A DNA stretch of 64,000 bases from a virus. The translations under genes were made by a program, and so were the position numbers. Shown here piece by piece: positions 1 to 64,000 of this stretch (position 1 is its first letter; each line of letters opens with the position of its first letter). The notes under the pieces are model-generated. The model saw only the letters and a program-made list of their open reading frames with translations. It did not search any database and was not told the origin of the DNA. Where the stretch lies: positions 37,269-101,268 of IMG/VR virus record IMGVR_UViG_3300000101_000008; one strand, written 5' to 3'.

Positions 1-3000
1 GTGGATCTGCTCCAACAAGATTACCAATTGGTGAAGATGGTCAAATTTTAACTGTTAACTCTGAAGGACTTCCTAACTGGGAATTCATAGGCGAAACAGA
101 TGATGTTTATTATGTTGCTGGACACGGTAAAGATAGCCCGGCACCAATATATGGTAAAACAATTGATAGACCTTTTAAAACTATTAGATATGCGGCACAT
201 CAAATTGAACGTGGTGCAAAGAATCCTAATGCGGCAAAACTACTTGAACTAAACAGAAGATTTATTCAAAGAGAAATTGTTGAATTTACAGACAATCAAA
301 TTACAAATAACGTTGCTCCATTTACAAGCAGTTTTGCATACGTTGCAGAAAAATGTGAAAGAGATATGGGTCTTATTGTAGACGCAGTTATTTGGGATAT
401 TAAACATGGCGGCAACGGACTTACATGGGACGCAATGTACGAGTATGTTAAAAATGCAACTAATTTTTACACACTAGGACAAGAAGCAGAAACAGTAGCA
501 AGTATTAACTACGGTGTAACTGTAATGACTGCTGTTTTAAATCAAACAGCGCCAGCAGTAAATTATCAAACATTAAATGGTGATAACTCAACAGCGATTG
601 TAGTACAACATACAGATGCAAGTTTAACTGCTGAAACTGTAATTGAACATATTACAAAAAATGTTAAAATGATAACAGATGCAATTACAGCATCTAACCC
701 AAATCAAGTGTTGCCTAAGAAAATTGTTCCAACAACATTAATTAAAGTTTCTACAGGATACTACTACGAAGTACTTCCAATTATTGTACCAGCTGAATGT
801 TGTATTATGGGAGACGAATTACGTGCAACAAACGTACAGCCTCGTAAAGCAACAAATGCTACACTAACACCAAAACAAGATATACCATTTAGTTTTGAAG
901 GACTTTCTCGTGTAGAAGAAGTTGTTGCAGATATTGTTGAAGGTGTTGCAGTTTCCAAAACAACAGCAAACGCATTGACACAAGACCAAACATGGCCTTA
1001 TGCAGAAACTGATGTAGTTGGTCCACAAATACAAAAATTAGCACGTACTATACGTAGACAAATTGATAGTTCAACAGGTACTAAAGTTGAAGCAATTTAT
1101 ACACCTACATACGAATTAACTGATCCGGACTTTGGACGTTCAAGAGATTTATTCTTACAAAACAAAGCATTTATACAAGCAGAAATAATTGCTTACATTG
1201 AAGAAAATTATCCAGGTTTAAGTTACAGTAAAACAAAATGTAAAAATGATGTTGGCTTAATTATGGACAACGTTGCGTATGACTTAACATACGGCGGTAA
1301 CTGGATGAGTGTTGAAGCAGGTAAAGCATACTTCAACGGTAATACAAATACATTACAAATTAACAGTAGTGAAAAAACAGCAACGTTAGCGGCATATGCA
1401 CAACTTAAATCATTAATGCAAACAGTTGGACGTAACATTGTAGTTAACCCAACTAGCCAAACACCAGATGATGCGGCAGACGTATCAACTGTTGCAGTTC
1501 CTCAAATTGCAGGTACAGGCGGCAGTGTTACAGTTTCAACAGAAATAGGTAACTTACTAGACGATGTAATTTATACAATCGATAACGGATATGATAATGC
1601 TCCGGCAATTACATACCCAACAATAGAAGCAACAGCAGATGCGAAGTTAGTACAAACTCAAACTACTACTGACTTAGCAGGAATACAAACTGGAACTATT
1701 GACTTTATTAGTAAAAACTTTGGTTCGTTCAAATACAACAGTGCAACTTGCCGTAGAGACTTAACAAATATTATTACAGATGTTGCATATGATGTAGCAT
1801 TGGGTACAAACTATAACGGTGTGTTTAGTGGTATTGCTTATCAGCGTCCAACTAATTCATATAACTTAACATCACAGCGTATTGAAACAATTGGTGCATT
1901 ACGTTTTGCTAGAGATGAATTAAAAGCAGACATTACTGATGCAACAGCAGAAGCAAGAATGGTTGCGGCATTTAATGAAATAGTTGATATTATTGATAAT
2001 GGATTAGCGGCGGCAGATGCAAATGTGTATCCAACACCAAGCTCATTACCAACAACAAATGCTGACGATGCGTTTGCTGACTTAAACGCAAACATTGCAT
2101 TTATAAAAGAAGAAATTAATGCTTGGATTGATGATCAAGTTTTATTAAACACAACCACAACACCAGATCCAAACAGTATTTGGTTTAACTTTACTTACGA
2201 TGCAACTAAGTGTGCAAGAGACGTAGGCTACATTATTGAAGCAATGAAGTATGATATACTTTACGGCGGCACAATGGCAGCATCAAGAATTGCTGAATCC
2301 TACTTTGGAATTAACGGCGATTCTTATCCAGCAAACCAAACAGCACAAACTGCGGCAGCCTATGATAGACTTGCTACAGTATTAGATCAAGTTGCAAGAG
2401 AAGCATCAGTAACTAAATCTTCAGGTAACGCTTTAAACCAAACACAATTAGGTTCAGCGGCAACATCAACTGAAGGTAACGCATTACTTGCAAACATGCA
2501 AATTATTGAAGATGTATTAACAGCAGGAAATACTAACAGCATGCCAGCAGTAGTATATCCAAACTTAGCATCATTAGGAGTGTCAGCTACATTACAAACT
2601 GAAAAGGGCGCAATGGACACTGCTAGAGCACAGACAATATTAGATGTTATCCAATACATTTCAGATACTTATAATGACTTTAATTACAATCATGCTAAGT
2701 GTTCAAGAGATGTTGGATTAATTATAACTGCTTTTGTATACGACTATGCATTAGGTACAAACTATGCAGGTATGTTTGCGGCGCAATCATACTTAAGAGC
2801 ACCAAGTAAAAATGTTGTTAACGATCAAAAAACTGCAAGTATTGCGGCATTTGAATTTGCAAGAACTAAAGTATTAGACTCAGTAGTTACAGCAGGTGGC
2901 TTTGCTCCAGCAGTACAAGCAGTAAACGATACTTGGGAATGGATCGATGATACAATCTTTAATGCTACAGCAGAAGGTGGTAAGACAAACAACGATCAAG

Positions 3001-6000
3001 AAGTATGGAACGCAGTAAGACACTTAGAACTTAATAAAGAATTTATTGTAGAAGAAGTTGTTGCACACGTTGATGACTGGTTTAAAATAGCAGTTACTAG
3101 TACTGATCAAGCATCAGGCGTATTAACAGTAGCAGATACAAGTTGGTTAAAAGCAAATCAAAAAGTACTTGCACAAAACATGGACGACTCTGCAGACGCA
3201 GTAACAGATGCAAACCTTGCAGTAAGCACAACTTACTATGTTAAAGATATTCTAAGCGATACAACACTTACATTATCTGCAACACCAGGTGGCTCAGCTG
3301 TTTCATTATACGACACTGATTCAATTGTAGTACAATTAGATGAAGGCAAGTTCCGAAACGATATGTCTGATATAGTTGAAGGTATTGCATTTGATGCAGT
3401 CCTTAATACTAACTACAACCAAGTAGCATTAGGCTTAGATTTTGTAACAGGCGACAATGCATCAATAACTGCATTAGGCAAAACACAAATTGCGGCAGGT
3501 ATATCATATGCTAAAGGATTAGTTGCAGGAATAAAAGAGTTTAGAACAAATGCAACTTACTTGTCAAGATCAAATGCAGGATTTGACGAAGTTACTGATA
3601 TTGTAAACAACGGTGCAGGCAATGCAAACGCATTAACTTACACAGGCACAAACAATGCAGTTGAACAAGTAGAAAACAATGAAGCATTTATAGCAACAGA
3701 AGTATTAGAATGGATTAACCAAAACTATAATTCAATTTACACAGCAATGGACACTGCACAGTTTACAACTGAAATAGGGTACATAGTTGATGCTTTAAGA
3801 TATGACTTATTAAATGGCGGTAACAGTGCAACACATAGACTTGCTACAAGATACTTTACAGGCACAGTATTTAAAGCCAACCTTGGTAATAATGCTACAG
3901 CGGCTGGACTTGCATTTAACTACTTACAATCGTTTATTGATAACGTAGTATTAGATAATACAGCAGGTTGGTCAAAACTAAGCGGTGGAACACAAGATGT
4001 AACTGCTTCAGCTGGTACAGCAGATCAAGCAACAACAGCACAGGCTTTGGTAGGAATAATAGAATCAGTTGCAGGCGGTAACGCGGCAGGTGTTAAAAAT
4101 TATCCAACAATGTCACTAGCAAATGCTACATCAGTAAGTAAAGTTATAGCACATGCTTCTAAAATTGGAGTTAAAGCAGTACGTAGTGTAAGTAATACTT
4201 ACAGAGCAATGTTTGAATTAAAAGCAGATTATGCTTACAATAAAACATTATGTAAACGTGATGTGCGTGAATACATTGAAGCAATGAAATGGGATATGAC
4301 TAACACTCAACAGTGGGCAAGAACATACACTGATAGTATTAGCTTTAATAGACCAGGTGCTTATAAAACAAGACTAGCGGCACGTTACTATGTTAACAAC
4401 GTAATAGGATCACAAGAAGAAGATTTCTACTACTTACGTAACGGTACAGGTTTAAGATTACAAACAATGGAAGGTCTACAAGGCGACCTAAGTCCAGTAA
4501 ATGCTTACGGAACAAGACGTCCAACAGCGGGTGCGTATGCATCACTAGATCCAGGGTATGGTCCAGATGATACAAGAGTTTGGATTAGTGCAAGATCACC
4601 ATACATACAAAACTGTACAACATTTGGCTTTGGTGCAATAGGACAAAAAATTGACGGTGCCCTACACAACGGTGGTAACGACTCAATGGTATCAAATGAC
4701 TTTACACAGGTTATTAGTGATGGTATTGGTGCATGGATTACAAACAACGGTAGAGCAGAACTTGTGTCAGTGTTTACATACTACTCACACGTAGGTTATC
4801 TTGCAGAGAACGGCGGACGTATACGTGCAACAAACGGTAACAACTCTTACGGTGCATTTGGATCAGTAGCAGAAGGTACTGACCCAGAAGAAGTAGCAGT
4901 AACAGGTATTATTGATAATAAATTCCAGTATAACGCTACTGTAGCAACTGTTAATACAGATGCAGATCAGTTACTAGCATTAGAATATTCACATGCTGGT
5001 AATGACTATACTGAAGCAAAATTAGACTTCTTTGGACCAGGTTCAAACGAAGTTATAGTATCAGATGAATTTAGAGATGGTGCAGTATATCAAGTTGGTA
5101 TTGGTAATACAGTAGATGTTACTGACGGTGGTAAAGGTTACTTAGTTGTTACTAATACTGCACAAGCAGGTAGTACTACAAGTCTTACAATATCAGCAAC
5201 AGACGGTAACATTAGTTCAGCATACATTGGTATGAGAATACAAATTGTTGGCGGTGCTGGTGCAGGTTTATTTGGTATAGTTGACACATACAATGCAGGT
5301 AGTAAAGTAGCAACTGTTGAAAGAGAAAGCGACGGAGTTGCAGGTTGGGATCATGTACTTCCAGGATTTACTTGGGAAGAACCTAACTCGACTTCAACAT
5401 ACTTGATTGAACCAGCAGTTTCGTTTACTGCTCCAACTAAAACTTCAGGTGATAGTACGCTACCAACATCAACAACTTGGTATGCAAACGAGTTTATCGA
5501 AACAGCGGCACAATATACAGGAGTTGCTTCAGAAACTGAATCAGACGGTAATGGTGCAACATTTGATGTTACACGTAATGGTAGCAAATATTATGTTACA
5601 GTTAATGCCGCAGGTGCTGGTTATGTTAGAAACGCAACTGTAACAGTTAAAGGTTCTAACTTAGGTGGCGTAGATGTAACACACGATATAACAATAACAT
5701 TAACATCACTTAATGCTAATGGCTCAGTTGTAGACTTTGACTTTGTTGGTCAAGGACGCAAAGGATTCTTCCTTGGTGCAGGTGGCGGCAGTAACGGTGC
5801 AATCAGTTATGACGGTATTACATGGCAGTCACAAAATATTACAGCACCGGGTGCAGGTAATTGGTCAGACATTGCTCAAGGTTTACTTGATGATGGATCA
5901 ACTACATTCCACCCAAGCTCAATAATTATTGTTGGTGACGGAACTAACGACATAGTACGTTCCGAAGACGGCGATACTTGGACAGCTGGTACTTTACCAG

Positions 6001-7682
6001 GTGCGATGAGTAGTGCAGGTGAAAAGAGTATTGCATTTGGTAACGTTAGTGTTGCAGTTAATAGATACGTTGTTATTTCAGATGATGACAGAGATGTTGC
6101 TTATACAGAAGACGCAGGTCAAAACTGGACATTGACATCAAGTGCATTATCAGCAGTAGGCTTTGATAATATTACATACGGAGCAGGATTATATGTTGCT
6201 GTACGTTCAGGAACAACAAGCATAAGTTACTCAACAAATGGTATTGTTTGGACTGATGTTACTGCACCAGGAACAATAACAGGACCAGTAGTTTTTGGTA
6301 ACGGACGTTTTGTTGTAGCAGGCGGAACAGTTGGTGTAATGTACAGTTTAGATGGTATTACATGGGCAAATCCAGCATATCCAGGTGGTGCAAACGTAAG
6401 TACACTAGCTGGAACAGAGCGCAACTTAGCATACGGACACGGCATGTTTGTTTTAACATCAGATGATACTGACGGAGTTCTTTATTCAGAAGATGCAATA
6501 GTTTGGACACTACAGTCATTAGGTTCTGCTGTAACAGGCGGATTTAATGCAGTTGCATTTGGTAACCCTGAGAAGATGGGAGTGTTTAGTATACTTCCTA
6601 ATGCTACAGGTACAGGTGCAAAATACGCTAAGATTGGTGCTACAACAAAAGCAAGAGCAGGTTTAGCAAATGAACAAATATTTGAGTTTAGAATTTATGA
6701 ACCAGGTTCAGGCTACACAAGCGCACCAACTATTACTGTAACAGATCCAAATAATATTGAAGATGTTACACCAGTAGTAAGATTAGGAACAGGCGCACTT
6801 GGACAACCAACATTTGTAAACAGAGGTAGTGGCTTTACAACTGCAACTGCATCAATTGATGCACTAAACAGTAACGGTAACGCAGACTTCTTACAAAGTG
6901 GATCGTATATTGCTGTAAGAAGACTTACTTCAAGACCAGTTAACGGATCCAATGTTCAGTTTGCAGGACTTCCAGGACAGTTCTTTAAATTGGTTAGTAC
7001 AGTATCGTTTATTGGTAGCAACGATGGATCGTATACAACGTTCTTACAAGTTTCACCAGCAATAACTACAGCAAATATTCCAACAGATGGCGATGCTGTA
7101 AACATGCGTATCAGATTTAGTCAAGTACGTCTAACAGGACATGACTTCCTAGATATTGGTACAGGTAACTTTAAAGATACAAACTATCCAGGTGTACCAG
7201 TTAACGTACCTGACCAAAGTAAAGAAACACAAGATGCTAACGGTGGTAGAGTGTTCTACACAGCAACTGACCAAGATGGTAACTTTAGAGTTGGCGACTT
7301 GTTTAGTGTTGAACAGGCAACTGGTGTTGCAACATTGAATGCTGAAGCGTTTAACATTGCAGGTCTACAAGAACTATCGTTGGGCGAAGTTACACTAGGT
7401 GGTAACTCAGCAAGTATTACTGAATTTAGTACAGATCCATTCTTTACTGCAAACAGTGATACGATTGTTCCAACACAGAGAGCAATTAAAGCATACATTG
7501 AATCACAAATTGGTGGCGGTGGTGCTACACTAGTTGTTAACAGTGTTACAGCAGGTGATATATTCATAGGCGGAACACAAATTACAACAGTGTCAGGTAG
7601 CCCAATAACAATTAAAGCGAACATTGTGTTTAGTGGTACGGTGCTAGGATATCCTCTAGCATGGAATTATTACCAGAGATAA
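1..7682 (+). CDS. Giant virion structural protein (tail fibre/baseplate appendage), 5'-truncated; tandem helical C-x-R-D repeats, central beta-helix-like region, C-terminal Asp-box-like (S-x-D-G-x-x-W) propeller region
   Basis: The frame of the 366..7682 ORF is open back to position 3 (GSAPTRLPIGEDGQILTV...), so the true start is upstream of the window. Thr/Ala/Gly-rich. Repeats SYDGITW, SEDGDTW, TEDAGQNW, STNGIVW, SLDGITW; C-terminal GHDFLDIGTG...ATDQDGNFRVG...PTQRAIKAYI motifs resemble large T4-like phage fibre proteins. Confidence 0.8.
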   Translation, partial: GSAPTRLPIGEDGQILTVNSEGLPNWEFIGETDDVYYVAGHGKDSPAPIYGKTIDRPFKTIRYAAHQIERGAKNPNAAKLLELNRRFIQREIVEFTDNQITNNVAPFTSSFAYVAEKCERDMGLIVDAVIWDIKHGGNGLTWDAMYEYVKNATNFYTLGQEAETVASINYGVTVMTAVLNQTAPAVNYQTLNGDNSTAIVVQHTDASLTAETVIEHITKNVKMITDAITASNPNQVLPKKIVPTTLIKVSTGYYYEVLPIIVPAECCIMGDELRATNVQPRKATNATLTPKQDIPFSFEGLSRVEEVVADIVEGVAVSKTTANALTQDQTWPYAETDVVGPQIQKLARTIRRQIDSSTGTKVEAIYTPTYELTDPDFGRSRDLFLQNKAFIQAEIIAYIEENYPGLSYSKTKCKNDVGLIMDNVAYDLTYGGNWMSVEAGKAYFNGNTNTLQINSSEKTATLAAYAQLKSLMQTVGRNIVVNPTSQTPDDAADVSTVAVPQIAGTGGSVTVSTEIGNLLDDVIYTIDNGYDNAPAITYPTIEATADAKLVQTQTTTDLAGIQTGTIDFISKNFGSFKYNSATCRRDLTNIITDVAYDVALGTNYNGVFSGIAYQRPTNSYNLTSQRIETIGALRFARDELKADITDATAEARMVAAFNEIVDIIDNGLAAADANVYPTPSSLPTTNADDAFADLNANIAFIKEEINAWIDDQVLLNTTTTPDPNSIWFNFTYDATKCARDVGYIIEAMKYDILYGGTMAASRIAESYFGINGDSYPANQTAQTAAAYDRLATVLDQVAREASVTKSSGNALNQTQLGSAATSTEGNALLANMQIIEDVLTAGNTNSMPAVVYPNLASLGVSATLQTEKGAMDTARAQTILDVIQYISDTYNDFNYNHAKCSRDVGLIITAFVYDYALGTNYAGMFAAQSYLRAPSKNVVNDQKTASIAAFEFARTKVLDSVVTAGGFAPAVQAVNDTWEWIDDTIFNATAEGGKTNNDQEVWNAVRHLELNKEFIVEEVVAHVDDWFKIAVTSTDQASGVLTVADTSWLKANQKVLAQNMDDSADAVTDANLAVSTTYYVKDILSDTTLTLSATPGGSAVSLYDTDSIVVQLDEGKFRNDMSDIVEGIAFDAVLNTNYNQVALGLDFVTGDNASITALGKTQIAAGISYAKGLVAGIKEFRTNATYLSRSNAGFDEVTDIVNNGAGNANALTYTGTNNAVEQVENNEAFIATEVLEWINQNYNSIYTAMDTAQFTTEIGYIVDALRYDLLNGGNSATHRLATRYFTGTVFKANLGNNATAAGLAFNYLQSFIDNVVLDNTAGWSKLSGGTQDVTASAGTADQATTAQALVGIIESVAGGNAAGVKNYPTMSLANATSVSKVIAHASKIGVKAVRSVSNTYRAMFELKADYAYNKTLCKRDVREYIEAMKWDMTNTQQWARTYTDSISFNRPGAYKTRLAARYYVNNVIGSQEEDFYYLRNGTGLRLQTMEGLQGDLSPVNAYGTRRPTAGAYASLDPGYGPDDTRVWISARSPYIQNCTTFGFGAIGQKIDGALHNGGNDSMVSNDFTQVISDGIGAWITNNGRAELVSVFTYYSHVGYLAENGGRIRATNGNNSYGAFGSVAEGTDPEEVAVTGIIDNKFQYNATVATVNTDADQLLALEYSHAGNDYTEAKLDFFGPGSNEVIVSDEFRDGAVYQVGIGNTVDVTDGGKGYLVVTNTAQAGSTTSLTISATDGNISSAYIGMRIQIVGGAGAGLFGIVDTYNAGSKVATVERESDGVAGWDHVLPGFTWEEPNSTSTYLIEPAVSFTAPTKTSGDSTLPTSTTWYANEFIETAAQYTGVASETESDGNGATFDVTRNGSKYYVTVNAAGAGYVRNATVTVKGSNLGGVDVTHDITITLTSLNANGSVVDFDFVGQGRKGFFLGAGGGSNGAISYDGITWQSQNITAPGAGNWSDIAQGLLDDGSTTFHPSSIIIVGDGTNDIVRSEDGDTWTAGTLPGAMSSAGEKSIAFGNVSVAVNRYVVISDDDRDVAYTEDAGQNWTLTSSALSAVGFDNITYGAGLYVAVRSGTTSISYSTNGIVWTDVTAPGTITGPVVFGNGRFVVAGGTVGVMYSLDGITWANPAYPGGANVSTLAGTERNLAYGHGMFVLTSDDTDGVLYSEDAIVWTLQSLGSAVTGGFNAVAFGNPEKMGVFSILPNATGTGAKYAKIGATTKARAGLANEQIFEFRIYEPGSGYTSAPTITVTDPNNIEDVTPVVRLGTGALGQPTFVNRGSGFTTATASIDALNSNGNADFLQSGSYIAVRRLTSRPVNGSNVQFAGLPGQFFKLVSTVSFIGSNDGSYTTFLQVSPAITTANIPTDGDAVNMRIRFSQVRLTGHDFLDIGTGNFKDTNYPGVPVNVPDQSKETQDANGGRVFYTATDQDGNFRVGDLFSVEQATGVATLNAEAFNIAGLQELSLGEVTLGGNSASITEFSTDPFFTANSDTIVPTQRAIKAYIESQIGGGGATLVVNSVTAGDIFIGGTQITTVSGSPITIKANIVFSGTVLGYPLAWNYYQR

Positions 7683-7692
7683 CAGTAACGGA

Positions 7693-7698
7693 TAAATA
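7693..7698 (+). promoter_or_regulatory. Putative late promoter (TAAATA)
   Basis: gaTAAATAtt in the intergenic gap; matches the 3' part of the T4 late consensus TATAAATA and recurs upstream of most structural genes. Confidence 0.6.
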
Positions 7699-7749
7699 TT
7701 AGTAAGATAAAATGTTGAAATATCTAGCATATAACAGGAGATTAAGATA

Positions 7750-8076
7750 ATGGCAAACGGAGTACTAGGATCAGCGGATTTAGCCGCGACAACGTATACT
7801 AACATATACGATGTACCCGATGGAAACTTTTCTGTAGTATCGGTGAGCATTTGTAATAAAAATGCAACATCGGTAACAGTAAGGCTTGCATTGGCAAAAC
7901 CAGGACAGTCACTACCACAGGCAGATGACTATATAGAATACGAAACAGAGATATTACCAAATGGTGTACTTGAAAGAACAGGCGTTGTTCTTGAAGCAGA
8001 CCGTAAAGTTTTTGCTCGTTCGTCAGCAACACAAACAACTGTAGTAGTTTACGGTATAGAAACAGCGACAGTATAA
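7750..8076 (+). CDS. Small beta-rich virion structural protein
   Basis: 108 aa, AGGAG RBS at 7736-7740, located between fibre genes. Confidence 0.6.
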   Translation: MANGVLGSADLAATTYTNIYDVPDGNFSVVSVSICNKNATSVTVRLALAKPGQSLPQADDYIEYETEILPNGVLERTGVVLEADRKVFARSSATQTTVVVYGIETATV

Positions 8077-8087
8077 GGAAATAGATT

Positions 8088-8996
8088 ATGGCTAGAAGAA
8101 TTTCAACAGGAAAACTAGGAAGACCAATACTAGGAAACATTAGTGTTGAAGATAGCACTTTTGGTTCAGTGATAGCCAATGCAGATGTTATTTTAGAACC
8201 TAATGGTACAGGCGTAGCACGTTCAACTACAGATTTTCAAGTAGACGGTGCAAATGCTTTACGTTTAGCGGACAGTGATAATACTAATTACGTTGCTTTT
8301 AAATCTCCAGCGGCGGTAAGTAGTAATGTTACATGGACGTTACCAGGCGCAGATGGAACAGCAAACTATCTATTAGCAACAGACGGATCAGGAACACTAA
8401 CTTGGGCTTCACCTTCATTAGCACTAGCAGATGATACAGCAAGTGGTAACATTAATGTTGTACTTACAGCTGATGCAGGATCAAGTTTTTCAAACGCAAA
8501 ACGTTCATCAAGATTACAGTTTGCACCCAACTCAGGTAATTTAACAATTACTGGTGAAGTAGGCGCGGCAACTGGTAATTTTAGTGGAACAGTTACAGCA
8601 GGCGGATTTGCAACTACAGGTGGTGCAACTTTTGGCAGTGACTTAACAATTACAGGAACATTAACAGCAGGTACAGTTGCGTCAACAGGCAACATTACAG
8701 CGGCTGGCGATATTACTTCTAACTCAGATATGAGATTGAAATCCAATATTATTGGTATTAAAGATGCTTTAGCAAAAGTATTAAAATTAAATGGTAAAGA
8801 ATACACAATGAACGGCAAGGACAATCAAATTGGTTTGCTTGCACAAGAAGTTGAAGAAGTATTACCACAAATGGTTCATACAGCAAACGATGATATGGGT
8901 ACTAAAGCAATTAACTACCAAAACATGGTAGCACTATTAGTTGAAGCTGTAAAAGAATTACAGCAGGAAATAAAAGGTTTAAAGGGGACAGCATAA
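8088..8996 (+). CDS. Tail fibre protein with C-terminal peptidase S74 intramolecular chaperone
   Basis: SDMRLKSNI autocleavage motif, GLLAQEVEEVLP and terminal coiled coil LLVEAVKELQQEI; Gly/Thr-rich shaft. Confidence 0.85.
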   Translation: MARRISTGKLGRPILGNISVEDSTFGSVIANADVILEPNGTGVARSTTDFQVDGANALRLADSDNTNYVAFKSPAAVSSNVTWTLPGADGTANYLLATDGSGTLTWASPSLALADDTASGNINVVLTADAGSSFSNAKRSSRLQFAPNSGNLTITGEVGAATGNFSGTVTAGGFATTGGATFGSDLTITGTLTAGTVASTGNITAAGDITSNSDMRLKSNIIGIKDALAKVLKLNGKEYTMNGKDNQIGLLAQEVEEVLPQMVHTANDDMGTKAINYQNMVALLVEAVKELQQEIKGLKGTA

Positions 8997-10139
8997 ATGG
9001 CTTTCTTTGTAGGAGCAACTGAAGTAGTTCCAGTACCGCCCGGCACCGATACTACTCGCGGAGCAGAATTGATGTCCGACGGTCAAGGAGCGGCGTTCTG
9101 GGGATACATGGGTGCGGCAAGTGGCGACCCGGCGGCAGTTGATACCGGTGGATGGAGATATAGATCTATATTTACACACGGATACTTAGCGGCAGGCTAC
9201 AAAGGATCTAACCCTTGGAGAAGTGTTAATAAGACTTGGCACCAAACAGATACAACATTATACTGCGGTGAGCAGTTAGCAAGTACACAAGCATATACAA
9301 ACGGTGTATGGAGTGATCATCACGCATACGTAATGACTGGTGGTGGCTTTACTGGTACTAGTTCAGCAATATCAAGTTATAGTTTAGCAAACGGTTCAAT
9401 TAGAATGTTTACATCAGATGGATTTTCATCTAGCGGTGTTAGTTACGGCTATGTAGGAAATGATCCAAAGAACGAAGGACTAGGCTATGGTTCAGCAGGA
9501 TATGGTAACCACGTAGGTGGTATGCAAATGCACGTTGCCCGTTATGACTTTCCTGCGGCAAATGATATTAAAGGACAAAGCGGTTGGATTAACGGAGGCG
9601 GTAGTTCAGATACATCACGTATGCACTTTCCGACAGAAGTTATGTACAGTGGATGGAATTCAGGTACAGATGGATACGGCTGTGGCGGACACGGAGAAAA
9701 TAGAGGATACTTTGCTTGGACATCTACATATAGATATGTAACATGGGCAAACTCAACATGGTCAGGAACAGGAGCATGGGGCGGATATTCAAAAGATAGA
9801 CATTGTAAAATACAATCAACAAAATGGGGACACCATTATATTGGTACAGGTAACAACGTAACAGCTGGTAAGGCAAGATTTAGTGATGCAACAGGTTCAA
9901 CTGTAGCAAACTTTAACAAAGTAAGAAGTTACGGAGAAGATAATTCAGAAGACGGTCAGGATCACGGATATATTATGGGACACTTTGACGGTCAACAAAA
10001 CAATCACACTATTAAACAAACACACTCCAGTGATACTGAAACAACGCTTGGTGCTAACGCAATGCCTAAAGGGCATTATGGACAAAGTTCCGGAGCGTGT
10101 TCAACAGGCGCGGCAGGTGTTTTAGGGGGTATAGGATAA
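8997..10139 (+). CDS. Gly/Trp/His-rich beta-propeller-like virion protein, paralog 1 of 3
   Basis: Repeated G-Y/W-x-x-G-G blade-like units; aligns end to end with the next two ORFs. Confidence 0.65.
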   Translation: MAFFVGATEVVPVPPGTDTTRGAELMSDGQGAAFWGYMGAASGDPAAVDTGGWRYRSIFTHGYLAAGYKGSNPWRSVNKTWHQTDTTLYCGEQLASTQAYTNGVWSDHHAYVMTGGGFTGTSSAISSYSLANGSIRMFTSDGFSSSGVSYGYVGNDPKNEGLGYGSAGYGNHVGGMQMHVARYDFPAANDIKGQSGWINGGGSSDTSRMHFPTEVMYSGWNSGTDGYGCGGHGENRGYFAWTSTYRYVTWANSTWSGTGAWGGYSKDRHCKIQSTKWGHHYIGTGNNVTAGKARFSDATGSTVANFNKVRSYGEDNSEDGQDHGYIMGHFDGQQNNHTIKQTHSSDTETTLGANAMPKGHYGQSSGACSTGAAGVLGGIG

Positions 10140-11293
10140 TGGCATTTTTTGCAGGGGCAACAGAATTAGAATTTGTACCTCAAGGTACTGATAGTTCACG
10201 TGGTGCAAAACTTATTTCAGATGGTTCAAATGGATCGTTTTGGGGATATATGGGCTACACAGGAACTGGTTCTGTACAAGGTGGTGGAGCATGGAGATAT
10301 AGATCCATATACACACATGGTTATTTGGCCGCAGGATACAAAGGTTCTAACCCATGGCGTTCAGTAAACAAAACATGGCATGCAACAGATAGTACTTTAT
10401 ATTGCGGAGAACAAATTTCAGGACCTCAATCATACTGTGACGGTTTTTATTCAGACTATAATGGTTATATTCAAGCAGGTCCTACAGGCAGAGCATTTAA
10501 CGCTGGTGGCGATTGGATGGCAAGTTACGGATTAGCAAATGGTACTATACGTATGTTTACAGCAGATGGTTTTTCATCAGCTGGTCTAAGTTATGGTTAT
10601 GAAGGTAACGATCCAAAGAATGAAGGCTTAACATACGGTAGTGGTGGTTTTACAAATCACGTAGGTGGTATGAGATTAAGTACATCAATAGTTGATGCTT
10701 GCGGAACACAAGACATTAAAGGTCAAGGTGGTTGGATGAATGGTGGCGGTACTAGTACAACACACCGTATGCATTTTCCAACAGAGGTTATGTATACTGG
10801 TTGGGATAGTGGTAACTCAGGAAGAGGTACAGCGGCCGCAGGCGAAAATCGCGGTTATTTCCAATGGAGTGGTACTAACTACAAATATGTAACTTGGAGT
10901 AACAGCACTTGGACAACTAACTGGCCACAAGGCGGCGGTTGGGGTAAAGATAACCACTGTAAAATACAATCAACAAAATGGGGTCATCATTACATTGGTA
11001 CAGGAAATAATGTTACATCAGGTAAAGCACGTTTTAGCGATGCAACTGGTGCTACGTTAGCAAACTTTAGTAAAGTTAGATCCTATGGCGAAGACAATCC
11101 AATGGACGGACAAGATTGGGGTTACATCATGGGACATTATGATGGACAGCAAAACAATCATACTATTAAACAAACACACTCAAGTGATTCAGAAGTAACA
11201 CTTGGCGCTAACGCTATGCCTAAAGGACACTATGGACAGAGTTCCGGAGCGTGTTCAACAGCGTCGGCAACGGTTATTGGAGGAGGAATGTAA
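10139..11293 (+). CDS. Gly/Trp/His-rich beta-propeller-like virion protein, paralog 2 of 3
   Basis: True start is the ATG at 10139 (TAATG overlap with the previous stop; MAFF N-terminus shared by all three), not 10097. Confidence 0.65.
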   Translation: MAFFAGATELEFVPQGTDSSRGAKLISDGSNGSFWGYMGYTGTGSVQGGGAWRYRSIYTHGYLAAGYKGSNPWRSVNKTWHATDSTLYCGEQISGPQSYCDGFYSDYNGYIQAGPTGRAFNAGGDWMASYGLANGTIRMFTADGFSSAGLSYGYEGNDPKNEGLTYGSGGFTNHVGGMRLSTSIVDACGTQDIKGQGGWMNGGGTSTTHRMHFPTEVMYTGWDSGNSGRGTAAAGENRGYFQWSGTNYKYVTWSNSTWTTNWPQGGGWGKDNHCKIQSTKWGHHYIGTGNNVTSGKARFSDATGATLANFSKVRSYGEDNPMDGQDWGYIMGHYDGQQNNHTIKQTHSSDSEVTLGANAMPKGHYGQSSGACSTASATVIGGGM

Positions 11294-12438
11294 TGGCGTT
11301 TTTCTTAGGAGCAAATCAAGTAAATCCAGTACCAGCAACTACTACAGAAAATACAGGTGCTAAACTTATTTCAGACGGTTCAACAGGAGCTGGCTGGGGA
11401 TATATGGGCAGTGGCTTTACAGGGTTAGATAATGCTCAGTGGAGATATAGATCTATATTTACACATGGATACTTAGCAGGTGGTTATAAAGGTTCGACTC
11501 CGTGGCGTTCAGTAAACAAAACATGGCATAATACAGATACTACTGTATATTGTGGAGAACAACTTTCTAACTATTGTGCATATACAAATGGCTTTTGGAG
11601 CGATTATCATGCATATATTTGTTCAACTAACGGCTACAATAATGCACATGATCAAATTTGTTCATACAGTCTAGCAAATGGATCAATTAGAATGTTTACA
11701 TCGGATGGTTTTTCATCATCTGGTATTGGGTATGGATACGCAGGTGACGATCCTAAAAACCAAGGACTAAGTTATGGTACAGCAGGTTTTGGTAACCACG
11801 TAGGTGGTATGAAAATGAATGTAAACAGAGTTGATGCACTAGCATGTGAAGACATGAAAGGCCAAAGCGGATGGATATCAGGCGGTGGCGATACAAGTAC
11901 TAACCGTATGCACTTTCCAACAGAAGTTATGTATACTGGTTGGGATTCAGGCATGTCAGGACGTGGTGATGCAGTTAGTGGTGAAAATCGCGGTTACTTT
12001 AACGGTGGCGGTAACCAATACAAATATGTAACTTGGTCAACTACAACATGGGTAAACGGATGGGACCAAGGTGGTAACTACGGTAAGACAAGTTATCAAA
12101 CTAAGAACTTAGGTTCTAAATGGGGACATCATTACGCATTTACAGGTAACAATGTAACATCAGGTATTGCAAGATTTAGTGACGCAAACGGCGCCACATT
12201 AGCAAACTTCAGTAAGGTTAGATCTTATGGAGAAGAAAACTCCATGGAAGGTCAGGACTGGGGATACGTAATGGGTCATTATGATGGCCAACAAAACAAT
12301 CATACAGTAAAACAATCATATAGCAGTGATAGTCAGACTACGCTTGGAGCGGCGGCAATGCCTAAAGGGCATTACGGTCAAAGTTCAGGAGCATGTAGCA
12401 CTGGAGCTGCCACAGTTATAGCGGGAGCAGGATTCTAA
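11293..12438 (+). CDS. Gly/Trp/His-rich beta-propeller-like virion protein, paralog 3 of 3
   Basis: Start ATG at 11293 (TAATG overlap, AGGAGG RBS at 11281); MAFF N-terminus. Confidence 0.65.
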   Translation: MAFFLGANQVNPVPATTTENTGAKLISDGSTGAGWGYMGSGFTGLDNAQWRYRSIFTHGYLAGGYKGSTPWRSVNKTWHNTDTTVYCGEQLSNYCAYTNGFWSDYHAYICSTNGYNNAHDQICSYSLANGSIRMFTSDGFSSSGIGYGYAGDDPKNQGLSYGTAGFGNHVGGMKMNVNRVDALACEDMKGQSGWISGGGDTSTNRMHFPTEVMYTGWDSGMSGRGDAVSGENRGYFNGGGNQYKYVTWSTTTWVNGWDQGGNYGKTSYQTKNLGSKWGHHYAFTGNNVTSGIARFSDANGATLANFSKVRSYGEENSMEGQDWGYVMGHYDGQQNNHTVKQSYSSDSQTTLGAAAMPKGHYGQSSGACSTGAATVIAGAGF

Positions 12439-12439
12439 A

Positions 12440-13267
12440 ATGAAATATATAATTACAAAGACAGAAGCGATGAGACCATATTTTGGTATGTCTGAAAACG
12501 ATCCAAACATGTATTGCAAAGACTTATACACCTTATTTGATTTAAGTTGTGTAGAAATTGCAGAACCATTATTTGATACAATATATCCAACTATACCAGT
12601 AGGATATGAAGAAGTAACAGCAACTGAAGCCAAGTACGGGACTTTGTTTTTCTCAGAAGTAAGAGACACTGTTAAGATTTGGAATAACGAATATGGTTGG
12701 GCAGAAACTGCTGATATTCCAGAAGATCAAAAAGTTCCTTTTACACTTACTCCCGAGATTAAGGAAATGATACGTACATTTATGTATCGCTTTGCAAAAG
12801 AAATTATTGAAACAGAATACAACTATAGATTCCGCCACTTGCACAATACTACTGAACTAGAACAAGCAAGTTGGGAAATACAGAAACACGAAGCTCGTGA
12901 GTGGTTAACTTATGCTGATGATCCTGCACACATAACACCATTCCTTGATTATCTTGCTGTACAAAGATCAATGGATAAAACTACTCTTGCAAATAAAATT
13001 TTAGAAAAATCTGAATCATACAACGATAAATTATCTACTATGCTAGTTGAATACCAAACACTTATTAAGCAGTTTAAAAACTCAGGTAGTATTTGGAATA
13101 TAAACATATTATACGAAAAATACCTTGGTATTATGATGCCAGCGGCACAGGCTATGTCAATGGGACTTATGGATGTAGGCGGTGTGCGTATATTTGAAGA
13201 CCCAGATACTGGCGCAACAATGGTAGATCAGAACAATCCAAGATTTGGTAACAAGCTCAATTTCTAA
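12440..13267 (+). CDS. Hypothetical protein, possible tail-fibre assembly chaperone-like
   Basis: EQASWEIQKHEAREW...PFLDYLA...LANKILEK resembles the E-x-x-S-W-x-x-Q-x-x-E-A motif of phage fibre-associated chaperone-like proteins; follows the fibre paralogs directly. Confidence 0.45.
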   Translation: MKYIITKTEAMRPYFGMSENDPNMYCKDLYTLFDLSCVEIAEPLFDTIYPTIPVGYEEVTATEAKYGTLFFSEVRDTVKIWNNEYGWAETADIPEDQKVPFTLTPEIKEMIRTFMYRFAKEIIETEYNYRFRHLHNTTELEQASWEIQKHEAREWLTYADDPAHITPFLDYLAVQRSMDKTTLANKILEKSESYNDKLSTMLVEYQTLIKQFKNSGSIWNINILYEKYLGIMMPAAQAMSMGLMDVGGVRIFEDPDTGATMVDQNNPRFGNKLNF

Positions 13268-13288
13268 CTCTTAGAAGTAAGTTCTTAG

Positions 13289-13294
13289 TAAATA
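13289..13294 (+). promoter_or_regulatory. Putative late promoter (TAAATA) for the coiled-coil/U32/methyltransferase unit
   Basis: gTAAATAag in the intergenic gap, followed by an AGGAG RBS. Confidence 0.55.
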
Positions 13295-13333
13295 AGTATA
13301 GTCAAAAGACTAACTATTTCTTAGGAGAAAAAA

Positions 13334-14206
13334 ATGAGTGAACAAGCAAATAATGCTGAGAAGAATAATGCCAATGCGCATATGGCATTAGAAACAAGAG
13401 TAAATCCATACGATGGATTTGAAGAATTCTTTGAGTTATCAGCCCAAGACAGTAAAATACTGGACGGTGCGTTAAACTTAAACAGTGGACAGTCAGCATA
13501 TCAGTCAGAGCATTTTGTTGCTGACTCGCAACTTACCCCATATAGAAAACTAAAACAGTGTTTGTTAGAATTAGAAACAAGACACCACTCTTGGCATAAT
13601 ATCAACAACAGTTTAAAACGTAAACTAGTTGAAGTTAAGATTGCAAAAAGAGATTACGAAGCATGTCCAGATGATCTACAAAAAGAACTAATTGCAGTTG
13701 ATATTGAAGACATGGAGCATGACGTTAAAGTATGGAACCGTAAAATTAAACAAGCGGCAGAAGAAGTAAACACATACTTAAACTTGACAAAGAAAATTGC
13801 AGGCGACGACGACGAGTTGTTAGACAAAGCAATGGGATACGACCATGAAGAAGAAAGAAAATATTGGGTAACACGTATGGCTAAACAAGCGGCTATGGAC
13901 ATGGTATCCTACGGACGCATTGGCTCAGGTAACATGGATTCAATTGCTATGATGCCAGAGGAAGATCAAATCGAAGCATTAGCAACTACTATACAGTATA
14001 ATGAAAGATTACAGAATGGACTTGCACAAATTGCAGGTGCAGTTAATGAAGGCCTTTTAGAAAATAAAAATGCTATTCCAACCTATAATGTACCAAGTGT
14101 AACAGATAAGTTAATGGCAAAAGAAATTTTAAGCGGCAAAGGCAAAAACAAGGAATCAAATGTTCAGCATACCCCTGAATCCAAAACTGGACCGGAAACA
14201 GTTTGA
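13334..14206 (+). CDS. Coiled-coil hypothetical protein
   Basis: 290 aa, mostly helical/heptad-rich (LKQCLLELETR...KIKQAAEEVNTY); AGGAG RBS. Confidence 0.6.
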   Translation: MSEQANNAEKNNANAHMALETRVNPYDGFEEFFELSAQDSKILDGALNLNSGQSAYQSEHFVADSQLTPYRKLKQCLLELETRHHSWHNINNSLKRKLVEVKIAKRDYEACPDDLQKELIAVDIEDMEHDVKVWNRKIKQAAEEVNTYLNLTKKIAGDDDELLDKAMGYDHEEERKYWVTRMAKQAAMDMVSYGRIGSGNMDSIAMMPEEDQIEALATTIQYNERLQNGLAQIAGAVNEGLLENKNAIPTYNVPSVTDKLMAKEILSGKGKNKESNVQHTPESKTGPETV

Positions 14207-15218
14207 AGAATTCTATCAGTTTCTGATTGATCATAAAAGTTTAATATACGATGTATACATAACTACTCGTATACCTCCTTTTGATCAGGATGCGATGGGA
14301 GATATTTTTGTAAATGACCCGAATGACTTGATTGAAAACTCACTCATTATTCAAGACAAGTTAGGCATTCCAGTGTCTGCTACATTTAACAATACTCTTG
14401 TGCGTCCTGATCAAAAGAACTTAGATTTATGGATTGAAAACTTTAAAAGTTTATATCACCATAAAGGTATTAGGTCTGCTACTATCCCACATACACATTG
14501 GGTTATGACAGGGCAAATACAAAAAGAGTTCCCGCAATTAATGATCAAGAATACTATATTACGTGAAGTAAACACTGCCGCTGATGTTGCAAAACAAGCA
14601 GAAGCAGGTTTTAATTACATTAATATTGATAGAGATCTAGTACGTGATAGAGATACTTTAAGAAAAATAAAACAAGTTAAAGACAAGTATAATGTTAAGA
14701 TAGCAATACTAGGCAACGAAGGTTGTGTAGGTAGTTGTCCTGTAATGCCAGAGCATTTTGAATTTAATAATTCAAGAACGTCAACAGGTCCACAATATTT
14801 TAATGATGCTATTAGTCGTATAAGTTGTCCTAAGTGGGATATTACAGAACCAGTAACAGCATTAAAAACAGCAAACATTCCGCCTTGGAGGCAAGACTGG
14901 AAAGAGATGTTATACTATGTTGATGTTATTAAAATGCACGGCAGAGAAAGTGTAGCACAATTATTTTCTACAATGGATATTGTTAAGAAGTTTGCAAAAG
15001 AAGAAGAAATATTATTTTCTGATTTTGATGAATACATTTACGATAAAAATTTAGAAGGTAAGCCCATCCAAGCATGGAGAGAATTTATTAAGAATTGTAA
15101 GTTTGATTGTTGGGATTGCAATAAATGCGATAACTTATATGAAGCAAAAAATGGCAAGCCTCAAATAACAATTAAAAATATAATAGTGGAGTCGATATGT
15201 GGCGCATACACGGACTAA
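14160..15218 (+). CDS. Peptidase U32-family (UbiU/UbiV/RlhA/TrhP-like) Fe-S protein
   Basis: INIDRDL, NEGCVGSCP, SCPKW and KMHGRE motifs (U32 K-x-x-GR) plus C-terminal CKFDCWDCNKC; AAGGA RBS at 14150. Confidence 0.75.
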   Translation: MFSIPLNPKLDRKQFEEFYQFLIDHKSLIYDVYITTRIPPFDQDAMGDIFVNDPNDLIENSLIIQDKLGIPVSATFNNTLVRPDQKNLDLWIENFKSLYHHKGIRSATIPHTHWVMTGQIQKEFPQLMIKNTILREVNTAADVAKQAEAGFNYINIDRDLVRDRDTLRKIKQVKDKYNVKIAILGNEGCVGSCPVMPEHFEFNNSRTSTGPQYFNDAISRISCPKWDITEPVTALKTANIPPWRQDWKEMLYYVDVIKMHGRESVAQLFSTMDIVKKFAKEEEILFSDFDEYIYDKNLEGKPIQAWREFIKNCKFDCWDCNKCDNLYEAKNGKPQITIKNIIVESICGAYTD

Positions 15219-15787
15219 CAAGTCATAAAGTACAAATGCTACTAAATCAGTTATGTCGTTGCGGCCAATCTTATTTAGAAGTAGGATGCTATTTAGGCGC
15301 AACAGCGGCTGCCGCACTAGACGGTAATAAATTAAAAGCATACTTTGTAGATCATTGGGAAGAACAAGTACAACCCTTAAGAGATGATTTACCGCCTTTG
15401 CCAGAGAATAGTAAAGAAGACTTTGTTAAAAATATCAAATACTATAGAGGTGAAAACAAAATTAAAGTATTTGATTCAGACTTGTTTGATGTAGATCTTA
15501 ACCAAATTGATCCTATTGATATTTTCTTTTATGATGGTCCTCATGGCCCGGAAATGACGTTTAATGCTATAAAGTACTATGCAACAGTACTAGCTGATCA
15601 AGCTATAATAGTAGTAGATGATGCTAATTTTGAAGGTAGCGTTCAAGGAGCTAAATCTGCAATTAAAGAGCAGGGTTTTAACATATCATTTGAACGCCTT
15701 ATACTTGAAGAAGAGCCTGAAAATGCTGAGGGCTGGTGGAACGGAGTTTTGATATTAGGTGTCTCTCGTACTTCACTTTCTAAATAA
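15197..15787 (+). CDS. Class I SAM-dependent methyltransferase (Methyltransf_24-like)
   Basis: YLEVGCYLGAT motif I, VDHW, DIFFYDGPH, IIVVDD. Confidence 0.8.
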   Translation: MWRIHGLTSHKVQMLLNQLCRCGQSYLEVGCYLGATAAAALDGNKLKAYFVDHWEEQVQPLRDDLPPLPENSKEDFVKNIKYYRGENKIKVFDSDLFDVDLNQIDPIDIFFYDGPHGPEMTFNAIKYYATVLADQAIIVVDDANFEGSVQGAKSAIKEQGFNISFERLILEEEPENAEGWWNGVLILGVSRTSLSK

Positions 15788-15790
15788 ATA
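15781..15790 (+). promoter_or_regulatory. Putative late promoter (tandem TAAATAAATA)
   Basis: Overlaps the methyltransferase stop; AGGAG RBS and GTG start at 15814 follow. Confidence 0.55.
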
Positions 15791-15813
15791 CAATATAAGT
15801 TTAGGAGATTACA

Positions 15814-16953
15814 GTGGCAGGATCAAGTTCAGCACCAATTGTTGATAGATTAAGAATCATACCAAGAGCAGACGACTTTCTTGATAGAAACGTTGGCTCT
15901 AGTGGAGAAGTATTCTTTTCAAGAGACACAAACACATTAAGAGTTTACAGTGGTAAAGACGTATCAGGCTTTGAAATAGCAAGAGCTGATTTAAACAATG
16001 TAGACTTAACTTCATTTTTACAAACATCTACTTTAGCAACTACAAGTGTATCAGCACTAAGTGATGTAAATTACGTATCTACACCTACAGTAGGACAAAT
16101 ACTATCTTGGGACGATACTTATCAAGCATTTATACCAACAGATGCTGACTTGTCAGGTGGTAATTCATCTATTGATGTATCAGAAACTGCACCAACAACA
16201 CCAGCATCAGGTAACTTATGGTTAAACACTGCTACAGGTAAATTATACATTTACATTGATGATGGTACAAGTACACAGTGGATTGAACCAGCAACAACCG
16301 GGGGCGGTGGCAGTAGTAATGCTATTACACTTGCAGGACAATCAGCAAGTTATTATTTAGACTATAACAACGTTACTAACACACCAACTATTCCAACTAA
16401 TATTAATAGTTTAAGTGATGTAACAGCAACAGGCCCGTCAGATGGACAAATATTAAAATGGAGTACATCAAATAGTGCATGGGAATTAGCAAGTGATCTT
16501 GTAGGTGGCGCAGGCGGCGTACAACTTTCAGACTTTAGTATTACTGCAAATGCAGTAGGAACAGCCGCACTATCATATGATAATACAACAGGTGTGTTTA
16601 CATATACACCACCAGACTTAACTTCTTATCTAACAAGTTATTCAGAAACATCAGGCTTAAATGATGTTGTTTCTAGAGGATCAACTACAGCACAAGCAGT
16701 AACTATTAACAATACATTAACAGTAGGAAACGTAGTTACAAACGGTTCAGGTACACCAGAGATAGTAAGTACAAGTACTATTACACTAGACGCTCCAGAC
16801 GGAACTTTAGTGCAAAACGGCCCATTTAGATTGCCAAGTTTTACTACAGCACAAAAGAATGCTCAATCATCAGTTAACGGTGATATGGTATATGATAGTA
16901 CACTTAATAAAGCACAAGTGTATGAAAACGGTGCGTGGGCTAACTTAGCATAA
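15814..16953 (+). CDS. Fibre-like virion structural protein with LSDV...GQILxW repeats
   Basis: Thr/Ser/Gly-rich; GNLWLNTATGKLYIY and YDNTTGVFTYTPP modules; GTG start with RBS. Confidence 0.7.
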   Translation: MAGSSSAPIVDRLRIIPRADDFLDRNVGSSGEVFFSRDTNTLRVYSGKDVSGFEIARADLNNVDLTSFLQTSTLATTSVSALSDVNYVSTPTVGQILSWDDTYQAFIPTDADLSGGNSSIDVSETAPTTPASGNLWLNTATGKLYIYIDDGTSTQWIEPATTGGGGSSNAITLAGQSASYYLDYNNVTNTPTIPTNINSLSDVTATGPSDGQILKWSTSNSAWELASDLVGGAGGVQLSDFSITANAVGTAALSYDNTTGVFTYTPPDLTSYLTSYSETSGLNDVVSRGSTTAQAVTINNTLTVGNVVTNGSGTPEIVSTSTITLDAPDGTLVQNGPFRLPSFTTAQKNAQSSVNGDMVYDSTLNKAQVYENGAWANLA

Positions 16954-18782
16954 TGGAAAAAGAATACGCAGTCATAGTTAGACGTGATCAAAATATTAGC
17001 GATGTAGAAGCTGATATTATTGCTTCTACAGGAAGTGGTCCAATCCCTAACAGAAGCGTAGAAGTTGCTAACCCTAGAATTGGTTCAACTCGTATAACAC
17101 ATTTTATGCTTACTGATGAAGAAGCAAACGAATTATCAACAGATCCAAGAATACTAGCAGTAGAGATACCACCTGATCAAAGAGACGATATTGAAATAGG
17201 TCTTAATTCTAGACAAGCAGGTAATTACTGGAGAGGAACATTTAACAGTGCTAATGATCTTAATTGGGGACTTAGACGTTGTATAGATGCAACAAATCAA
17301 TATGGTACAAGTACAACAATATCCGGAGACTACCTTTATACATTAACAGGTGCCGGCGTTGATATTGTAATACAAGATAGCGGTATACAGCCAGGACACC
17401 CTGAATGGGAAGATGAAAACGGTGTTACTAGACTAGTACAACATGATTGGTATGGAGTAAGTGGAATAGCAGGAACACAAAATGCAAACCACTATAGAGA
17501 TAGAGATGGACACGGTACACACTGTGCAGGTATTGCCGCAGGTAAAACATATGGTTGGGCAAAACATGCAACTATATATTCACAAAAATTAGCAGGATTA
17601 GAGTTAATAGGTGCTACTGATGGTACTGGTATTCCTGTTGCAGATGCATTTGATAGTATTAGATTATGGCACAATAATAAAGTAAGCGGCAAACCAACTG
17701 TAGTAAACATGAGTTGGGGATATAGAAATACTTCAACTGTTGATCCTTCAAGCGGAACATACAGAGGAACTCCGTGGACATTTACAACACAAACTGATGC
17801 AGAGTTATTTACAGACTACGGTATAGTTACACCTAACGGAGATGGTAACAGAACATTCCCTGCACAAAATGCTTTTGCTAATGCAGAAGTTGAAGATATG
17901 ATCGATGCTGGAATTCATGTTGTTATTGCCGCAGGCAATGATAGTTACAAAGCAGATGTTTCAACAGGTACTGATTGGAATAACTTTGTTTCTGTAAGCG
18001 GAATATCAAGACTATATCATAGACCCAGTTCACCGTATTCTGACAGAGCATTTAATGTTGGTAATATTAGTTATGTTACTAATGGCGGTACTGATCAATC
18101 AGCAAATTCTAGTAAAAAAGGACCTGGTGTAAACATATGGGCACCTGGTACTGAAATAATGAGTGCATCAAGCAACGAAGCTGATTCTGGATATACAACT
18201 TATGATTATCCAGATAACAGTAGTTACAAAATTATGAAAATAAGCGGTACGTCAATGGCGGCACCTCAGATAGCAGGACTAGCGGCATTACACTTACAAG
18301 CAAATTCATTACAAACACCAGAACAATTACTTACATTAATGACTAGTGTTAGTAAAAGTGTAGTTTATGAAACAGCAAATAATGATTCAGATTATGATAA
18401 TACTAGAAGTATTTTAGGTTCACCTAATAGAATGATGTTTAGTAGATACGGCGTAGAACGTCCGTACAGAACAAATGGATCTATGACTTTTACCAATTCA
18501 CTAGCAGTGTTAAATGAAGACGGACCTCAATTAGAAACTAATGCTTGGCTAGATGACAATGGTACAAATGTAGCAGTATCTAGTATTGTATCAGGAATTG
18601 CTATTCAAGTTAACGCTGTACTTGCAAGCAACCCAGCAACACCATTTAATATACAAGGACGTCTAAGCGGCGCTACAACAACTGTATCTGCTGTAAGTGC
18701 TAACACAGGAACTGTATTAGAACTAGACGTTAACAACTCATTCGGATTTCAAGTAGGAGAAGGGCTGAACATTATTGCATAA
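16953..18782 (+). CDS. Subtilisin-like serine protease (S8)
   Basis: Catalytic motifs VIQDSGI (Asp), HGTHCAG (His), SGTSMAAP (Ser) and oxyanion AAGN; TAATG-coupled to the upstream fibre gene. Confidence 0.92.
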   Translation: MEKEYAVIVRRDQNISDVEADIIASTGSGPIPNRSVEVANPRIGSTRITHFMLTDEEANELSTDPRILAVEIPPDQRDDIEIGLNSRQAGNYWRGTFNSANDLNWGLRRCIDATNQYGTSTTISGDYLYTLTGAGVDIVIQDSGIQPGHPEWEDENGVTRLVQHDWYGVSGIAGTQNANHYRDRDGHGTHCAGIAAGKTYGWAKHATIYSQKLAGLELIGATDGTGIPVADAFDSIRLWHNNKVSGKPTVVNMSWGYRNTSTVDPSSGTYRGTPWTFTTQTDAELFTDYGIVTPNGDGNRTFPAQNAFANAEVEDMIDAGIHVVIAAGNDSYKADVSTGTDWNNFVSVSGISRLYHRPSSPYSDRAFNVGNISYVTNGGTDQSANSSKKGPGVNIWAPGTEIMSASSNEADSGYTTYDYPDNSSYKIMKISGTSMAAPQIAGLAALHLQANSLQTPEQLLTLMTSVSKSVVYETANNDSDYDNTRSILGSPNRMMFSRYGVERPYRTNGSMTFTNSLAVLNEDGPQLETNAWLDDNGTNVAVSSIVSGIAIQVNAVLASNPATPFNIQGRLSGATTTVSAVSANTGTVLELDVNNSFGFQVGEGLNIIA

Positions 18783-18807
18783 ATATTGTAACAGCAAGGA
18801 TTAATAT

Positions 18808-20454
18808 ATGGCTTTAAATTTTCCAGACGCACCTAATGCAGACGATACTTATACTGAAGGTAGTGTAACCTGGGTATATGACGGCACTGTATGGAACATA
18901 CAAGCAGGTGCGGCATCATTAGATCAAAACTTATTTGCAACAGTTAATGCAGATACAGGAACAGTAACAGCATCTAATACAACTGATGCATTAACGGTTG
19001 CTGGCGGAACAAATGTAACTACTGCTATTGTTGGAAAGACACTTACTATTAATTCTAGTGCAGTAGGCGGCTCGTCAGATGTTATTAAAACAGTTACTAC
19101 TGATGACGGATCATTTACAGCAAGCGGAGAAGCTACTTTACAAATTTTAGGTAGAACAAATATTTCTACAGAGCTTACTACTAATACAAACGAATTACAT
19201 ATTGATTTAGATGCACACAGTATTGACTTTTTAAGTGATGTTGATACAACAACTTCTGCACCAGCAGTTGGACAAGTATTAAAGTGGGATGGCACACAAT
19301 GGGCACCAGGCTTTGACTCTACAACAGGCGGTGGCGGTACTGATGCAGATACTTTTGACGGATTTGACAGTACTTACTTTTTAAACTATAATAACTTAAC
19401 CAATACACCAACTGTTGCTACACTATCAGACTTTAGTGTAGGCAATGAAAGAACACCAGACGGTGACGGTGCTATTGAATATGATAATACAACAGGTGTG
19501 TTTAGATATACACCACCAACGCCCGGCGGCATTGGAGCATTAAGTGCAGAAGTAAATGATTTATCAGCGGCAGTTGTTTGGGACGATGTACCAGATGCAA
19601 ATATTACACAATCAAGTGTTACACAACACCAAGCCGCACTAAGTGTAACAGAATCACAAATTACTGACTTGGGCAGTTATATTACAGACTACACTGTAGT
19701 TGCTAGTGACTTAAATGCTATTAGCGTAGGCGCACTTAGTGATGTTGATCTTACTGGAGTTGGTAACGGAGAAGTGTTAGCATGGAACAATACTAACAGT
19801 AGATTTGAACCAACATCTCCTGCAGGATCAGGCGGTATTGCATTAACAGATTTAAGTGTAACAGCAAATGCGGCAAGCGGTACAGGCGCACTTGTGTATG
19901 ATAATACTACTGGAGCATTTACTTATACACCACCTGCGGCAGGCGCAACTGAGATTAACGATTTAAGTGATGTTAGTATTGCTTGGATTGGTAACTTACC
20001 ATTAGATAATAAAGGACAGTTATTAAGTTGGACTGGTAGTACATTTATTAACTACACAGGTACTACTATTGATAAGATTACAGAAAACACATTAGTAGAA
20101 TTTCAAGTTGGTAATGTAGGTACACAGTCTTATAATTTCTTTCCACACTATTCAGGACAAAATCCAACAATATATGTAATGTCAGGTACAACAGTTTCGT
20201 TTAAATTAGACGGAGCCCAAGGACATCCATTTGCTATACAAGATCCTACAGGAACTACAATTACAGATGCTACACAAATTTTCCATGTACAAACTAATGG
20301 TAATAAAACTACTGGCTCATTAGCACAAGGTAGATCAGAAGGTGTATTGTATTGGAGAATACCTGAAACTTATTCAGGTGGTTATAGATATCAGTGTACT
20401 GCTCACCCTGCTATGGTTGGATCAATTCAAATAAAAAGATTTAGTCAAATTTAA
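18808..20454 (+). CDS. Fibre-like virion protein with C-terminal cupredoxin (blue-copper)-like domain
   Basis: MALNFP N-terminus, LSDV repeats, YDNTTG-x-F-x-YTPP modules; C-terminal GHPF...YQCTAHPAMVG gives a His/Cys/His/Met type-1 Cu ligand set. Confidence 0.75.
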   Translation: MALNFPDAPNADDTYTEGSVTWVYDGTVWNIQAGAASLDQNLFATVNADTGTVTASNTTDALTVAGGTNVTTAIVGKTLTINSSAVGGSSDVIKTVTTDDGSFTASGEATLQILGRTNISTELTTNTNELHIDLDAHSIDFLSDVDTTTSAPAVGQVLKWDGTQWAPGFDSTTGGGGTDADTFDGFDSTYFLNYNNLTNTPTVATLSDFSVGNERTPDGDGAIEYDNTTGVFRYTPPTPGGIGALSAEVNDLSAAVVWDDVPDANITQSSVTQHQAALSVTESQITDLGSYITDYTVVASDLNAISVGALSDVDLTGVGNGEVLAWNNTNSRFEPTSPAGSGGIALTDLSVTANAASGTGALVYDNTTGAFTYTPPAAGATEINDLSDVSIAWIGNLPLDNKGQLLSWTGSTFINYTGTTIDKITENTLVEFQVGNVGTQSYNFFPHYSGQNPTIYVMSGTTVSFKLDGAQGHPFAIQDPTGTTITDATQIFHVQTNGNKTTGSLAQGRSEGVLYWRIPETYSGGYRYQCTAHPAMVGSIQIKRFSQI

Positions 20455-20695
20455 GTAGACTATTTAACTCACGTCTTAGATCAACAGTTTCTTTAATAAG
20501 AGAATTAATATTAGCTAGTTTAGCATGTCCTCTACTAGACGAATGTACTGTATCTATATTTTTTATTTTATCTTTAAGAGTTGCAAGTAACTGTTCGCAA
20601 TGTAGTTTTCCTTTTGAATTAGTTACTTGTGTAATTGCTTGTTCCCAACGCAGAATATCTTCTACATAGTCGTTATGCTGTGCTAGTGTGCGCAA
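20441..20695 (-). CDS. Hypothetical protein
   Basis: 84-aa helical ORF, TTG start preceded by AGGAG on the minus strand. Confidence 0.55.
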   Translation of the reverse strand: MRTLAQHNDYVEDILRWEQAITQVTNSKGKLHCEQLLATLKDKIKNIDTVHSSSRGHAKLANINSLIKETVDLRRELNSLLKFD

Positions 20696-21047
20696 GTTCT
20701 TCTCCTGTTGGAGTTAAGTTATATATGTCAGCATCATCGTCAATGTCGCCAACTTCAGTAAAACTACCACTAGGACTTAGACATTCAATACTTGCAGGCA
20801 TAAGTGCCGGTATATTAAATACTTGTCCTTCTTTTAAATTTGATTCAAATAATGCGCCTGTTGCAGTATCAATGTAATTAAGTTTAAAATTACCATCATT
20901 AATAAACCAACTTTTATTTTTAACTTTATGAAAGTGCATACTAGTTTTATTAGGTTTGTTAAAGCCTACAATTTTACTATAGTATGAATCTGTTTTAGCC
21001 CATGTTGCTTCGTAACCATAGGATGTTTGTTTTACATTTTCTGTCAT
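20673..21047 (-). CDS. Cupin-fold protein (mannose-6-phosphate isomerase-like, degenerate)
   Basis: YGYEATWA...TSMHFHKVKNKSWFINDG...LKEGQVFNIP cupin pattern. Confidence 0.65.
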   Translation of the reverse strand: MTENVKQTSYGYEATWAKTDSYYSKIVGFNKPNKTSMHFHKVKNKSWFINDGNFKLNYIDTATGALFESNLKEGQVFNIPALMPASIECLSPSGSFTEVGDIDDDADIYNLTPTGEELAHTSTA

Positions 21048-21485
21048 TTATTCCTCTAGTAAATCTATAACTTGAAATACTGTTTCTAATTTAGAAAGGT
21101 TAGTTTTATTTTGTAGTGTATTACGTAGCCCTTGATGTAACGTCTTTGGCCAACACCCAAAATCAACCCATGCATACCCACTGTGTTCTTGATTAAGAAT
21201 AGGAATAAACTCTCCTGTACAGCATACAAGGTATGTATGAAAATTAAACTTTGCATCATTAGATACAAAAGTTTCTAAAGGAATAGTTTTTACAATAGGA
21301 GTTGTTTCAGTTACTTCTTCAGCAATCTCTCTTTTGAGGGCTTCAAATGGTGTTTCACCGTTTTCGCTACCACCGCCAACAAGTCCCCAAGTACCGGCAG
21401 TCTTACCACCAGCTCTATGTAAAAATAAAAAACGTTTAGTGTCAAGAGCATAGAATAGTGCTCCACTACAAATTATCTTGTTCAT
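21048..21485 (-). CDS. NUDIX hydrolase
   Basis: Nudix box GGGSENGETPFEALKREIAEEV, plus EHSGYAW. Confidence 0.9.
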   Translation of the reverse strand: MNKIICSGALFYALDTKRFLFLHRAGGKTAGTWGLVGGGSENGETPFEALKREIAEEVTETTPIVKTIPLETFVSNDAKFNFHTYLVCCTGEFIPILNQEHSGYAWVDFGCWPKTLHQGLRNTLQNKTNLSKLETVFQVIDLLEE

Positions 21486-21493
21486 ACTAGTAA

Positions 21494-23011
21494 TTAGCCG
21501 TCTAGTTTAATTGACCAGTCACCTTTGGCATATTCACCGTCTACACTTAGTAGCCATTGATCGCCGTCCCAGTAGTATTGTACACCTGTATTAAGATTTG
21601 TAGTATATAAAGTAGTAATTACTTCATCGTTGTATATAAGTTTATCAGCACTTGCATCAAATACTATTTGCCATGCAGTGCCATCCCATTCAATAATATC
21701 ATTGGAGTTTGCAACAAAGTCTGTTCCGTTTGCATTTTTCCAAGCATCAGCACCATCTGTATTTGTTGTACTACCGATGCTACCTAATATTAATAGTCTT
21801 AGTCCTGCTACTTTAGCAGTAGTTGGGTCATAACGTAAAGGATCAATAATAAAGTCTATACTTGAATGTTGATTTGCATTACGTGCAGGGCCTTGTACAG
21901 TGCTGTTACTAGGCAATGTATCTTTATCAAAGTCAATTGTAAGTTTAGTTTCGTCTAATGGATTAACAGTAATACGTCCTGCAAGCATTCCGTTTATATC
22001 GGGCTTTCTAAAGTATGCAATACTTAACCCTGCTCTATAAGATCCTAATAATGCATCAAAATGGTCTCCCCATTTTATATTACTAGGCAATCCGTTTTTA
22101 AGAATTTGTGCTTGTCCATTTAAAATTAATACTCTATGTTGTGTGTAACTTTTTACTACTTCTTTAGCATGTCTAGTTTTTTGTTTTCTTGGATTCATTA
22201 TACCGTCACCGTCACTAGGTGCCGCACCTGTATCAACAACATTAGTAGTGTTATCTAATGTATCTTCTACAACAGTTTCAGTCATTCCGCCCATACTAAA
22301 CAAATTAGTACCTTGTAACATTTGTTCAAAATCAACATATCCGTCACCGTCGAAGATACTAGTAACAATATTTGTAATAACGCCTAAACGTTTTACTTTT
22401 GCTGGAGGACTAATATAAATTGGAGTACTAAATGTCATTGATCCAACATCTATTTCGCTGTCAACACCTGTTGGTATTGAACGACTACTAAAGTTAACAC
22501 TATCAAGCATAATAGTTGTTAAACTAGTCCAGTCTAAATAGTTGTCAGTTGTTTGTATATCTAAACTTGGATTAAAGAGCATTAATATTTGCTCCATAAT
22601 TTGTAATTTCATATCTGTGTTTGTTGACCATAGATCAACATTTACAGTTAGCCTATATGGTGTTGGCATTAAACGTTCTACAGTATATTGTTTACCTGCT
22701 TGATCAGTATAGTCGCCTGCACCATCTTTTGCACGTTCTCTAATATGTCTTTTGTTTACATAACTAGAATCACTAGTACGATCTCTATCTAGTTCTAGTC
22801 CTGTAATATAAACAGCCATACGTGGCGCACTAGGTATTTTATTTTCTGAATTGTCTCTTAATATTGAGCCTACTTGTCTAGTAAGATCTCCGTACAATAC
22901 AGGTACTTGCCTTTCAGTACCATCACCTGTTTGGTAGCTAAAGTTACTGAACAGACGCATCATCTGTACAAGATACTTTCTTATTTGTCCGTCATAAAAA
23001 TGTTCAGCCAT
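21494..23011 (-). CDS. gp15: Tail terminator / sheath stabiliser (T4 gp15-like) with C-terminal extension
   Basis: HFYDGQIRKY, VPVLYG, PRMAV, PTPYRLTVNVDLWSTNTDMKLQIMEQILMLFNPS; adjacent to gp14/gp13. Confidence 0.8.
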   Translation of the reverse strand: MAEHFYDGQIRKYLVQMMRLFSNFSYQTGDGTERQVPVLYGDLTRQVGSILRDNSENKIPSAPRMAVYITGLELDRDRTSDSSYVNKRHIRERAKDGAGDYTDQAGKQYTVERLMPTPYRLTVNVDLWSTNTDMKLQIMEQILMLFNPSLDIQTTDNYLDWTSLTTIMLDSVNFSSRSIPTGVDSEIDVGSMTFSTPIYISPPAKVKRLGVITNIVTSIFDGDGYVDFEQMLQGTNLFSMGGMTETVVEDTLDNTTNVVDTGAAPSDGDGIMNPRKQKTRHAKEVVKSYTQHRVLILNGQAQILKNGLPSNIKWGDHFDALLGSYRAGLSIAYFRKPDINGMLAGRITVNPLDETKLTIDFDKDTLPSNSTVQGPARNANQHSSIDFIIDPLRYDPTTAKVAGLRLLILGSIGSTTNTDGADAWKNANGTDFVANSNDIIEWDGTAWQIVFDASADKLIYNDEVITTLYTTNLNTGVQYYWDGDQWLLSVDGEYAKGDWSIKLDG

Positions 23012-24411
23012 TAGTTATCTGCCTTAGGTTTTAATACTTGTGAAAGAGCTTGACGTTGTTGCGTTCTTTCATTGTAAAGTGTTATTGTGTGCAGTCCTGC
23101 ATTTTTAATAGCAGTAGCACTTGGTAAAGTTAATTTTACAAGTTGTGTACTGCCGTCTTGACTTGTATATGGCTTTAGTATTCCAGGATAGTTAGTAGCA
23201 CTATTCATTGGATAGTCTACAACTGCATAACTAACCATTTCGTTGCCATCTCTATTGTCGCTAGTATATTCTATTTTTATATATTTTGCTGACATATCAG
23301 CAATGTCTGTTAGCAACTCAGTTTGTCCAACTGTTAATTGCATAAAGTCTGTTGCTATTGGAGTATCGTATAGATAAGTGTCTACATCATTAATAAACGA
23401 TCCTCTTAGTGTATCTTTGGTTCCATTATTCATTGGAGCTCTCTTAACATCGTGTACTTTTATCCAACGATTTTTTTCGTATCTAAATAACCTTTGAGGT
23501 AAAAAGTCTGTTCGCATAAAATAGTCACCGTCTACAGAGTTAACTGGAAAACTTATACCACTACCAAATTGACTTCCGTTAGGTGCAAATTCGTCACCTA
23601 TTAACAGTCCATCATATCCGTGTCCTCTAGGTGTTGCTTTGTCAGTTATTGTACTGCCATCATCAGCAACCTGTTCTACTGCGGCTCTACCTGTATCTTC
23701 ATCTACTGCAAGTGTATATAATGCTGTATCTGTATCATACCCGCTTTTAGGAGTATTAGTATTTGCTTCTGCAACTACAGCATTGTTAACATTCATTTCT
23801 GCTTCGAATGTTGATAATACATCACGTAATGTACCATCTTCTGGATAGTCTTCACTTGCTGGTAAGTCAAGTATATCTTTGTACTCTTGACTGTCTACTA
23901 TTTGTTTTAATTTAAGTCTATATAAGTGTGGATACCAAGTTGGTGAAAAGCCTTCTGCGGCTCTATTAATATCTTCAATAACATAAAAACGCTTTAGTGC
24001 TACACTAAAATCATTCATTGCATATTCATCTTTTAAATGAGGAAGTTCTATAACATCGCCGGGCATAAGTTTACGCCCAACTGTTTGTACTGACGTATTA
24101 ATATGTACAGTCATAAACAATGTATCATTACTTAAGAACAAACCAAATTGGCTTAGATCAAAGTCAATGTCCTGTACATTGTAAATACCTCTGATAGTGT
24201 AGATGTCTTTATCATACTTTCTATCTCTATTTTCTAAAAACAACATATCTTGAATCTGTGTATGATCCTTTTCTGTTGTTCCGTCATTCGTACCGATATA
24301 CTTATGGACAAACAGGTCTGTCCCTCCAATATCGAACATTTCATTTATCTGGCGGTCTAAGAATTGAAAGTCTTTTCCGCGTTCTGGTTTATATAAACTT
24401 AACTTTGGCAT
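23011..24411 (-). CDS. gp14: Neck protein (T4 gp14-like) with C-terminal extension
   Basis: QDMLFLENRDRKY, LSQFGLFL, PGDVIELPH. Likely start is the ATG at 24411 (MPKLSLYK), 5 nt after a minus-strand TAAATA; the ORF-track extension to 24564 overlaps gp13. Confidence 0.75.
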   Translation of the reverse strand: MPKLSLYKPERGKDFQFLDRQINEMFDIGGTDLFVHKYIGTNDGTTEKDHTQIQDMLFLENRDRKYDKDIYTIRGIYNVQDIDFDLSQFGLFLSNDTLFMTVHINTSVQTVGRKLMPGDVIELPHLKDEYAMNDFSVALKRFYVIEDINRAAEGFSPTWYPHLYRLKLKQIVDSQEYKDILDLPASEDYPEDGTLRDVLSTFEAEMNVNNAVVAEANTNTPKSGYDTDTALYTLAVDEDTGRAAVEQVADDGSTITDKATPRGHGYDGLLIGDEFAPNGSQFGSGISFPVNSVDGDYFMRTDFLPQRLFRYEKNRWIKVHDVKRAPMNNGTKDTLRGSFINDVDTYLYDTPIATDFMQLTVGQTELLTDIADMSAKYIKIEYTSDNRDGNEMVSYAVVDYPMNSATNYPGILKPYTSQDGSTQLVKLTLPSATAIKNAGLHTITLYNERTQQRQALSQVLKPKADN

Positions 24412-24416
24412 ATACA

Positions 24417-24449
24417 TATTTATCGTAACGATAGTAACTACGATAAATA
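24417..24449. promoter_or_regulatory. Divergent pair of TAAATA late promoters within an 11-bp inverted repeat
   Basis: TATTTATCGTA (24417-24427) / 11-nt spacer / TACGATAAATA (24439-24449) between the divergent gp14 and gp13 genes. Confidence 0.7.
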
Positions 24450-24468
24450 CTATGACGGAGAAACTATA

Positions 24469-25455
24469 ATGGCAGTTAACCAAACACAAAAACAAGCAAT
24501 ATTTGACTATGTAAACGCCTTTCTGGGCGGCGGTATGGTTGATGTAGAACTGGATCCAATCCACTACGAAACTGCTTTATCTAAAGCACTTAGTAAATTT
24601 AGACAAAGGTCTGATAATTCAGTTGAAGAATCTTACTTGTTTATGCCCACGGTAGTTGATCAAAACGAATATGTACTACCAAATGAAGTAGTTGAAGTAC
24701 GTAAACTGTTTCGCAGAAGCATTGGTTCAAGACCTGCTACATCTGCATCAGGTGGTCCTATCTTTACTACATCACATGTTGCTACAGTTTCAAAAAATCA
24801 AACATTTGCTACAAACTATAATTTAAATTCTATTGCAACTGTTGTTGTAAAAGTAAATGGCGAAGCAACTACTGACTATGCAATTGATTACGTAACTAGA
24901 ACAATAACTTTTAACTCTGCACTAGCAGTTGGTGCTGTTGTTGGAATAGAATTATATGAATCAGGAGAAGCAGGCGGCGGATCATTGTTTGAACCGTTTA
25001 ACTTAGCATACACAAATGCATACCTATTATCAAGTTCAAACATGGGCGGACTAGCAACATACGATATGTTTAGTCAGTACCAAGAATTAGTAGGCAGAAT
25101 GTTTGGTTCGTTTATAGAATTTAAATGGAATACTACAAGTAAAAAATTAACATTACTACAACGTCCAAGAGCCGAAGAAGAAATATTAATTTACGCATAC
25201 AACCATAGACCAGATAGTGAACTACTTAGTGACTATCTTGCCAATCAATGGATCAAAGATTATACACTAGCAAGTTGCAAATACATGCTAGGCGAAGCAC
25301 GTAGTAAATTTGCTACAATCGCAGGACCACAAGGCGGTTCAGCACTTAACGGTGATGCATTAAAAGCAGAGGCCGCGGCTGAAATGGAAAAACTTGAAAT
25401 AGATGTAATTAACCAAGTTGCTGGTGGCGTAGGTTACGGATTCACAATAGGCTAA
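24469..25455 (+). CDS. gp13: Neck protein (T4 gp13-like)
   Basis: LGGGMVDVELD, WIKDYTLA, LGEARSKF, LNGDALKAEA. Confidence 0.85.
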   Translation: MAVNQTQKQAIFDYVNAFLGGGMVDVELDPIHYETALSKALSKFRQRSDNSVEESYLFMPTVVDQNEYVLPNEVVEVRKLFRRSIGSRPATSASGGPIFTTSHVATVSKNQTFATNYNLNSIATVVVKVNGEATTDYAIDYVTRTITFNSALAVGAVVGIELYESGEAGGGSLFEPFNLAYTNAYLLSSSNMGGLATYDMFSQYQELVGRMFGSFIEFKWNTTSKKLTLLQRPRAEEEILIYAYNHRPDSELLSDYLANQWIKDYTLASCKYMLGEARSKFATIAGPQGGSALNGDALKAEAAAEMEKLEIDVINQVAGGVGYGFTIG

Positions 25456-25521
25456 AAACCCCCCAAGTTAACGCTAACGATTTTGGTTCCTTGTAAATAC
25501 AATATGTAACAAGGAGAAGTC

Positions 25522-25767
25522 ATGTGTTCACCATTTGTGCGTAAAGAGGCTAACCGTCTTAACTGGTTAATTAAAGGAAAACTTATTGATAGATCCTGGA
25601 GCGATGAATCAGTTGAAAAAACCTACGATTCATATTTTAAAAGACTTTGGGGTAATAACGAAAGAGCAGAATACGGTGCTACAGGTTTTGAAGCCGCATA
25701 TAAAGCTCGTGAAGCTGAAATATTATCAGAAGAAATGAAGTCAGTTGCCAATTTAGGTTACGATTAA
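25522..25767 (+). CDS. Hypothetical protein
   Basis: 81 aa, AAGGAG RBS, preceded by TAAATA at 25494-25499. Confidence 0.6.
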   Translation: MCSPFVRKEANRLNWLIKGKLIDRSWSDESVEKTYDSYFKRLWGNNERAEYGATGFEAAYKAREAEILSEEMKSVANLGYD

Positions 25768-25769
25768 GG

Positions 25770-25798
25770 TTGACAAGCACTAATATAGAGTATATACT
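25770..25798 (+). promoter_or_regulatory. Sigma70-type promoter TTGACA-N17-TATACT
   Basis: Consensus -35, 17-nt spacer, near-consensus -10 upstream of the dNMP kinase. Confidence 0.75.
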
Positions 25799-25826
25799 TT
25801 AAAGATACTTAAAGGAGTTTATATTA

Positions 25827-26387
25827 GTGTTACCTAAATTACTAGTTGTTGGGCATGGTCGTCACGGCAAAGATACTGTATGTGAAATGTTAGAAGCATA
25901 CGGATATACATTTCAATCATCAAGTAAATTTTGTTCAGAACTTTTTATCTATAATGATTTGAAAGATCAGTACGGATACGCTGACGAAGAAGAGTGCTAT
26001 GCAGATAGGCATAACCATCGTACCGAATGGTATGATATGATACACAACTATTGTAGCGAAGACTTAGCTCGTTTAGGACGTAACTTATTTGATCAACATG
26101 ATATCTACTGTGGACTACGTAACAAGCGTGAATTCTTTGCAATGCAAAATGAACAAATATTTGACCACGCTATTTGGGTAGATAGAACAGATCATTTGCC
26201 TTTAGAAAATTACAAGTCTATGAGTATTGAACAATGGATGTGTGACTACACTATTGATAATAATGGCACACTAGACAGGCTACAAAAAAATGTTGATGTG
26301 CTTATTAAAACAATATTTAAAAATCGGGGACTAAGTCACCCTGCTTCCACACAACTCCCTCTTTTTGCAGAATTCTCTGACAGTTAG
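25827..26387 (+). CDS. Deoxynucleoside monophosphate kinase-like P-loop protein
   Basis: N-terminal Walker A VVGHGRHGKDT, GLRNKRE, DYTIDNNGTLDRL; AAGGAG RBS, GTG start. Confidence 0.75.
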   Translation: MLPKLLVVGHGRHGKDTVCEMLEAYGYTFQSSSKFCSELFIYNDLKDQYGYADEEECYADRHNHRTEWYDMIHNYCSEDLARLGRNLFDQHDIYCGLRNKREFFAMQNEQIFDHAIWVDRTDHLPLENYKSMSIEQWMCDYTIDNNGTLDRLQKNVDVLIKTIFKNRGLSHPASTQLPLFAEFSDS

Positions 26388-26652
26388 CACATATTGTTTT
26401 TAAGTTTTGTGGACGGCAGTTTTCTAAATTTCCGTCTATATGAAACACATTAAATTGTTCTGAGTGTTTAGATTTATAATTACACTTCTCACAACTACTC
26501 TTTTTTTCATAACCTCTTTGTTTCCACTTAGGTATTCCGTGGCCTGCTCCATTACGTAAGCAACGCTCACACAATGATCTATAGTAAGTTCTATCATCTT
26601 TTTTATAGTTTATAGCCGCAGGACGCTGTCCGCATTTGCATAAAGGTCTCAT
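26317..26652 (-). CDS. Zn-finger / HNH-like protein
   Basis: CKC, CERC and CEKC Cys pairs and FHIDGNLENCRPQNLKTICANCQR, an HNH-like signature. Confidence 0.7.
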   Translation of the reverse strand: MRPLCKCGQRPAAINYKKDDRTYYRSLCERCLRNGAGHGIPKWKQRGYEKKSSCEKCNYKSKHSEQFNVFHIDGNLENCRPQNLKTICANCQRILQKEGVVWKQGDLVPDF

Positions 26653-26656
26653 ACTG

Positions 26657-26727
26657 TATTTACCTCACCTTTTCGGTACCTTTTTTTAGGGTATATTACA
26701 GGTGAATTACTCTTAAACTGCTAAATA
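26657..26727. promoter_or_regulatory. Divergent TAAATA late promoters (minus 26657-26662; plus 26722-26727)
   Basis: The minus-strand motif is 4 nt from the HNH-like ATG; the plus-strand motif precedes the AGGAG RBS of the sheath gene. Confidence 0.6.
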
Positions 26728-26768
26728 ACTATAACAAAGACTCATTCATTATTAATAGGAGAAATATA

Positions 26769-29700
26769 ATGGCACTAACATCACCAGGAGTACAGGTTAG
26801 CGTAGTAGACGAAAGTTTTTACACACCCGCTGAACCAGGTACAGTACCAATGATATTCGTTGCCACCGCCGCAAATAAAACAAATGGCGCTGGTACGGGT
26901 ATTGCTCCAGGGTCACTGAAAGCAAACGCAGGTAAGCCTTACTTACTAACATCACAGCGTGACCTTACAGAGACATTTGGAGACCCAGTATTTTATACTG
27001 ATACAAATAACAATCCAATACATGCAGGCGAACTTAACGAATATGGTTTGCAAGCGGCTTACTCATTATTAGGTGTAAGCAACAGAGCATTTATTGTAAG
27101 AGCAGATGTTGACTTAGGCGCTTTACAAGCAACAGCAGATGCCCCAAGCGGTGCACCAGCAGATGGCGCACTTTGGACAGATACTGCATCAACAGCATTT
27201 GGTATTTTTGAATGGAATGGTGCGGCAGCATCGACAACAGGCGGACAGAGCTTTGCAGTTAAAACTCCTATTGTAATAACAGACGCAACAAAAACAAGCG
27301 GCTCAACTCCATATACACCAAAAGGTTCAGTAGGCGCAATAGGCGACTATGCTATAACTGCTGGCTTATCAACAATTTACAGAGTATGGTACAAAAACAC
27401 TTCAGGTAACTGGGTACAAGTTGGTTCATCTGCATGGACAGGAACTACACCAAGTGCAACTGGATCAGTTGTTGTAACAGGCGCTACAACATTATTAGAT
27501 ACCGATACTTTAGTACTTGATATAGGTGGTTCTAACTATACACTAACAGCGGCGGCCAGCGGTGGATCAGCTACTTCATTAGATGATATAGTTTCAAACA
27601 GTAACACAGTACTTTCGGGTACAGGTGTTAGTGTAGCAAACCTTAACAGTCAATTAGTAATTTACAATGATGGTTCAGTAGACACACAAATTACTCTTGC
27701 AGAAGGTGCTGGTTCTCCAGGACTTGCAGAGAAATTAGGCTTTACAGTTGGAAACTTTGATATTCCAGCATTAGCAATTGATCCACATACAAGTGTTCCA
27801 CAATGGAAGTCAACAGGCTCAGGTCAAGTTGCTCGTCCAAGTGGAAGTGTATGGCTAAAAACTACAGAACCAAACAGTGGTGCAAGATGGAGAGTAAAAT
27901 CTTACAATGCAGACACAGCACTTTGGGACTTAGTAGACGCACCAATATACGCTTCAAATCAAAGTGCATTATATGCATTAGATAAAGCAGGCGGCGGCGC
28001 TAACTTAGCAAAAGACGCATTGTACGTACAATCTAACTTTACAGAAGCATCAAGCAAATTAGGTGATTTTGTATTATTTAAAAGAGCGGCGGCAGGTGCA
28101 ACTACAATTAAAACTGCAGAAATAGCAACTCAACTTTCAGCAGTTACATATACATTTAAAATAGCAGAAAGTGTTGTAGGTAGTGCGGCATTAGCAACAG
28201 CAATAGAAGTAACATTTACTGCAACAGGTGCAAGTACTGACTCCGACGAAATGGCAGACGGTATTAACAGCGCAGGCTTTACTAATATTGTTGCTTCAGT
28301 AGACTCAACTAACAAAGTTGTAATTGAACACAAATTAGGTGGCGACTTTAGACTTGACAATGGTTCAGGTACAAGCCCACTTACATTAGTAGGTTTAACT
28401 AACGCGGCAACTAACGTATATGACGCTCCAACAGGTGATTCAACTAATGAACTAGTTGCTTCAAACTGGATGCCAGTAACATCAAGTGCTTCACAAGTGT
28501 ACGTAGCATCAGCTAACGCACCAACAAGCACAACAGCAGATGGTACATTATGGTACAGCAGTGTTATTGACGAAGTTGACATGATGGTACACAATGGTAC
28601 AACATGGGTTGGTTATAAAACATTATACAGTTCAAGTAACGGTACAACAGTATCAGCAACACAACCAAGTACTCCAGCAGATCAGGATCTTTGGGTTGAC
28701 ACATCAGACTTAGAAAACTATCCAACAATTTACCGTTGGAACAATGGTGCTCAAGAATGGCAGTTAGTTGACAAATCAGATCAAACTACTGAAGATGGTG
28801 TATTGTTTGCAGATGCACGTTATGGTACAACAGGCGGAACAACAACAGTTGCTCCAACAGGTACTATTACAGACTTATTAACAAGTGACTACTTAGACCC
28901 AGATGCTCCAGATCCAGCACTTTACCCACGTGGTATGCTACTTTGGAACACACGCAGAAGCGGCTTTAACGTTAAGAAATTTGTACGTAACGCAATTGAT
29001 GTTACTGCTGATAACGCAAGAGCAGGTGATGCATCAATGGCAAGTTACTATCCACACAGATGGCAAACAGAGTCAGCTAACCAAGAAGATGGTTCAGGTA
29101 GCTTTGGACGTAAAGCACAGCGTAAAGTTGTTGTACAACAGTTACAGGCTACAATGAATAGTAACGATGACATTAGAGATGACGAATCAAGAATCTTTAA
29201 CTTGATGGCAACTCCAGGTTATCCAGAGCTAATTGGTGAAATGGTTTCACTAAACTTTGATAGAGGATTAAGTGCATTCATCGTAGGTGATTCACCAGCA
29301 AGATTAACATCAGACGCTACTTCATTAAATGAATGGGGTCAGAACGTTGCATTAGCAGTTGAAGATAACGATGACGGACTTGTAAGCAGAGATGAATACT
29401 TAGGTGTATTTTATCCATGGGGCTTTACAAGTGACAACGCAGGTAACAATGTAGTTGTTCCACCAAGTCACATGATGCTAAGAACTATTGCGCTAAGTGA
29501 CCAAGTTAGCTATCCATGGTTTGCACCAGCAGGTACAAGACGTGGCGGCATTACAAATGCTACAGCAACAGGGTTTATTGATAACGAAGGCGAATTTAAT
29601 TCAATAGCATTAAACGAAGGACAACGTGATACACTTTATGCAGTAAGCGTTAACCCAATTACATTCATTAACGGCGCAGGCTTAGTTGCATATGGTCAAA

Positions 29701-30047
29701 AGACTCGTGCAAGAGGTGCAAGCTCATTAGATAGAATTAACGTAGCACGTTTGGTAATTTACTTACGTGGACAGTTAAACAAATTAGCTAAACCATATAT
29801 CTTTGAACCAAATGATAAGATCACACGTGATCAGATCAAACAGTCCGCAGAGAGCTTATGTTTAGAGTTAGTTGGTGCAAGAGCATTATATGACTTCTTA
29901 GTTGTATGTGACGAAAGCAACAACACTCCAGCTAGAATTGATCGTAACGAGCTTTACTTAGATATAGCGATAGAACCAGTCAAAGCAGTAGAGTTTATTT
30001 ACATTCCACTACGTTTGAAAAATACTGGTGAGATAGCAGGCTTGTAA
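26769..30047 (+). CDS. gp18: Tail sheath protein (enlarged)
   Basis: MALTSPGVQVSVVDES N-terminus; PWFAPAGTRRG, RDTLY...VNPI, GQKT, LDRINVARL, FEPND, IEPVKAVEFIYI. Confidence 0.95.
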   Translation: MALTSPGVQVSVVDESFYTPAEPGTVPMIFVATAANKTNGAGTGIAPGSLKANAGKPYLLTSQRDLTETFGDPVFYTDTNNNPIHAGELNEYGLQAAYSLLGVSNRAFIVRADVDLGALQATADAPSGAPADGALWTDTASTAFGIFEWNGAAASTTGGQSFAVKTPIVITDATKTSGSTPYTPKGSVGAIGDYAITAGLSTIYRVWYKNTSGNWVQVGSSAWTGTTPSATGSVVVTGATTLLDTDTLVLDIGGSNYTLTAAASGGSATSLDDIVSNSNTVLSGTGVSVANLNSQLVIYNDGSVDTQITLAEGAGSPGLAEKLGFTVGNFDIPALAIDPHTSVPQWKSTGSGQVARPSGSVWLKTTEPNSGARWRVKSYNADTALWDLVDAPIYASNQSALYALDKAGGGANLAKDALYVQSNFTEASSKLGDFVLFKRAAAGATTIKTAEIATQLSAVTYTFKIAESVVGSAALATAIEVTFTATGASTDSDEMADGINSAGFTNIVASVDSTNKVVIEHKLGGDFRLDNGSGTSPLTLVGLTNAATNVYDAPTGDSTNELVASNWMPVTSSASQVYVASANAPTSTTADGTLWYSSVIDEVDMMVHNGTTWVGYKTLYSSSNGTTVSATQPSTPADQDLWVDTSDLENYPTIYRWNNGAQEWQLVDKSDQTTEDGVLFADARYGTTGGTTTVAPTGTITDLLTSDYLDPDAPDPALYPRGMLLWNTRRSGFNVKKFVRNAIDVTADNARAGDASMASYYPHRWQTESANQEDGSGSFGRKAQRKVVVQQLQATMNSNDDIRDDESRIFNLMATPGYPELIGEMVSLNFDRGLSAFIVGDSPARLTSDATSLNEWGQNVALAVEDNDDGLVSRDEYLGVFYPWGFTSDNAGNNVVVPPSHMMLRTIALSDQVSYPWFAPAGTRRGGITNATATGFIDNEGEFNSIALNEGQRDTLYAVSVNPITFINGAGLVAYGQKTRARGASSLDRINVARLVIYLRGQLNKLAKPYIFEPNDKITRDQIKQSAESLCLELVGARALYDFLVVCDESNNTPARIDRNELYLDIAIEPVKAVEFIYIPLRLKNTGEIAGL

Positions 30048-30053
30048 AGATGA

Positions 30054-30059
30054 TAAATA
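30054..30059 (+). promoter_or_regulatory. Putative late promoter (TAAATA)
   Basis: gaTAAATA between sheath and tube genes, AGGAG RBS downstream. Confidence 0.6.
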
Positions 30060-30085
30060 TATATAACAAATTAGGAGCAAAGTAA

Positions 30086-30724
30086 ATGGCTATTTCATCA
30101 TTATCAAAAATCACAGTTCCATTAGCTTCGGATGCAAGTAACTCTACCCAAGGGTTACTTATGCCAAAACTCCAGTATCGCTTTAGAGTGTCACTGGAAA
30201 ACTTTGGTGTAAGTGCAGGCGAAGTTACTGAACTAACAAAACAGGTTCAGGATGTTACTAGACCAAACGTAAGCTTCGAGACAATGACTGTTGACGTATA
30301 TAACTCAAGAGTTTATCTTGCAGGTAAACATACCTGGGAAGCTATTACACTTACTTTAAGAGACGATGCTACTGGTGCTGTACAAAAACTAGTTGGTGAA
30401 CAACTACAAAGACAGTTCGATTTTATGGAACAGTCAAGTGCGGCAAGCGGAATTGATTATAAGTTTGTAACTAGAATCGAAATTCTAGACGGTGGTAACG
30501 GTAACTACGCACCAGAAACATTAGAAACTTTTGAACTATACGGTTGTTACTTAGAAAGTGCAAATTACAATTCATTAGCATACAGTGCTAACGAACCAGT
30601 AACAGTTGCATTAACAGTTAAGTACGACAATGCTATCCAAACATCAGGCGCAAGCGGTGGTGGAGTAGGTACTGCTATTGGAAGATCAGTAGCGGCTATA
30701 GCAAGTACAACTGGCGCAAGCTAA
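30086..30724 (+). CDS. gp19: Tail tube protein
   Basis: PKLQYRFRV, YLAGKHTWEAITLTLRDD, LYGCY, VKYDNA; follows the sheath gene. Confidence 0.88.
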   Translation: MAISSLSKITVPLASDASNSTQGLLMPKLQYRFRVSLENFGVSAGEVTELTKQVQDVTRPNVSFETMTVDVYNSRVYLAGKHTWEAITLTLRDDATGAVQKLVGEQLQRQFDFMEQSSAASGIDYKFVTRIEILDGGNGNYAPETLETFELYGCYLESANYNSLAYSANEPVTVALTVKYDNAIQTSGASGGGVGTAIGRSVAAIASTTGAS

Positions 30725-30753
30725 GTTACTTAATAGTACAACAAATTAGGATT

Positions 30754-30775
30754 AGGGGCTTCATTGCCCCTTTTT
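30754..30775 (+). terminator. Rho-independent terminator
   Basis: AGGGGC-ttcatt-GCCCCT stem-loop followed by a T run. Confidence 0.8.
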
Positions 30776-30803
30776 CATTTTATACGCAGTTAATAACATT
30801 GGA

Positions 30804-30809
30804 TAAATA
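30804..30809 (+). promoter_or_regulatory. TAAATA late promoter, 5 nt before ATG (leaderless)
   Basis: gaTAAATAttagtATG with no RBS. Confidence 0.65.
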
Positions 30810-30814
30810 TTAGT

Positions 30815-32230
30815 ATGGCGAACATATTCAATGGATTCTTAGATAACTTAGTAAACGGCGCACTTAGTCCAAAGGGCGACATGGCCGACTATTCACATGC
30901 GGCACGTTTATTCACAGACGACAACTTTCGTTTAGCTCCCAAACAAAAGTTTCTATATCATGTAACACTTAATTTAAATGACAACGTAGTAAACAAAGTA
31001 TTACCAGGTTGGGTTGGCAGACATACTAATGAAGTTAATATGCTTGTTAAAAGTGTAACTATGCCTAGTTATGATATAACAACTGAAACTAAGAACAAAT
31101 ACAATCGTAAAAAGAATGTACAAACACGTATAGATTATTCACCTGTAAATATTGTATTCCACGATGATAACAATAGCATAACAACACAGTTATGGACAGC
31201 ATACTATAACTATATGTTTAGAGACGGTACATATGGTAGCAGAGATGGCGCAGGAGCACCAAATCAAAGTGCAAGACCATATGATAGATTTAATGCGTAC
31301 AAAGGTAGTACACAGAACGGTGACCGCTTTGGTTTAGATAACAATCAATACGAACCGTTTTTTACAAGTATACAAATATCACAGTTAGCAAGACATCAAT
31401 ATCTTACGCTAACATTAGTAAACCCAATTATTGAAAAATGGTCACACGATACACTTGATAATTCAGCAAGTGCTGAGCCTGTGCAGAATACAATGACAGT
31501 AGCATACGAAAGTGTATTTTATGCAGACGGTGCTATTGTAGAAGGATCAACACCTAAAGGGTTTGCAACAGAACATTATGATTCAACACCTAGTCCAATT
31601 GCCGCAGGTAGTGGCGGAAGCCTATTTGGTAGCTCGGGTGTACTAGCAGGCGGTGTTAGTGTGCTAGGAGATTTAGCAGGCGGTAAAGCAGACTTAGGTA
31701 CATTACTTACAGCGGCACGTACAGTTAAAAACGCTAAGAAACTTACTAAAGAAGGTTTGCGTAACGAAGCATATCAAGTTGCAGGACAAACTATTAGAAC
31801 AGCAACAGGAACTAACGTAAGTGGACTTGCTAATACTAGTTTTCCAAAATCCGGTGGCAAAGGTACACAAACAACTGAAGCAAAAGCAATTACAACTGTT
31901 AAGCAAAACAAACAAATAGATACAGCAGAATTACAAACAGCACTAGCCAATAATGCAGAACTAAAAGACTTAGTTGCAGAAAGAGCTGTTGCAATTGGTG
32001 CAGTAAGTACACTAGCAGGGTATAATATAGGTAATGCCGCAGGACTTGGAGCGTACGATAACCTTACTGTAAACGAAAAAACAATAGTTAAAACAGAAGT
32101 TGATCAATTACTATCTAATGAAGATCCCAAGATGTTATCCATTACCAACTCCATAGTCACTAAATACAGAGAGTCACAAGCAGGCAGTAGTACTATTGCC
32201 GCACAAAAGAATCCATTAGGAAACGTATAA
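30815..32230 (+). CDS. Tail-tube-fold baseplate/tube initiator protein (gp48/gp54-like)
   Basis: LVKSVTMPSY...NKYNRK...IDYSPVNIVFHDD...TVAYE parallels tube-protein motifs; adjacent to gp19. Confidence 0.6.
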   Translation: MANIFNGFLDNLVNGALSPKGDMADYSHAARLFTDDNFRLAPKQKFLYHVTLNLNDNVVNKVLPGWVGRHTNEVNMLVKSVTMPSYDITTETKNKYNRKKNVQTRIDYSPVNIVFHDDNNSITTQLWTAYYNYMFRDGTYGSRDGAGAPNQSARPYDRFNAYKGSTQNGDRFGLDNNQYEPFFTSIQISQLARHQYLTLTLVNPIIEKWSHDTLDNSASAEPVQNTMTVAYESVFYADGAIVEGSTPKGFATEHYDSTPSPIAAGSGGSLFGSSGVLAGGVSVLGDLAGGKADLGTLLTAARTVKNAKKLTKEGLRNEAYQVAGQTIRTATGTNVSGLANTSFPKSGGKGTQTTEAKAITTVKQNKQIDTAELQTALANNAELKDLVAERAVAIGAVSTLAGYNIGNAAGLGAYDNLTVNEKTIVKTEVDQLLSNEDPKMLSITNSIVTKYRESQAGSSTIAAQKNPLGNV

Positions 32231-32231
32231 T

Positions 32232-32600
32232 ATGGCAAACAATTTACCAGCAGTTCCAGCACAAGATAGCGGTGCAGAAGTTAAAGAATTTTTCAATCAA
32301 TACTTAACAGAAAAAACTTCTTATCCGGCAAATGATGTTGACGCAGTAATAGGCTTTTTTGAAAATAGAGGTTTCGAAAAATCAAGTGCTATTGCAGTAG
32401 GTACAGCAATCTTAAATCAAGCAAAAGTAGATGACATAAATGTGTTTGAACTTATTGATACACTAAAAGGTATTAACTCAACACAGATGAGTGATATCAT
32501 TGCTAACGTACTAAACTACAGTAGAGAAAAAACAAGCACACTTGGATTTAAAGTAACTTCAAATTACGAAAAAATTGAAAAGCGAAACATCATATACTAA
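32232..32600 (+). CDS. Hypothetical protein
   Basis: 122-aa ORF coupled within the morphogenesis operon. Confidence 0.6.
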   Translation: MANNLPAVPAQDSGAEVKEFFNQYLTEKTSYPANDVDAVIGFFENRGFEKSSAIAVGTAILNQAKVDDINVFELIDTLKGINSTQMSDIIANVLNYSREKTSTLGFKVTSNYEKIEKRNIIY

Positions 32601-32606
32601 AATGCC

Positions 32607-33044
32607 ATGGGAAGATTTGCACAGGGAAAATATAGTCTCAAAAATCCTGAGAAGTATATAGGTACAAAGACACCAACTTATAGAAGTAGTTGGGAGTTTA
32701 CGTTTATGCGATTTTGCGACGAACACCCAAGTGTTGCTAAATGGGCAAGTGAAGCAATTAAAATTCCATATAAGAATCCATTAACCGGAAAGCATACAAT
32801 ATATGTTCCGGACTTCTTTATTGCATACGCAGACCGTAAAGGAAAGCAACGTGTAGAACTAATAGAAGTAAAGCCAGAGAATCAAGCAGTAAAAGAAAAA
32901 CTAGGCCGTAGTAAACATAACCAGGCTTCTTGGGTAGTTAACCAAGCAAAATGGGAAGCCGCAAGGGCATACTGTAAACAAAAAGGTATATTCTTTAGAG
33001 TCATAACAGAAAAAGATATATTCCACAACGGTAAAAGACGATAA
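32607..33044 (+). CDS. gp4: Head completion nuclease (T4 gp4 / TnsA-like PD-(D/E)xK)
   Basis: KNPEKYIG, YRSSWE, WASE, YVPDF, IEVKP, NQAKWEAA, FRVITE. Confidence 0.9.
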   Translation: MGRFAQGKYSLKNPEKYIGTKTPTYRSSWEFTFMRFCDEHPSVAKWASEAIKIPYKNPLTGKHTIYVPDFFIAYADRKGKQRVELIEVKPENQAVKEKLGRSKHNQASWVVNQAKWEAARAYCKQKGIFFRVITEKDIFHNGKRR

Positions 33045-33074
33045 ATAATAGTAGCATATAATGGTATAGGACAC

Positions 33075-33575
33075 ATGACCAAAAAACTAGAAGATTTACT
33101 CAACATGCCTGATTCAAAAGAAATTATACAACAGGCAGAGAAACAAGAAAAAGCACAAACAAAACACGAAGTAGCTCATGAAGATAGCTTTCGTGATATA
33201 GCAGAGTTTGATAAAATTACAAGCGCATTACCAGCTGTTAAAGGCTTAGGTGATAAAGCAGATAGTGAGTTAAATGAAATAGCAGATAAAGCACTTGAAG
33301 CATATGACGATTTAATGAATCTTGGTATGAATGTAGAAAGCCGTTACAGTGGTAGAGTATTTGAAGTTGCAGGCGGACTGCTTAAAACAGGACTAGATGC
33401 AAAAGTAGCAAAACTTAATAATAAGTTAAAAATGGTTGAACTACAACTTAGAAAAGAAAAGCAAGATAAAGACGGTGGCATTAGTGAAGACGGTATGATT
33501 GCTGGAGAAGGCTATGTTGTAACAGATCGCAATAGCCTCTTAGAAAAGCTCAAAGGACTCGATAAGGATAAATAA
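33075..33575 (+). CDS. Probable terminase small subunit (gp16-like)
   Basis: Helical core with RVFEVAGGLL and C-terminal DRNSLLEKL, resembling T4-like small terminases; near gp17; TAAATA at 33042. Confidence 0.55.
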   Translation: MTKKLEDLLNMPDSKEIIQQAEKQEKAQTKHEVAHEDSFRDIAEFDKITSALPAVKGLGDKADSELNEIADKALEAYDDLMNLGMNVESRYSGRVFEVAGGLLKTGLDAKVAKLNNKLKMVELQLRKEKQDKDGGISEDGMIAGEGYVVTDRNSLLEKLKGLDKDK

Positions 33576-33585
33576 CTTATATAGG

Positions 33586-34107
33586 ATGGATAATATGGAA
33601 ACACGATTTCAAGAATTGCTAAACGAGTCTAAAAAGACTTATGCATTTAAAATAGGTATTGCAGGTGTTTTGCCTGAAGGTTGCGAAGAAAGCATCAAAA
33701 CATGCTTACAAAAGTATGATGTTGCTAGTATGAGCAAAGGTAAAAAGACACCTATTACAGAGCGTCCATTAGATTTTCCACAGTTGGAAAACATGGAAGT
33801 TACTTACTTTGAAGTCGAACTTAACTATCCTTCCACACAACAAGTTTTACAAGAGTATATTGGACAGTGCTGTAGCATAGACCAAGCACATATTATTGTA
33901 AGAAATCCATTAGAGATGCAAGAGAAATATCAGGAAATGCCTGAGGACAATGTATATCAATCAAAGTTAACAACAGAAGACATGGGTGGCGAAAGCGCAC
34001 AAGACTCAGTTGGTGAAAACAGAGTAATGGAATTATTGAAAGAACTTGAAAAAGTAAAAACAGAACGTGAGCACGATCCAAGTGCGGCGGTATCGGAGAC
34101 AAACTAA
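33586..34107 (+). CDS. Hypothetical head-associated protein
   Basis: N-terminal FQELLNES (T4 capsid-targeting / gp21-cleavage-like); TAAATA at 33569. Confidence 0.5.
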   Translation: MDNMETRFQELLNESKKTYAFKIGIAGVLPEGCEESIKTCLQKYDVASMSKGKKTPITERPLDFPQLENMEVTYFEVELNYPSTQQVLQEYIGQCCSIDQAHIIVRNPLEMQEKYQEMPEDNVYQSKLTTEDMGGESAQDSVGENRVMELLKELEKVKTEREHDPSAAVSETN

Positions 34108-34799
34108 TGAATATGAAAAAGTTAATAGAGTCGATTGATGTTGCACAGGAAGGCTTACCAATGCCTATGCCTGGTACAGCACCTGAGATGGACAAAGGTA
34201 ACCCAGTAACAATGAATGTTAACATGAATGCAAGCGGCAAAGAACATGTTGCAGATTTAATTGATATGATGAAAAACGCAGGCATGGAAGGCGCAAAAGA
34301 AGTCGGCGCTGAGATTATGCCAATGCGTAGAGATATGGAAAGACTACGTGATATAGTTAAAGGTCCAGACATGGAAAAAGACATGGATGATCTTAAACCA
34401 GGCATGCAAGATGAGCCATGTGATAATTGCGGTAAGCAACATGTTGGTGCAAGTAGTTGTAATGATGACATTGAAATGGATGACGAAGCAGTTGCAGACG
34501 AAGCATATGCTAACGAGCCAGATGAAAAATACAGTGCAATAGACGATGTAATTAATTCAGGCGATGATTTACATAAGTCTAAAGCGGCATATCCTGCAAC
34601 ACAGGGTGGCGACAATCCAATGGCGTTACAAGACGAAATTAAAGAAAAATTAGCGGCTAGACTTAAAGAGTTAATGGCTGGCGATGTAGAAGAAGCAGGC
34701 GACCACGATCATGAAGAAGGCGAAGAACATGATTGTCCAGAATGCGGCGCTCCAGGCAAAACGAAGTTAATGGCTTGTAGCTCTTGCGGCTGTAGTTAA
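34107..34799 (+). CDS. Acidic, Met-rich prohead core / internal-protein-like
   Basis: MKKLIES N-terminus, very acidic, YANEPDEKY motif, C-terminal CPECG...CSSCGC Cys cluster; TAATG coupling. Confidence 0.5.
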   Translation: MNMKKLIESIDVAQEGLPMPMPGTAPEMDKGNPVTMNVNMNASGKEHVADLIDMMKNAGMEGAKEVGAEIMPMRRDMERLRDIVKGPDMEKDMDDLKPGMQDEPCDNCGKQHVGASSCNDDIEMDDEAVADEAYANEPDEKYSAIDDVINSGDDLHKSKAAYPATQGGDNPMALQDEIKEKLAARLKELMAGDVEEAGDHDHEEGEEHDCPECGAPGKTKLMACSSCGCS

Positions 34800-34813
34800 A
34801 ATACACAAAATTC

Positions 34814-34840
34814 AATAGGGCTTCCGGGCCCTATTTTTTT
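34814..34840 (+). terminator. Rho-independent terminator
   Basis: AATAGGGC-ttccgg-GCCCTATT followed by a T run. Confidence 0.85.
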
Positions 34841-34843
34841 GAG

Positions 34844-34849
34844 TAAATA
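34844..34849 (+). promoter_or_regulatory. TAAATA late promoter, 4 nt before terminase ATG (leaderless)
   Basis: gTAAATAcagtATG directly after the terminator. Confidence 0.65.
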
Positions 34850-34853
34850 CAGT

Positions 34854-36434
34854 ATGAGCAAGAGTTTAGACGGTGTCCTTACTAAAAAGGCCAATCAAAA
34901 AGAATCATTTAGCGAAGCACAAATTGCTGACTTGTTAGCATGTACAGATCCTGACACAGGGTATATGTACTTTGCCAAGAAGTTTGCTTTTATACAACAT
35001 CCTGTACAAGGTAAGTTGTTGTTTGATCCTTATGAGTATCAAACACGTTTGATGCATTCATATCACAGTTATCGTTTTAATATAAACATGATGCCTAGAC
35101 AAACAGGTAAAACTACTTGTGCGGCAATATACCTTGCATGGTATGCAATGTTTGTACCTGATCAAACTATACTTATTGCGGCACACAAATACACAGGTGC
35201 TCAAGAGATTATGTCACGTATACGTTACATATATGAAACATGCGAAGATCATATTAGAGCAGGTGTTACAAGTTACAACAAAGGTAGTATTGAGTTCGAA
35301 AACGGCAGTAGAATTGTATCACAAACAACTACTGGAAACACTGGACGTGGTATGTCCATATCATTACTATACTGTGACGAGTTTGCATTTGTGCAACCTA
35401 ACATCGCAGAAGAGTTTTGGACATCAATATCACCTACACTAGCAACAGGTGGTCGTGCTATTATTACTAGCACACCTAACAGTGATGAAGATACGTTTGC
35501 TACTATTTGGAAACAAGCAGAAGAGAAGTTTGACGCACACGGTAATGAAACTGAACTAGGGTCAAACGGATTTCATAGTTTTGTTGCAGAGTGGCAGGAG
35601 CATCCAGATAGAGATGAAGAATGGAAAGAAGCAGAAATTGGACGTATAGGCGAAGAAAAGTTTAGACGTGAATACGGCTGTGAATTCTTAGTCTTTGATG
35701 AAACACTTATTAACAGTATTAAGTTAGCCGCAATGGATGGTAAAAATCCTATATTAAATATGGGTCAAACTCGTTGGTATAAAAAGCCAAGCAGTGAGTT
35801 TACATATGCAGTTGCATTAGATCCGTCAATGGGAACAGGTGGCGATAATGCCGCAATTGAAGTATTTGAATTACCTAGTTATGAACAAGTAGCAGAGTGG
35901 CAACATAACCAAACAGGCATTCCAGGACAAGTTAGAGTATTAAGTGATATATGTAATTACATTGCTACTGAAACTAAGTCCGATACTAATGTATATTGGA
36001 GTGTAGAAAACAATGGTATAGGTGAAGCCGCACTAATTGTTATAAATGACTTTGGTGAAGAAAATATACCCGGACTATTTGTAAGTGAACCTATACGCAA
36101 AGGACATGTACGTAAGTTCCGTAAAGGATTTAATACTACACACAGTACAAAAATTACTGCATGTAGTAGACTTAAAACTATGATAGAAAACGATAAAATG
36201 TCTATAATAAGTAAACCTTTATTATCAGAACTAAAAGGCTTTGTTGCAACGGGTTCAAGTTTCCAAGCAAAGTCAGGAATGACAGATGATTTAGTAAGTG
36301 CTACATTACTTGCTATTAGAATGATGGCAGTACTAAAAGACTGGGATCCAAGAGTGTATAATACATTCAATCAAGCCGAACAAGATGCAGATTATGAGCC
36401 ACCAATGCCTATCTTCATTAGCAGTAACTATTGA
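34854..36434 (+). CDS. gp17: Terminase large subunit
   Basis: PRQTGKTT Walker A, LYCDEFAF Walker B, ITSTPN, FRREYGCEF, nuclease VALDPS and DDLV. Start placed at ATG 34854 rather than the TTG at 34839. Confidence 0.95.
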   Translation: MSKSLDGVLTKKANQKESFSEAQIADLLACTDPDTGYMYFAKKFAFIQHPVQGKLLFDPYEYQTRLMHSYHSYRFNINMMPRQTGKTTCAAIYLAWYAMFVPDQTILIAAHKYTGAQEIMSRIRYIYETCEDHIRAGVTSYNKGSIEFENGSRIVSQTTTGNTGRGMSISLLYCDEFAFVQPNIAEEFWTSISPTLATGGRAIITSTPNSDEDTFATIWKQAEEKFDAHGNETELGSNGFHSFVAEWQEHPDRDEEWKEAEIGRIGEEKFRREYGCEFLVFDETLINSIKLAAMDGKNPILNMGQTRWYKKPSSEFTYAVALDPSMGTGGDNAAIEVFELPSYEQVAEWQHNQTGIPGQVRVLSDICNYIATETKSDTNVYWSVENNGIGEAALIVINDFGEENIPGLFVSEPIRKGHVRKFRKGFNTTHSTKITACSRLKTMIENDKMSIISKPLLSELKGFVATGSSFQAKSGMTDDLVSATLLAIRMMAVLKDWDPRVYNTFNQAEQDADYEPPMPIFISSNY

Positions 36435-36445
36435 TAAATACATTT

Positions 36446-38533
36446 ATGCAGAATTTAGACACAACAGCAGAAGAACTATTTAATAAGATACGTGGACGCT
36501 TTCCAAGTATTACTATAGGTGATGCTGAAGGTAACGTAACTAACGAACCTAAACTAGGTAGATACTTTGATTTTGACTTTGTAAATGAAGGTCGTCCAAT
36601 TGGTAAAGTTAGTGTAAGTCTAGATGAAAAGAATGTGGCAGTAGTATACGGTGGCGACTTAGTTGCTACTGAATCAGATATAGCAAAAAAAGGCTGGTAC
36701 GATTTCTTAAAAGAACTACGCATGTTTGCAAGAAAACGAACACTAGAATTTGACACAAGAGACATAACAAAATCTAATTTAGATCAAAGAGATTACAAAT
36801 TTTTGGCAAAGAATCGTGACGGGGATAACGGAATGAACGAATCAAAATTATATGGCACATCAAGACAGTCTTATCAAGACTTTGATGGAGCACGTTTAAT
36901 GATCAAACATACAGAAGGTGTTGATCAAGAAGCAAGCGCAGGACGCACAAGAAAAATTGGTGCAATATATGTTGAAAGCTCAGAAGGTGAAAGATTTAAA
37001 TATCCTTTCAAACACCTTACTGGTGCAAGAGCAATGGCAAGACACGTATCAGAAGGCGGAGTACCGCATGATGATTTTGGTAAGCATATTGTAAGTATGT
37101 CAGAAGAAATGAACAAACTACGTAAGTTTAAATCTTATATGGGACGTTCAGCAGTAATGGCAGAAAGCCTAGCAGAGTATGTAGATGTTGTTAAACAACG
37201 TGTAGGTACAATTAAGAAAACATTAGAATCATTACAAAAGCCATCATACTATAAAGAAACATTTGAAGCATTTGAAACCCCCGTACTTGAAGATGTTCCT
37301 ACTGATGTTGCTGAAAATTGGATTGATCAACTTACTATTAAACAGTTCAATGAAGAGCTTGCAGATGTATTCCCCTACATTTACAAATTAGTAAGCGAAG
37401 CAAACAAAGCAGAAGAACTAGGACCTTTAGATTTACAAGGATATACTGTTCACGAAGTAGCAGGGCCAAAAGATTGTTGGGACGGTTATAAGAAAGACGG
37501 TACACAGGCTGGAACAGGTAAGAACAAAGGCAAGCGTGTAAACAAGTGTGTTCCGGAAGATGCTGAACTAGAGCAAGGCTTTGAAGAAATGATGGGCCAG
37601 TTTGCTGAAGGCGAAACCAACGAAGAAGTTGAAGTTTCAGATGAGATGAGAAGCCAAATATCAGATTGGATTGATAAATTCTCCAAGTACAAAGGCGGTA
37701 ACGGAGATACATTACCAGAAGGTTATATGCAGTGGGCATTAAACTCGGGTATTGCTACAGACTTTTTTGAAGAAAATGAAGTAGATGCATTTAACAAAAA
37801 GAAAGGTTACGATGCTGATAGCCAAACTGAAGAATGGACCGATGAAGACCACGATGATTTTACAGATAACACATCAGGTGCAAGTCCAATTACAAGTGCG
37901 TGTCTAAAAATGCTTAATAAAATTACAGGCGATGATTTCATTGAAGACAATGCTCATATTATTGACGCAGTAATGCACGGTGACGGTAACGAATCAACTA
38001 ACGAAGCACAAGAAGGCCAAGTAGGAACTATGACACTGTTTGTTACTGATCAAGATGGCGGCGAACACGAAGCAGAAGTTCAAGTTAAAATTGTAAATGG
38101 TAAGCCAGAGATTGATCCTAATACATTACCTGGACCAGAAGACCAACTTTATTGGGACGAAGCTGACATTGAACAACAAGCAATGGATGCAATGAAAAAC
38201 GGCGATATTGAATTTGATGAAGGCGACAACGACACTATGGACGTTAAGATAGACAAAGACGGAGCTATTAGCAAAGACGGCGGCACTGACGAAAAAGAGC
38301 AAAAGACACCATTAGGCGAGTTCATACTATCTTACTACGATAAAGAAGAAGGTGCATTTCCAAAAGGCGAAACAGCAGTACTAACAATGGTAGAAAAAGA
38401 TTACGGTGAACAGTATATCAATCCAGCAAAAGCATTTATTGAAAGTGTATATGAAATGACGGAAAGATACAAACAGGCAGAAGATACGAATCCACAAATG
38501 GATAGAATGAAAGAATTAGCCGGTCTAAGATAG
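36446..38533 (+). CDS. Large acidic late protein (probable head/internal protein)
   Basis: Start ATG at 36446, 5 nt after TAAATA (36435-36440); CWDGY...KRVNKCVPE module, acidic inserts, C-terminal RMKELAGL. Confidence 0.6.
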   Translation: MQNLDTTAEELFNKIRGRFPSITIGDAEGNVTNEPKLGRYFDFDFVNEGRPIGKVSVSLDEKNVAVVYGGDLVATESDIAKKGWYDFLKELRMFARKRTLEFDTRDITKSNLDQRDYKFLAKNRDGDNGMNESKLYGTSRQSYQDFDGARLMIKHTEGVDQEASAGRTRKIGAIYVESSEGERFKYPFKHLTGARAMARHVSEGGVPHDDFGKHIVSMSEEMNKLRKFKSYMGRSAVMAESLAEYVDVVKQRVGTIKKTLESLQKPSYYKETFEAFETPVLEDVPTDVAENWIDQLTIKQFNEELADVFPYIYKLVSEANKAEELGPLDLQGYTVHEVAGPKDCWDGYKKDGTQAGTGKNKGKRVNKCVPEDAELEQGFEEMMGQFAEGETNEEVEVSDEMRSQISDWIDKFSKYKGGNGDTLPEGYMQWALNSGIATDFFEENEVDAFNKKKGYDADSQTEEWTDEDHDDFTDNTSGASPITSACLKMLNKITGDDFIEDNAHIIDAVMHGDGNESTNEAQEGQVGTMTLFVTDQDGGEHEAEVQVKIVNGKPEIDPNTLPGPEDQLYWDEADIEQQAMDAMKNGDIEFDEGDNDTMDVKIDKDGAISKDGGTDEKEQKTPLGEFILSYYDKEEGAFPKGETAVLTMVEKDYGEQYINPAKAFIESVYEMTERYKQAEDTNPQMDRMKELAGLR

Positions 38534-38572
38534 ATTGGTTATAAGTTTTTCAGGTTTTTCTTTAAAAAAGAC

Positions 38573-38601
38573 TTGACAAGGTAAGTAGTAGAGTGTATTA
38601 T
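38573..38601 (+). promoter_or_regulatory. Sigma70-type promoter TTGACA-N17-TATTAT for gp32
   Basis: Consensus -35 with an upstream A/T tract. Confidence 0.7.
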
Positions 38602-38669
38602 ATATACTGTGCTACAAACAAATAGGCACAAAAGCACATAGGCATAACAATCATATAGGAGGCACAACT

Positions 38670-39659
38670 ATGGCATCATTAGCAGAAATCCGAGCAAAGC
38701 TCAAAGAGCAAGAAGCAAACGCTTCAGGTAACCGTAGCTCAGGCGGCGGTGACAACAGCATTTACCCATTTTGGAATATTAAAGAAGGCGAGTCGGCAAC
38801 GATGAGATTCTTGCCAGATGGCGATGCAGATAATACTTTCTTTTGGAAAGAACGTTTAGTAATTAAACTTCCATTTGCAGGTATTAAAGGTGAGACAGAC
38901 TCACGTCCAGTACAAGTACAAATTCCGTGTATGGAAATGTACGGCGAAACATGTAACATTCTAAACGAAGTACGTGGCTGGTTTAAAGATCCAAGTCTTG
39001 AAGATATGGGTCGCAAGTATTGGAAGAAACGTTCTTATATCTTCCAAGGGTTTGTAACTGATAACCCGCTATCCGATGATCAAACTCCGGAGAATCCAAT
39101 CCGTAGATTTATTATTGGTCCACAAATCTTCCAAATCATTAAGCAGGCGCTTATGGATCCGGATATGGAAGAGTTACCAACAGATTATACTGCTGGTGTA
39201 GACTTCCGTCTTAACAAAACAAGTAAAGGCGGTTATGCAGACTATTCAACATCTAATTGGGCACGTAGAGATCGTCCACTAGGTGACACTGAAATGAATG
39301 CAGTTAATACACACGGGTTGTTTAATTTAAGTGACTTCCTTCCTAAAAAGCCAGGTGATGTAGAACTAAAGGTTATGCAAGAAATGTTTGAAGCGTCAGT
39401 AGACGGTGAAGCATATGATGCAGAACGTTGGGGACAATACTTCCGACCAGCAGGTATGCAACAGCGTACAGGTGATCCATTAAAGGCATCTGCACCAGCG
39501 GCAACAACACCTGCTCCGACACCAGCACCAGCGGCACCTGCTCCAGTAGCAGAAGCGGCTCCTGCGGCAACTCCAGCACCAACTGCTGAAGCTCCTGCAG
39601 AAGGTGGCGGCAATGCAAATGACATTCTAGCAATGATCAGAGCACGTCAAAGTTCATAA
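38670..39659 (+). CDS. gp32: Single-stranded DNA-binding protein (T4 gp32-like)
   Basis: MRFLPDGD, YWKKRSY, DFRLNKTSKGGYADYSTSNW; Ala/Pro-rich linker; precedes uvsX-uvsY. Confidence 0.88.
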   Translation: MASLAEIRAKLKEQEANASGNRSSGGGDNSIYPFWNIKEGESATMRFLPDGDADNTFFWKERLVIKLPFAGIKGETDSRPVQVQIPCMEMYGETCNILNEVRGWFKDPSLEDMGRKYWKKRSYIFQGFVTDNPLSDDQTPENPIRRFIIGPQIFQIIKQALMDPDMEELPTDYTAGVDFRLNKTSKGGYADYSTSNWARRDRPLGDTEMNAVNTHGLFNLSDFLPKKPGDVELKVMQEMFEASVDGEAYDAERWGQYFRPAGMQQRTGDPLKASAPAATTPAPTPAPAAPAPVAEAAPAATPAPTAEAPAEGGGNANDILAMIRARQSS

Positions 39660-39670
39660 TAATTTAATAC

Positions 39671-39697
39671 GGGTTACAAGTGTAATGCTTGTAACTC
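39671..39697 (+). other. Intergenic RNA hairpin between gp32 and uvsX
   Basis: GGGTTACAAG...CTTGTAACTC stem (one G-U pair) with no U tract; possible processing or stabilising element. Confidence 0.5.
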
Positions 39698-39730
39698 ATA
39701 AATTAACGGCTTTTAAAAACAGGAGATACC

Positions 39731-40825
39731 ATGGCGAATAAAGCGTTTGATCCTACTAAGTTTAGGACACAACTAACTAAATCCATTTCAGGAATGAGTG
39801 CAGGGTTCAATGACCCGACTGATTGGATTAGTACAGGAAATTATGCACTCAACTATCTTATCTCAGGAGACTTTCATAAAGGTGTTCCGCTAGGTAAGGT
39901 ATCTGTTTTTGCAGGAGAATCAGGTGCAGGTAAATCATATATCTGTGCAGGTAACATTGTAAAAGCGGCACAAGACCAAGGCATCTTTGTAGTCTTAATT
40001 GATTCAGAGAATGCACTTGACGAAGCGTGGCTACAAGCATTAGATGTAGACACAGCAGATGACAAACTACTAAAACTTAATATGTCAATGATTGATGATG
40101 TTGCTAAAACAGTATCAACATTTATGATTGACTATAAAGAAATGAACGAAGAAGAACGTCCTAAAGTATTATTTGTTATTGACTCACTAGGTATGCTATT
40201 AACACCAACAGATGTTGATCAGTTTCAAAAGGGTGATATGAAAGGTGATATGGGTCGTAAGCCTAAAGCACTAACATCACTTGTACGTAATACTGTTAAC
40301 ATGATTGGTTCACATAACGTAGGCTTAGTGTGTACTAACCATACATATGCATCACAAGATATGTTTGATCCAGATGACAAGATATCAGGTGGTCAAGGCT
40401 TTATCTATGCATCTTCAATTGTTGTAGCAATGAAAAAACTAAAACTAAAAGAAGATGAAGATGGTAACAAGATCAGTCAAGTTATGGGTATTCGTGCAGG
40501 CTGTAAGGTAATGAAAACTAGATATGCAAAACCTTTCGAGGCAGTGCAAGTTAAAATTCCTTATGAAACAGGCATGAATCCATATAGCGGACTATTGGAG
40601 TTATTTGAAGCAAAAGGTGTCATTGAAAAACAAGGTAACAGACTAAAGTATGTTTCCAGCGATGGCGAAGAAATCTTAGAATATCGTAAGAAATGGATCG
40701 GCGAAAACCTCGATACTGTTATGTCAGATTATCTAATAAAAGAAGCGACTTTGGTAAATACCTCGGACGACGAATCTATTATAGATGAAGTAGAATTAGA
40801 CGACATACAAACAATCGAGGAGTAG
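39731..40825 (+). CDS. uvsX: RecA-like recombinase UvsX
   Basis: ISTGNYALN, AGESGAGKS, IDSENA, VIDSLG, TNHTY, SGGQG. Confidence 0.93.
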   Translation: MANKAFDPTKFRTQLTKSISGMSAGFNDPTDWISTGNYALNYLISGDFHKGVPLGKVSVFAGESGAGKSYICAGNIVKAAQDQGIFVVLIDSENALDEAWLQALDVDTADDKLLKLNMSMIDDVAKTVSTFMIDYKEMNEEERPKVLFVIDSLGMLLTPTDVDQFQKGDMKGDMGRKPKALTSLVRNTVNMIGSHNVGLVCTNHTYASQDMFDPDDKISGGQGFIYASSIVVAMKKLKLKEDEDGNKISQVMGIRAGCKVMKTRYAKPFEAVQVKIPYETGMNPYSGLLELFEAKGVIEKQGNRLKYVSSDGEEILEYRKKWIGENLDTVMSDYLIKEATLVNTSDDESIIDEVELDDIQTIEE

Positions 40826-40828
40826 AGT

Positions 40829-41059
40829 ATGGAAGAAGAGCAAATCGTAGATATATGGAATATGTTTAAGGAGTATCTTGATAAAAAGCATATTGAAATT
40901 GCGGCAGAACGCTTTGTAGACTTGATGGCCGATATGGGCACAGGTGACGATGTGTTTACTAATGCACTAGGAAGTGATAGTGCATTGGATACTGCAATAA
41001 ACTATTATCTAGACATTGACGATGAAGATGTTCTTGACGAAGAGACAGATTGGGATTAA
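40829..41059 (+). CDS. Small acidic hypothetical protein
   Basis: 76 aa between uvsX and uvsY, GAGGAG RBS. Confidence 0.65.
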   Translation: MEEEQIVDIWNMFKEYLDKKHIEIAAERFVDLMADMGTGDDVFTNALGSDSALDTAINYYLDIDDEDVLDEETDWD

Positions 41060-41062
41060 ATT

Positions 41063-41518
41063 ATGGGTTGGTATAGCGAAGTATCTAGAGACATTAACAA
41101 GATACCTAATGCAGTTACATTCTATGAAAGTGAACTAATTGACGCAAAGAAAGAAGTTAAATTAGTTGGCAGTGTAGAAAAAGCATCAGCGGCTATGCCA
41201 GGCATAGTAGAACACAGGTTCAATCAATTACAAGAGATTGAAGCAATCCTAAACTATCTAAACATTGAGCTACGCAGGTTGCGTAGTTCATACTTTAAAA
41301 AATACTTAGAAAATTATCAACGAGCTCTGTCTAGTCGCGACGTAGAAAAATACGTTGACGGCGAGGCAGACGTTGTTGATTATGAAAAAATTATTAACGA
41401 GTTTGCACTAATGCGTAATAAGTGGTTAGGTGTCTTAAAAGGACTTGATCAAAAGCAATGGCAAATAACAAACGTAGTTAAACTACGTGTAGCAGGTATG
41501 GAAGATGCTACGCTATGA
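41063..41518 (+). CDS. uvsY: Recombination mediator UvsY
   Basis: Helical 151 aa; DVEKYVDGEAD, KGLDQKQWQITNVVKLRVAG; position after uvsX. Confidence 0.8.
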   Translation: MGWYSEVSRDINKIPNAVTFYESELIDAKKEVKLVGSVEKASAAMPGIVEHRFNQLQEIEAILNYLNIELRRLRSSYFKKYLENYQRALSSRDVEKYVDGEADVVDYEKIINEFALMRNKWLGVLKGLDQKQWQITNVVKLRVAGMEDATL

Positions 41519-42168
41519 CACAATACTACAGTCAAATAGAACAAGACAAATATTATATTGAAAATATATCACGTGGCAAACGTGAAGGATTCTATTTAGA
41601 TATTGGTGCTAATGATGGAGTATTTACAAGTAATACTGCTACATTAGACTACTCCTTTGGCTGGAAAGGTATTTGTATAGAAGCAAATCCGCATTTAATA
41701 CCGCAACTACAAAACAACAGACAGCATAGTACAGTAGTACATTGTGCTGTTTTTAATACTAACGGTGAAGTTACTTTTGAAATTCCTTTAAGTGAACATA
41801 AGGATATTCGAGGAGACTTGTTATCTAGAATTACAAACGTAGATTTAGATGCTAGAAATAAAAAATACTTTAAAAAACATTTTAAAGATAAAACAGAAAC
41901 TACAACAGTAACAAGCAAAACTGTTACCACAATATTACAAGAGAATCATAAATTGCCATGTACAGTTGACTACATGAGTTTGGATACAGAAGGTGCTGAA
42001 CTAGAAGCATTACAAGGTATAGACTTTAGTAAAATTACAATAAAGTTTATGACTATTGAACATGGTAATAGAAAAGGCATGATTGAAAAGTTAACGGATT
42101 ACCTATCACCACATGGATACAAAGTACATAGAATCAATAAGTGGGATATAGAATTTGAGCATGAATAG
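41515..42168 (+). CDS. FkbM-family methyltransferase
   Basis: YSQIEQD, YLDIGANDG, WKGICIEAN, DYMSLDTEGAE. Confidence 0.88.
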   Translation: MTQYYSQIEQDKYYIENISRGKREGFYLDIGANDGVFTSNTATLDYSFGWKGICIEANPHLIPQLQNNRQHSTVVHCAVFNTNGEVTFEIPLSEHKDIRGDLLSRITNVDLDARNKKYFKKHFKDKTETTTVTSKTVTTILQENHKLPCTVDYMSLDTEGAELEALQGIDFSKITIKFMTIEHGNRKGMIEKLTDYLSPHGYKVHRINKWDIEFEHE

Positions 42169-43384
42169 TTGGGACGTATTTGATACACTAATTGCACGTA
42201 GGTTCTTTTATCCTAAAACAGTACATGAAGAAACTGCTAGACGTATTAACGATTCTAACTACGTTAAAAAACGTATACGTGCTGAAAAAGCAACTAAGAA
42301 AGACGAAGGCAACTTCGAAGACATCTATAAACTGTTACCTGAGTACGATCCACAAGTTGAATTACAAGTAGAACTTGAACACTTATTTCCAATAGTAGAA
42401 AATATAAACAAAGTCAAAGACGGTGACTTAATACTAAGTGACATGTATCTTAGTGCAGATGAAATTATGAAAATATTACGCAACTGCGGACTAACAAAAA
42501 ATGTAGATATTATTGTTACTAGGTATGGTAAGCGTCACGGATACATTTGGGATAGTGTAAAACAGAAGTATAACATAGATACACACTATGGAGATAACGA
42601 ACATAGCGATGTTAAAACTGCACAAGCAAACGGAGTTAATGGCGTCTTAGACACGCTTACACACTTCACAGAGCTTGAACAAATGGCATATGAAGTAGAT
42701 CCACAACTAGCATGTTGGATGCGTAAAACTAGGTTATTATGTCCACATACAGGCGATGCAAAGAAGTATTGGATTGAGCAAGCAAACTTAAACTTGCCTG
42801 TACTAGCACTTGCTACACTAGAACTACCAGATAGAGATATTGCTTTTACATATAGAGACTGTTGTAATTGGCAACCGTTATACGAAGCAATGACTGGTAA
42901 GAAAAGTAAGATGCTTATTACTAGTAGGAAAATGTATTTAGAACCTAACAAACACTTTAAAGAATATATAGATAGAACGATTGATGCTAACACAACTATA
43001 GTAGATTTGCAAGGTGAAGGCAATAGCATTTATAAATTTTATAACCAAGCACCACCGCATACAATATACATAGGAGGAAAGACACTTCCTTACATTGATC
43101 GTCTTGTACCGTTTGCTACAAAGAGTTTAGAAAAACACAACTGCTATCAGTTTGGCCCAGTAATTGATTGGGACGAAGATGGACCTATTAGAGGACCAAA
43201 CGATCATCCTCAACAGATTGCAAAGATACAATATAATGCAATAGCTAGTGCAATTAGTATTTGTGATTTATTTAAACCTAAGCCTAACAAGGAACTATTG
43301 TTAAAGTTTGTTGAACGTATGCACAGTAAAGAATATGCAACAACAAATATTAAATGGGCAAAGTTTAATGAGCAAAAGAAATGA
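42161..43384 (+). CDS. HAD-superfamily hydrolase-like protein of polysaccharide loci
   Basis: SWDVFDTLI (motif I), LSDMYL, HYGDNEHSD (motif IV). Confidence 0.75.
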   Translation: MNSWDVFDTLIARRFFYPKTVHEETARRINDSNYVKKRIRAEKATKKDEGNFEDIYKLLPEYDPQVELQVELEHLFPIVENINKVKDGDLILSDMYLSADEIMKILRNCGLTKNVDIIVTRYGKRHGYIWDSVKQKYNIDTHYGDNEHSDVKTAQANGVNGVLDTLTHFTELEQMAYEVDPQLACWMRKTRLLCPHTGDAKKYWIEQANLNLPVLALATLELPDRDIAFTYRDCCNWQPLYEAMTGKKSKMLITSRKMYLEPNKHFKEYIDRTIDANTTIVDLQGEGNSIYKFYNQAPPHTIYIGGKTLPYIDRLVPFATKSLEKHNCYQFGPVIDWDEDGPIRGPNDHPQQIAKIQYNAIASAISICDLFKPKPNKELLLKFVERMHSKEYATTNIKWAKFNEQKK

Positions 43385-44367
43385 AAGGCGTAGCAGTAAT
43401 AGGCGCAAGTAAGTCATCTGGAATACTAAAGCGTATGTTATACGCACATGGACATACATTTGATTTAAAAAGTTGTTTAGATTCTAACTATGCTGATTTT
43501 TATTTCCAAACAAATATCTTAAAACATTATGAAGGAAAGAAAGTAACTAGAGATGCATTTGAATTTATTGCACGTAGTGATAAACCTTCTATTGTAAACG
43601 AAAGTCCTATCTTTAGAGATTTACAAGGTAACAGTAAATTAACTAAATGGCACAGGCTTGCTTGGAATAGTTACTTTTATAATACTGGCACGTATCCAAA
43701 AGACTGTCCTAGTGACCGTTGGGAAATGATGCAAAAGGATTTTGATTTACAAATAAACCCTTGGGACGATAACGGCGATTATGTATTACTATGCTTACAG
43801 AAAATTGGTGATAGTAGTTTAAATCATTTGTATAAAAAATACAATACCGACACAGCCTGGCAAGCATACACCTTATGGTTAAAAGATACACTAGACGAAA
43901 TACGTAGAAATACAGATAGAAAAATTGTAATACGCCCACACCCAAATAATATGCGACCACAAGTAAGATACTTTTCAGAGTTAGCAAGCAAATATACAAA
44001 TGTGGTAATGAGTAGCAACTTTGAATACAACGGAAGTGTTACTATGGCACCCAGCGGTGGGCTTAAAAAGGACATTTTAGACTCAAAATGCGTTATAGTT
44101 TTTAGTAGTTTAACGGCAGTTGAGAGCATTTTTAATGGCAAACCAACGTATACATTAGACCCAAGTTCAGTAGCATCACCTATTGCTAGAAGCAATTTAC
44201 ATCATATTGAGACTGCTTGGCAACCCGTTGATAGACAACAATGGTTAAATGATATGAGTTATGCACAGTGGACAGGTGAAGAAATACAAAGAGGTGATCC
44301 CTGGCATACATTACATTCTTTATTTGAACAAGCCAAGACACAAAAGCATACACAAATCATGCAATAA
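43381..44367 (+). CDS. KpsS/KpsC-like (capsule-synthesis) GT-B glycosyltransferase
   Basis: LLCLQKIGDSS (QxxxD), IVIRPHP, SSLTAVESIFNGKP, QWT-x-EEI. Confidence 0.65.
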   Translation: MKGVAVIGASKSSGILKRMLYAHGHTFDLKSCLDSNYADFYFQTNILKHYEGKKVTRDAFEFIARSDKPSIVNESPIFRDLQGNSKLTKWHRLAWNSYFYNTGTYPKDCPSDRWEMMQKDFDLQINPWDDNGDYVLLCLQKIGDSSLNHLYKKYNTDTAWQAYTLWLKDTLDEIRRNTDRKIVIRPHPNNMRPQVRYFSELASKYTNVVMSSNFEYNGSVTMAPSGGLKKDILDSKCVIVFSSLTAVESIFNGKPTYTLDPSSVASPIARSNLHHIETAWQPVDRQQWLNDMSYAQWTGEEIQRGDPWHTLHSLFEQAKTQKHTQIMQ

Positions 44368-44375
44368 ATATCTAC

Positions 44376-45137
44376 ATGAACGTAGTATTAGTAACCGGCG
44401 GCTTTGATCCGCTACACTCAGGACACATAGAATATTTTATAGAAGCAAAGAAACTCGGCGACAAACTTGTTGTTGGTGTTAATACAGATGCTTGGTTAAA
44501 ACGCAAGAAAGGTCGTCCGTTTATGCCCGGCGGCGAACGCATTTCAATTATAAAAAACTTATCAATGGTTGATCATTGTTTGTTATTTGGTGACGATGAC
44601 GATAGTGCTATTGAAGCAATAAACAATGTTAGACTGTTATATCCTGATGCACATATCATATTTGCAAACGGCGGAGATAGAACATCTGAGAATATTCCAG
44701 AGATGGAAGCAGATGTAGAAAATATTTCTTTTAAATTCGGCGTAGGCGGAGAGATCAAAGCCAACAGTAGTAGTTGGATACTTGACGAGTGGAAAACACA
44801 AAAGACTGAACGTGATTGGGGCTATTGGCGTGTACTAGATGACAAGCCAGACAAAGGTTACAAAGTAAAAGAGCTTGTAATATATCCAGGTAAATCACTC
44901 AGTGATCAAAAACACTTTAAGCGTTCAGAAGAATGGAATGTGCTAGAAGGCACAGTTAAAATGGACACTGAATGGAATAGTATACAAAGTAGTATAATAC
45001 TAGAACCAAAAAGTAGAACATTTGAAATTGGTGAACAAGTTTGGCATAAGGCAAGCAATCCTGGAACAGAGAACACTCATATACTAGAAGTACAATGGGG
45101 CGACTGTTATGAAGAAGATATAGAAAGAAGAGATTAA
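44376..45137 (+). CDS. Cytidylyltransferase (HIGH-type) fused to a mannose-6-phosphate-isomerase-like cupin
   Basis: TGGFDPLHSGH, FANGGDR, NSSSWIL; then RDWGYW, SLSDQKHFKRSEEW, EEDIER. TAAATA 5 nt before the ATG. Confidence 0.85.
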   Translation: MNVVLVTGGFDPLHSGHIEYFIEAKKLGDKLVVGVNTDAWLKRKKGRPFMPGGERISIIKNLSMVDHCLLFGDDDDSAIEAINNVRLLYPDAHIIFANGGDRTSENIPEMEADVENISFKFGVGGEIKANSSSWILDEWKTQKTERDWGYWRVLDDKPDKGYKVKELVIYPGKSLSDQKHFKRSEEWNVLEGTVKMDTEWNSIQSSIILEPKSRTFEIGEQVWHKASNPGTENTHILEVQWGDCYEEDIERRD

Positions 45138-45808
45138 TGAAAGTATTCATAGGCTACGAACCAAGAGAAGATATGGCTTATCAAGTGTGTAAACATAGCA
45201 TACTAAAGCATCAACCCGATGCAGATGTACGTCCACTAGTACAAAAAGAATTAAGACAAGCAGGATGGTACAAGCGTCCTGAAGATAAACTTGCATCAAC
45301 AGAATTTACATTTACACGTTTCTTAGTACCAGAGCTTGCTAACTATAAAGGCTGGGCTTTGTTTATGGATTGTGATATGTTGCTTACAACAGACATTAAA
45401 GAATTATTTGATCAAGCAGATGACAAGTATGCTGTTATGTGTGTGCAACATGATTACACACCTAAAGAAAGCACAAAGATGGATGGGCAAAAGCAAACTA
45501 TCTATCCACGAAAGAACTGGTCAAGTGTTGTGTTATGGAACTGTAGTCATCCTAGTAATAAAGTTGTTGACCAAGATCAAGTTAACAGTTTAGAATTAAA
45601 TGGTGCATACTTTCATAGGTTTAGTTGGCTACAAGATGAAGAAATTGGCGAACTAGATCATACATGGAACTACTTAGTAGGTGTGTACGACGATATTGAA
45701 AAACCTAAATTAATTCATTTCACTGAAGGAGGTCCTTGGTTTGAAAACTATAGAGACTGTCAGTTTAATGAATTATGGAAACAAGAACTGTATGATATGT
45801 TTAAGTAA
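45137..45808 (+). CDS. GT-A glycosyltransferase (GT8-like)
   Basis: VFIGYEPRE, STEFTFTRFLVP, FMDCDML (DxD), RKNWSSV, WNYLVG, HFTEGGPW. Confidence 0.8.
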   Translation: MKVFIGYEPREDMAYQVCKHSILKHQPDADVRPLVQKELRQAGWYKRPEDKLASTEFTFTRFLVPELANYKGWALFMDCDMLLTTDIKELFDQADDKYAVMCVQHDYTPKESTKMDGQKQTIYPRKNWSSVVLWNCSHPSNKVVDQDQVNSLELNGAYFHRFSWLQDEEIGELDHTWNYLVGVYDDIEKPKLIHFTEGGPWFENYRDCQFNELWKQELYDMFK

Positions 45809-46568
45809 AAATAAAACAGATCAATATATAAACATGTTTGCTAAAAGTGCAAACTTGCCTATATACGACTATAGCGACTTTCCAGACAATGTCCCTATTG
45901 TAATACGTAGCATGGGCAAACGAAAACTTATACACGAATGTTGGAAGAACAAAAGAGACTTTTACTATATGGATAGTGGTTATGTAGGAAACTACAAGTC
46001 ATCAATAAATCCAAACGGTTGGAAACAATGGCATCGTATAGTAAAGAATGATGTACAACACAACGAAATAATAGACAGACCAAACGACAGATGGAACCGA
46101 CTACAACAAGCAATACACAAACCTAAGAAAGGTGGCGCACATATATTACTTGTTACACCTAGTGAAAAGCCTTGTAAGTTTTATGGTATTGATAGAGATC
46201 AATGGGTCAAAGATACTGTTAACGAAATAGAAAAGCATACAGATAGAACTATTATAATTAGAGACAAAGCACCACGACAAAGTCGTATAGACAAAACTAT
46301 ATATGATGACTTAGACAACTGTCATGCAATGGTTACATATCAAAGCATAGCGGCAGTAGAAAGTGTGTTATATGGCGTCTCAGCGTTTACTACAGCGCCT
46401 ACAGCGGCTGATCCAGTGTGCGATAAGGATATTAGTCGTATTGAAAGTCCAACACAACAAGACTCGCATAAAGTATATAAATGGGCATGTCACTTAGCAT
46501 ACGGACAATTCCATAATGAAGAATTACAAAACGGTACAGCACATAGAATAATAAAGGGCCTAGTATGA
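45792..46568 (+). CDS. KpsS/KpsC-like GT-B glycosyltransferase paralog
   Basis: YMDSGY, IIIRDK, TYQSIAAVESVLYGV, LAYGQF; start placed at ATG 45792. Confidence 0.55.
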   Translation: MICLSKNKTDQYINMFAKSANLPIYDYSDFPDNVPIVIRSMGKRKLIHECWKNKRDFYYMDSGYVGNYKSSINPNGWKQWHRIVKNDVQHNEIIDRPNDRWNRLQQAIHKPKKGGAHILLVTPSEKPCKFYGIDRDQWVKDTVNEIEKHTDRTIIIRDKAPRQSRIDKTIYDDLDNCHAMVTYQSIAAVESVLYGVSAFTTAPTAADPVCDKDISRIESPTQQDSHKVYKWACHLAYGQFHNEELQNGTAHRIIKGLV

Positions 46569-47257
46569 AATTAAAATTTGTTACAAGTATATCAAAAAAC
46601 TATTGGAAAGGCGTTGGCAAGCATTGTATTAGCACATGGGACTTACCCGGCAAAGTAGAAATATATATTGACCAACACGAAGGTGATGTTGAATGGTTTA
46701 ACGAATTGCCTTTTAACAAAAGATTGTTACATGTACCTGCATTAGATGTTGACAGCGAGTTTGATGTTAATACTAAAATAAGAAAGTTCTGGGGTAAAAG
46801 TGTAGCACAAATACATGCTATAAAAAATAGACAAGAGGACGAAAGAATAATTTGGTTAGACGCAGACATAGAACAAATGCGTAAAGTGCCCGAAGAAGCA
46901 TTTAGTTTTCCATTTATAAATCCAGTTGCTATGATGCAAAGTAATAATTCACACCCTGACTGTTACGAATCAGGACTTGTATTGTTTAATGAAGAATACG
47001 AAAAATTAACATTATGGTCAAACAAGTATTGGGCATTTTGGAATGATCAAAACAAACTAGAAAGTTTACACAAACCTTATGATGCTATTGTACTTGGTAA
47101 CTTTGCTAAAGGTGAAAAAGCAGGCTTCTTAAATTTATGTGACGATGTATGTGAAAATGTAAATGCATTAGAAAATACACGCTTTAGTTTATATTTCAAA
47201 CATCATATTAATAAAACTAATAAAGACAAACTTAAACATACATTGGCATCAACATGA
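46565..47257 (+). CDS. GT-A (DxD) nucleotide-sugar transferase-like protein
   Basis: IIWLDADI, ESGLVLFN, YDAIV; paralogous to the ORFs at 48165 and 48854. Confidence 0.6.
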   Translation: MKLKFVTSISKNYWKGVGKHCISTWDLPGKVEIYIDQHEGDVEWFNELPFNKRLLHVPALDVDSEFDVNTKIRKFWGKSVAQIHAIKNRQEDERIIWLDADIEQMRKVPEEAFSFPFINPVAMMQSNNSHPDCYESGLVLFNEEYEKLTLWSNKYWAFWNDQNKLESLHKPYDAIVLGNFAKGEKAGFLNLCDDVCENVNALENTRFSLYFKHHINKTNKDKLKHTLAST

Positions 47258-48168
47258 AATCTGTAAGAATTTACTACGCAGGTATTCCCGCACATAATAA
47301 AAATTTAGAAAAAAGACAAGTTCTAACAAGTTTCCATAATGGCGTAGGCACTGATGGAGAAAGTTTAGAAATTCAAACACCTAACTGGGAACCAAGTGAC
47401 TTAGGTGTTATACAAGGATGGGTACATGCAAATAGCGGTAGTACTCCACACTTAATGTTTCGCAGACAAGTAATACAACAACAAAAACTTATTGGCAAAC
47501 ATACACTTGCTATTGATAGTAATTTATTCTTATATAGAGATCCAGGTAATACTAAACAGTATCTACGTTTTAGTTTAGATGATGTATTTCCAACCACAGG
47601 TAATTACTTTACAGATAATGTAGACCCTACACGCTGGCAACAATTAAAACGCAACTTAGGTTTTGATTTGCACCCGTGGACTAACAAAGGCAAGCACATA
47701 CTATTATGTTTACAACGCAATGGCGGTTGGAGCATGGGCGGATATGACGTAATGGATTGGTGTAATAAAACTATTAAAGAAATACAACAACACACTGATA
47801 GAGATATTATAGTTAGAGCGCACCCTGGAGATAAGAAAGCAAAACAATACTTGACTTTGAACTATCCGGGTGTTAAGATAAGCACAGCACCGTCTATATT
47901 AGACGATTTTAGAAAATGCTGGGCAGTAGTTACATACAACAGTAGCCCAGGCGTAGCGGCGGCGATAGAGGGTATTCCTGTGTTTATAACAGACCCTAAT
48001 GCTAAAGTTAGTCAAGCATATGATGTAGGCAATACAGATTTAAGTCAACTAGACAATCCAATACGTCCTGAAAGACAACAGTGGATTGAAAAACTAGCAA
48101 TGAGTCATTTTAATTTTGCAGATTTAGAAAAAGGAACTGCATGGAATATTATTAAGGAGTACCTATGA
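47254..48168 (+). CDS. KpsS/KpsC-like GT-B glycosyltransferase paralog
   Basis: ILLCLQ, IIVRAHPGD, TYNSSPGVAAAIEGIPVF. Confidence 0.6.
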   Translation: MKSVRIYYAGIPAHNKNLEKRQVLTSFHNGVGTDGESLEIQTPNWEPSDLGVIQGWVHANSGSTPHLMFRRQVIQQQKLIGKHTLAIDSNLFLYRDPGNTKQYLRFSLDDVFPTTGNYFTDNVDPTRWQQLKRNLGFDLHPWTNKGKHILLCLQRNGGWSMGGYDVMDWCNKTIKEIQQHTDRDIIVRAHPGDKKAKQYLTLNYPGVKISTAPSILDDFRKCWAVVTYNSSPGVAAAIEGIPVFITDPNAKVSQAYDVGNTDLSQLDNPIRPERQQWIEKLAMSHFNFADLEKGTAWNIIKEYL

Positions 48169-48872
48169 AATACGCAGGTATAACTAGTATGAATCAATCA
48201 TATTATGATCGTTGTGGTTCTAATATGTTGAATACGTTTAAGAAACATTGGTCACACTTAATAAAATTGCATGTTTATAATGAAGATAACTTCTCATTAA
48301 ATGATGATACGTTTATTGAAATGGGTTGGGACTTAGGCGATGCATACGAATCATTTCAAGCAAGACATAAAAATAAAAGAGTAAAAACATTTGCTAAAAA
48401 AGGCTTTAGTATTATACATGCTATGGATAATATTGACGCTGATAGAATTATTTGGATTGATGCAGATACAATAATTAAGAAGCCTTTTGACCTAGCAGTG
48501 TTTGGAAATATTACACAAGATAAGTTTTTAAGTTCGCATTTACAAGTATGGCATAACAAAAATGACATTGACTATTATAGTTGTGAAACAGGATTCTTTG
48601 TTTTAAATACAAGACACAAAGGCTACAAAGAGTTTTGTGATACATACAAAGACATTTATTATAATGATAAACGTGAAGGTATGCGTAGATTTTATGATGG
48701 AGAAATTTACGGTAAAACTGTACAAGCAATGCACAGTAGAAACTTTAAAATGTATAATATGACATACGGGGATCGTGTAAAAACACCTGTGCCTAGAAGT
48801 CCATTAGCACCATTTATTGAACACAATAAAGCAGGATTAAAAGAACGTATTGACTACGACTTAGTCCAATAG
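48165..48872 (+). CDS. GT-A (DxD) nucleotide-sugar transferase-like protein
   Basis: FAKKGF, IIWIDADT, ETGFFVLN, FYDGEI, HNK. Confidence 0.65.
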   Translation: MKYAGITSMNQSYYDRCGSNMLNTFKKHWSHLIKLHVYNEDNFSLNDDTFIEMGWDLGDAYESFQARHKNKRVKTFAKKGFSIIHAMDNIDADRIIWIDADTIIKKPFDLAVFGNITQDKFLSSHLQVWHNKNDIDYYSCETGFFVLNTRHKGYKEFCDTYKDIYYNDKREGMRRFYDGEIYGKTVQAMHSRNFKMYNMTYGDRVKTPVPRSPLAPFIEHNKAGLKERIDYDLVQ

Positions 48873-49702
48873 TCTTCTTTTCTATTAACCATTATATCTG
48901 TACGTTTGCTCTTGCCAGCAGTTTTACGATCACCTTTCATGTGATCCATCCATCTACCTAGTTCAGTATTAATTAAAGGATGTCCGCCGCCACCTGTACG
49001 TGCTTCACGCATATACATAGTAGCACTATAGTCAAATGCATTAGCATCAAATTCTTTATAATGTTTTAGTATGTGTCCAAACACATAACTGTCGTGCCAT
49101 TCTTCCAATTCAAAAATACCGTTGTCTGCATCTTCGTACATACGTTCAAACTCTTTAAGGAACTCGTGACACACAGGATGATTTAAGTTCATACCATAAA
49201 AGCCGCACTCTGGCCATGTCTGCGATCCTTTGCCTCTACCTACATATGTAATGTAAGCATTGTTAGGTAGTAAGCGAGAAAAGTCTTTGTGCTTCCAAGG
49301 ACTGTGAATAAATGTATCTGCGTCCATCCATACACACCAACCTTTGCTACGTTCACACGCATCAAACACTGCATAAGTTTTGTTAGCAAAACGTATAGCG
49401 TCCCACTTAAACTTCTTTTGCCAATCTCTTGGTCTACGTGCTTTAATATCATCTGGAGGAATACCATTTGCTTTGTCTACGTTACCCCAACGCTGTTTAA
49501 ATTTTACAAGTTTAGGTAACTCTTTAGTTGCATCTAATATTGTAATTTGTTCTGGATTAGGATTAACAGGATTACAATCTTCTGCATATACTAGCAGTTT
49601 GATCTTATCACTTACGTTCTCAGCAAATGAATCTATCATACGCTGTCCATATAATTTTAAACCCGGACGGTGAAACGTTGTAACCACAGTTATGTCTGAC
49701 AT
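48854..49702 (-). CDS. GT-A (DxD) nucleotide-sugar transferase-like protein
   Basis: WDAIRFANK, VWMDADT, ECGFY, EWHDSYVF, DHMKG. Confidence 0.7.
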   Translation of the reverse strand: MSDITVVTTFHRPGLKLYGQRMIDSFAENVSDKIKLLVYAEDCNPVNPNPEQITILDATKELPKLVKFKQRWGNVDKANGIPPDDIKARRPRDWQKKFKWDAIRFANKTYAVFDACERSKGWCVWMDADTFIHSPWKHKDFSRLLPNNAYITYVGRGKGSQTWPECGFYGMNLNHPVCHEFLKEFERMYEDADNGIFELEEWHDSYVFGHILKHYKEFDANAFDYSATMYMREARTGGGGHPLINTELGRWMDHMKGDRKTAGKSKRTDIMVNRKEDYWTKS

Positions 49703-49716
49703 TATACTCTCTCTTG

Positions 49717-49739
49717 TAAATAGCTTATAGGAATATTTA
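49717..49739. promoter_or_regulatory. Overlapping, oppositely oriented TAAATA late promoters (plus 49717-49722; minus 49734-49739)
   Basis: Both motifs lie in the 41-nt gap between the divergent glycosyltransferase genes. Confidence 0.55.
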
Positions 49740-49743
49740 ACTT

Positions 49744-50592
49744 ATGAGATTCAGTTTATGGACACAATATGGCGCACAGAATAGCAGATCGGTTTTTGAT
49801 GCCTTTGCTCACAGCCTTGTGGTTGCTGGGCATGATGTTTTGTATAATACTAGTGGCTGTGACGTTGACGTCATTTGGAGTGTTCTTTGGAGTGGTAGAA
49901 TGGCTCCAAACGAAAATATCTGGAAGCAAGCAGTACAACAATCGAAACCGATAATAGTTTTAGAGGTCGGCGGCATAAGAAGAGGTACAACATGGAAGGT
50001 TGGACTCAATGGCATTAATAGGGACGCTTACTTTGGCCCTAGTAGCACAGATAGCAATCGTGCTAACAGTTTTAACATCAAGTTAAAAGACTGGAACTAT
50101 AACGGCGAATACATTTTACTATGTGGGCAACACGACAAAAGCCTGCAATGGGCAACCATGCCTCCAATGTCTCGCTGGGTACACGACACAATAACATTCA
50201 TAAGAGCGCAAACGAAACGTCCTATCATATTTAGGCCTCATCCTAGATGCAGACTTGAAGCAATTGAAAGAGACTTCAAAGATGTAATAAGACAAGAACC
50301 GCGACAAATACTAGGTTCATATGACGACTTCGATATGAAGTTTGATAACATATGGGCTACTATAAGCTGGTCAAGCAATCCAGGCATACACAGTATTATT
50401 AATGGTGTGCCTGCATTTACAGGACCTAGCAGTCTAGCATTTGATGTTGCTGATCAAAACTTTCGCAACATAGAGAATCCTCTTTATCTAGATAGAACTA
50501 AATGGGTCAACGACTATGCTTGGACAGAATTTACTTTAGAAGAAATATCTCAGGGAATACCACTTAAACGCTTGACTTCTAAGCTAACATAG
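49744..50592 (+). CDS. KpsS/KpsC-like GT-B glycosyltransferase paralog
   Basis: ILLCGQ, IIFRPHPR, SWSSNPGIHSIINGVPAF, AWTEFTLEEI. Confidence 0.6.
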   Translation: MRFSLWTQYGAQNSRSVFDAFAHSLVVAGHDVLYNTSGCDVDVIWSVLWSGRMAPNENIWKQAVQQSKPIIVLEVGGIRRGTTWKVGLNGINRDAYFGPSSTDSNRANSFNIKLKDWNYNGEYILLCGQHDKSLQWATMPPMSRWVHDTITFIRAQTKRPIIFRPHPRCRLEAIERDFKDVIRQEPRQILGSYDDFDMKFDNIWATISWSSNPGIHSIINGVPAFTGPSSLAFDVADQNFRNIENPLYLDRTKWVNDYAWTEFTLEEISQGIPLKRLTSKLT

Positions 50593-50600
50593 CGTATACT
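50572..50600 (+). promoter_or_regulatory. Sigma70-type promoter TTGACT-N17-TATACT, 6 nt before ATG (leaderless)
   Basis: Motif and spacing read directly; no RBS before the ATG at 50607. Confidence 0.7.
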
Positions 50601-50606
50601 AACACT

Positions 50607-51839
50607 ATGGAAACATTAGAAGATTGCATAGAACATCTTGTCGGAATACAGTCAAGAGAAACAGATAAGTTTGATATAGATAGTAGCGACTATAACTTAC
50701 TTACTAGCCTCGCCCGCCAGACCTTCAAAGGCACAGCATATACAGATAGGCAAGCAGAACTTGCTAAACAAAAACTGTTGCAATATAAAGATCAGTTTGA
50801 TGCTAACGGATATAACATTGATGATTCTTATAGTAATTTAAGAATGCCGTTACGTTCAATAGACAGAAGTCGTTGGGTTAAAGTATTTGACGAAGAACAT
50901 TTAATTTCAGATGAAGAAGGACCTTGGATAGGTGTAAGATTTATTTTTCAAAAGAAACTAATAACTGCTATTGAAAGAATGAATAAGTTTCTAGGCGAAG
51001 GCTTATACGACAAAGTAGAAAAGATACACTACTTTAAATTTAATGAAAACACATGCTACGAAATAATTAATACATTTAATGAAAACAACAACTTTGAAGT
51101 TGAGGATCAGTTACTAGAATATTATGAGAAGTTATTAGAAATGAAAAAAAATCAAGACAAATACGTACCGGGAATATATTCGTTTAAACTAAAAAATTTA
51201 CATGAGAAAAGTTTTAACTTTGCTATTAGCAGTATAGGTGAACCTAATATAGATAACCTATGTAACTATTACGACAAAAAAGATCAGTTTGGATTAGAAC
51301 ATTTTGATCAAGAAGAGTTACAACAAAGTTTAAAATCATTAACTCCGCTTGCACAAAAAGTAGTAAACAGAAGTCAAGCAAGTATATTTGTAAACAATAA
51401 AGAACACACTGTTAACAATCTTGCTGAAGTAGTATTAGAGTTATATAGATTTCCGTTAGTTATTGTACTACATGAAGATACTTGCTACGATCATTTAACA
51501 CAATTTAATAAGGCCTTTCAAAATATTATACCTAGCGAACGCATGTCTGTAATGTTTAGATTAGATAATACTCCAGAAGGAAAACCGTTTAACGAATACA
51601 TTAAACAACACAATATTAATAATGTGGTTGACAAAGACACAAAAATAGTGTATATTAGTAGTAATAAAATACCGAAACCACTTTTAAAAAGTGAATGGTT
51701 TCCTAGCGCGGCTATAACAACATTTGCTGGAAAAGCATATGGTGATGCAAAAACTAGTACATACATAGGAGAATTAGATTTGATAATACATTATGACAAT
51801 CAGCTTAGTCCTTTTATGAGAAAAATTGAGACGATATAA
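50607..51839 (+). CDS. Hypothetical protein upstream of uvsW
   Basis: 410-aa ORF with its own promoter, abutting uvsW. Confidence 0.7.
   Translation: METLEDCIEHLVGIQSRETDKFDIDSSDYNLLTSLARQTFKGTAYTDRQAELAKQKLLQYKDQFDANGYNIDDSYSNLRMPLRSIDRSRWVKVFDEEHLISDEEGPWIGVRFIFQKKLITAIERMNKFLGEGLYDKVEKIHYFKFNENTCYEIINTFNENNNFEVEDQLLEYYEKLLEMKKNQDKYVPGIYSFKLKNLHEKSFNFAISSIGEPNIDNLCNYYDKKDQFGLEHFDQEELQQSLKSLTPLAQKVVNRSQASIFVNNKEHTVNNLAEVVLELYRFPLVIVLHEDTCYDHLTQFNKAFQNIIPSERMSVMFRLDNTPEGKPFNEYIKQHNINNVVDKDTKIVYISSNKIPKPLLKSEWFPSAAITTFAGKAYGDAKTSTYIGELDLIIHYDNQLSPFMRKIETI
51628..51656 (+). promoter_or_regulatory. Internal sigma70-type promoter TTGACA-N17-TATATT for uvsW
   Basis: Consensus -35 and 17-nt spacer about 180 nt upstream of uvsW, inside the preceding ORF. 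Confidence 0.55.
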
Positions 51840-53303
51840 ATGGCAACATGTAGACTAATTATTGAAGATGAAGTAAACATTAAACTAGAAGGACTAGAAG
51901 TTGACGTACGAAGGAAGCTCGCGAATGCTCTCAAGTTTGAAGTGCCTTACGCAAAGTACATGCCACAATATAAACTTGGTCGCTGGGATGGAAAAGTTGC
52001 TTTCTTTGGCATTGGCGGTACTGGTTATGTCAATCATCTTGACGTTGTTAGTCAAGTTCTACAAAAGAATAATGTTGAAATAATAGATATTCAAGACAAT
52101 AGACATCCTATACAATTAGACTTTACGCCAGTAACAGAACGTTATTGGGCTGATCAAAATGTACGTTGGCCAAAAGGTCATCCAGCAGAAGGCGAAGAGA
52201 TTATTCTACGTGACTATCAAGTAGAGTCAATTAATAACTTTTTAAAACATCCACAGAGCTTGCAACAGATTGCTACTGGTGCAGGTAAAACAATTACTAC
52301 AGCAACACTTTCACATATAACTGAGCCGTATGGACGTAGTCTTATTATTGTGCCTAACAAGAGTCTTGTTACACAAACGGAGGAAGACTACATTAACTGC
52401 GGACTCGATGCTGGGGTGTACTTCGGCGACAGAAAAGAGTTAGGTAAGACTCACACTATTTGCACTTGGCAGAGTTTGAATATACTCGACAAGAAGCACA
52501 AGGACGGAACAGCAGTATTATCATTAGCTGAGTTCTTAGATGGTGTAAGCACTATTATTGTCGACGAAGTACACCAGGCTAAAGCAGAAGTACTAAAGAA
52601 TTTACTTACACGTAATTTAAAGAACGCTCCAATACGTTGGGGACTAACAGGAACAATACCAAGAGAGAAGTTTGAATTTGAAAGTATTCATGCTAGTCTA
52701 GGTCCTGTGATTGGACAAATTAGTGCTAAAGAACTGCAAGACAAAGGTGTACTATCACAATGTCATGTTAATGTAGTTCAACTATTAGATGTAGTAGCAC
52801 ACAGTAACTATCAAGAAGAATTAAAATATCTAACAACAAATCAGGCAAGACTAGAATATATAGGCAAATTATTAAGCACAGTAAAAGAATCAGGAAACAC
52901 ACTTATACTTGTAGATAGAATTAGTGCTGGAGAAATACTTCAACAACTAATACCAGGTAGTGTGTTTGTAAAGGGCGATGTAAAATTAAAAGATCGCAAG
53001 GAAGCATATGATGAAATCAATCAAGGAACTAACCACGTGGTTATCGCAACATATGGGGTCGCGGCTGTGGGTATTAACATACCGCGTATTTTTAATTTGG
53101 TTCTTATTGAGCCTGGCAAAAGTTTTGTCCGGGTAATTCAAAGTATTGGTAGAGGCGTAAGAAAGGCAAAGGACAAGGACTTTGTGCAAATTTGGGATAT
53201 CACGTCATCGTGCAAATTTGCAAAGAGACATTTAACACAACGTAAAAAATTCTATAAGGAAGCAGAGTATCCATTCACTATAGAAAAAGTAGACTGGAAC
53301 TAA
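51840..53303 (+). CDS. uvsW: SF2 DNA helicase UvsW
   Basis: LRDYQ, ATGAGKT, IVDEVH, GLTGT, GINIP, QSIGRGVR. Confidence 0.92.
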   Translation: MATCRLIIEDEVNIKLEGLEVDVRRKLANALKFEVPYAKYMPQYKLGRWDGKVAFFGIGGTGYVNHLDVVSQVLQKNNVEIIDIQDNRHPIQLDFTPVTERYWADQNVRWPKGHPAEGEEIILRDYQVESINNFLKHPQSLQQIATGAGKTITTATLSHITEPYGRSLIIVPNKSLVTQTEEDYINCGLDAGVYFGDRKELGKTHTICTWQSLNILDKKHKDGTAVLSLAEFLDGVSTIIVDEVHQAKAEVLKNLLTRNLKNAPIRWGLTGTIPREKFEFESIHASLGPVIGQISAKELQDKGVLSQCHVNVVQLLDVVAHSNYQEELKYLTTNQARLEYIGKLLSTVKESGNTLILVDRISAGEILQQLIPGSVFVKGDVKLKDRKEAYDEINQGTNHVVIATYGVAAVGINIPRIFNLVLIEPGKSFVRVIQSIGRGVRKAKDKDFVQIWDITSSCKFAKRHLTQRKKFYKEAEYPFTIEKVDWN

Positions 53304-53307
53304 AAAT

Positions 53308-53814
53308 ATGCAAATACTAACATTAGAAAATCAAACGTTTCCACTTAAAGATATACCCGAAGAATTAGAAGACGAAGTACGGTTTGCTGTACTAGACAAC
53401 AGCGATGCAAAAAATCCTGACTTCTTTTTTGTACCTATGATCTTTTTAGAAAGTTTCTCCGCACCAGCAATGGTAATGGAAATAGGCGGACACGAAATAA
53501 CAATGCCAGTTGATTGGCACATTGCCGTTGGTGACTCAATGTCAGGCAACGACTTAGAAGTATTACCACTAACAAGTATTAATGATAGGGGCTTTGAAGC
53601 ATTCTTGTTTAACCCTTTATCAAGTTACAAATTTGACTTTGCGGAAATAAAAATAACAAACTTTTACAATGATGTAAAATGGTATTTTCCTAAAGTTAAA
53701 AACGGACAGTTACTTGCTGTACCGTTAACGACTAAAGATAAATCTGTGTGTGCTTACTTTATTAAAGACATTAGTAGACAGAGTGAGCTTATAGATTATA
53801 CAAACTTGCTGTAA
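53308..53814 (+). CDS. Hypothetical protein, possible degenerate Hint-fold domain
   Basis: All-beta pattern; AMVMEIGGHEITMPVDWHIAV resembles Hint block B but lacks Cys1/TxxH. Confidence 0.4.
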   Translation: MQILTLENQTFPLKDIPEELEDEVRFAVLDNSDAKNPDFFFVPMIFLESFSAPAMVMEIGGHEITMPVDWHIAVGDSMSGNDLEVLPLTSINDRGFEAFLFNPLSSYKFDFAEIKITNFYNDVKWYFPKVKNGQLLAVPLTTKDKSVCAYFIKDISRQSELIDYTNLL

Positions 53815-53824
53815 GGAGATAAAG

Positions 53825-54181
53825 ATGAAAGCAGGAAAGATTTGGGGTCAGACAGAATTGATCCACGCTAACGGTGTACTAGAGTTTCACCGCATTGAAT
53901 ACAAAGCAGGTTACAAGTGTTCTGAACACGAACATCAATATAAATGGAATGGCTTTTTTGTAGAGTCAGGAAAAATGATTGTACGTGTTTGGCAAGAAGA
54001 CCAAGGACTAGTTGATGAAACTATTCTTGGCCCTGGTGACTTTACACAAGTAAGGCCAGGAAAAATTCACCAGTTTGAAGGTTTAGAAGATGGTGTCGCT
54101 TTTGAACTATACTGGGCTGAATTCAATCACGATGACATTGTTCGTCGAACATCTGGCACCGCAACAGGAAAGAAGAAATAG
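53825..54181 (+). CDS. Cupin-fold protein
   Basis: KIWG, CSEHEHQYKWNGFFVESG, PGKIHQFE; AAGGAG RBS. Confidence 0.8.
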   Translation: MKAGKIWGQTELIHANGVLEFHRIEYKAGYKCSEHEHQYKWNGFFVESGKMIVRVWQEDQGLVDETILGPGDFTQVRPGKIHQFEGLEDGVAFELYWAEFNHDDIVRRTSGTATGKKK

Positions 54182-54182
54182 A

Positions 54183-54791
54183 ATGTTTAAAAACATCGAT
54201 GTAAAGATGATGCTAAAACTTGCGCTGTTGCAAGTTGTAGTCATCACAGTAAGTAACGCACTAGTTGCGATTCCAGTAGAGATTGCTGGATTTAAATTAA
54301 CTTGGGCGGCATTTACGTTCCCATTAGTTATTCTAGCAACTGACTTAACAGTACGTTTGTTAGGTAAGAACATTGCTAGAGCAACTATTGCCGCGGCATA
54401 TCCAATTGCAATTATCACAAGTATTGCAGTAGTATTAGCAGAAGGTGCACCAGAGAGTGTAGCAATGCGTATTGGATTTGCATCAGCAACAGCATATGCT
54501 GTAGGTACGTTTATTGACGTATATGTATTCCAAGCAATTAGAGAGCGTATGAATGTTTGGTGGTTAGCACCTGCATTATCAACTATTGTTGCAAACGTAA
54601 TTGATAGTTACACGTTCTTTGCAGTTGCATTCAACAACAGCGCCGATGAGTATATGGCCGCTAACTGGATGGAAATTGCAGGCTCACAGGCTGTACTAAA
54701 AATTGCAGTAGGCTTAATATTATTCCTACCAGCATATGGCTTATTGTTACGTTACCTAAAAGGTAAAATGAGTGATACTGAAGCAGGTTAA
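54183..54791 (+). CDS. yhhQ: Queuosine-precursor (preQ0/preQ1) transporter, YhhQ/VUT family
   Basis: Multi-pass membrane protein with SNALV, TWAAFTFP, ATDLTVR, RIGFAS, DVYVF, WWLAP, IDSYTFF, LPAYG; start ATG at 54183. Confidence 0.85.
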   Translation: MFKNIDVKMMLKLALLQVVVITVSNALVAIPVEIAGFKLTWAAFTFPLVILATDLTVRLLGKNIARATIAAAYPIAIITSIAVVLAEGAPESVAMRIGFASATAYAVGTFIDVYVFQAIRERMNVWWLAPALSTIVANVIDSYTFFAVAFNNSADEYMAANWMEIAGSQAVLKIAVGLILFLPAYGLLLRYLKGKMSDTEAG

Positions 54792-55333
54792 TGTATAGCA
54801 ATAGCTACATAAAACAACTCCAAAGCCTACATGCTGATGCTAGTCGTCAATTGGGCTTTGGAGGCAAAGCAAAAAAGTTAGGTAAGTTTCATTCGTTTAT
54901 GGACAAATGGCAACCTAGCTCTTTGCTTGACTATGGTTGCGGCAAGGGTCGTATACTTGCAGACTTAAGAGATAGATATCCTAATGTAGTCTGTGAAGGT
55001 TACGATCCTGCTGTACCTATGTTTAATAAAGATAAGTTTAGCACATATGATTGTGTATTTTCAAATGATGTACTAGAACACATTGAACCAGAATTTATTA
55101 GCCAAGTATTAGGACATATTAACACACTTGCATCTAAATACATTTGGCTACGCATTGATACAGTGCCTGCAAGAAAAAGACTATCAGACGGGCGCAATGC
55201 ACATTTAATACTTGAAGGTGAACAGTGGTGGCTAGATAAAATTAAAGACCACACTGACATCAAAGTAGTATATTCTAACTTAGATAGAAAAGGAAAACTA
55301 GACATTGCAGGAACAAAAAATGATACCAGGTGA
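54791..55333 (+). CDS. Class I SAM-dependent methyltransferase
   Basis: LLDYGCGKG, GYDPAV, DVLEHI, RNAHL. Confidence 0.85.
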   Translation: MYSNSYIKQLQSLHADASRQLGFGGKAKKLGKFHSFMDKWQPSSLLDYGCGKGRILADLRDRYPNVVCEGYDPAVPMFNKDKFSTYDCVFSNDVLEHIEPEFISQVLGHINTLASKYIWLRIDTVPARKRLSDGRNAHLILEGEQWWLDKIKDHTDIKVVYSNLDRKGKLDIAGTKNDTR

Positions 55334-55595
55334 AGCATTACTATACGAACGTTACGACGGTGTAGTATATGCAAAGTATAGAGATGCTCCTCATAATAAA
55401 ATACCTCGTTGGATTATAGGCGGAGATCCTGCAGGTGTAGCAAGAGCGCAAGGCGACATGTTGTACTATGCAGAGTGGCAAGAGTTGTGTGAGTTAGCAG
55501 AGGAGTACCCCACAATAAAAAAGCTCTTAGACAAGTTGGTAACAACTTACTATACAGTAAAGGAAGCACGTAATGGACAAAACAATATATCATGA
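55320..55595 (+). CDS. Hypothetical protein
   Basis: MIPGEALLYERYDGVVYA...; coupled to its neighbours. Confidence 0.55.
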   Translation: MIPGEALLYERYDGVVYAKYRDAPHNKIPRWIIGGDPAGVARAQGDMLYYAEWQELCELAEEYPTIKKLLDKLVTTYYTVKEARNGQNNIS

Positions 55596-56193
55596 ACAGA
55601 TAGCAGATCAATTATTTTGTGATCGACTGTATAACCCAAGCAGAGAGATTGCTCGAGATGTAGTTCTCTTTTGGCAAGATTATTTAAAAGAGAACGAAAC
55701 TAAACCTCGTTGGATGGACTTCGCTGACGGTAGTGACAGTACAAAAATATATGAAGCATACAACATATTTTTAAATCATCGCCCAGGCATTACTACATTG
55801 TATCAAAAGATTGTAGAAAGTTTTAAAACAAAAGTTGACAACCCACAGAAGTACGCTATTGCGGGATGGGTTAATGTATATGAAGGCGGTGGCTTTTTAG
55901 ACTGGCATACACACGGCGTTGGTCAAGGAGGATACTTTGATGGACGATGGCACGGTTACTTTTGTGTAAACGGTGAGCCAAGTAAAACAATGTATAGAGA
56001 TAATGAAACGCATCAACTTGTACAATCAGTAGAAAATAAAAACGGTTGGCTTACAATGAGTCCTGGGGGAATGGAACATAGAGTTACTCCTTGGGAAAAT
56101 GAAGAAAAGCCACGTATTACTATTGCATTTGATATTGCGTTAAGAAACGGAATTAGTCCCGGCAATTACAATCATTGGATACCAATTATATAA
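55573..56193 (+). CDS. 2OG-Fe(II) oxygenase-like protein
   Basis: WVN, WHTH, HRV, RITIAF motifs. Confidence 0.75.
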   Translation: MDKTIYHEQIADQLFCDRLYNPSREIARDVVLFWQDYLKENETKPRWMDFADGSDSTKIYEAYNIFLNHRPGITTLYQKIVESFKTKVDNPQKYAIAGWVNVYEGGGFLDWHTHGVGQGGYFDGRWHGYFCVNGEPSKTMYRDNETHQLVQSVENKNGWLTMSPGGMEHRVTPWENEEKPRITIAFDIALRNGISPGNYNHWIPII

Positions 56194-56196
56194 TAT

Positions 56197-56349
56197 ATGA
56201 ATAACACTAGAAACTGTAGTACTTGTAACAAACCAATAGACCTGTATGCTATAAAGTATCATACAGCTGATAAACAAAATGTATTTTGCAATGCATACTG
56301 TTCAAACGAATGGTATCAAAAGAAGAAGGAAAACAATCATGAGACATAA
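56197..56349 (+). CDS. 50-aa Cys4 metal-binding (TRASH/YHS-like) protein, absent from the ORF track
   Basis: MNNTRNCSTCNKPIDLYAIKYHTADKQNVFCNAYCSNEWYQKKKENNHET*; fills the gap between flanking genes. Confidence 0.6.
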   Translation: MNNTRNCSTCNKPIDLYAIKYHTADKQNVFCNAYCSNEWYQKKKENNHET

Positions 56350-56563
56350 AATAGCAGGAGTACTATTCTTATTATTAGGAATATATTTTTTAATTCAAGA
56401 TATGATGCCATTGTCAATGGGCTTTGGTGCGGCAATGGAACACAACATGCCAGCACACAACAATACATTATTAGGCATTAGCGAAATGACTTGGATGTGG
56501 TTTACAATGGCACTAGTACATTTCTTTATACGTGATTGTAATTGCAAGGAGTGTAACAAGTGA
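56339..56563 (+). CDS. Small two-helix membrane protein
   Basis: MRHKIAGVLFLLLGIYFLI...EMTWMWFTMALVHF; AAGGA RBS before ATG 56339. Confidence 0.55.
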   Translation: MRHKIAGVLFLLLGIYFLIQDMMPLSMGFGAAMEHNMPAHNNTLLGISEMTWMWFTMALVHFFIRDCNCKECNK

Positions 56564-57339
56564 GAATTATAGCAGGACCTTGTCAACACGAATCGTTGCC
56601 ACAAAGTTTAGAGATTGCTAAAGAGTGTAAACGTGTATGCGACAAGTATGGTATTGAGTATTACTTCAAAGCAAGTTACGACAAAGCCAATCGTTCAAGC
56701 GAAAGTGGTATTCGTGGTCTAGGATTAGAAACAACGCTACTAGACTTCCTAGCACTTAAAGTAGAGCTAGGTGTAAAGACACTAACTGACGTACACGACT
56801 ATGTACAAGTTGCACGTATTGAACGAGAATTTAGAGATGCAGTTGATGTCTATCAGATACCTGCATTCTTGTGTAGACAGACTGACTTGATCAAAGCGGC
56901 TTGTGCTACAGATAAAATTGTTAATATTAAAAAAGGTCAGTTTATGGCACCTTGGGATATGAAAGGTGTGCTAAGTAAAACTGAAGAAGCAAAAGAAGTT
57001 TGGATTACTGAAAGGGGAACTAGTTTTGGCTATAACAATCTTGTCGTTGACTATACTGGTCTTATGTATATGCTCGACAATTATGAACATGATGTTATTT
57101 TTGATTGTACGCACTCTGCCCAAAAACCCGGAGGACAAGGTACTAGCTCAGGTGGCAATCGTAATTACGTGCCTGGGTTGGCTCGTAGCGGGAGTGCTCT
57201 TGGGGTCCGGAATTTTTTCTTGGAAGTCCATCCTAACCCTGATGTAGCACCAAGCGATGGTCCTAATATGCTACGCTTACAAGACTTTGAACAAGTAGTA
57301 AAAGATATTGTAGCATACAGTTATGGTTGGTATGAATGA
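56560..57339 (+). CDS. kdsA: 3-deoxy-D-manno-octulosonate 8-phosphate (Kdo8P) synthase
   Basis: IAGPC, KASYDKANRS, QIPAFLCRQTDL, NIKKGQF, ERGTSFGY, DCTHS, SDGPN. Confidence 0.95.
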   Translation: MRIIAGPCQHESLPQSLEIAKECKRVCDKYGIEYYFKASYDKANRSSESGIRGLGLETTLLDFLALKVELGVKTLTDVHDYVQVARIEREFRDAVDVYQIPAFLCRQTDLIKAACATDKIVNIKKGQFMAPWDMKGVLSKTEEAKEVWITERGTSFGYNNLVVDYTGLMYMLDNYEHDVIFDCTHSAQKPGGQGTSSGGNRNYVPGLARSGSALGVRNFFLEVHPNPDVAPSDGPNMLRLQDFEQVVKDIVAYSYGWYE

Positions 57340-58016
57340 AAACTGCAATACTAATTCCTGCACGTTACGGTAGCACACGCTTACCTGGAAAGCCATTGTG
57401 TATGTTAGATGGTGTGCCTATGATAAAACGTGTGTATGACGCTTGTATTGCGTCTAAGATACCAACATACGTGCTTACTGATGATCCACGCATTGCTAGT
57501 GTATTTCAAAACACAAGTGTTATTATAGATGACACAGACTATGCAAATGGCACTGAAAGATGTGCAGGTGCAATCAAACTAGACTATATGCAGAAGTATA
57601 ATAAGTTTATAAATGTACAAGGTGATATGCCTGATGTAACATTGCAGATGATAGAACGCTGTGTAGAATGGTTACAATATTATCCTGTTAGTACAGTGTT
57701 TACAAACATGCCCGAAGACAAACAAAACGATCCTAACTCAGTTAAGATGGTTAGAGCAGGTGATCAAGCATTGTGGTTTGGCAGAGGGATGACAGGTTAC
57801 GGAGAATGGCATTTAGGCGTTTATGGCTACAAACGCAACTCGCTAGAAATGTATCCTAACTTAATTGTAGAACGCGAAGAAGAAATTGAAAAACTGGAAC
57901 AGCTTCGGTGGCTCAAAAACGGTTGGCAAATTGGCTGTTCTAGTGTATACTATAATGGAGTAGAGATAAATTCACCAAAGGACATTGTTACATGGCATAT
58001 CAAGAATTCCCAGTAA
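57336..58016 (+). CDS. kdsB: CMP-Kdo synthetase
   Basis: IPARYGSTRLPGKPL, GTERC, INVQGD, HLGVYGY, EKLEQLR. Confidence 0.93.
   Translation: MKTAILIPARYGSTRLPGKPLCMLDGVPMIKRVYDACIASKIPTYVLTDDPRIASVFQNTSVIIDDTDYANGTERCAGAIKLDYMQKYNKFINVQGDMPDVTLQMIERCVEWLQYYPVSTVFTNMPEDKQNDPNSVKMVRAGDQALWFGRGMTGYGEWHLGVYGYKRNSLEMYPNLIVEREEEIEKLEQLRWLKNGWQIGCSSVYYNGVEINSPKDIVTWHIKNSQ
57923..57951 (+). promoter_or_regulatory. Sigma70-type promoter TTGGCA-N17-TATACT inside the kdsB 3' end
   Basis: Motif and spacing; upstream of the replication-accessory ORF at 57992. Confidence 0.5.
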
Positions 58017-58447
58017 GAGAAGTATTAGCATGTATAGATACAAATGCAAAAAGCATTTGGCCTGAGCTTACTGATGAACAAAAGAAGTGTGTTAACTTTT
58101 GGCTATTGAATAGATATGCAAGTTCAGTAGTTGGCTCAAGAGAAGCACAAGAGCTTGCTGTTGTTATGACTAACCAAATCTATAATAAGAATTGGAATGT
58201 GTTAGCAACAAGACATCCGCAACTGCAATGGCAACTATTATGTTCAACACACAATGCATCTGCATCAATTAGAAAACATCAATGGATAGGATTTAAGAAA
58301 AAGAAAGGCAATAACAATGCTATAAAACTTTTAGAAAAAATATATCCTAACATGAAACAAGACGAGGTAGAATTACTTGCTAGATTATCTACAAAAAAAG
58401 AACTCAAAGAACTTGCAAAGGATCACGAAATTGACGTCAAGCTCTGA
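57992..58447 (+). CDS. Probable clamp-loader small subunit (T4 gp62-like)
   Basis: FWLLNRYAS...HPQLQWQLL...WIGFKKK...LEKIYP pattern resembles gp62 family proteins. Confidence 0.5.
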   Translation: MAYQEFPVREVLACIDTNAKSIWPELTDEQKKCVNFWLLNRYASSVVGSREAQELAVVMTNQIYNKNWNVLATRHPQLQWQLLCSTHNASASIRKHQWIGFKKKKGNNNAIKLLEKIYPNMKQDEVELLARLSTKKELKELAKDHEIDVKL

Positions 58448-59126
58448 GAAGCCATACAAGTGTGAGTATTGTGGCAACAGCTATATGCGAGAAAAAACTC
58501 TTGCGGCGCACATGTGTGAAAAGAAAAGACGTGCATTACAAAAAGATGAGAAACGTGTACGCTATGGCTTTTATGCTTTTGGTAGATTTTATAAACTAAG
58601 TGCAGGTACAAAGAAAGAAAAGACATATGAAGATTTTTGTGCTAGTCCCTATTACAATGCTTTTGTTAAGTTTGGGAGTTTTCTTAATAACGTCAAACCC
58701 TTATATCCTGAGAAGTATATCGATTATGTTGTTACAAGCGGTGTCAAATTAGATCACTGGGCTAAAGACGAACTGTATGAAAAATATGCATTACAATTTA
58801 TATTAAAAGAAGATGTAACTACTGCACTAGAGCGTAGTGTTCAAACAATGATGGAATGGGCAAGTGAAAACGAGCCAGCGGCATGGAATCATTATTTTAA
58901 TTACATTAGTTTAAATAGAGCAGTATGGAATATCAGAGATGGAAAGATAAGTCCGTGGTTGATACTAAATTGTAAGAGTGGAAAAGAAATGTTAAGTAAG
59001 TTCAATGATGAACAACTTAAAATGGTATATAATGTAATTGAACCACAGCACTGGGCAATGAGATTTAAAAGACAACCTAACGATGCCCAACTAGCAAAAG
59101 ATGTTGCTAAAGAAAGTAATTTATGA
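58431..59126 (+). CDS. C2H2/C2HC zinc-finger protein, possibly a helicase-loader (gp59)-like factor
   Basis: YKCEYCGNSYMREKTLAAHMC finger; probable TTG start at 58431; the gp59 similarity is weak and positional. Confidence 0.5.
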   Translation: MTSSSEKPYKCEYCGNSYMREKTLAAHMCEKKRRALQKDEKRVRYGFYAFGRFYKLSAGTKKEKTYEDFCASPYYNAFVKFGSFLNNVKPLYPEKYIDYVVTSGVKLDHWAKDELYEKYALQFILKEDVTTALERSVQTMMEWASENEPAAWNHYFNYISLNRAVWNIRDGKISPWLILNCKSGKEMLSKFNDEQLKMVYNVIEPQHWAMRFKRQPNDAQLAKDVAKESNL

Positions 59127-59314
59127 GAAAACTATTAGACGGAACTGAAGTAGCCGACGAATTAGAAGCAGACAAACTTGAAGTATATACTAAGTGTCCT
59201 ACAAAGTATAAACTAGTAGATATGGAAACAGGTGACGAGTATATGGGACTACCGTTTGGTACAAGACACCCTAGCGGACTGTATGATGTATACTGGCAGA
59301 AGATAGACAAATGA
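59123..59314 (+). CDS. Hypothetical protein
   Basis: 63 aa, ATGA-type coupling on both sides; TKCPTKYKLVDMETG motif. Confidence 0.6.
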   Translation: MRKLLDGTEVADELEADKLEVYTKCPTKYKLVDMETGDEYMGLPFGTRHPSGLYDVYWQKIDK

Positions 59315-59847
59315 TACAAGTAATAGAAAACTTTTTACCAGCAGACGAATTTAAAAAATTACGAGATGAATTATTGTCTCCTGAGTTCCCTTGGTACATT
59401 ACACCTGATGTAGCATTTGGACACAAAGACAATCAACCTCATGTAGAACGTTGTGATGATATTTACAACTGGCAACTTATACATAATTTTTATAATACAC
59501 CAGGAACAATGAGCGAAGCAATTAAACTTATGAATCCTGTACTTGAAACAATCAAAGCAAACGTACTACTACGCATTAAAGCAAACCTTACACCTAGAGC
59601 AGATGCAATAGTAGAACACGGTATGCATGTAGATGTAATGCCTCCGATTGACAATGTTACCACAGGTGTGTTATACTTAAACACAAACAACGGCTATACA
59701 GCATTTGAAGATGGACAACAAATACCTAGTATTGAAAATACATTTGTAACTTTTCCTTGTACGTGGAAACACACAGGTACAACTTGCACAGATGAAAAGT
59801 ATAGAGCGTTAATAAATTTTAACTACATAAAGGTTGACGATGCCTGA
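59311..59847 (+). CDS. 2OG-Fe(II) oxygenase
   Basis: RIKANL, HVD (HxD), YLNTNNGYT, HTG, RALINFNY. Confidence 0.82.
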   Translation: MIQVIENFLPADEFKKLRDELLSPEFPWYITPDVAFGHKDNQPHVERCDDIYNWQLIHNFYNTPGTMSEAIKLMNPVLETIKANVLLRIKANLTPRADAIVEHGMHVDVMPPIDNVTTGVLYLNTNNGYTAFEDGQQIPSIENTFVTFPCTWKHTGTTCTDEKYRALINFNYIKVDDA

Positions 59848-60406
59848 TATTGATATTGACTTTGCAGACAGAGATATTATCTTAACTAAGATACAACACC
59901 GTGTGGCAAAACTTAATACAGGTAAAAAGCACAACACAGGTGTGTATGTAACTGAGGTTCCACACAATCCTGTAGACAACTTGACTACAATAGAACACAA
60001 GACTGCGGAAGAACGCGGCTACTTTAAACTAGACTTTCTTAACGTAAGCATATACAAAGATGTTAAGAACGAACAACACTTAATAGATCTAATGAAGAAA
60101 GAACCAATATGGCAACTACTGGAACACAAGGACTTCGTCGACAAAGTATTTCATCTAAGCGGGCACGACAGTCTGTTAAAGCAATTGAAGCCTACTTCGG
60201 TTGTGCAATTGGCGGCTACACTGGCAATCATACGTCCGGCCAAGAAATACCTAGCAAACGAAAGTTGGGAAAAGATACACGAAGAAGTTTGGCAAAAGCC
60301 GACTAATGGTGAATACTTTTTTAAGAAAGCACACGCATACGCCTACGCACAAAGTGTTGTGGTTCATATGAATCTATTATGTGAGATGCTTGAAAGCGAA
60401 TCTTAA
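59840..60406 (+). CDS. Minimal DnaE (Pol III alpha, family C) palm/fingers-like protein
   Basis: PDIDIDF, KHNTGVYV, GYFKLDFLNV, LAIIRPA and FKKAHAYAYA are collinear with DnaE motifs PDxDxDF, HAxGV, KxDxL, RPG and FNKSH-x-x-AY. Confidence 0.8.
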   Translation: MPDIDIDFADRDIILTKIQHRVAKLNTGKKHNTGVYVTEVPHNPVDNLTTIEHKTAEERGYFKLDFLNVSIYKDVKNEQHLIDLMKKEPIWQLLEHKDFVDKVFHLSGHDSLLKQLKPTSVVQLAATLAIIRPAKKYLANESWEKIHEEVWQKPTNGEYFFKKAHAYAYAQSVVVHMNLLCEMLESES

Positions 60407-60717
60407 AATATATTATCTTCGCTAACTTCGCCAGGTACTACTTTACCATCGACTGTAGTTTGGCCACCTTTGACTGAACGAGGAACAACTACAAATTCTA
60501 TTTCATGCTCCTCTACTTCTTTAGGAGGTTCAGGAACATATTCTTCCAATGCTTCCATACCAAGTGCTACATAGAATACACCCATCTTAGGATCTACACA
60601 GAATGCCGCCGGCGTTCCTAAATGAGGATGAAGAACAATCTTCTTACACTCGCCTTCATAGAACTTGCCCTTGTCTGCATAGTCGCATTTAAATGTTTGT
60701 CCAAGCCACTTACCCAT
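60403..60717 (-). CDS. Hypothetical protein
   Basis: 104 aa, AAGGAG RBS on the minus strand. Confidence 0.6.
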   Translation of the reverse strand: MGKWLGQTFKCDYADKGKFYEGECKKIVLHPHLGTPAAFCVDPKMGVFYVALGMEALEEYVPEPPKEVEEHEIEFVVVPRSVKGGQTTVDGKVVPGEVSEDNIF

Positions 60718-60726
60718 GATATCTCC

Positions 60727-61095
60727 TTACTTAGGTTTCTTAACCAGTTGTACTGATTTGCGCTTAACTCTTTTTATAGTTAGGTTGTTTAAGTTTACAC
60801 AAGGACCTATGGTTACTTTTACATCTTTGCTGTTCATTGTTTGAATAGCATAACGGAAGTATTCCATTTCTTTACGCAAAAAGATATTAATAGGAATCAT
60901 TCTATTTGATTCCCACCACCATACATCTCCCATTTCAAGTAATTTTTTCTTTTCGACTTCTGATTTTAAGTTGGTGTATACGTACATCGATGTAACGTAT
61001 TGATCTTGATTTATAATTATACCAACGTATTCGTTTCCACCATAATGGACAACACTGATAAATGGGAAGTTATTTTCTATATCTTTTAATAGCAT
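60727..61095 (-). CDS. Hypothetical protein
   Basis: MLLKDIENNFPFIS...EYVGIIINQD...WWWESNRMIPINIFL; likely start 61095, with a minus-strand TAAATA at 61132-61137. Confidence 0.65.
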   Translation of the reverse strand: MLLKDIENNFPFISVVHYGGNEYVGIIINQDQYVTSMYVYTNLKSEVEKKKLLEMGDVWWWESNRMIPINIFLRKEMEYFRYAIQTMNSKDVKVTIGPCVNLNNLTIKRVKRKSVQLVKKPK

Positions 61096-61116
61096 GTTTT
61101 TCCGATAAATACTTTT

Positions 61117-61911
61117 ATGCAAACTTTAAGATATTTAGCACCAAATAGAATCGAGGTCCTAGCAAATGAAGCAGGACACGTTACGGAGTATAGACCAGTG
61201 TATAGCAGACAGTTAAATGTATATAGAGGCATAGATAATGTGCTTGAATTTAAATTACTAAACCCAGACCAAAAACCATTAGATGTAGATAGATACACAC
61301 CTAAGTTTGTTGCGTTTGATGAAAACAATGTACAAGTACTTTCGTATGAAGGTGTTAACTTACAAGAGGGTGATAGTACTGCATATACTAAAAAAGGTTT
61401 GTTTAAAGTTACAGTTACAGAAAACGATCTATTAAACGTAAAAGATCAGTTCTTAACATATAACATATATCTAATTGACTTCGATGGTACTAACGTATTA
61501 ACATATGCTAACGAATGGTTTGATGCTACAGGTATTATAAATGTTAAGAGTCATGCGTTTCCAGGACCAGTTGAAACAAAGTCTATAAAGACACTTGCTA
61601 AACTTACATCTAATGCTACAGAATGGCACAGTAGAGATACAGTAGATGCACAGCCAGGTATTAACGGTAATGAAGCATTACATACAGCAGTTGTATACAC
61701 AGACGGATACGAAGGTGATATTGTAGTACAAGCAACACTTGATGATCAGGTAACAGACTATACGCCTTGGGCTGATGTAAAACAAGTAGCATTCACAGGT
61801 GCTGAAACAGAACCAACACCAATAAACTTTAACGGTGTATTTTCATACATACGTTTCAAAAGTACAGCAGATCCAACAAACAAAATATCTAAAATACTCG
61901 TTCGAAACTGA
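61117..61911 (+). CDS. Late hypothetical protein, probably structural (Ig/BppU-like beta domains)
   Basis: VYRGIDNVLEFKLLNPDQKP; TAAATA at 61106-61111, 5 nt before the ATG. Confidence 0.55.
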   Translation: MQTLRYLAPNRIEVLANEAGHVTEYRPVYSRQLNVYRGIDNVLEFKLLNPDQKPLDVDRYTPKFVAFDENNVQVLSYEGVNLQEGDSTAYTKKGLFKVTVTENDLLNVKDQFLTYNIYLIDFDGTNVLTYANEWFDATGIINVKSHAFPGPVETKSIKTLAKLTSNATEWHSRDTVDAQPGINGNEALHTAVVYTDGYEGDIVVQATLDDQVTDYTPWADVKQVAFTGAETEPTPINFNGVFSYIRFKSTADPTNKISKILVRN

Positions 61912-61940
61912 TTGACATTACTTTAAATCTCTGCTATAAT
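61912..61940 (+). promoter_or_regulatory. Consensus sigma70 promoter TTGACA-N17-TATAAT (extended TG), 6 nt before primase ATG
   Basis: Perfect -35 and -10 hexamers; no RBS. Confidence 0.85.
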
Positions 61941-61946
61941 AATAGT

Positions 61947-62930
61947 ATGAGTGTAGTAAACGATACAGTTCTGACATACTTGCCGTCTAAGCGGAAACAA
62001 ACGCCTAGTGGCTGGATATCTTTTAATGCTACGTGTTGCCATCACAATGGTCACGCCGCAGACACTCGAGGACGTGGTGGCTTAATAAGCAACCCAGATG
62101 GAGGCGTAAGTTATCATTGCTTTAACTGCGGCTTCAAAGCATCCTGGCAACCGGGCAGGTCTTTCTCACATAAACTGCGTAAACTTCTCCAATGGATGGG
62201 AGCGCCTGATGACGTAGTCAACAAGGTGGCATTAGAAGTGATGAGAGAGAATGAAGGTGTTGAAGCAAAAACGTTAATAGCGCAACTGCCGACATTCAAT
62301 ACTGTTCCGTTGCCAGATGATGCGATTAAGATAACAGACATAACAGACTTCAACAAGTACAGCATGGCAGTACTTGAATACATGGCCGCTCGTGGATTAA
62401 ACACAGATGACACAAACTATTACTGGAGCCCCAGCTTAGGGTATCGTGATAGATTGATCATACCCTTCTACTTTGAAGGTAGGGTAGTAGGTTGGACTGG
62501 TCGTAGTGTCAACCCAGACAAGAAGCCCAAGTACTTAACTGAGGTACAACCTGGATACGTATACGGACTAGACGAACAGGGCTATGCTAAATCCTTTGCT
62601 ATATTGTGTGAGGGTCAGATAGACGCTATACACATACAAGGTACAGCACTGGGTGGGTCAGAGATAAATGACCAACAGTCTATGCTACTCAACAGATTGC
62701 AGAAGCAAATCATAGTATGCCCTGACAGAGATAAAGCAGGGTCCAAACTTGTAGAGCAAGCAATCGACCTAGGGTGGAGTGTAAGTATGCCCGAATGGAC
62801 AGAAGACATCTGTGATATAGGCGAAGCAGTAGAACGCTATGGTAGACTGTATACATTGTACAGCATAGCAAATACAGCAGAAGATAGCCCACTTAAAATA
62901 AGACTTAGAGCAAAGAAATGGTTTGCCTAA
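61947..62930 (+). CDS. gp61: DNA primase (T4 gp61 / DnaG-like)
   Basis: Zn-binding CCHH...YHCFNCG, RLIIPF, GWTGR, PKYL, TOPRIM CEGQIDA and PDRD. Confidence 0.9.
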   Translation: MSVVNDTVLTYLPSKRKQTPSGWISFNATCCHHNGHAADTRGRGGLISNPDGGVSYHCFNCGFKASWQPGRSFSHKLRKLLQWMGAPDDVVNKVALEVMRENEGVEAKTLIAQLPTFNTVPLPDDAIKITDITDFNKYSMAVLEYMAARGLNTDDTNYYWSPSLGYRDRLIIPFYFEGRVVGWTGRSVNPDKKPKYLTEVQPGYVYGLDEQGYAKSFAILCEGQIDAIHIQGTALGGSEINDQQSMLLNRLQKQIIVCPDRDKAGSKLVEQAIDLGWSVSMPEWTEDICDIGEAVERYGRLYTLYSIANTAEDSPLKIRLRAKKWFA

Positions 62931-62937
62931 ATATAGA

Positions 62938-62966
62938 TTGACAACTAACGTAGTAGGATATATAGT
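62938..62966 (+). promoter_or_regulatory. Sigma70-type promoter TTGACA-N17-TATAGT, 6 nt before helicase ATG
   Basis: Motif and spacing read directly. Confidence 0.75.
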
Positions 62967-62972
62967 ACACAT

Positions 62973-64000
62973 ATGACAACAAGACAAAACACAGACTATG
63001 GTTATGATATACAGAAAGTATATCTAGAGATGATGCTATCGGACGCTGAGAGCTTTGTACGCTGTCAGGCAGTATTTGATCCAGATAGTTTTGACAGAAG
63101 ACTAAAAGCACCAGCAGAGTTTCTTAACAATTATGTTAGTGAACACAATGCATTGCCTACACTTGATATGATCAATGCGGCAACTGATGTTAAATTAAAA
63201 GACGTAGGCGAACTACAAGAGAATCATTATGATTGGTTACTTGCAGAGTTTGAAACGTTTAGTAAACACAAAGCACTAGAGGCGGCGATCTTAAAGAGTG
63301 CTGACTTACTAGAGAATGGTGACTATGGACAGTGTGAAGACTTGGTCAAGAAGGCTGTACAGATTGGCTTACAAAAAGACTTGGGTACAAACTACTGGGC
63401 AGATCCAAGAGCAAGACTAGAAGGCATCAAGAGTACAAACGGACAGGTAAGCACAGGTTGGCCAGCTATGGACAAGAAATTGTTTGGTGGCTTCAACAGA
63501 GGCGAGCTTAACATCTTTGCAGGTGGTTCGGGTGCAGGTAAGAGTTTGTTCTTAGCAAACATTGGTGTTAACATGGCCGAGAAAGGTCTTAACGTGATCT
63601 ACTTGACACTAGAGCTTGCAGAGAGTCTAGTTAGTATGAGACTTGATAGTATGACCACAGGCATTCCAAGTCGTGATGTGTTTAAGAGCATTGACGATGT
63701 TGAAATGAAAGTTAAGATGATTGGCAAGAAGAGCGGTAAGTTCCAAGTCAAGTATATGCCTAGTGGTAAGACAGCAAATGATGTACGTAGTTACATTAAA
63801 GAGTATGAGATTAAAACAGGTACTAAGGTAGACTGTTTGTTGATTGACTACTTAGACTTGTTGATGCCAGCAAGCACAAAGGTAAGTGCAGAGAACTTGT
63901 TTGTCAAAGACAAGTACGTAAGTGAAGAACTACGTAACCTAGCAATGGAATTGAACACAGTGTTTGTTACAGCGGCACAGTTGAATCGTGGTGCTGTTGA
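62973..64000 (+). CDS. gp41: Replicative DnaB-like helicase (T4 gp41), 3'-truncated; absent from the ORF track
   Basis: Manual translation: MTTRQNTDYGYDIQKVYL...STGWPAMDKKLFGGFNRGELNIFAGGSGAGKSLFL...YLTLEL...LIDYLDL...TAAQLNRG. Confidence 0.92.
   Translation, partial: MTTRQNTDYGYDIQKVYLEMMLSDAESFVRCQAVFDPDSFDRRLKAPAEFLNNYVSEHNALPTLDMINAATDVKLKDVGELQENHYDWLLAEFETFSKHKALEAAILKSADLLENGDYGQCEDLVKKAVQIGLQKDLGTNYWADPRARLEGIKSTNGQVSTGWPAMDKKLFGGFNRGELNIFAGGSGAGKSLFLANIGVNMAEKGLNVIYLTLELAESLVSMRLDSMTTGIPSRDVFKSIDDVEMKVKMIGKKSGKFQVKYMPSGKTANDVRSYIKEYEIKTGTKVDCLLIDYLDLLMPASTKVSAENLFVKDKYVSEELRNLAMELNTVFVTAAQLNRGAV

Follow-up and report, generated by a model that had tools for sequence, protein, structure and literature searches.

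A short open reading frame in the 64,000-nucleotide window studied here (the whole stretch of viral DNA that was analysed, taken from an IMG/VR record) carries the hallmark motifs of family C DNA polymerases in a protein of just 188 residues, which raises the question of whether it is the remnant of a larger enzyme, a factor with a function of its own, or one piece of a polymerase that is completed by a second gene. The frame starts with ATG, runs without interruption and ends with TAA, and its translation contains five motifs that follow each other in the order in which they occur in DnaE (Table 1). Only 22 residues, close to the 25 or so given in the first-pass annotation, separate PDIDIDF from HNTGV, the position at which cellular enzymes insert the thumb. 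The thumb itself is missing, as are the PHP, HhH, clamp-binding and OB domains, and there is no GRGS motif in the translation. The protein, hereinafter the C-half, begins directly at the DxDxD strand and leaves no N-terminal PHP domain. The two metal-binding aspartates of its palm lie among D3, D5 and D7, and are most likely D3 and D5.

Table 1. Features of the C-half gene and its surroundings, in window coordinates
Feature	Coordinates	Strand	Remarks
UvsW-like helicase	51840-53303		
C2H2-like zinc-finger protein, 249 aa	58377..59126	+	phrog_11058; conserved upstream companion
Upstream neighbour, 178 aa	59311..59847	+	phrog_274; lineage-specific insertion
C-half, very probably the C-terminal unit of a split minimal DNA polymerase III alpha	59840..60406	+	188 aa; ORF, phrog_11778, PDB profile, fold match
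PDIDIDF motif, residues 2-8	59843..59863	+	D3, D5, D7; invariant in 69 diverse homologues
HNTGV motif, residues 31-35, palm strand	59930..59944	+	H31 and G34 at least 90% conserved
FKLDFL motif, residues 62-67	60023..60040	+	K63 and third catalytic Asp D65, both invariant
IIRPA fingers motif, residues 130-134	60227..60241	+	R132, P133 invariant
FKKAHAYAYA fingers motif, residues 161-170	60320..60349	+	K162, H165, A170 at least 90% conserved
Convergent small ORF, 131 aa	60727..61122	-	phrog_11637; conserved position after the C-half in distant relatives
264-aa ORF of the conserved block	61117..61911	+	weak same-position homologues in Ettore, Atu_ph07
DNA primase (T4 gp61-like)	61947..62930	+	phrog_47, E 9e-40; synteny
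DnaB/gp41-like replicative helicase, truncated by the window end	62973..63998	+	phrog_19, E 1e-58

Profile searches place the C-half in the Pol III alpha family. It matches phrog_11778, a family of 197 positions annotated as "DNA polymerase", from end to end (E 4e-59), and it also recovers phrog_405, the full-length DnaE-type profile (E 1e-7); Pfam returns only a sub-threshold match to DNA_pol3_finger (E 0.019). A profile built from 69 diverse homologues retrieves the Pol III alpha structures of E. coli, T. aquaticus and M. tuberculosis from the PDB, with the best score for 2hnh (E 1.4e-5). This family profile was required, as a single-sequence phmmer search of the PDB with the C-half returned nothing, and a megablast search of the locus against GenBank phages likewise gave no match. 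In the HMM alignment with E. coli Pol III alpha, K63 and D65 stand opposite KFDFLGL, the R132-P133 pair opposite ALFRPG, and K162 and H165 of FKKAHAYAYA opposite FNKSHSAAYAL. The homology of the C-half to family C polymerases is not due to chance.

The predicted fold points in the same direction. The AlphaFold (AF2) model of the C-half is compact and of high confidence (mean pLDDT 95.9, pTM 0.88), and the best 15 matches that Foldseek returns for it are all Pol III alpha. In VIA-align comparisons the model superposes on residues 419-808 of M. tuberculosis DnaE1 (5lew) with a Z-score of 10.0 and an rmsd of 3.6 over 182 residues, and it scores comparably against the Taq enzyme (Z 9.9), PolC (3f2b, Z 9.6) and residues 400-781 of the E. 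coli enzyme (2hnh, Z 9.2), as against a Z of 3.3 for the best unrelated chain. Between 180 and 185 of the 188 residues superpose on about 380 residues of the cellular DnaE and PolC proteins, with some 200 residues of insertions, which comprise the thumb and part of the fingers, missing from the phage protein. Residue 1 of the C-half corresponds to E. coli residue 400 in the structural alignment and residue 52 to E. coli residue 539 in the HMM alignment, so that about 89 residues are lost relative to E. coli between the DxD strand and the strand bearing the third aspartate. By the domain boundaries that Lamers et al. 2006 are said to give for E. coli Pol III alpha, the thumb occupies that interval. 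A further 87 residues or so are lost between RPG and FNKSH. The last residue of the C-half corresponds to about residue 781 of the E. coli enzyme, and everything beyond it is missing. Translation, PHROG match, profile and fold thus uphold the first-pass description of an ORF of roughly 188 aa with all its motifs in DnaE order, and equally its statement that GRGS, PHP, HhH and OB are absent from it.

A protein less than one-fifth the length of cellular DnaE, in which the Pfam fingers match falls below threshold, could in principle be the decaying remnant of a full-length phage or host DnaE. The comparative evidence runs so strongly against this that we regard it as having a negligible chance of being correct. 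Relatives of the C-half are encoded at more than 543 IMG/VR loci, and each of the 80 that were examined (68-85% identical) has this ORF intact, at about 186-191 aa; 76 of these begin with MPD at the same place, and the other four have LPD at that position. In a large protein collection the relatives fall into at least 7,993 clusters when grouped at 90% identity and are represented by 421 sequences at 50% identity, nearly all of the full-length ones being 185-215 aa long, a narrow size range that, like the confident compact model, is at odds with decay. Pairwise dN/dS is about 0.12 in comparisons with the C-half of the window and about 0.14 among 791 pairs with unsaturated dS, with a maximum of 0.24, indicating purifying selection at an overall value near 0.13. 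Furthermore, none of D3, D5, D7, K63, D65, R132 and P133 varies in a set of 69 sequences that reaches down to 31% identity, and the four aspartates are also unchanged in 77 close relatives. Decay can therefore be ruled out from the intact homologous loci, the low dN/dS and the invariant catalytic residues, in agreement with the first-pass view of a miniature or split family C polymerase that does not look like a decayed fragment. The gene is also widespread in the environment: the exact C-half sequence occurs on 99 contigs, and near-identical DNA is present in the seawater metagenomes of about ten studies. Contigs from RNA libraries, which can contain DNA, match portions of the gene at 99-100% identity and weakly suggest that it is transcribed, giving no expression level. 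The C-half is 49-50% identical to its homologues in PA5oct-like phages.

The first-pass annotation had predicted that a separate small ORF with a G-x-GRGSS motif would be encoded elsewhere in the genome. When genomes that bear a C-half are scanned with PF07733, each yields exactly one further match above the cut-off, covering profile positions 16-98 or thereabouts. This second gene, the N-half (phrog_11127 in PHROGs), is present in all eight complete phage genomes that were scanned, namely Pseudomonas phage Ettore (PA5oct-like), Escherichia phage Turkey3 (121Q-like), Serratia phage BF, Alishewanella phage Slicko01, RaK2, SCTP-2, Atu_ph07 and XacN1, and in G002, a 237-kb IMG/VR relative whose C-half is 73% identical to that of the window; the two halves hence co-occur in 9/9 genomes long enough to be assessed. 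The N-half ORFs that were read (Ettore, Turkey3, BF and G002) are about 170-185 aa long, carry W-G-(V/L)-GRGSS and finish with ...EFL(R/K), to which some add a single residue. That end is precisely the point at which MPDIDIDF of the C-half resumes the DnaE sequence. The N-half is intact at all 80 IMG/VR loci, where it terminates at ...EFLR or, in four cases, one residue later. On the phrog_405 profile, an interval of approximately 148 positions separates the N-half match from the C-half match, as against about 52 residues in the phage proteins, which leaves about 96 positions unmatched. The genes for the two halves are 11-183 kb apart, and since no intein sequence is found at the junction either, a gene split by an intein or an intron was rejected.

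The phage from which the window derives is represented by a 101-kb fragment that CheckV estimates to be about 29% complete and that ends 3.6 kb downstream of the C-half gene. Within this roughly 29% complete record neither a motif regular expression nor tblastn with three phage N-halves detects an N-half, PF07733 and PF00136 searches return nothing, and tblastn with the G002 family B polymerase finds no counterpart; its sole occurrence of GRGS lies in a 593-aa frame that is unmatched by the N-half queries. Because the record is so incomplete, these blanks are not evidence of absence. A family B polymerase is encoded by G002 and by three of the phage relatives, in ORFs of 825-1,013 aa, and we infer the presence of both the N-half and this polymerase in the present phage from its relatives. 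Thus the small GRGSS-bearing ORF and the gp43-type polymerase that the first-pass annotation suggested looking for both exist in related genomes, the former in all eight complete ones and in G002, but neither is found on the fragment itself.

The relatives also bear on whether an ordinary replicase might be assembled from additional pieces. In five complete relatives no match to PHP (PF02811) or HHH_6 (PF14579) was detected, and matches to the finger domain are confined to the C-half itself. The idea that additional ORFs restore an ordinary Pol III was rejected on these grounds, and the objection named in the first-pass annotation, that other ORFs might reconstitute such a replicase, finds no support in these genomes.

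Co-folding, which had been proposed as a check on the two pieces, gives a clear signal. The cognate pair from G002, supplied as alignments, reaches an ipSAE of 0.92 (0.92-0.93 in three runs), compared with 0.01 for the best control; 58 of 80 solved complexes attain that mark, as do 2 of 110 mismatched pairs. The runs share at least 96% of their contacts, and the partner has a pLDDT of at least 80. In the predicted heterodimer, residues 2-9 of the C-half, which form the DxDxD strand, contact residues 146-159 of the N-half, comprising the WGVGRGSS strand and loop, as would be expected for the core of a Pol-beta-fold nucleotidyltransferase. Because Pol III alpha structures have been solved, this result may reflect likeness to known structures. 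The models accordingly indicate that the two halves are able to restore the known palm, and do not imply that they bind each other in the cell. An AF2 model of the N-half alone is too poor for a fold search (pLDDT 55), which is weakly consistent with a dependence on its partner or may merely stem from a shallow alignment. A natural protein of 375 aa, P0228, fuses an N-half to a C-half, in the order seen in DnaE and with a linker of about ten residues between them, and matches PF07733 across the junction (E 4.8e-16). P0228 is known from just one sequence, on a 2.4-kb metagenome contig, and no such fused form was found in IMG/VR; it therefore offers only a hint that the split can be reversed. 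P0274, the only product of a search for longer homologues, was set aside as a probable chimera.

These observations also bear on the proposal that the C-half works without the N-half, as a non-catalytic scaffold of the replisome or as a DNA- or metal-binding factor. That the C-half folds confidently by itself (pLDDT 95.9) and that the N-half gene is remote, and undetected on the 29%-complete contig of this phage, would fit such a role. Set against this are the co-occurrence of the halves in every sufficiently long genome, the fixed split site, the strong co-fold relative to controls and the existence of a fused form, while the invariance of all three aspartates argues for catalysis; we therefore consider an N-half-independent function to be very unlikely. 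Instead, the C-half is very probably the C-terminal unit of a split minimal Pol III alpha; it would depend on the N-half, and the two together would most likely act as a DNA polymerase of low processivity beside the family B enzyme.

The genomic context provides further clues regarding the process in which such an enzyme would take part. The C-half belongs to a conserved block in which genes for a phrog_11279 protein, a protein resembling the small subunit of the clamp loader and a C2H2-type zinc-finger protein precede it, and in which it is followed by two ORFs, the first convergent and about 120-130 aa in length and the second of about 260-320 aa, and then by the primase and the helicase. 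This block is kept wholly or in part in Ettore, Turkey3, BF, RaK2, Atu_ph07, SCTP-2 and Slicko01, and in the PA5oct-like phage Ettore the zinc-finger gene directly precedes the C-half. The C-half had initially been described as coupled to its upstream neighbour, and its ATG does overlap the stop codon of that ORF by 8 nt; nevertheless, the 178-aa ORF has no counterpart at this position in eight phage relatives, none is present in the compared phages for the preceding 63-aa ORF or for the convergent 104-aa ORF that follows the C-half, and metagenome contigs of relatives diverge exactly at position 59840. The apparent coupling is therefore an accident of a lineage-specific insertion and not a sign of a conserved partner. 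Other auxiliary genes around the C-half in this lineage, including oxygenase-like ORFs, a methyltransferase and genes of the KDO pathway, are likewise lineage-specific insertions.

This setting helps to weigh a further possibility, namely that the two-piece enzyme is some other nucleotidyltransferase with the Pol-beta fold, which might catalyse template-independent tailing, protein- or primer-directed transfer, DNA modification or the synthesis of second messengers in counter-defence. Such functions could be accommodated by a protein that lacks the thumb, clamp-binding and OB domains, in phages whose relatives already cover replication with a family B polymerase, and at a locus flanked by inserted oxygenase-like, methyltransferase and KDO-pathway genes. 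In Pol III alpha the R-P and K-x-x-H motifs of the fingers contact the incoming dNTP and the template. It is these family C-specific motifs (R132-P133, K162 and H165) that are invariant or nearly so in the C-half family. Moreover, the neighbours conserved in distant phages are the primase, the DnaB helicase, the clamp-loader-like protein and the UvsW-like helicase, whereas the auxiliary genes are specific to the lineage. As the block that links the C-half with primase and DnaB is conserved in very distant phages, replication is favoured over the more exotic functions, and the earlier suggestions of template-independent transfer, second messengers and counter-defence find no support. We accordingly judge a nucleotidyltransferase of this other kind to be improbable.

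In light of the above, we propose that two proteins would together form one active site. The C-half would contribute the strand with the two metal-binding aspartates (D3 and D5), the strand with the third aspartate (D65, close to K63) and a reduced fingers region (R132-P133, K162 and H165). The strand-GRGSS-helix element of the Pol-beta-like core would come from the other gene, which encodes about 185 aa and lies tens to hundreds of kilobases away. In Pol III alpha this element binds the triphosphate of the incoming nucleotide. Because the protein is divided between ...EFL(R/K) and MPDIDIDF, neither half would possess a whole active site, and the two would have to associate. The retained R-P and K-x-x-H motifs favour templated DNA synthesis by the resulting heterodimer, which, having neither a thumb nor a clamp-binding region, would be poorly processive. 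It could therefore serve the replisome as a short-patch polymerase alongside the family B replicase, and a block that ends in primase and DnaB helicase suggests a role on the lagging strand, in primer extension or in repair. As judged from sequence and gene context, an accessory, replisome-associated DNA polymerase is the most likely role of the system. We know of no characterised family C polymerase that lacks the thumb or the clamp-binding region, and because such a precedent is wanting we infer DNA polymerase activity from the conserved residues. A more speculative extension, which we advance tentatively and consider rather doubtful, is that the heterodimer is an active thumb-less minimal family C polymerase with a dedicated job in the replisome alongside the family B replicase, for instance the extension of primers made by the primase before hand-off, in the manner of Pol alpha or of B. 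subtilis DnaE working with PolC. Were this true, it would be the smallest working polymerase of family C and a tractable model of the ancestral catalytic core of the bacterial replicase. A minimal core of that replicase active inside a replisome based on a family B enzyme would bear on the evolution of family C and on the division of labour in phage replication. Marine metagenomes contain the family in great abundance, and many cultured jumbo phages retain it (PA5oct, RaK2, 121Q-like, CBB/BF, Atu_ph07, XacN1 and SCTP-2).

The arrangement described here is already known. A split minimal Pol III alpha was described from sequence in the distantly T4-like group 2.2 jumbo phages, which include Atu_ph07, by Iyer, Anantharaman, Krishnan, Burroughs and Aravind (2021, Viruses 13:63; PMC7824862, section 3.4.1 and Fig. 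3b), who noted that it accompanies a family B polymerase and proposed a role in the synthesis of one strand or in repair. Full-text literature searches found no later paper on, and no bench test of, any member. The C-half agrees with the C-terminal unit of that description in having the palm DxDxD strand, the third aspartate, a stub of the fingers and nothing more. As in the published system, the N-terminal unit with the GS motif is separate and distant in the relatives analysed here, and these likewise possess a family B polymerase together with a T4-like primase and helicase. Consistent with this, Atu_ph07, a named member of group 2.2, has homologues of both halves. There is no essential difference between the two: the present copy comes from an uncultured marine lineage in which auxiliary genes have been inserted into the replication block, and its N-half does not lie on the 101-kb, approximately 29% complete fragment. 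The window thus adds one member to a family described in 2021 and does not constitute a new system.

Compared with the cellular enzymes, DnaE (E. coli 2hnh, T. aquaticus 2hpi and 3e0d, M. tuberculosis 5lew) and PolC (3f2b), the C-half has the same Pol-beta-like palm fold, the same triad of aspartates and the same K-x-D, R-P and K-x-x-H motifs in the same order. It differs from them in lacking the thumb, the PHP domain, the rest of the fingers, the clamp-binding and HhH regions, and the OB and C-terminal domains, and in that the palm is cut into two polypeptides, with the GS motif residing on a separate protein in the relatives. Other replication systems pair the main replicase with a less processive polymerase tied to priming, as with DnaE beside PolC in B. 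subtilis and Pol alpha beside Pol delta and Pol epsilon in eukaryotes. The likeness of the phage system to these would be an analogy of function only; the C-half gene for its part lies in a conserved block that ends in primase and helicase.

The two halves of the split minimal DNA polymerase III alpha (mini-Pol III) are both present in Alishewanella phage vB_AspM_Slicko01 (loci L181 / L184), where the gene for the GRGSS-bearing N-half and that for the DxDxD-bearing C-half lie only ~11 kb apart. As the genome of this phage, at 141,431 bases, is well under the 200-kb jumbo threshold, the range of the split mini-Pol III extends beyond jumbo genomes.

Searches of ENA metagenome proteins recovered two further configurations of the C-half. 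The first, P0228 (375 aa), is a natural fusion of the N-half (GRGSS) and the C-half in the order found in DnaE, with a linker of ~10 residues between them and with the DxDxD-type motif reading DFDID. It is a singleton encoded on a 2,415-base contig, and the fused form found no match in an IMG/VR search. The second, P0274 (425 aa), lacks the first ~45 residues of the C-half and hence the DxDxD strand; its N-terminal ~280 aa form an unrelated region that displays reverse-transcriptase-like motifs. Encoded on a contig of 1,405 bases, it may have arisen through insertion of a mobile element, or it may be a chimera created during assembly.

Examination of the immediate neighborhood of the C-half gene reveals that the upstream 178-aa ORF matches phrog_274 (E = 4e-47), labeled 'DNA endonuclease V' in PHROGs; a Pfam search with it gave no match. 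The convergent 104-aa ORF on the other side has no match in PHROG or Pfam, and its counterpart is absent in the 8 phage relatives compared. The conserved convergent ORF is instead the next one along, a member of phrog_11637. Additionally, a DnaQ/epsilon-like exonuclease is annotated within this replication module, or close to it, in the Escherichia phage Turkey3, the Serratia phage BF and XacN1; its positional equivalent in the window is a 410-aa ORF with no PHROG or Pfam match.

Features in and around the replication module
Feature	Location	Strand	Remark
DnaQ/epsilon-like exonuclease, annotated in relatives (Turkey3, BF, XacN1)	L002:1-525, L003:1-468, L183:5778-6339		
410-aa ORF	window:50607-51839		
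Vut_1/YhhQ-type transporter	window:54090-54791		
Methyltransferase-like ORF	window:54791-55333		
2OG-Fe(II) oxygenase-like ORF	window:55573-56193		
DAHP/KDO-8-P-synthase-family gene	window:56560-57339		
CMP-KDO-synthetase-type cytidylyltransferase	window:57336-58016		
178-aa ORF	window:59311-59847		
104-aa convergent ORF	window:60403-60717	-	stop overlaps C-half stop
Conserved convergent ORF	window:60727-61122		

The replication block of this phage lineage, which ends in the primase and DnaB helicase genes, is further distinguished by an inserted run of auxiliary genes (window:54090-58016) that extends from the transporter to the cytidylyltransferase. In the PA5oct-like Pseudomonas phage Ettore, by comparison, the replication genes adjoin each other at the point where the window carries this run between them.
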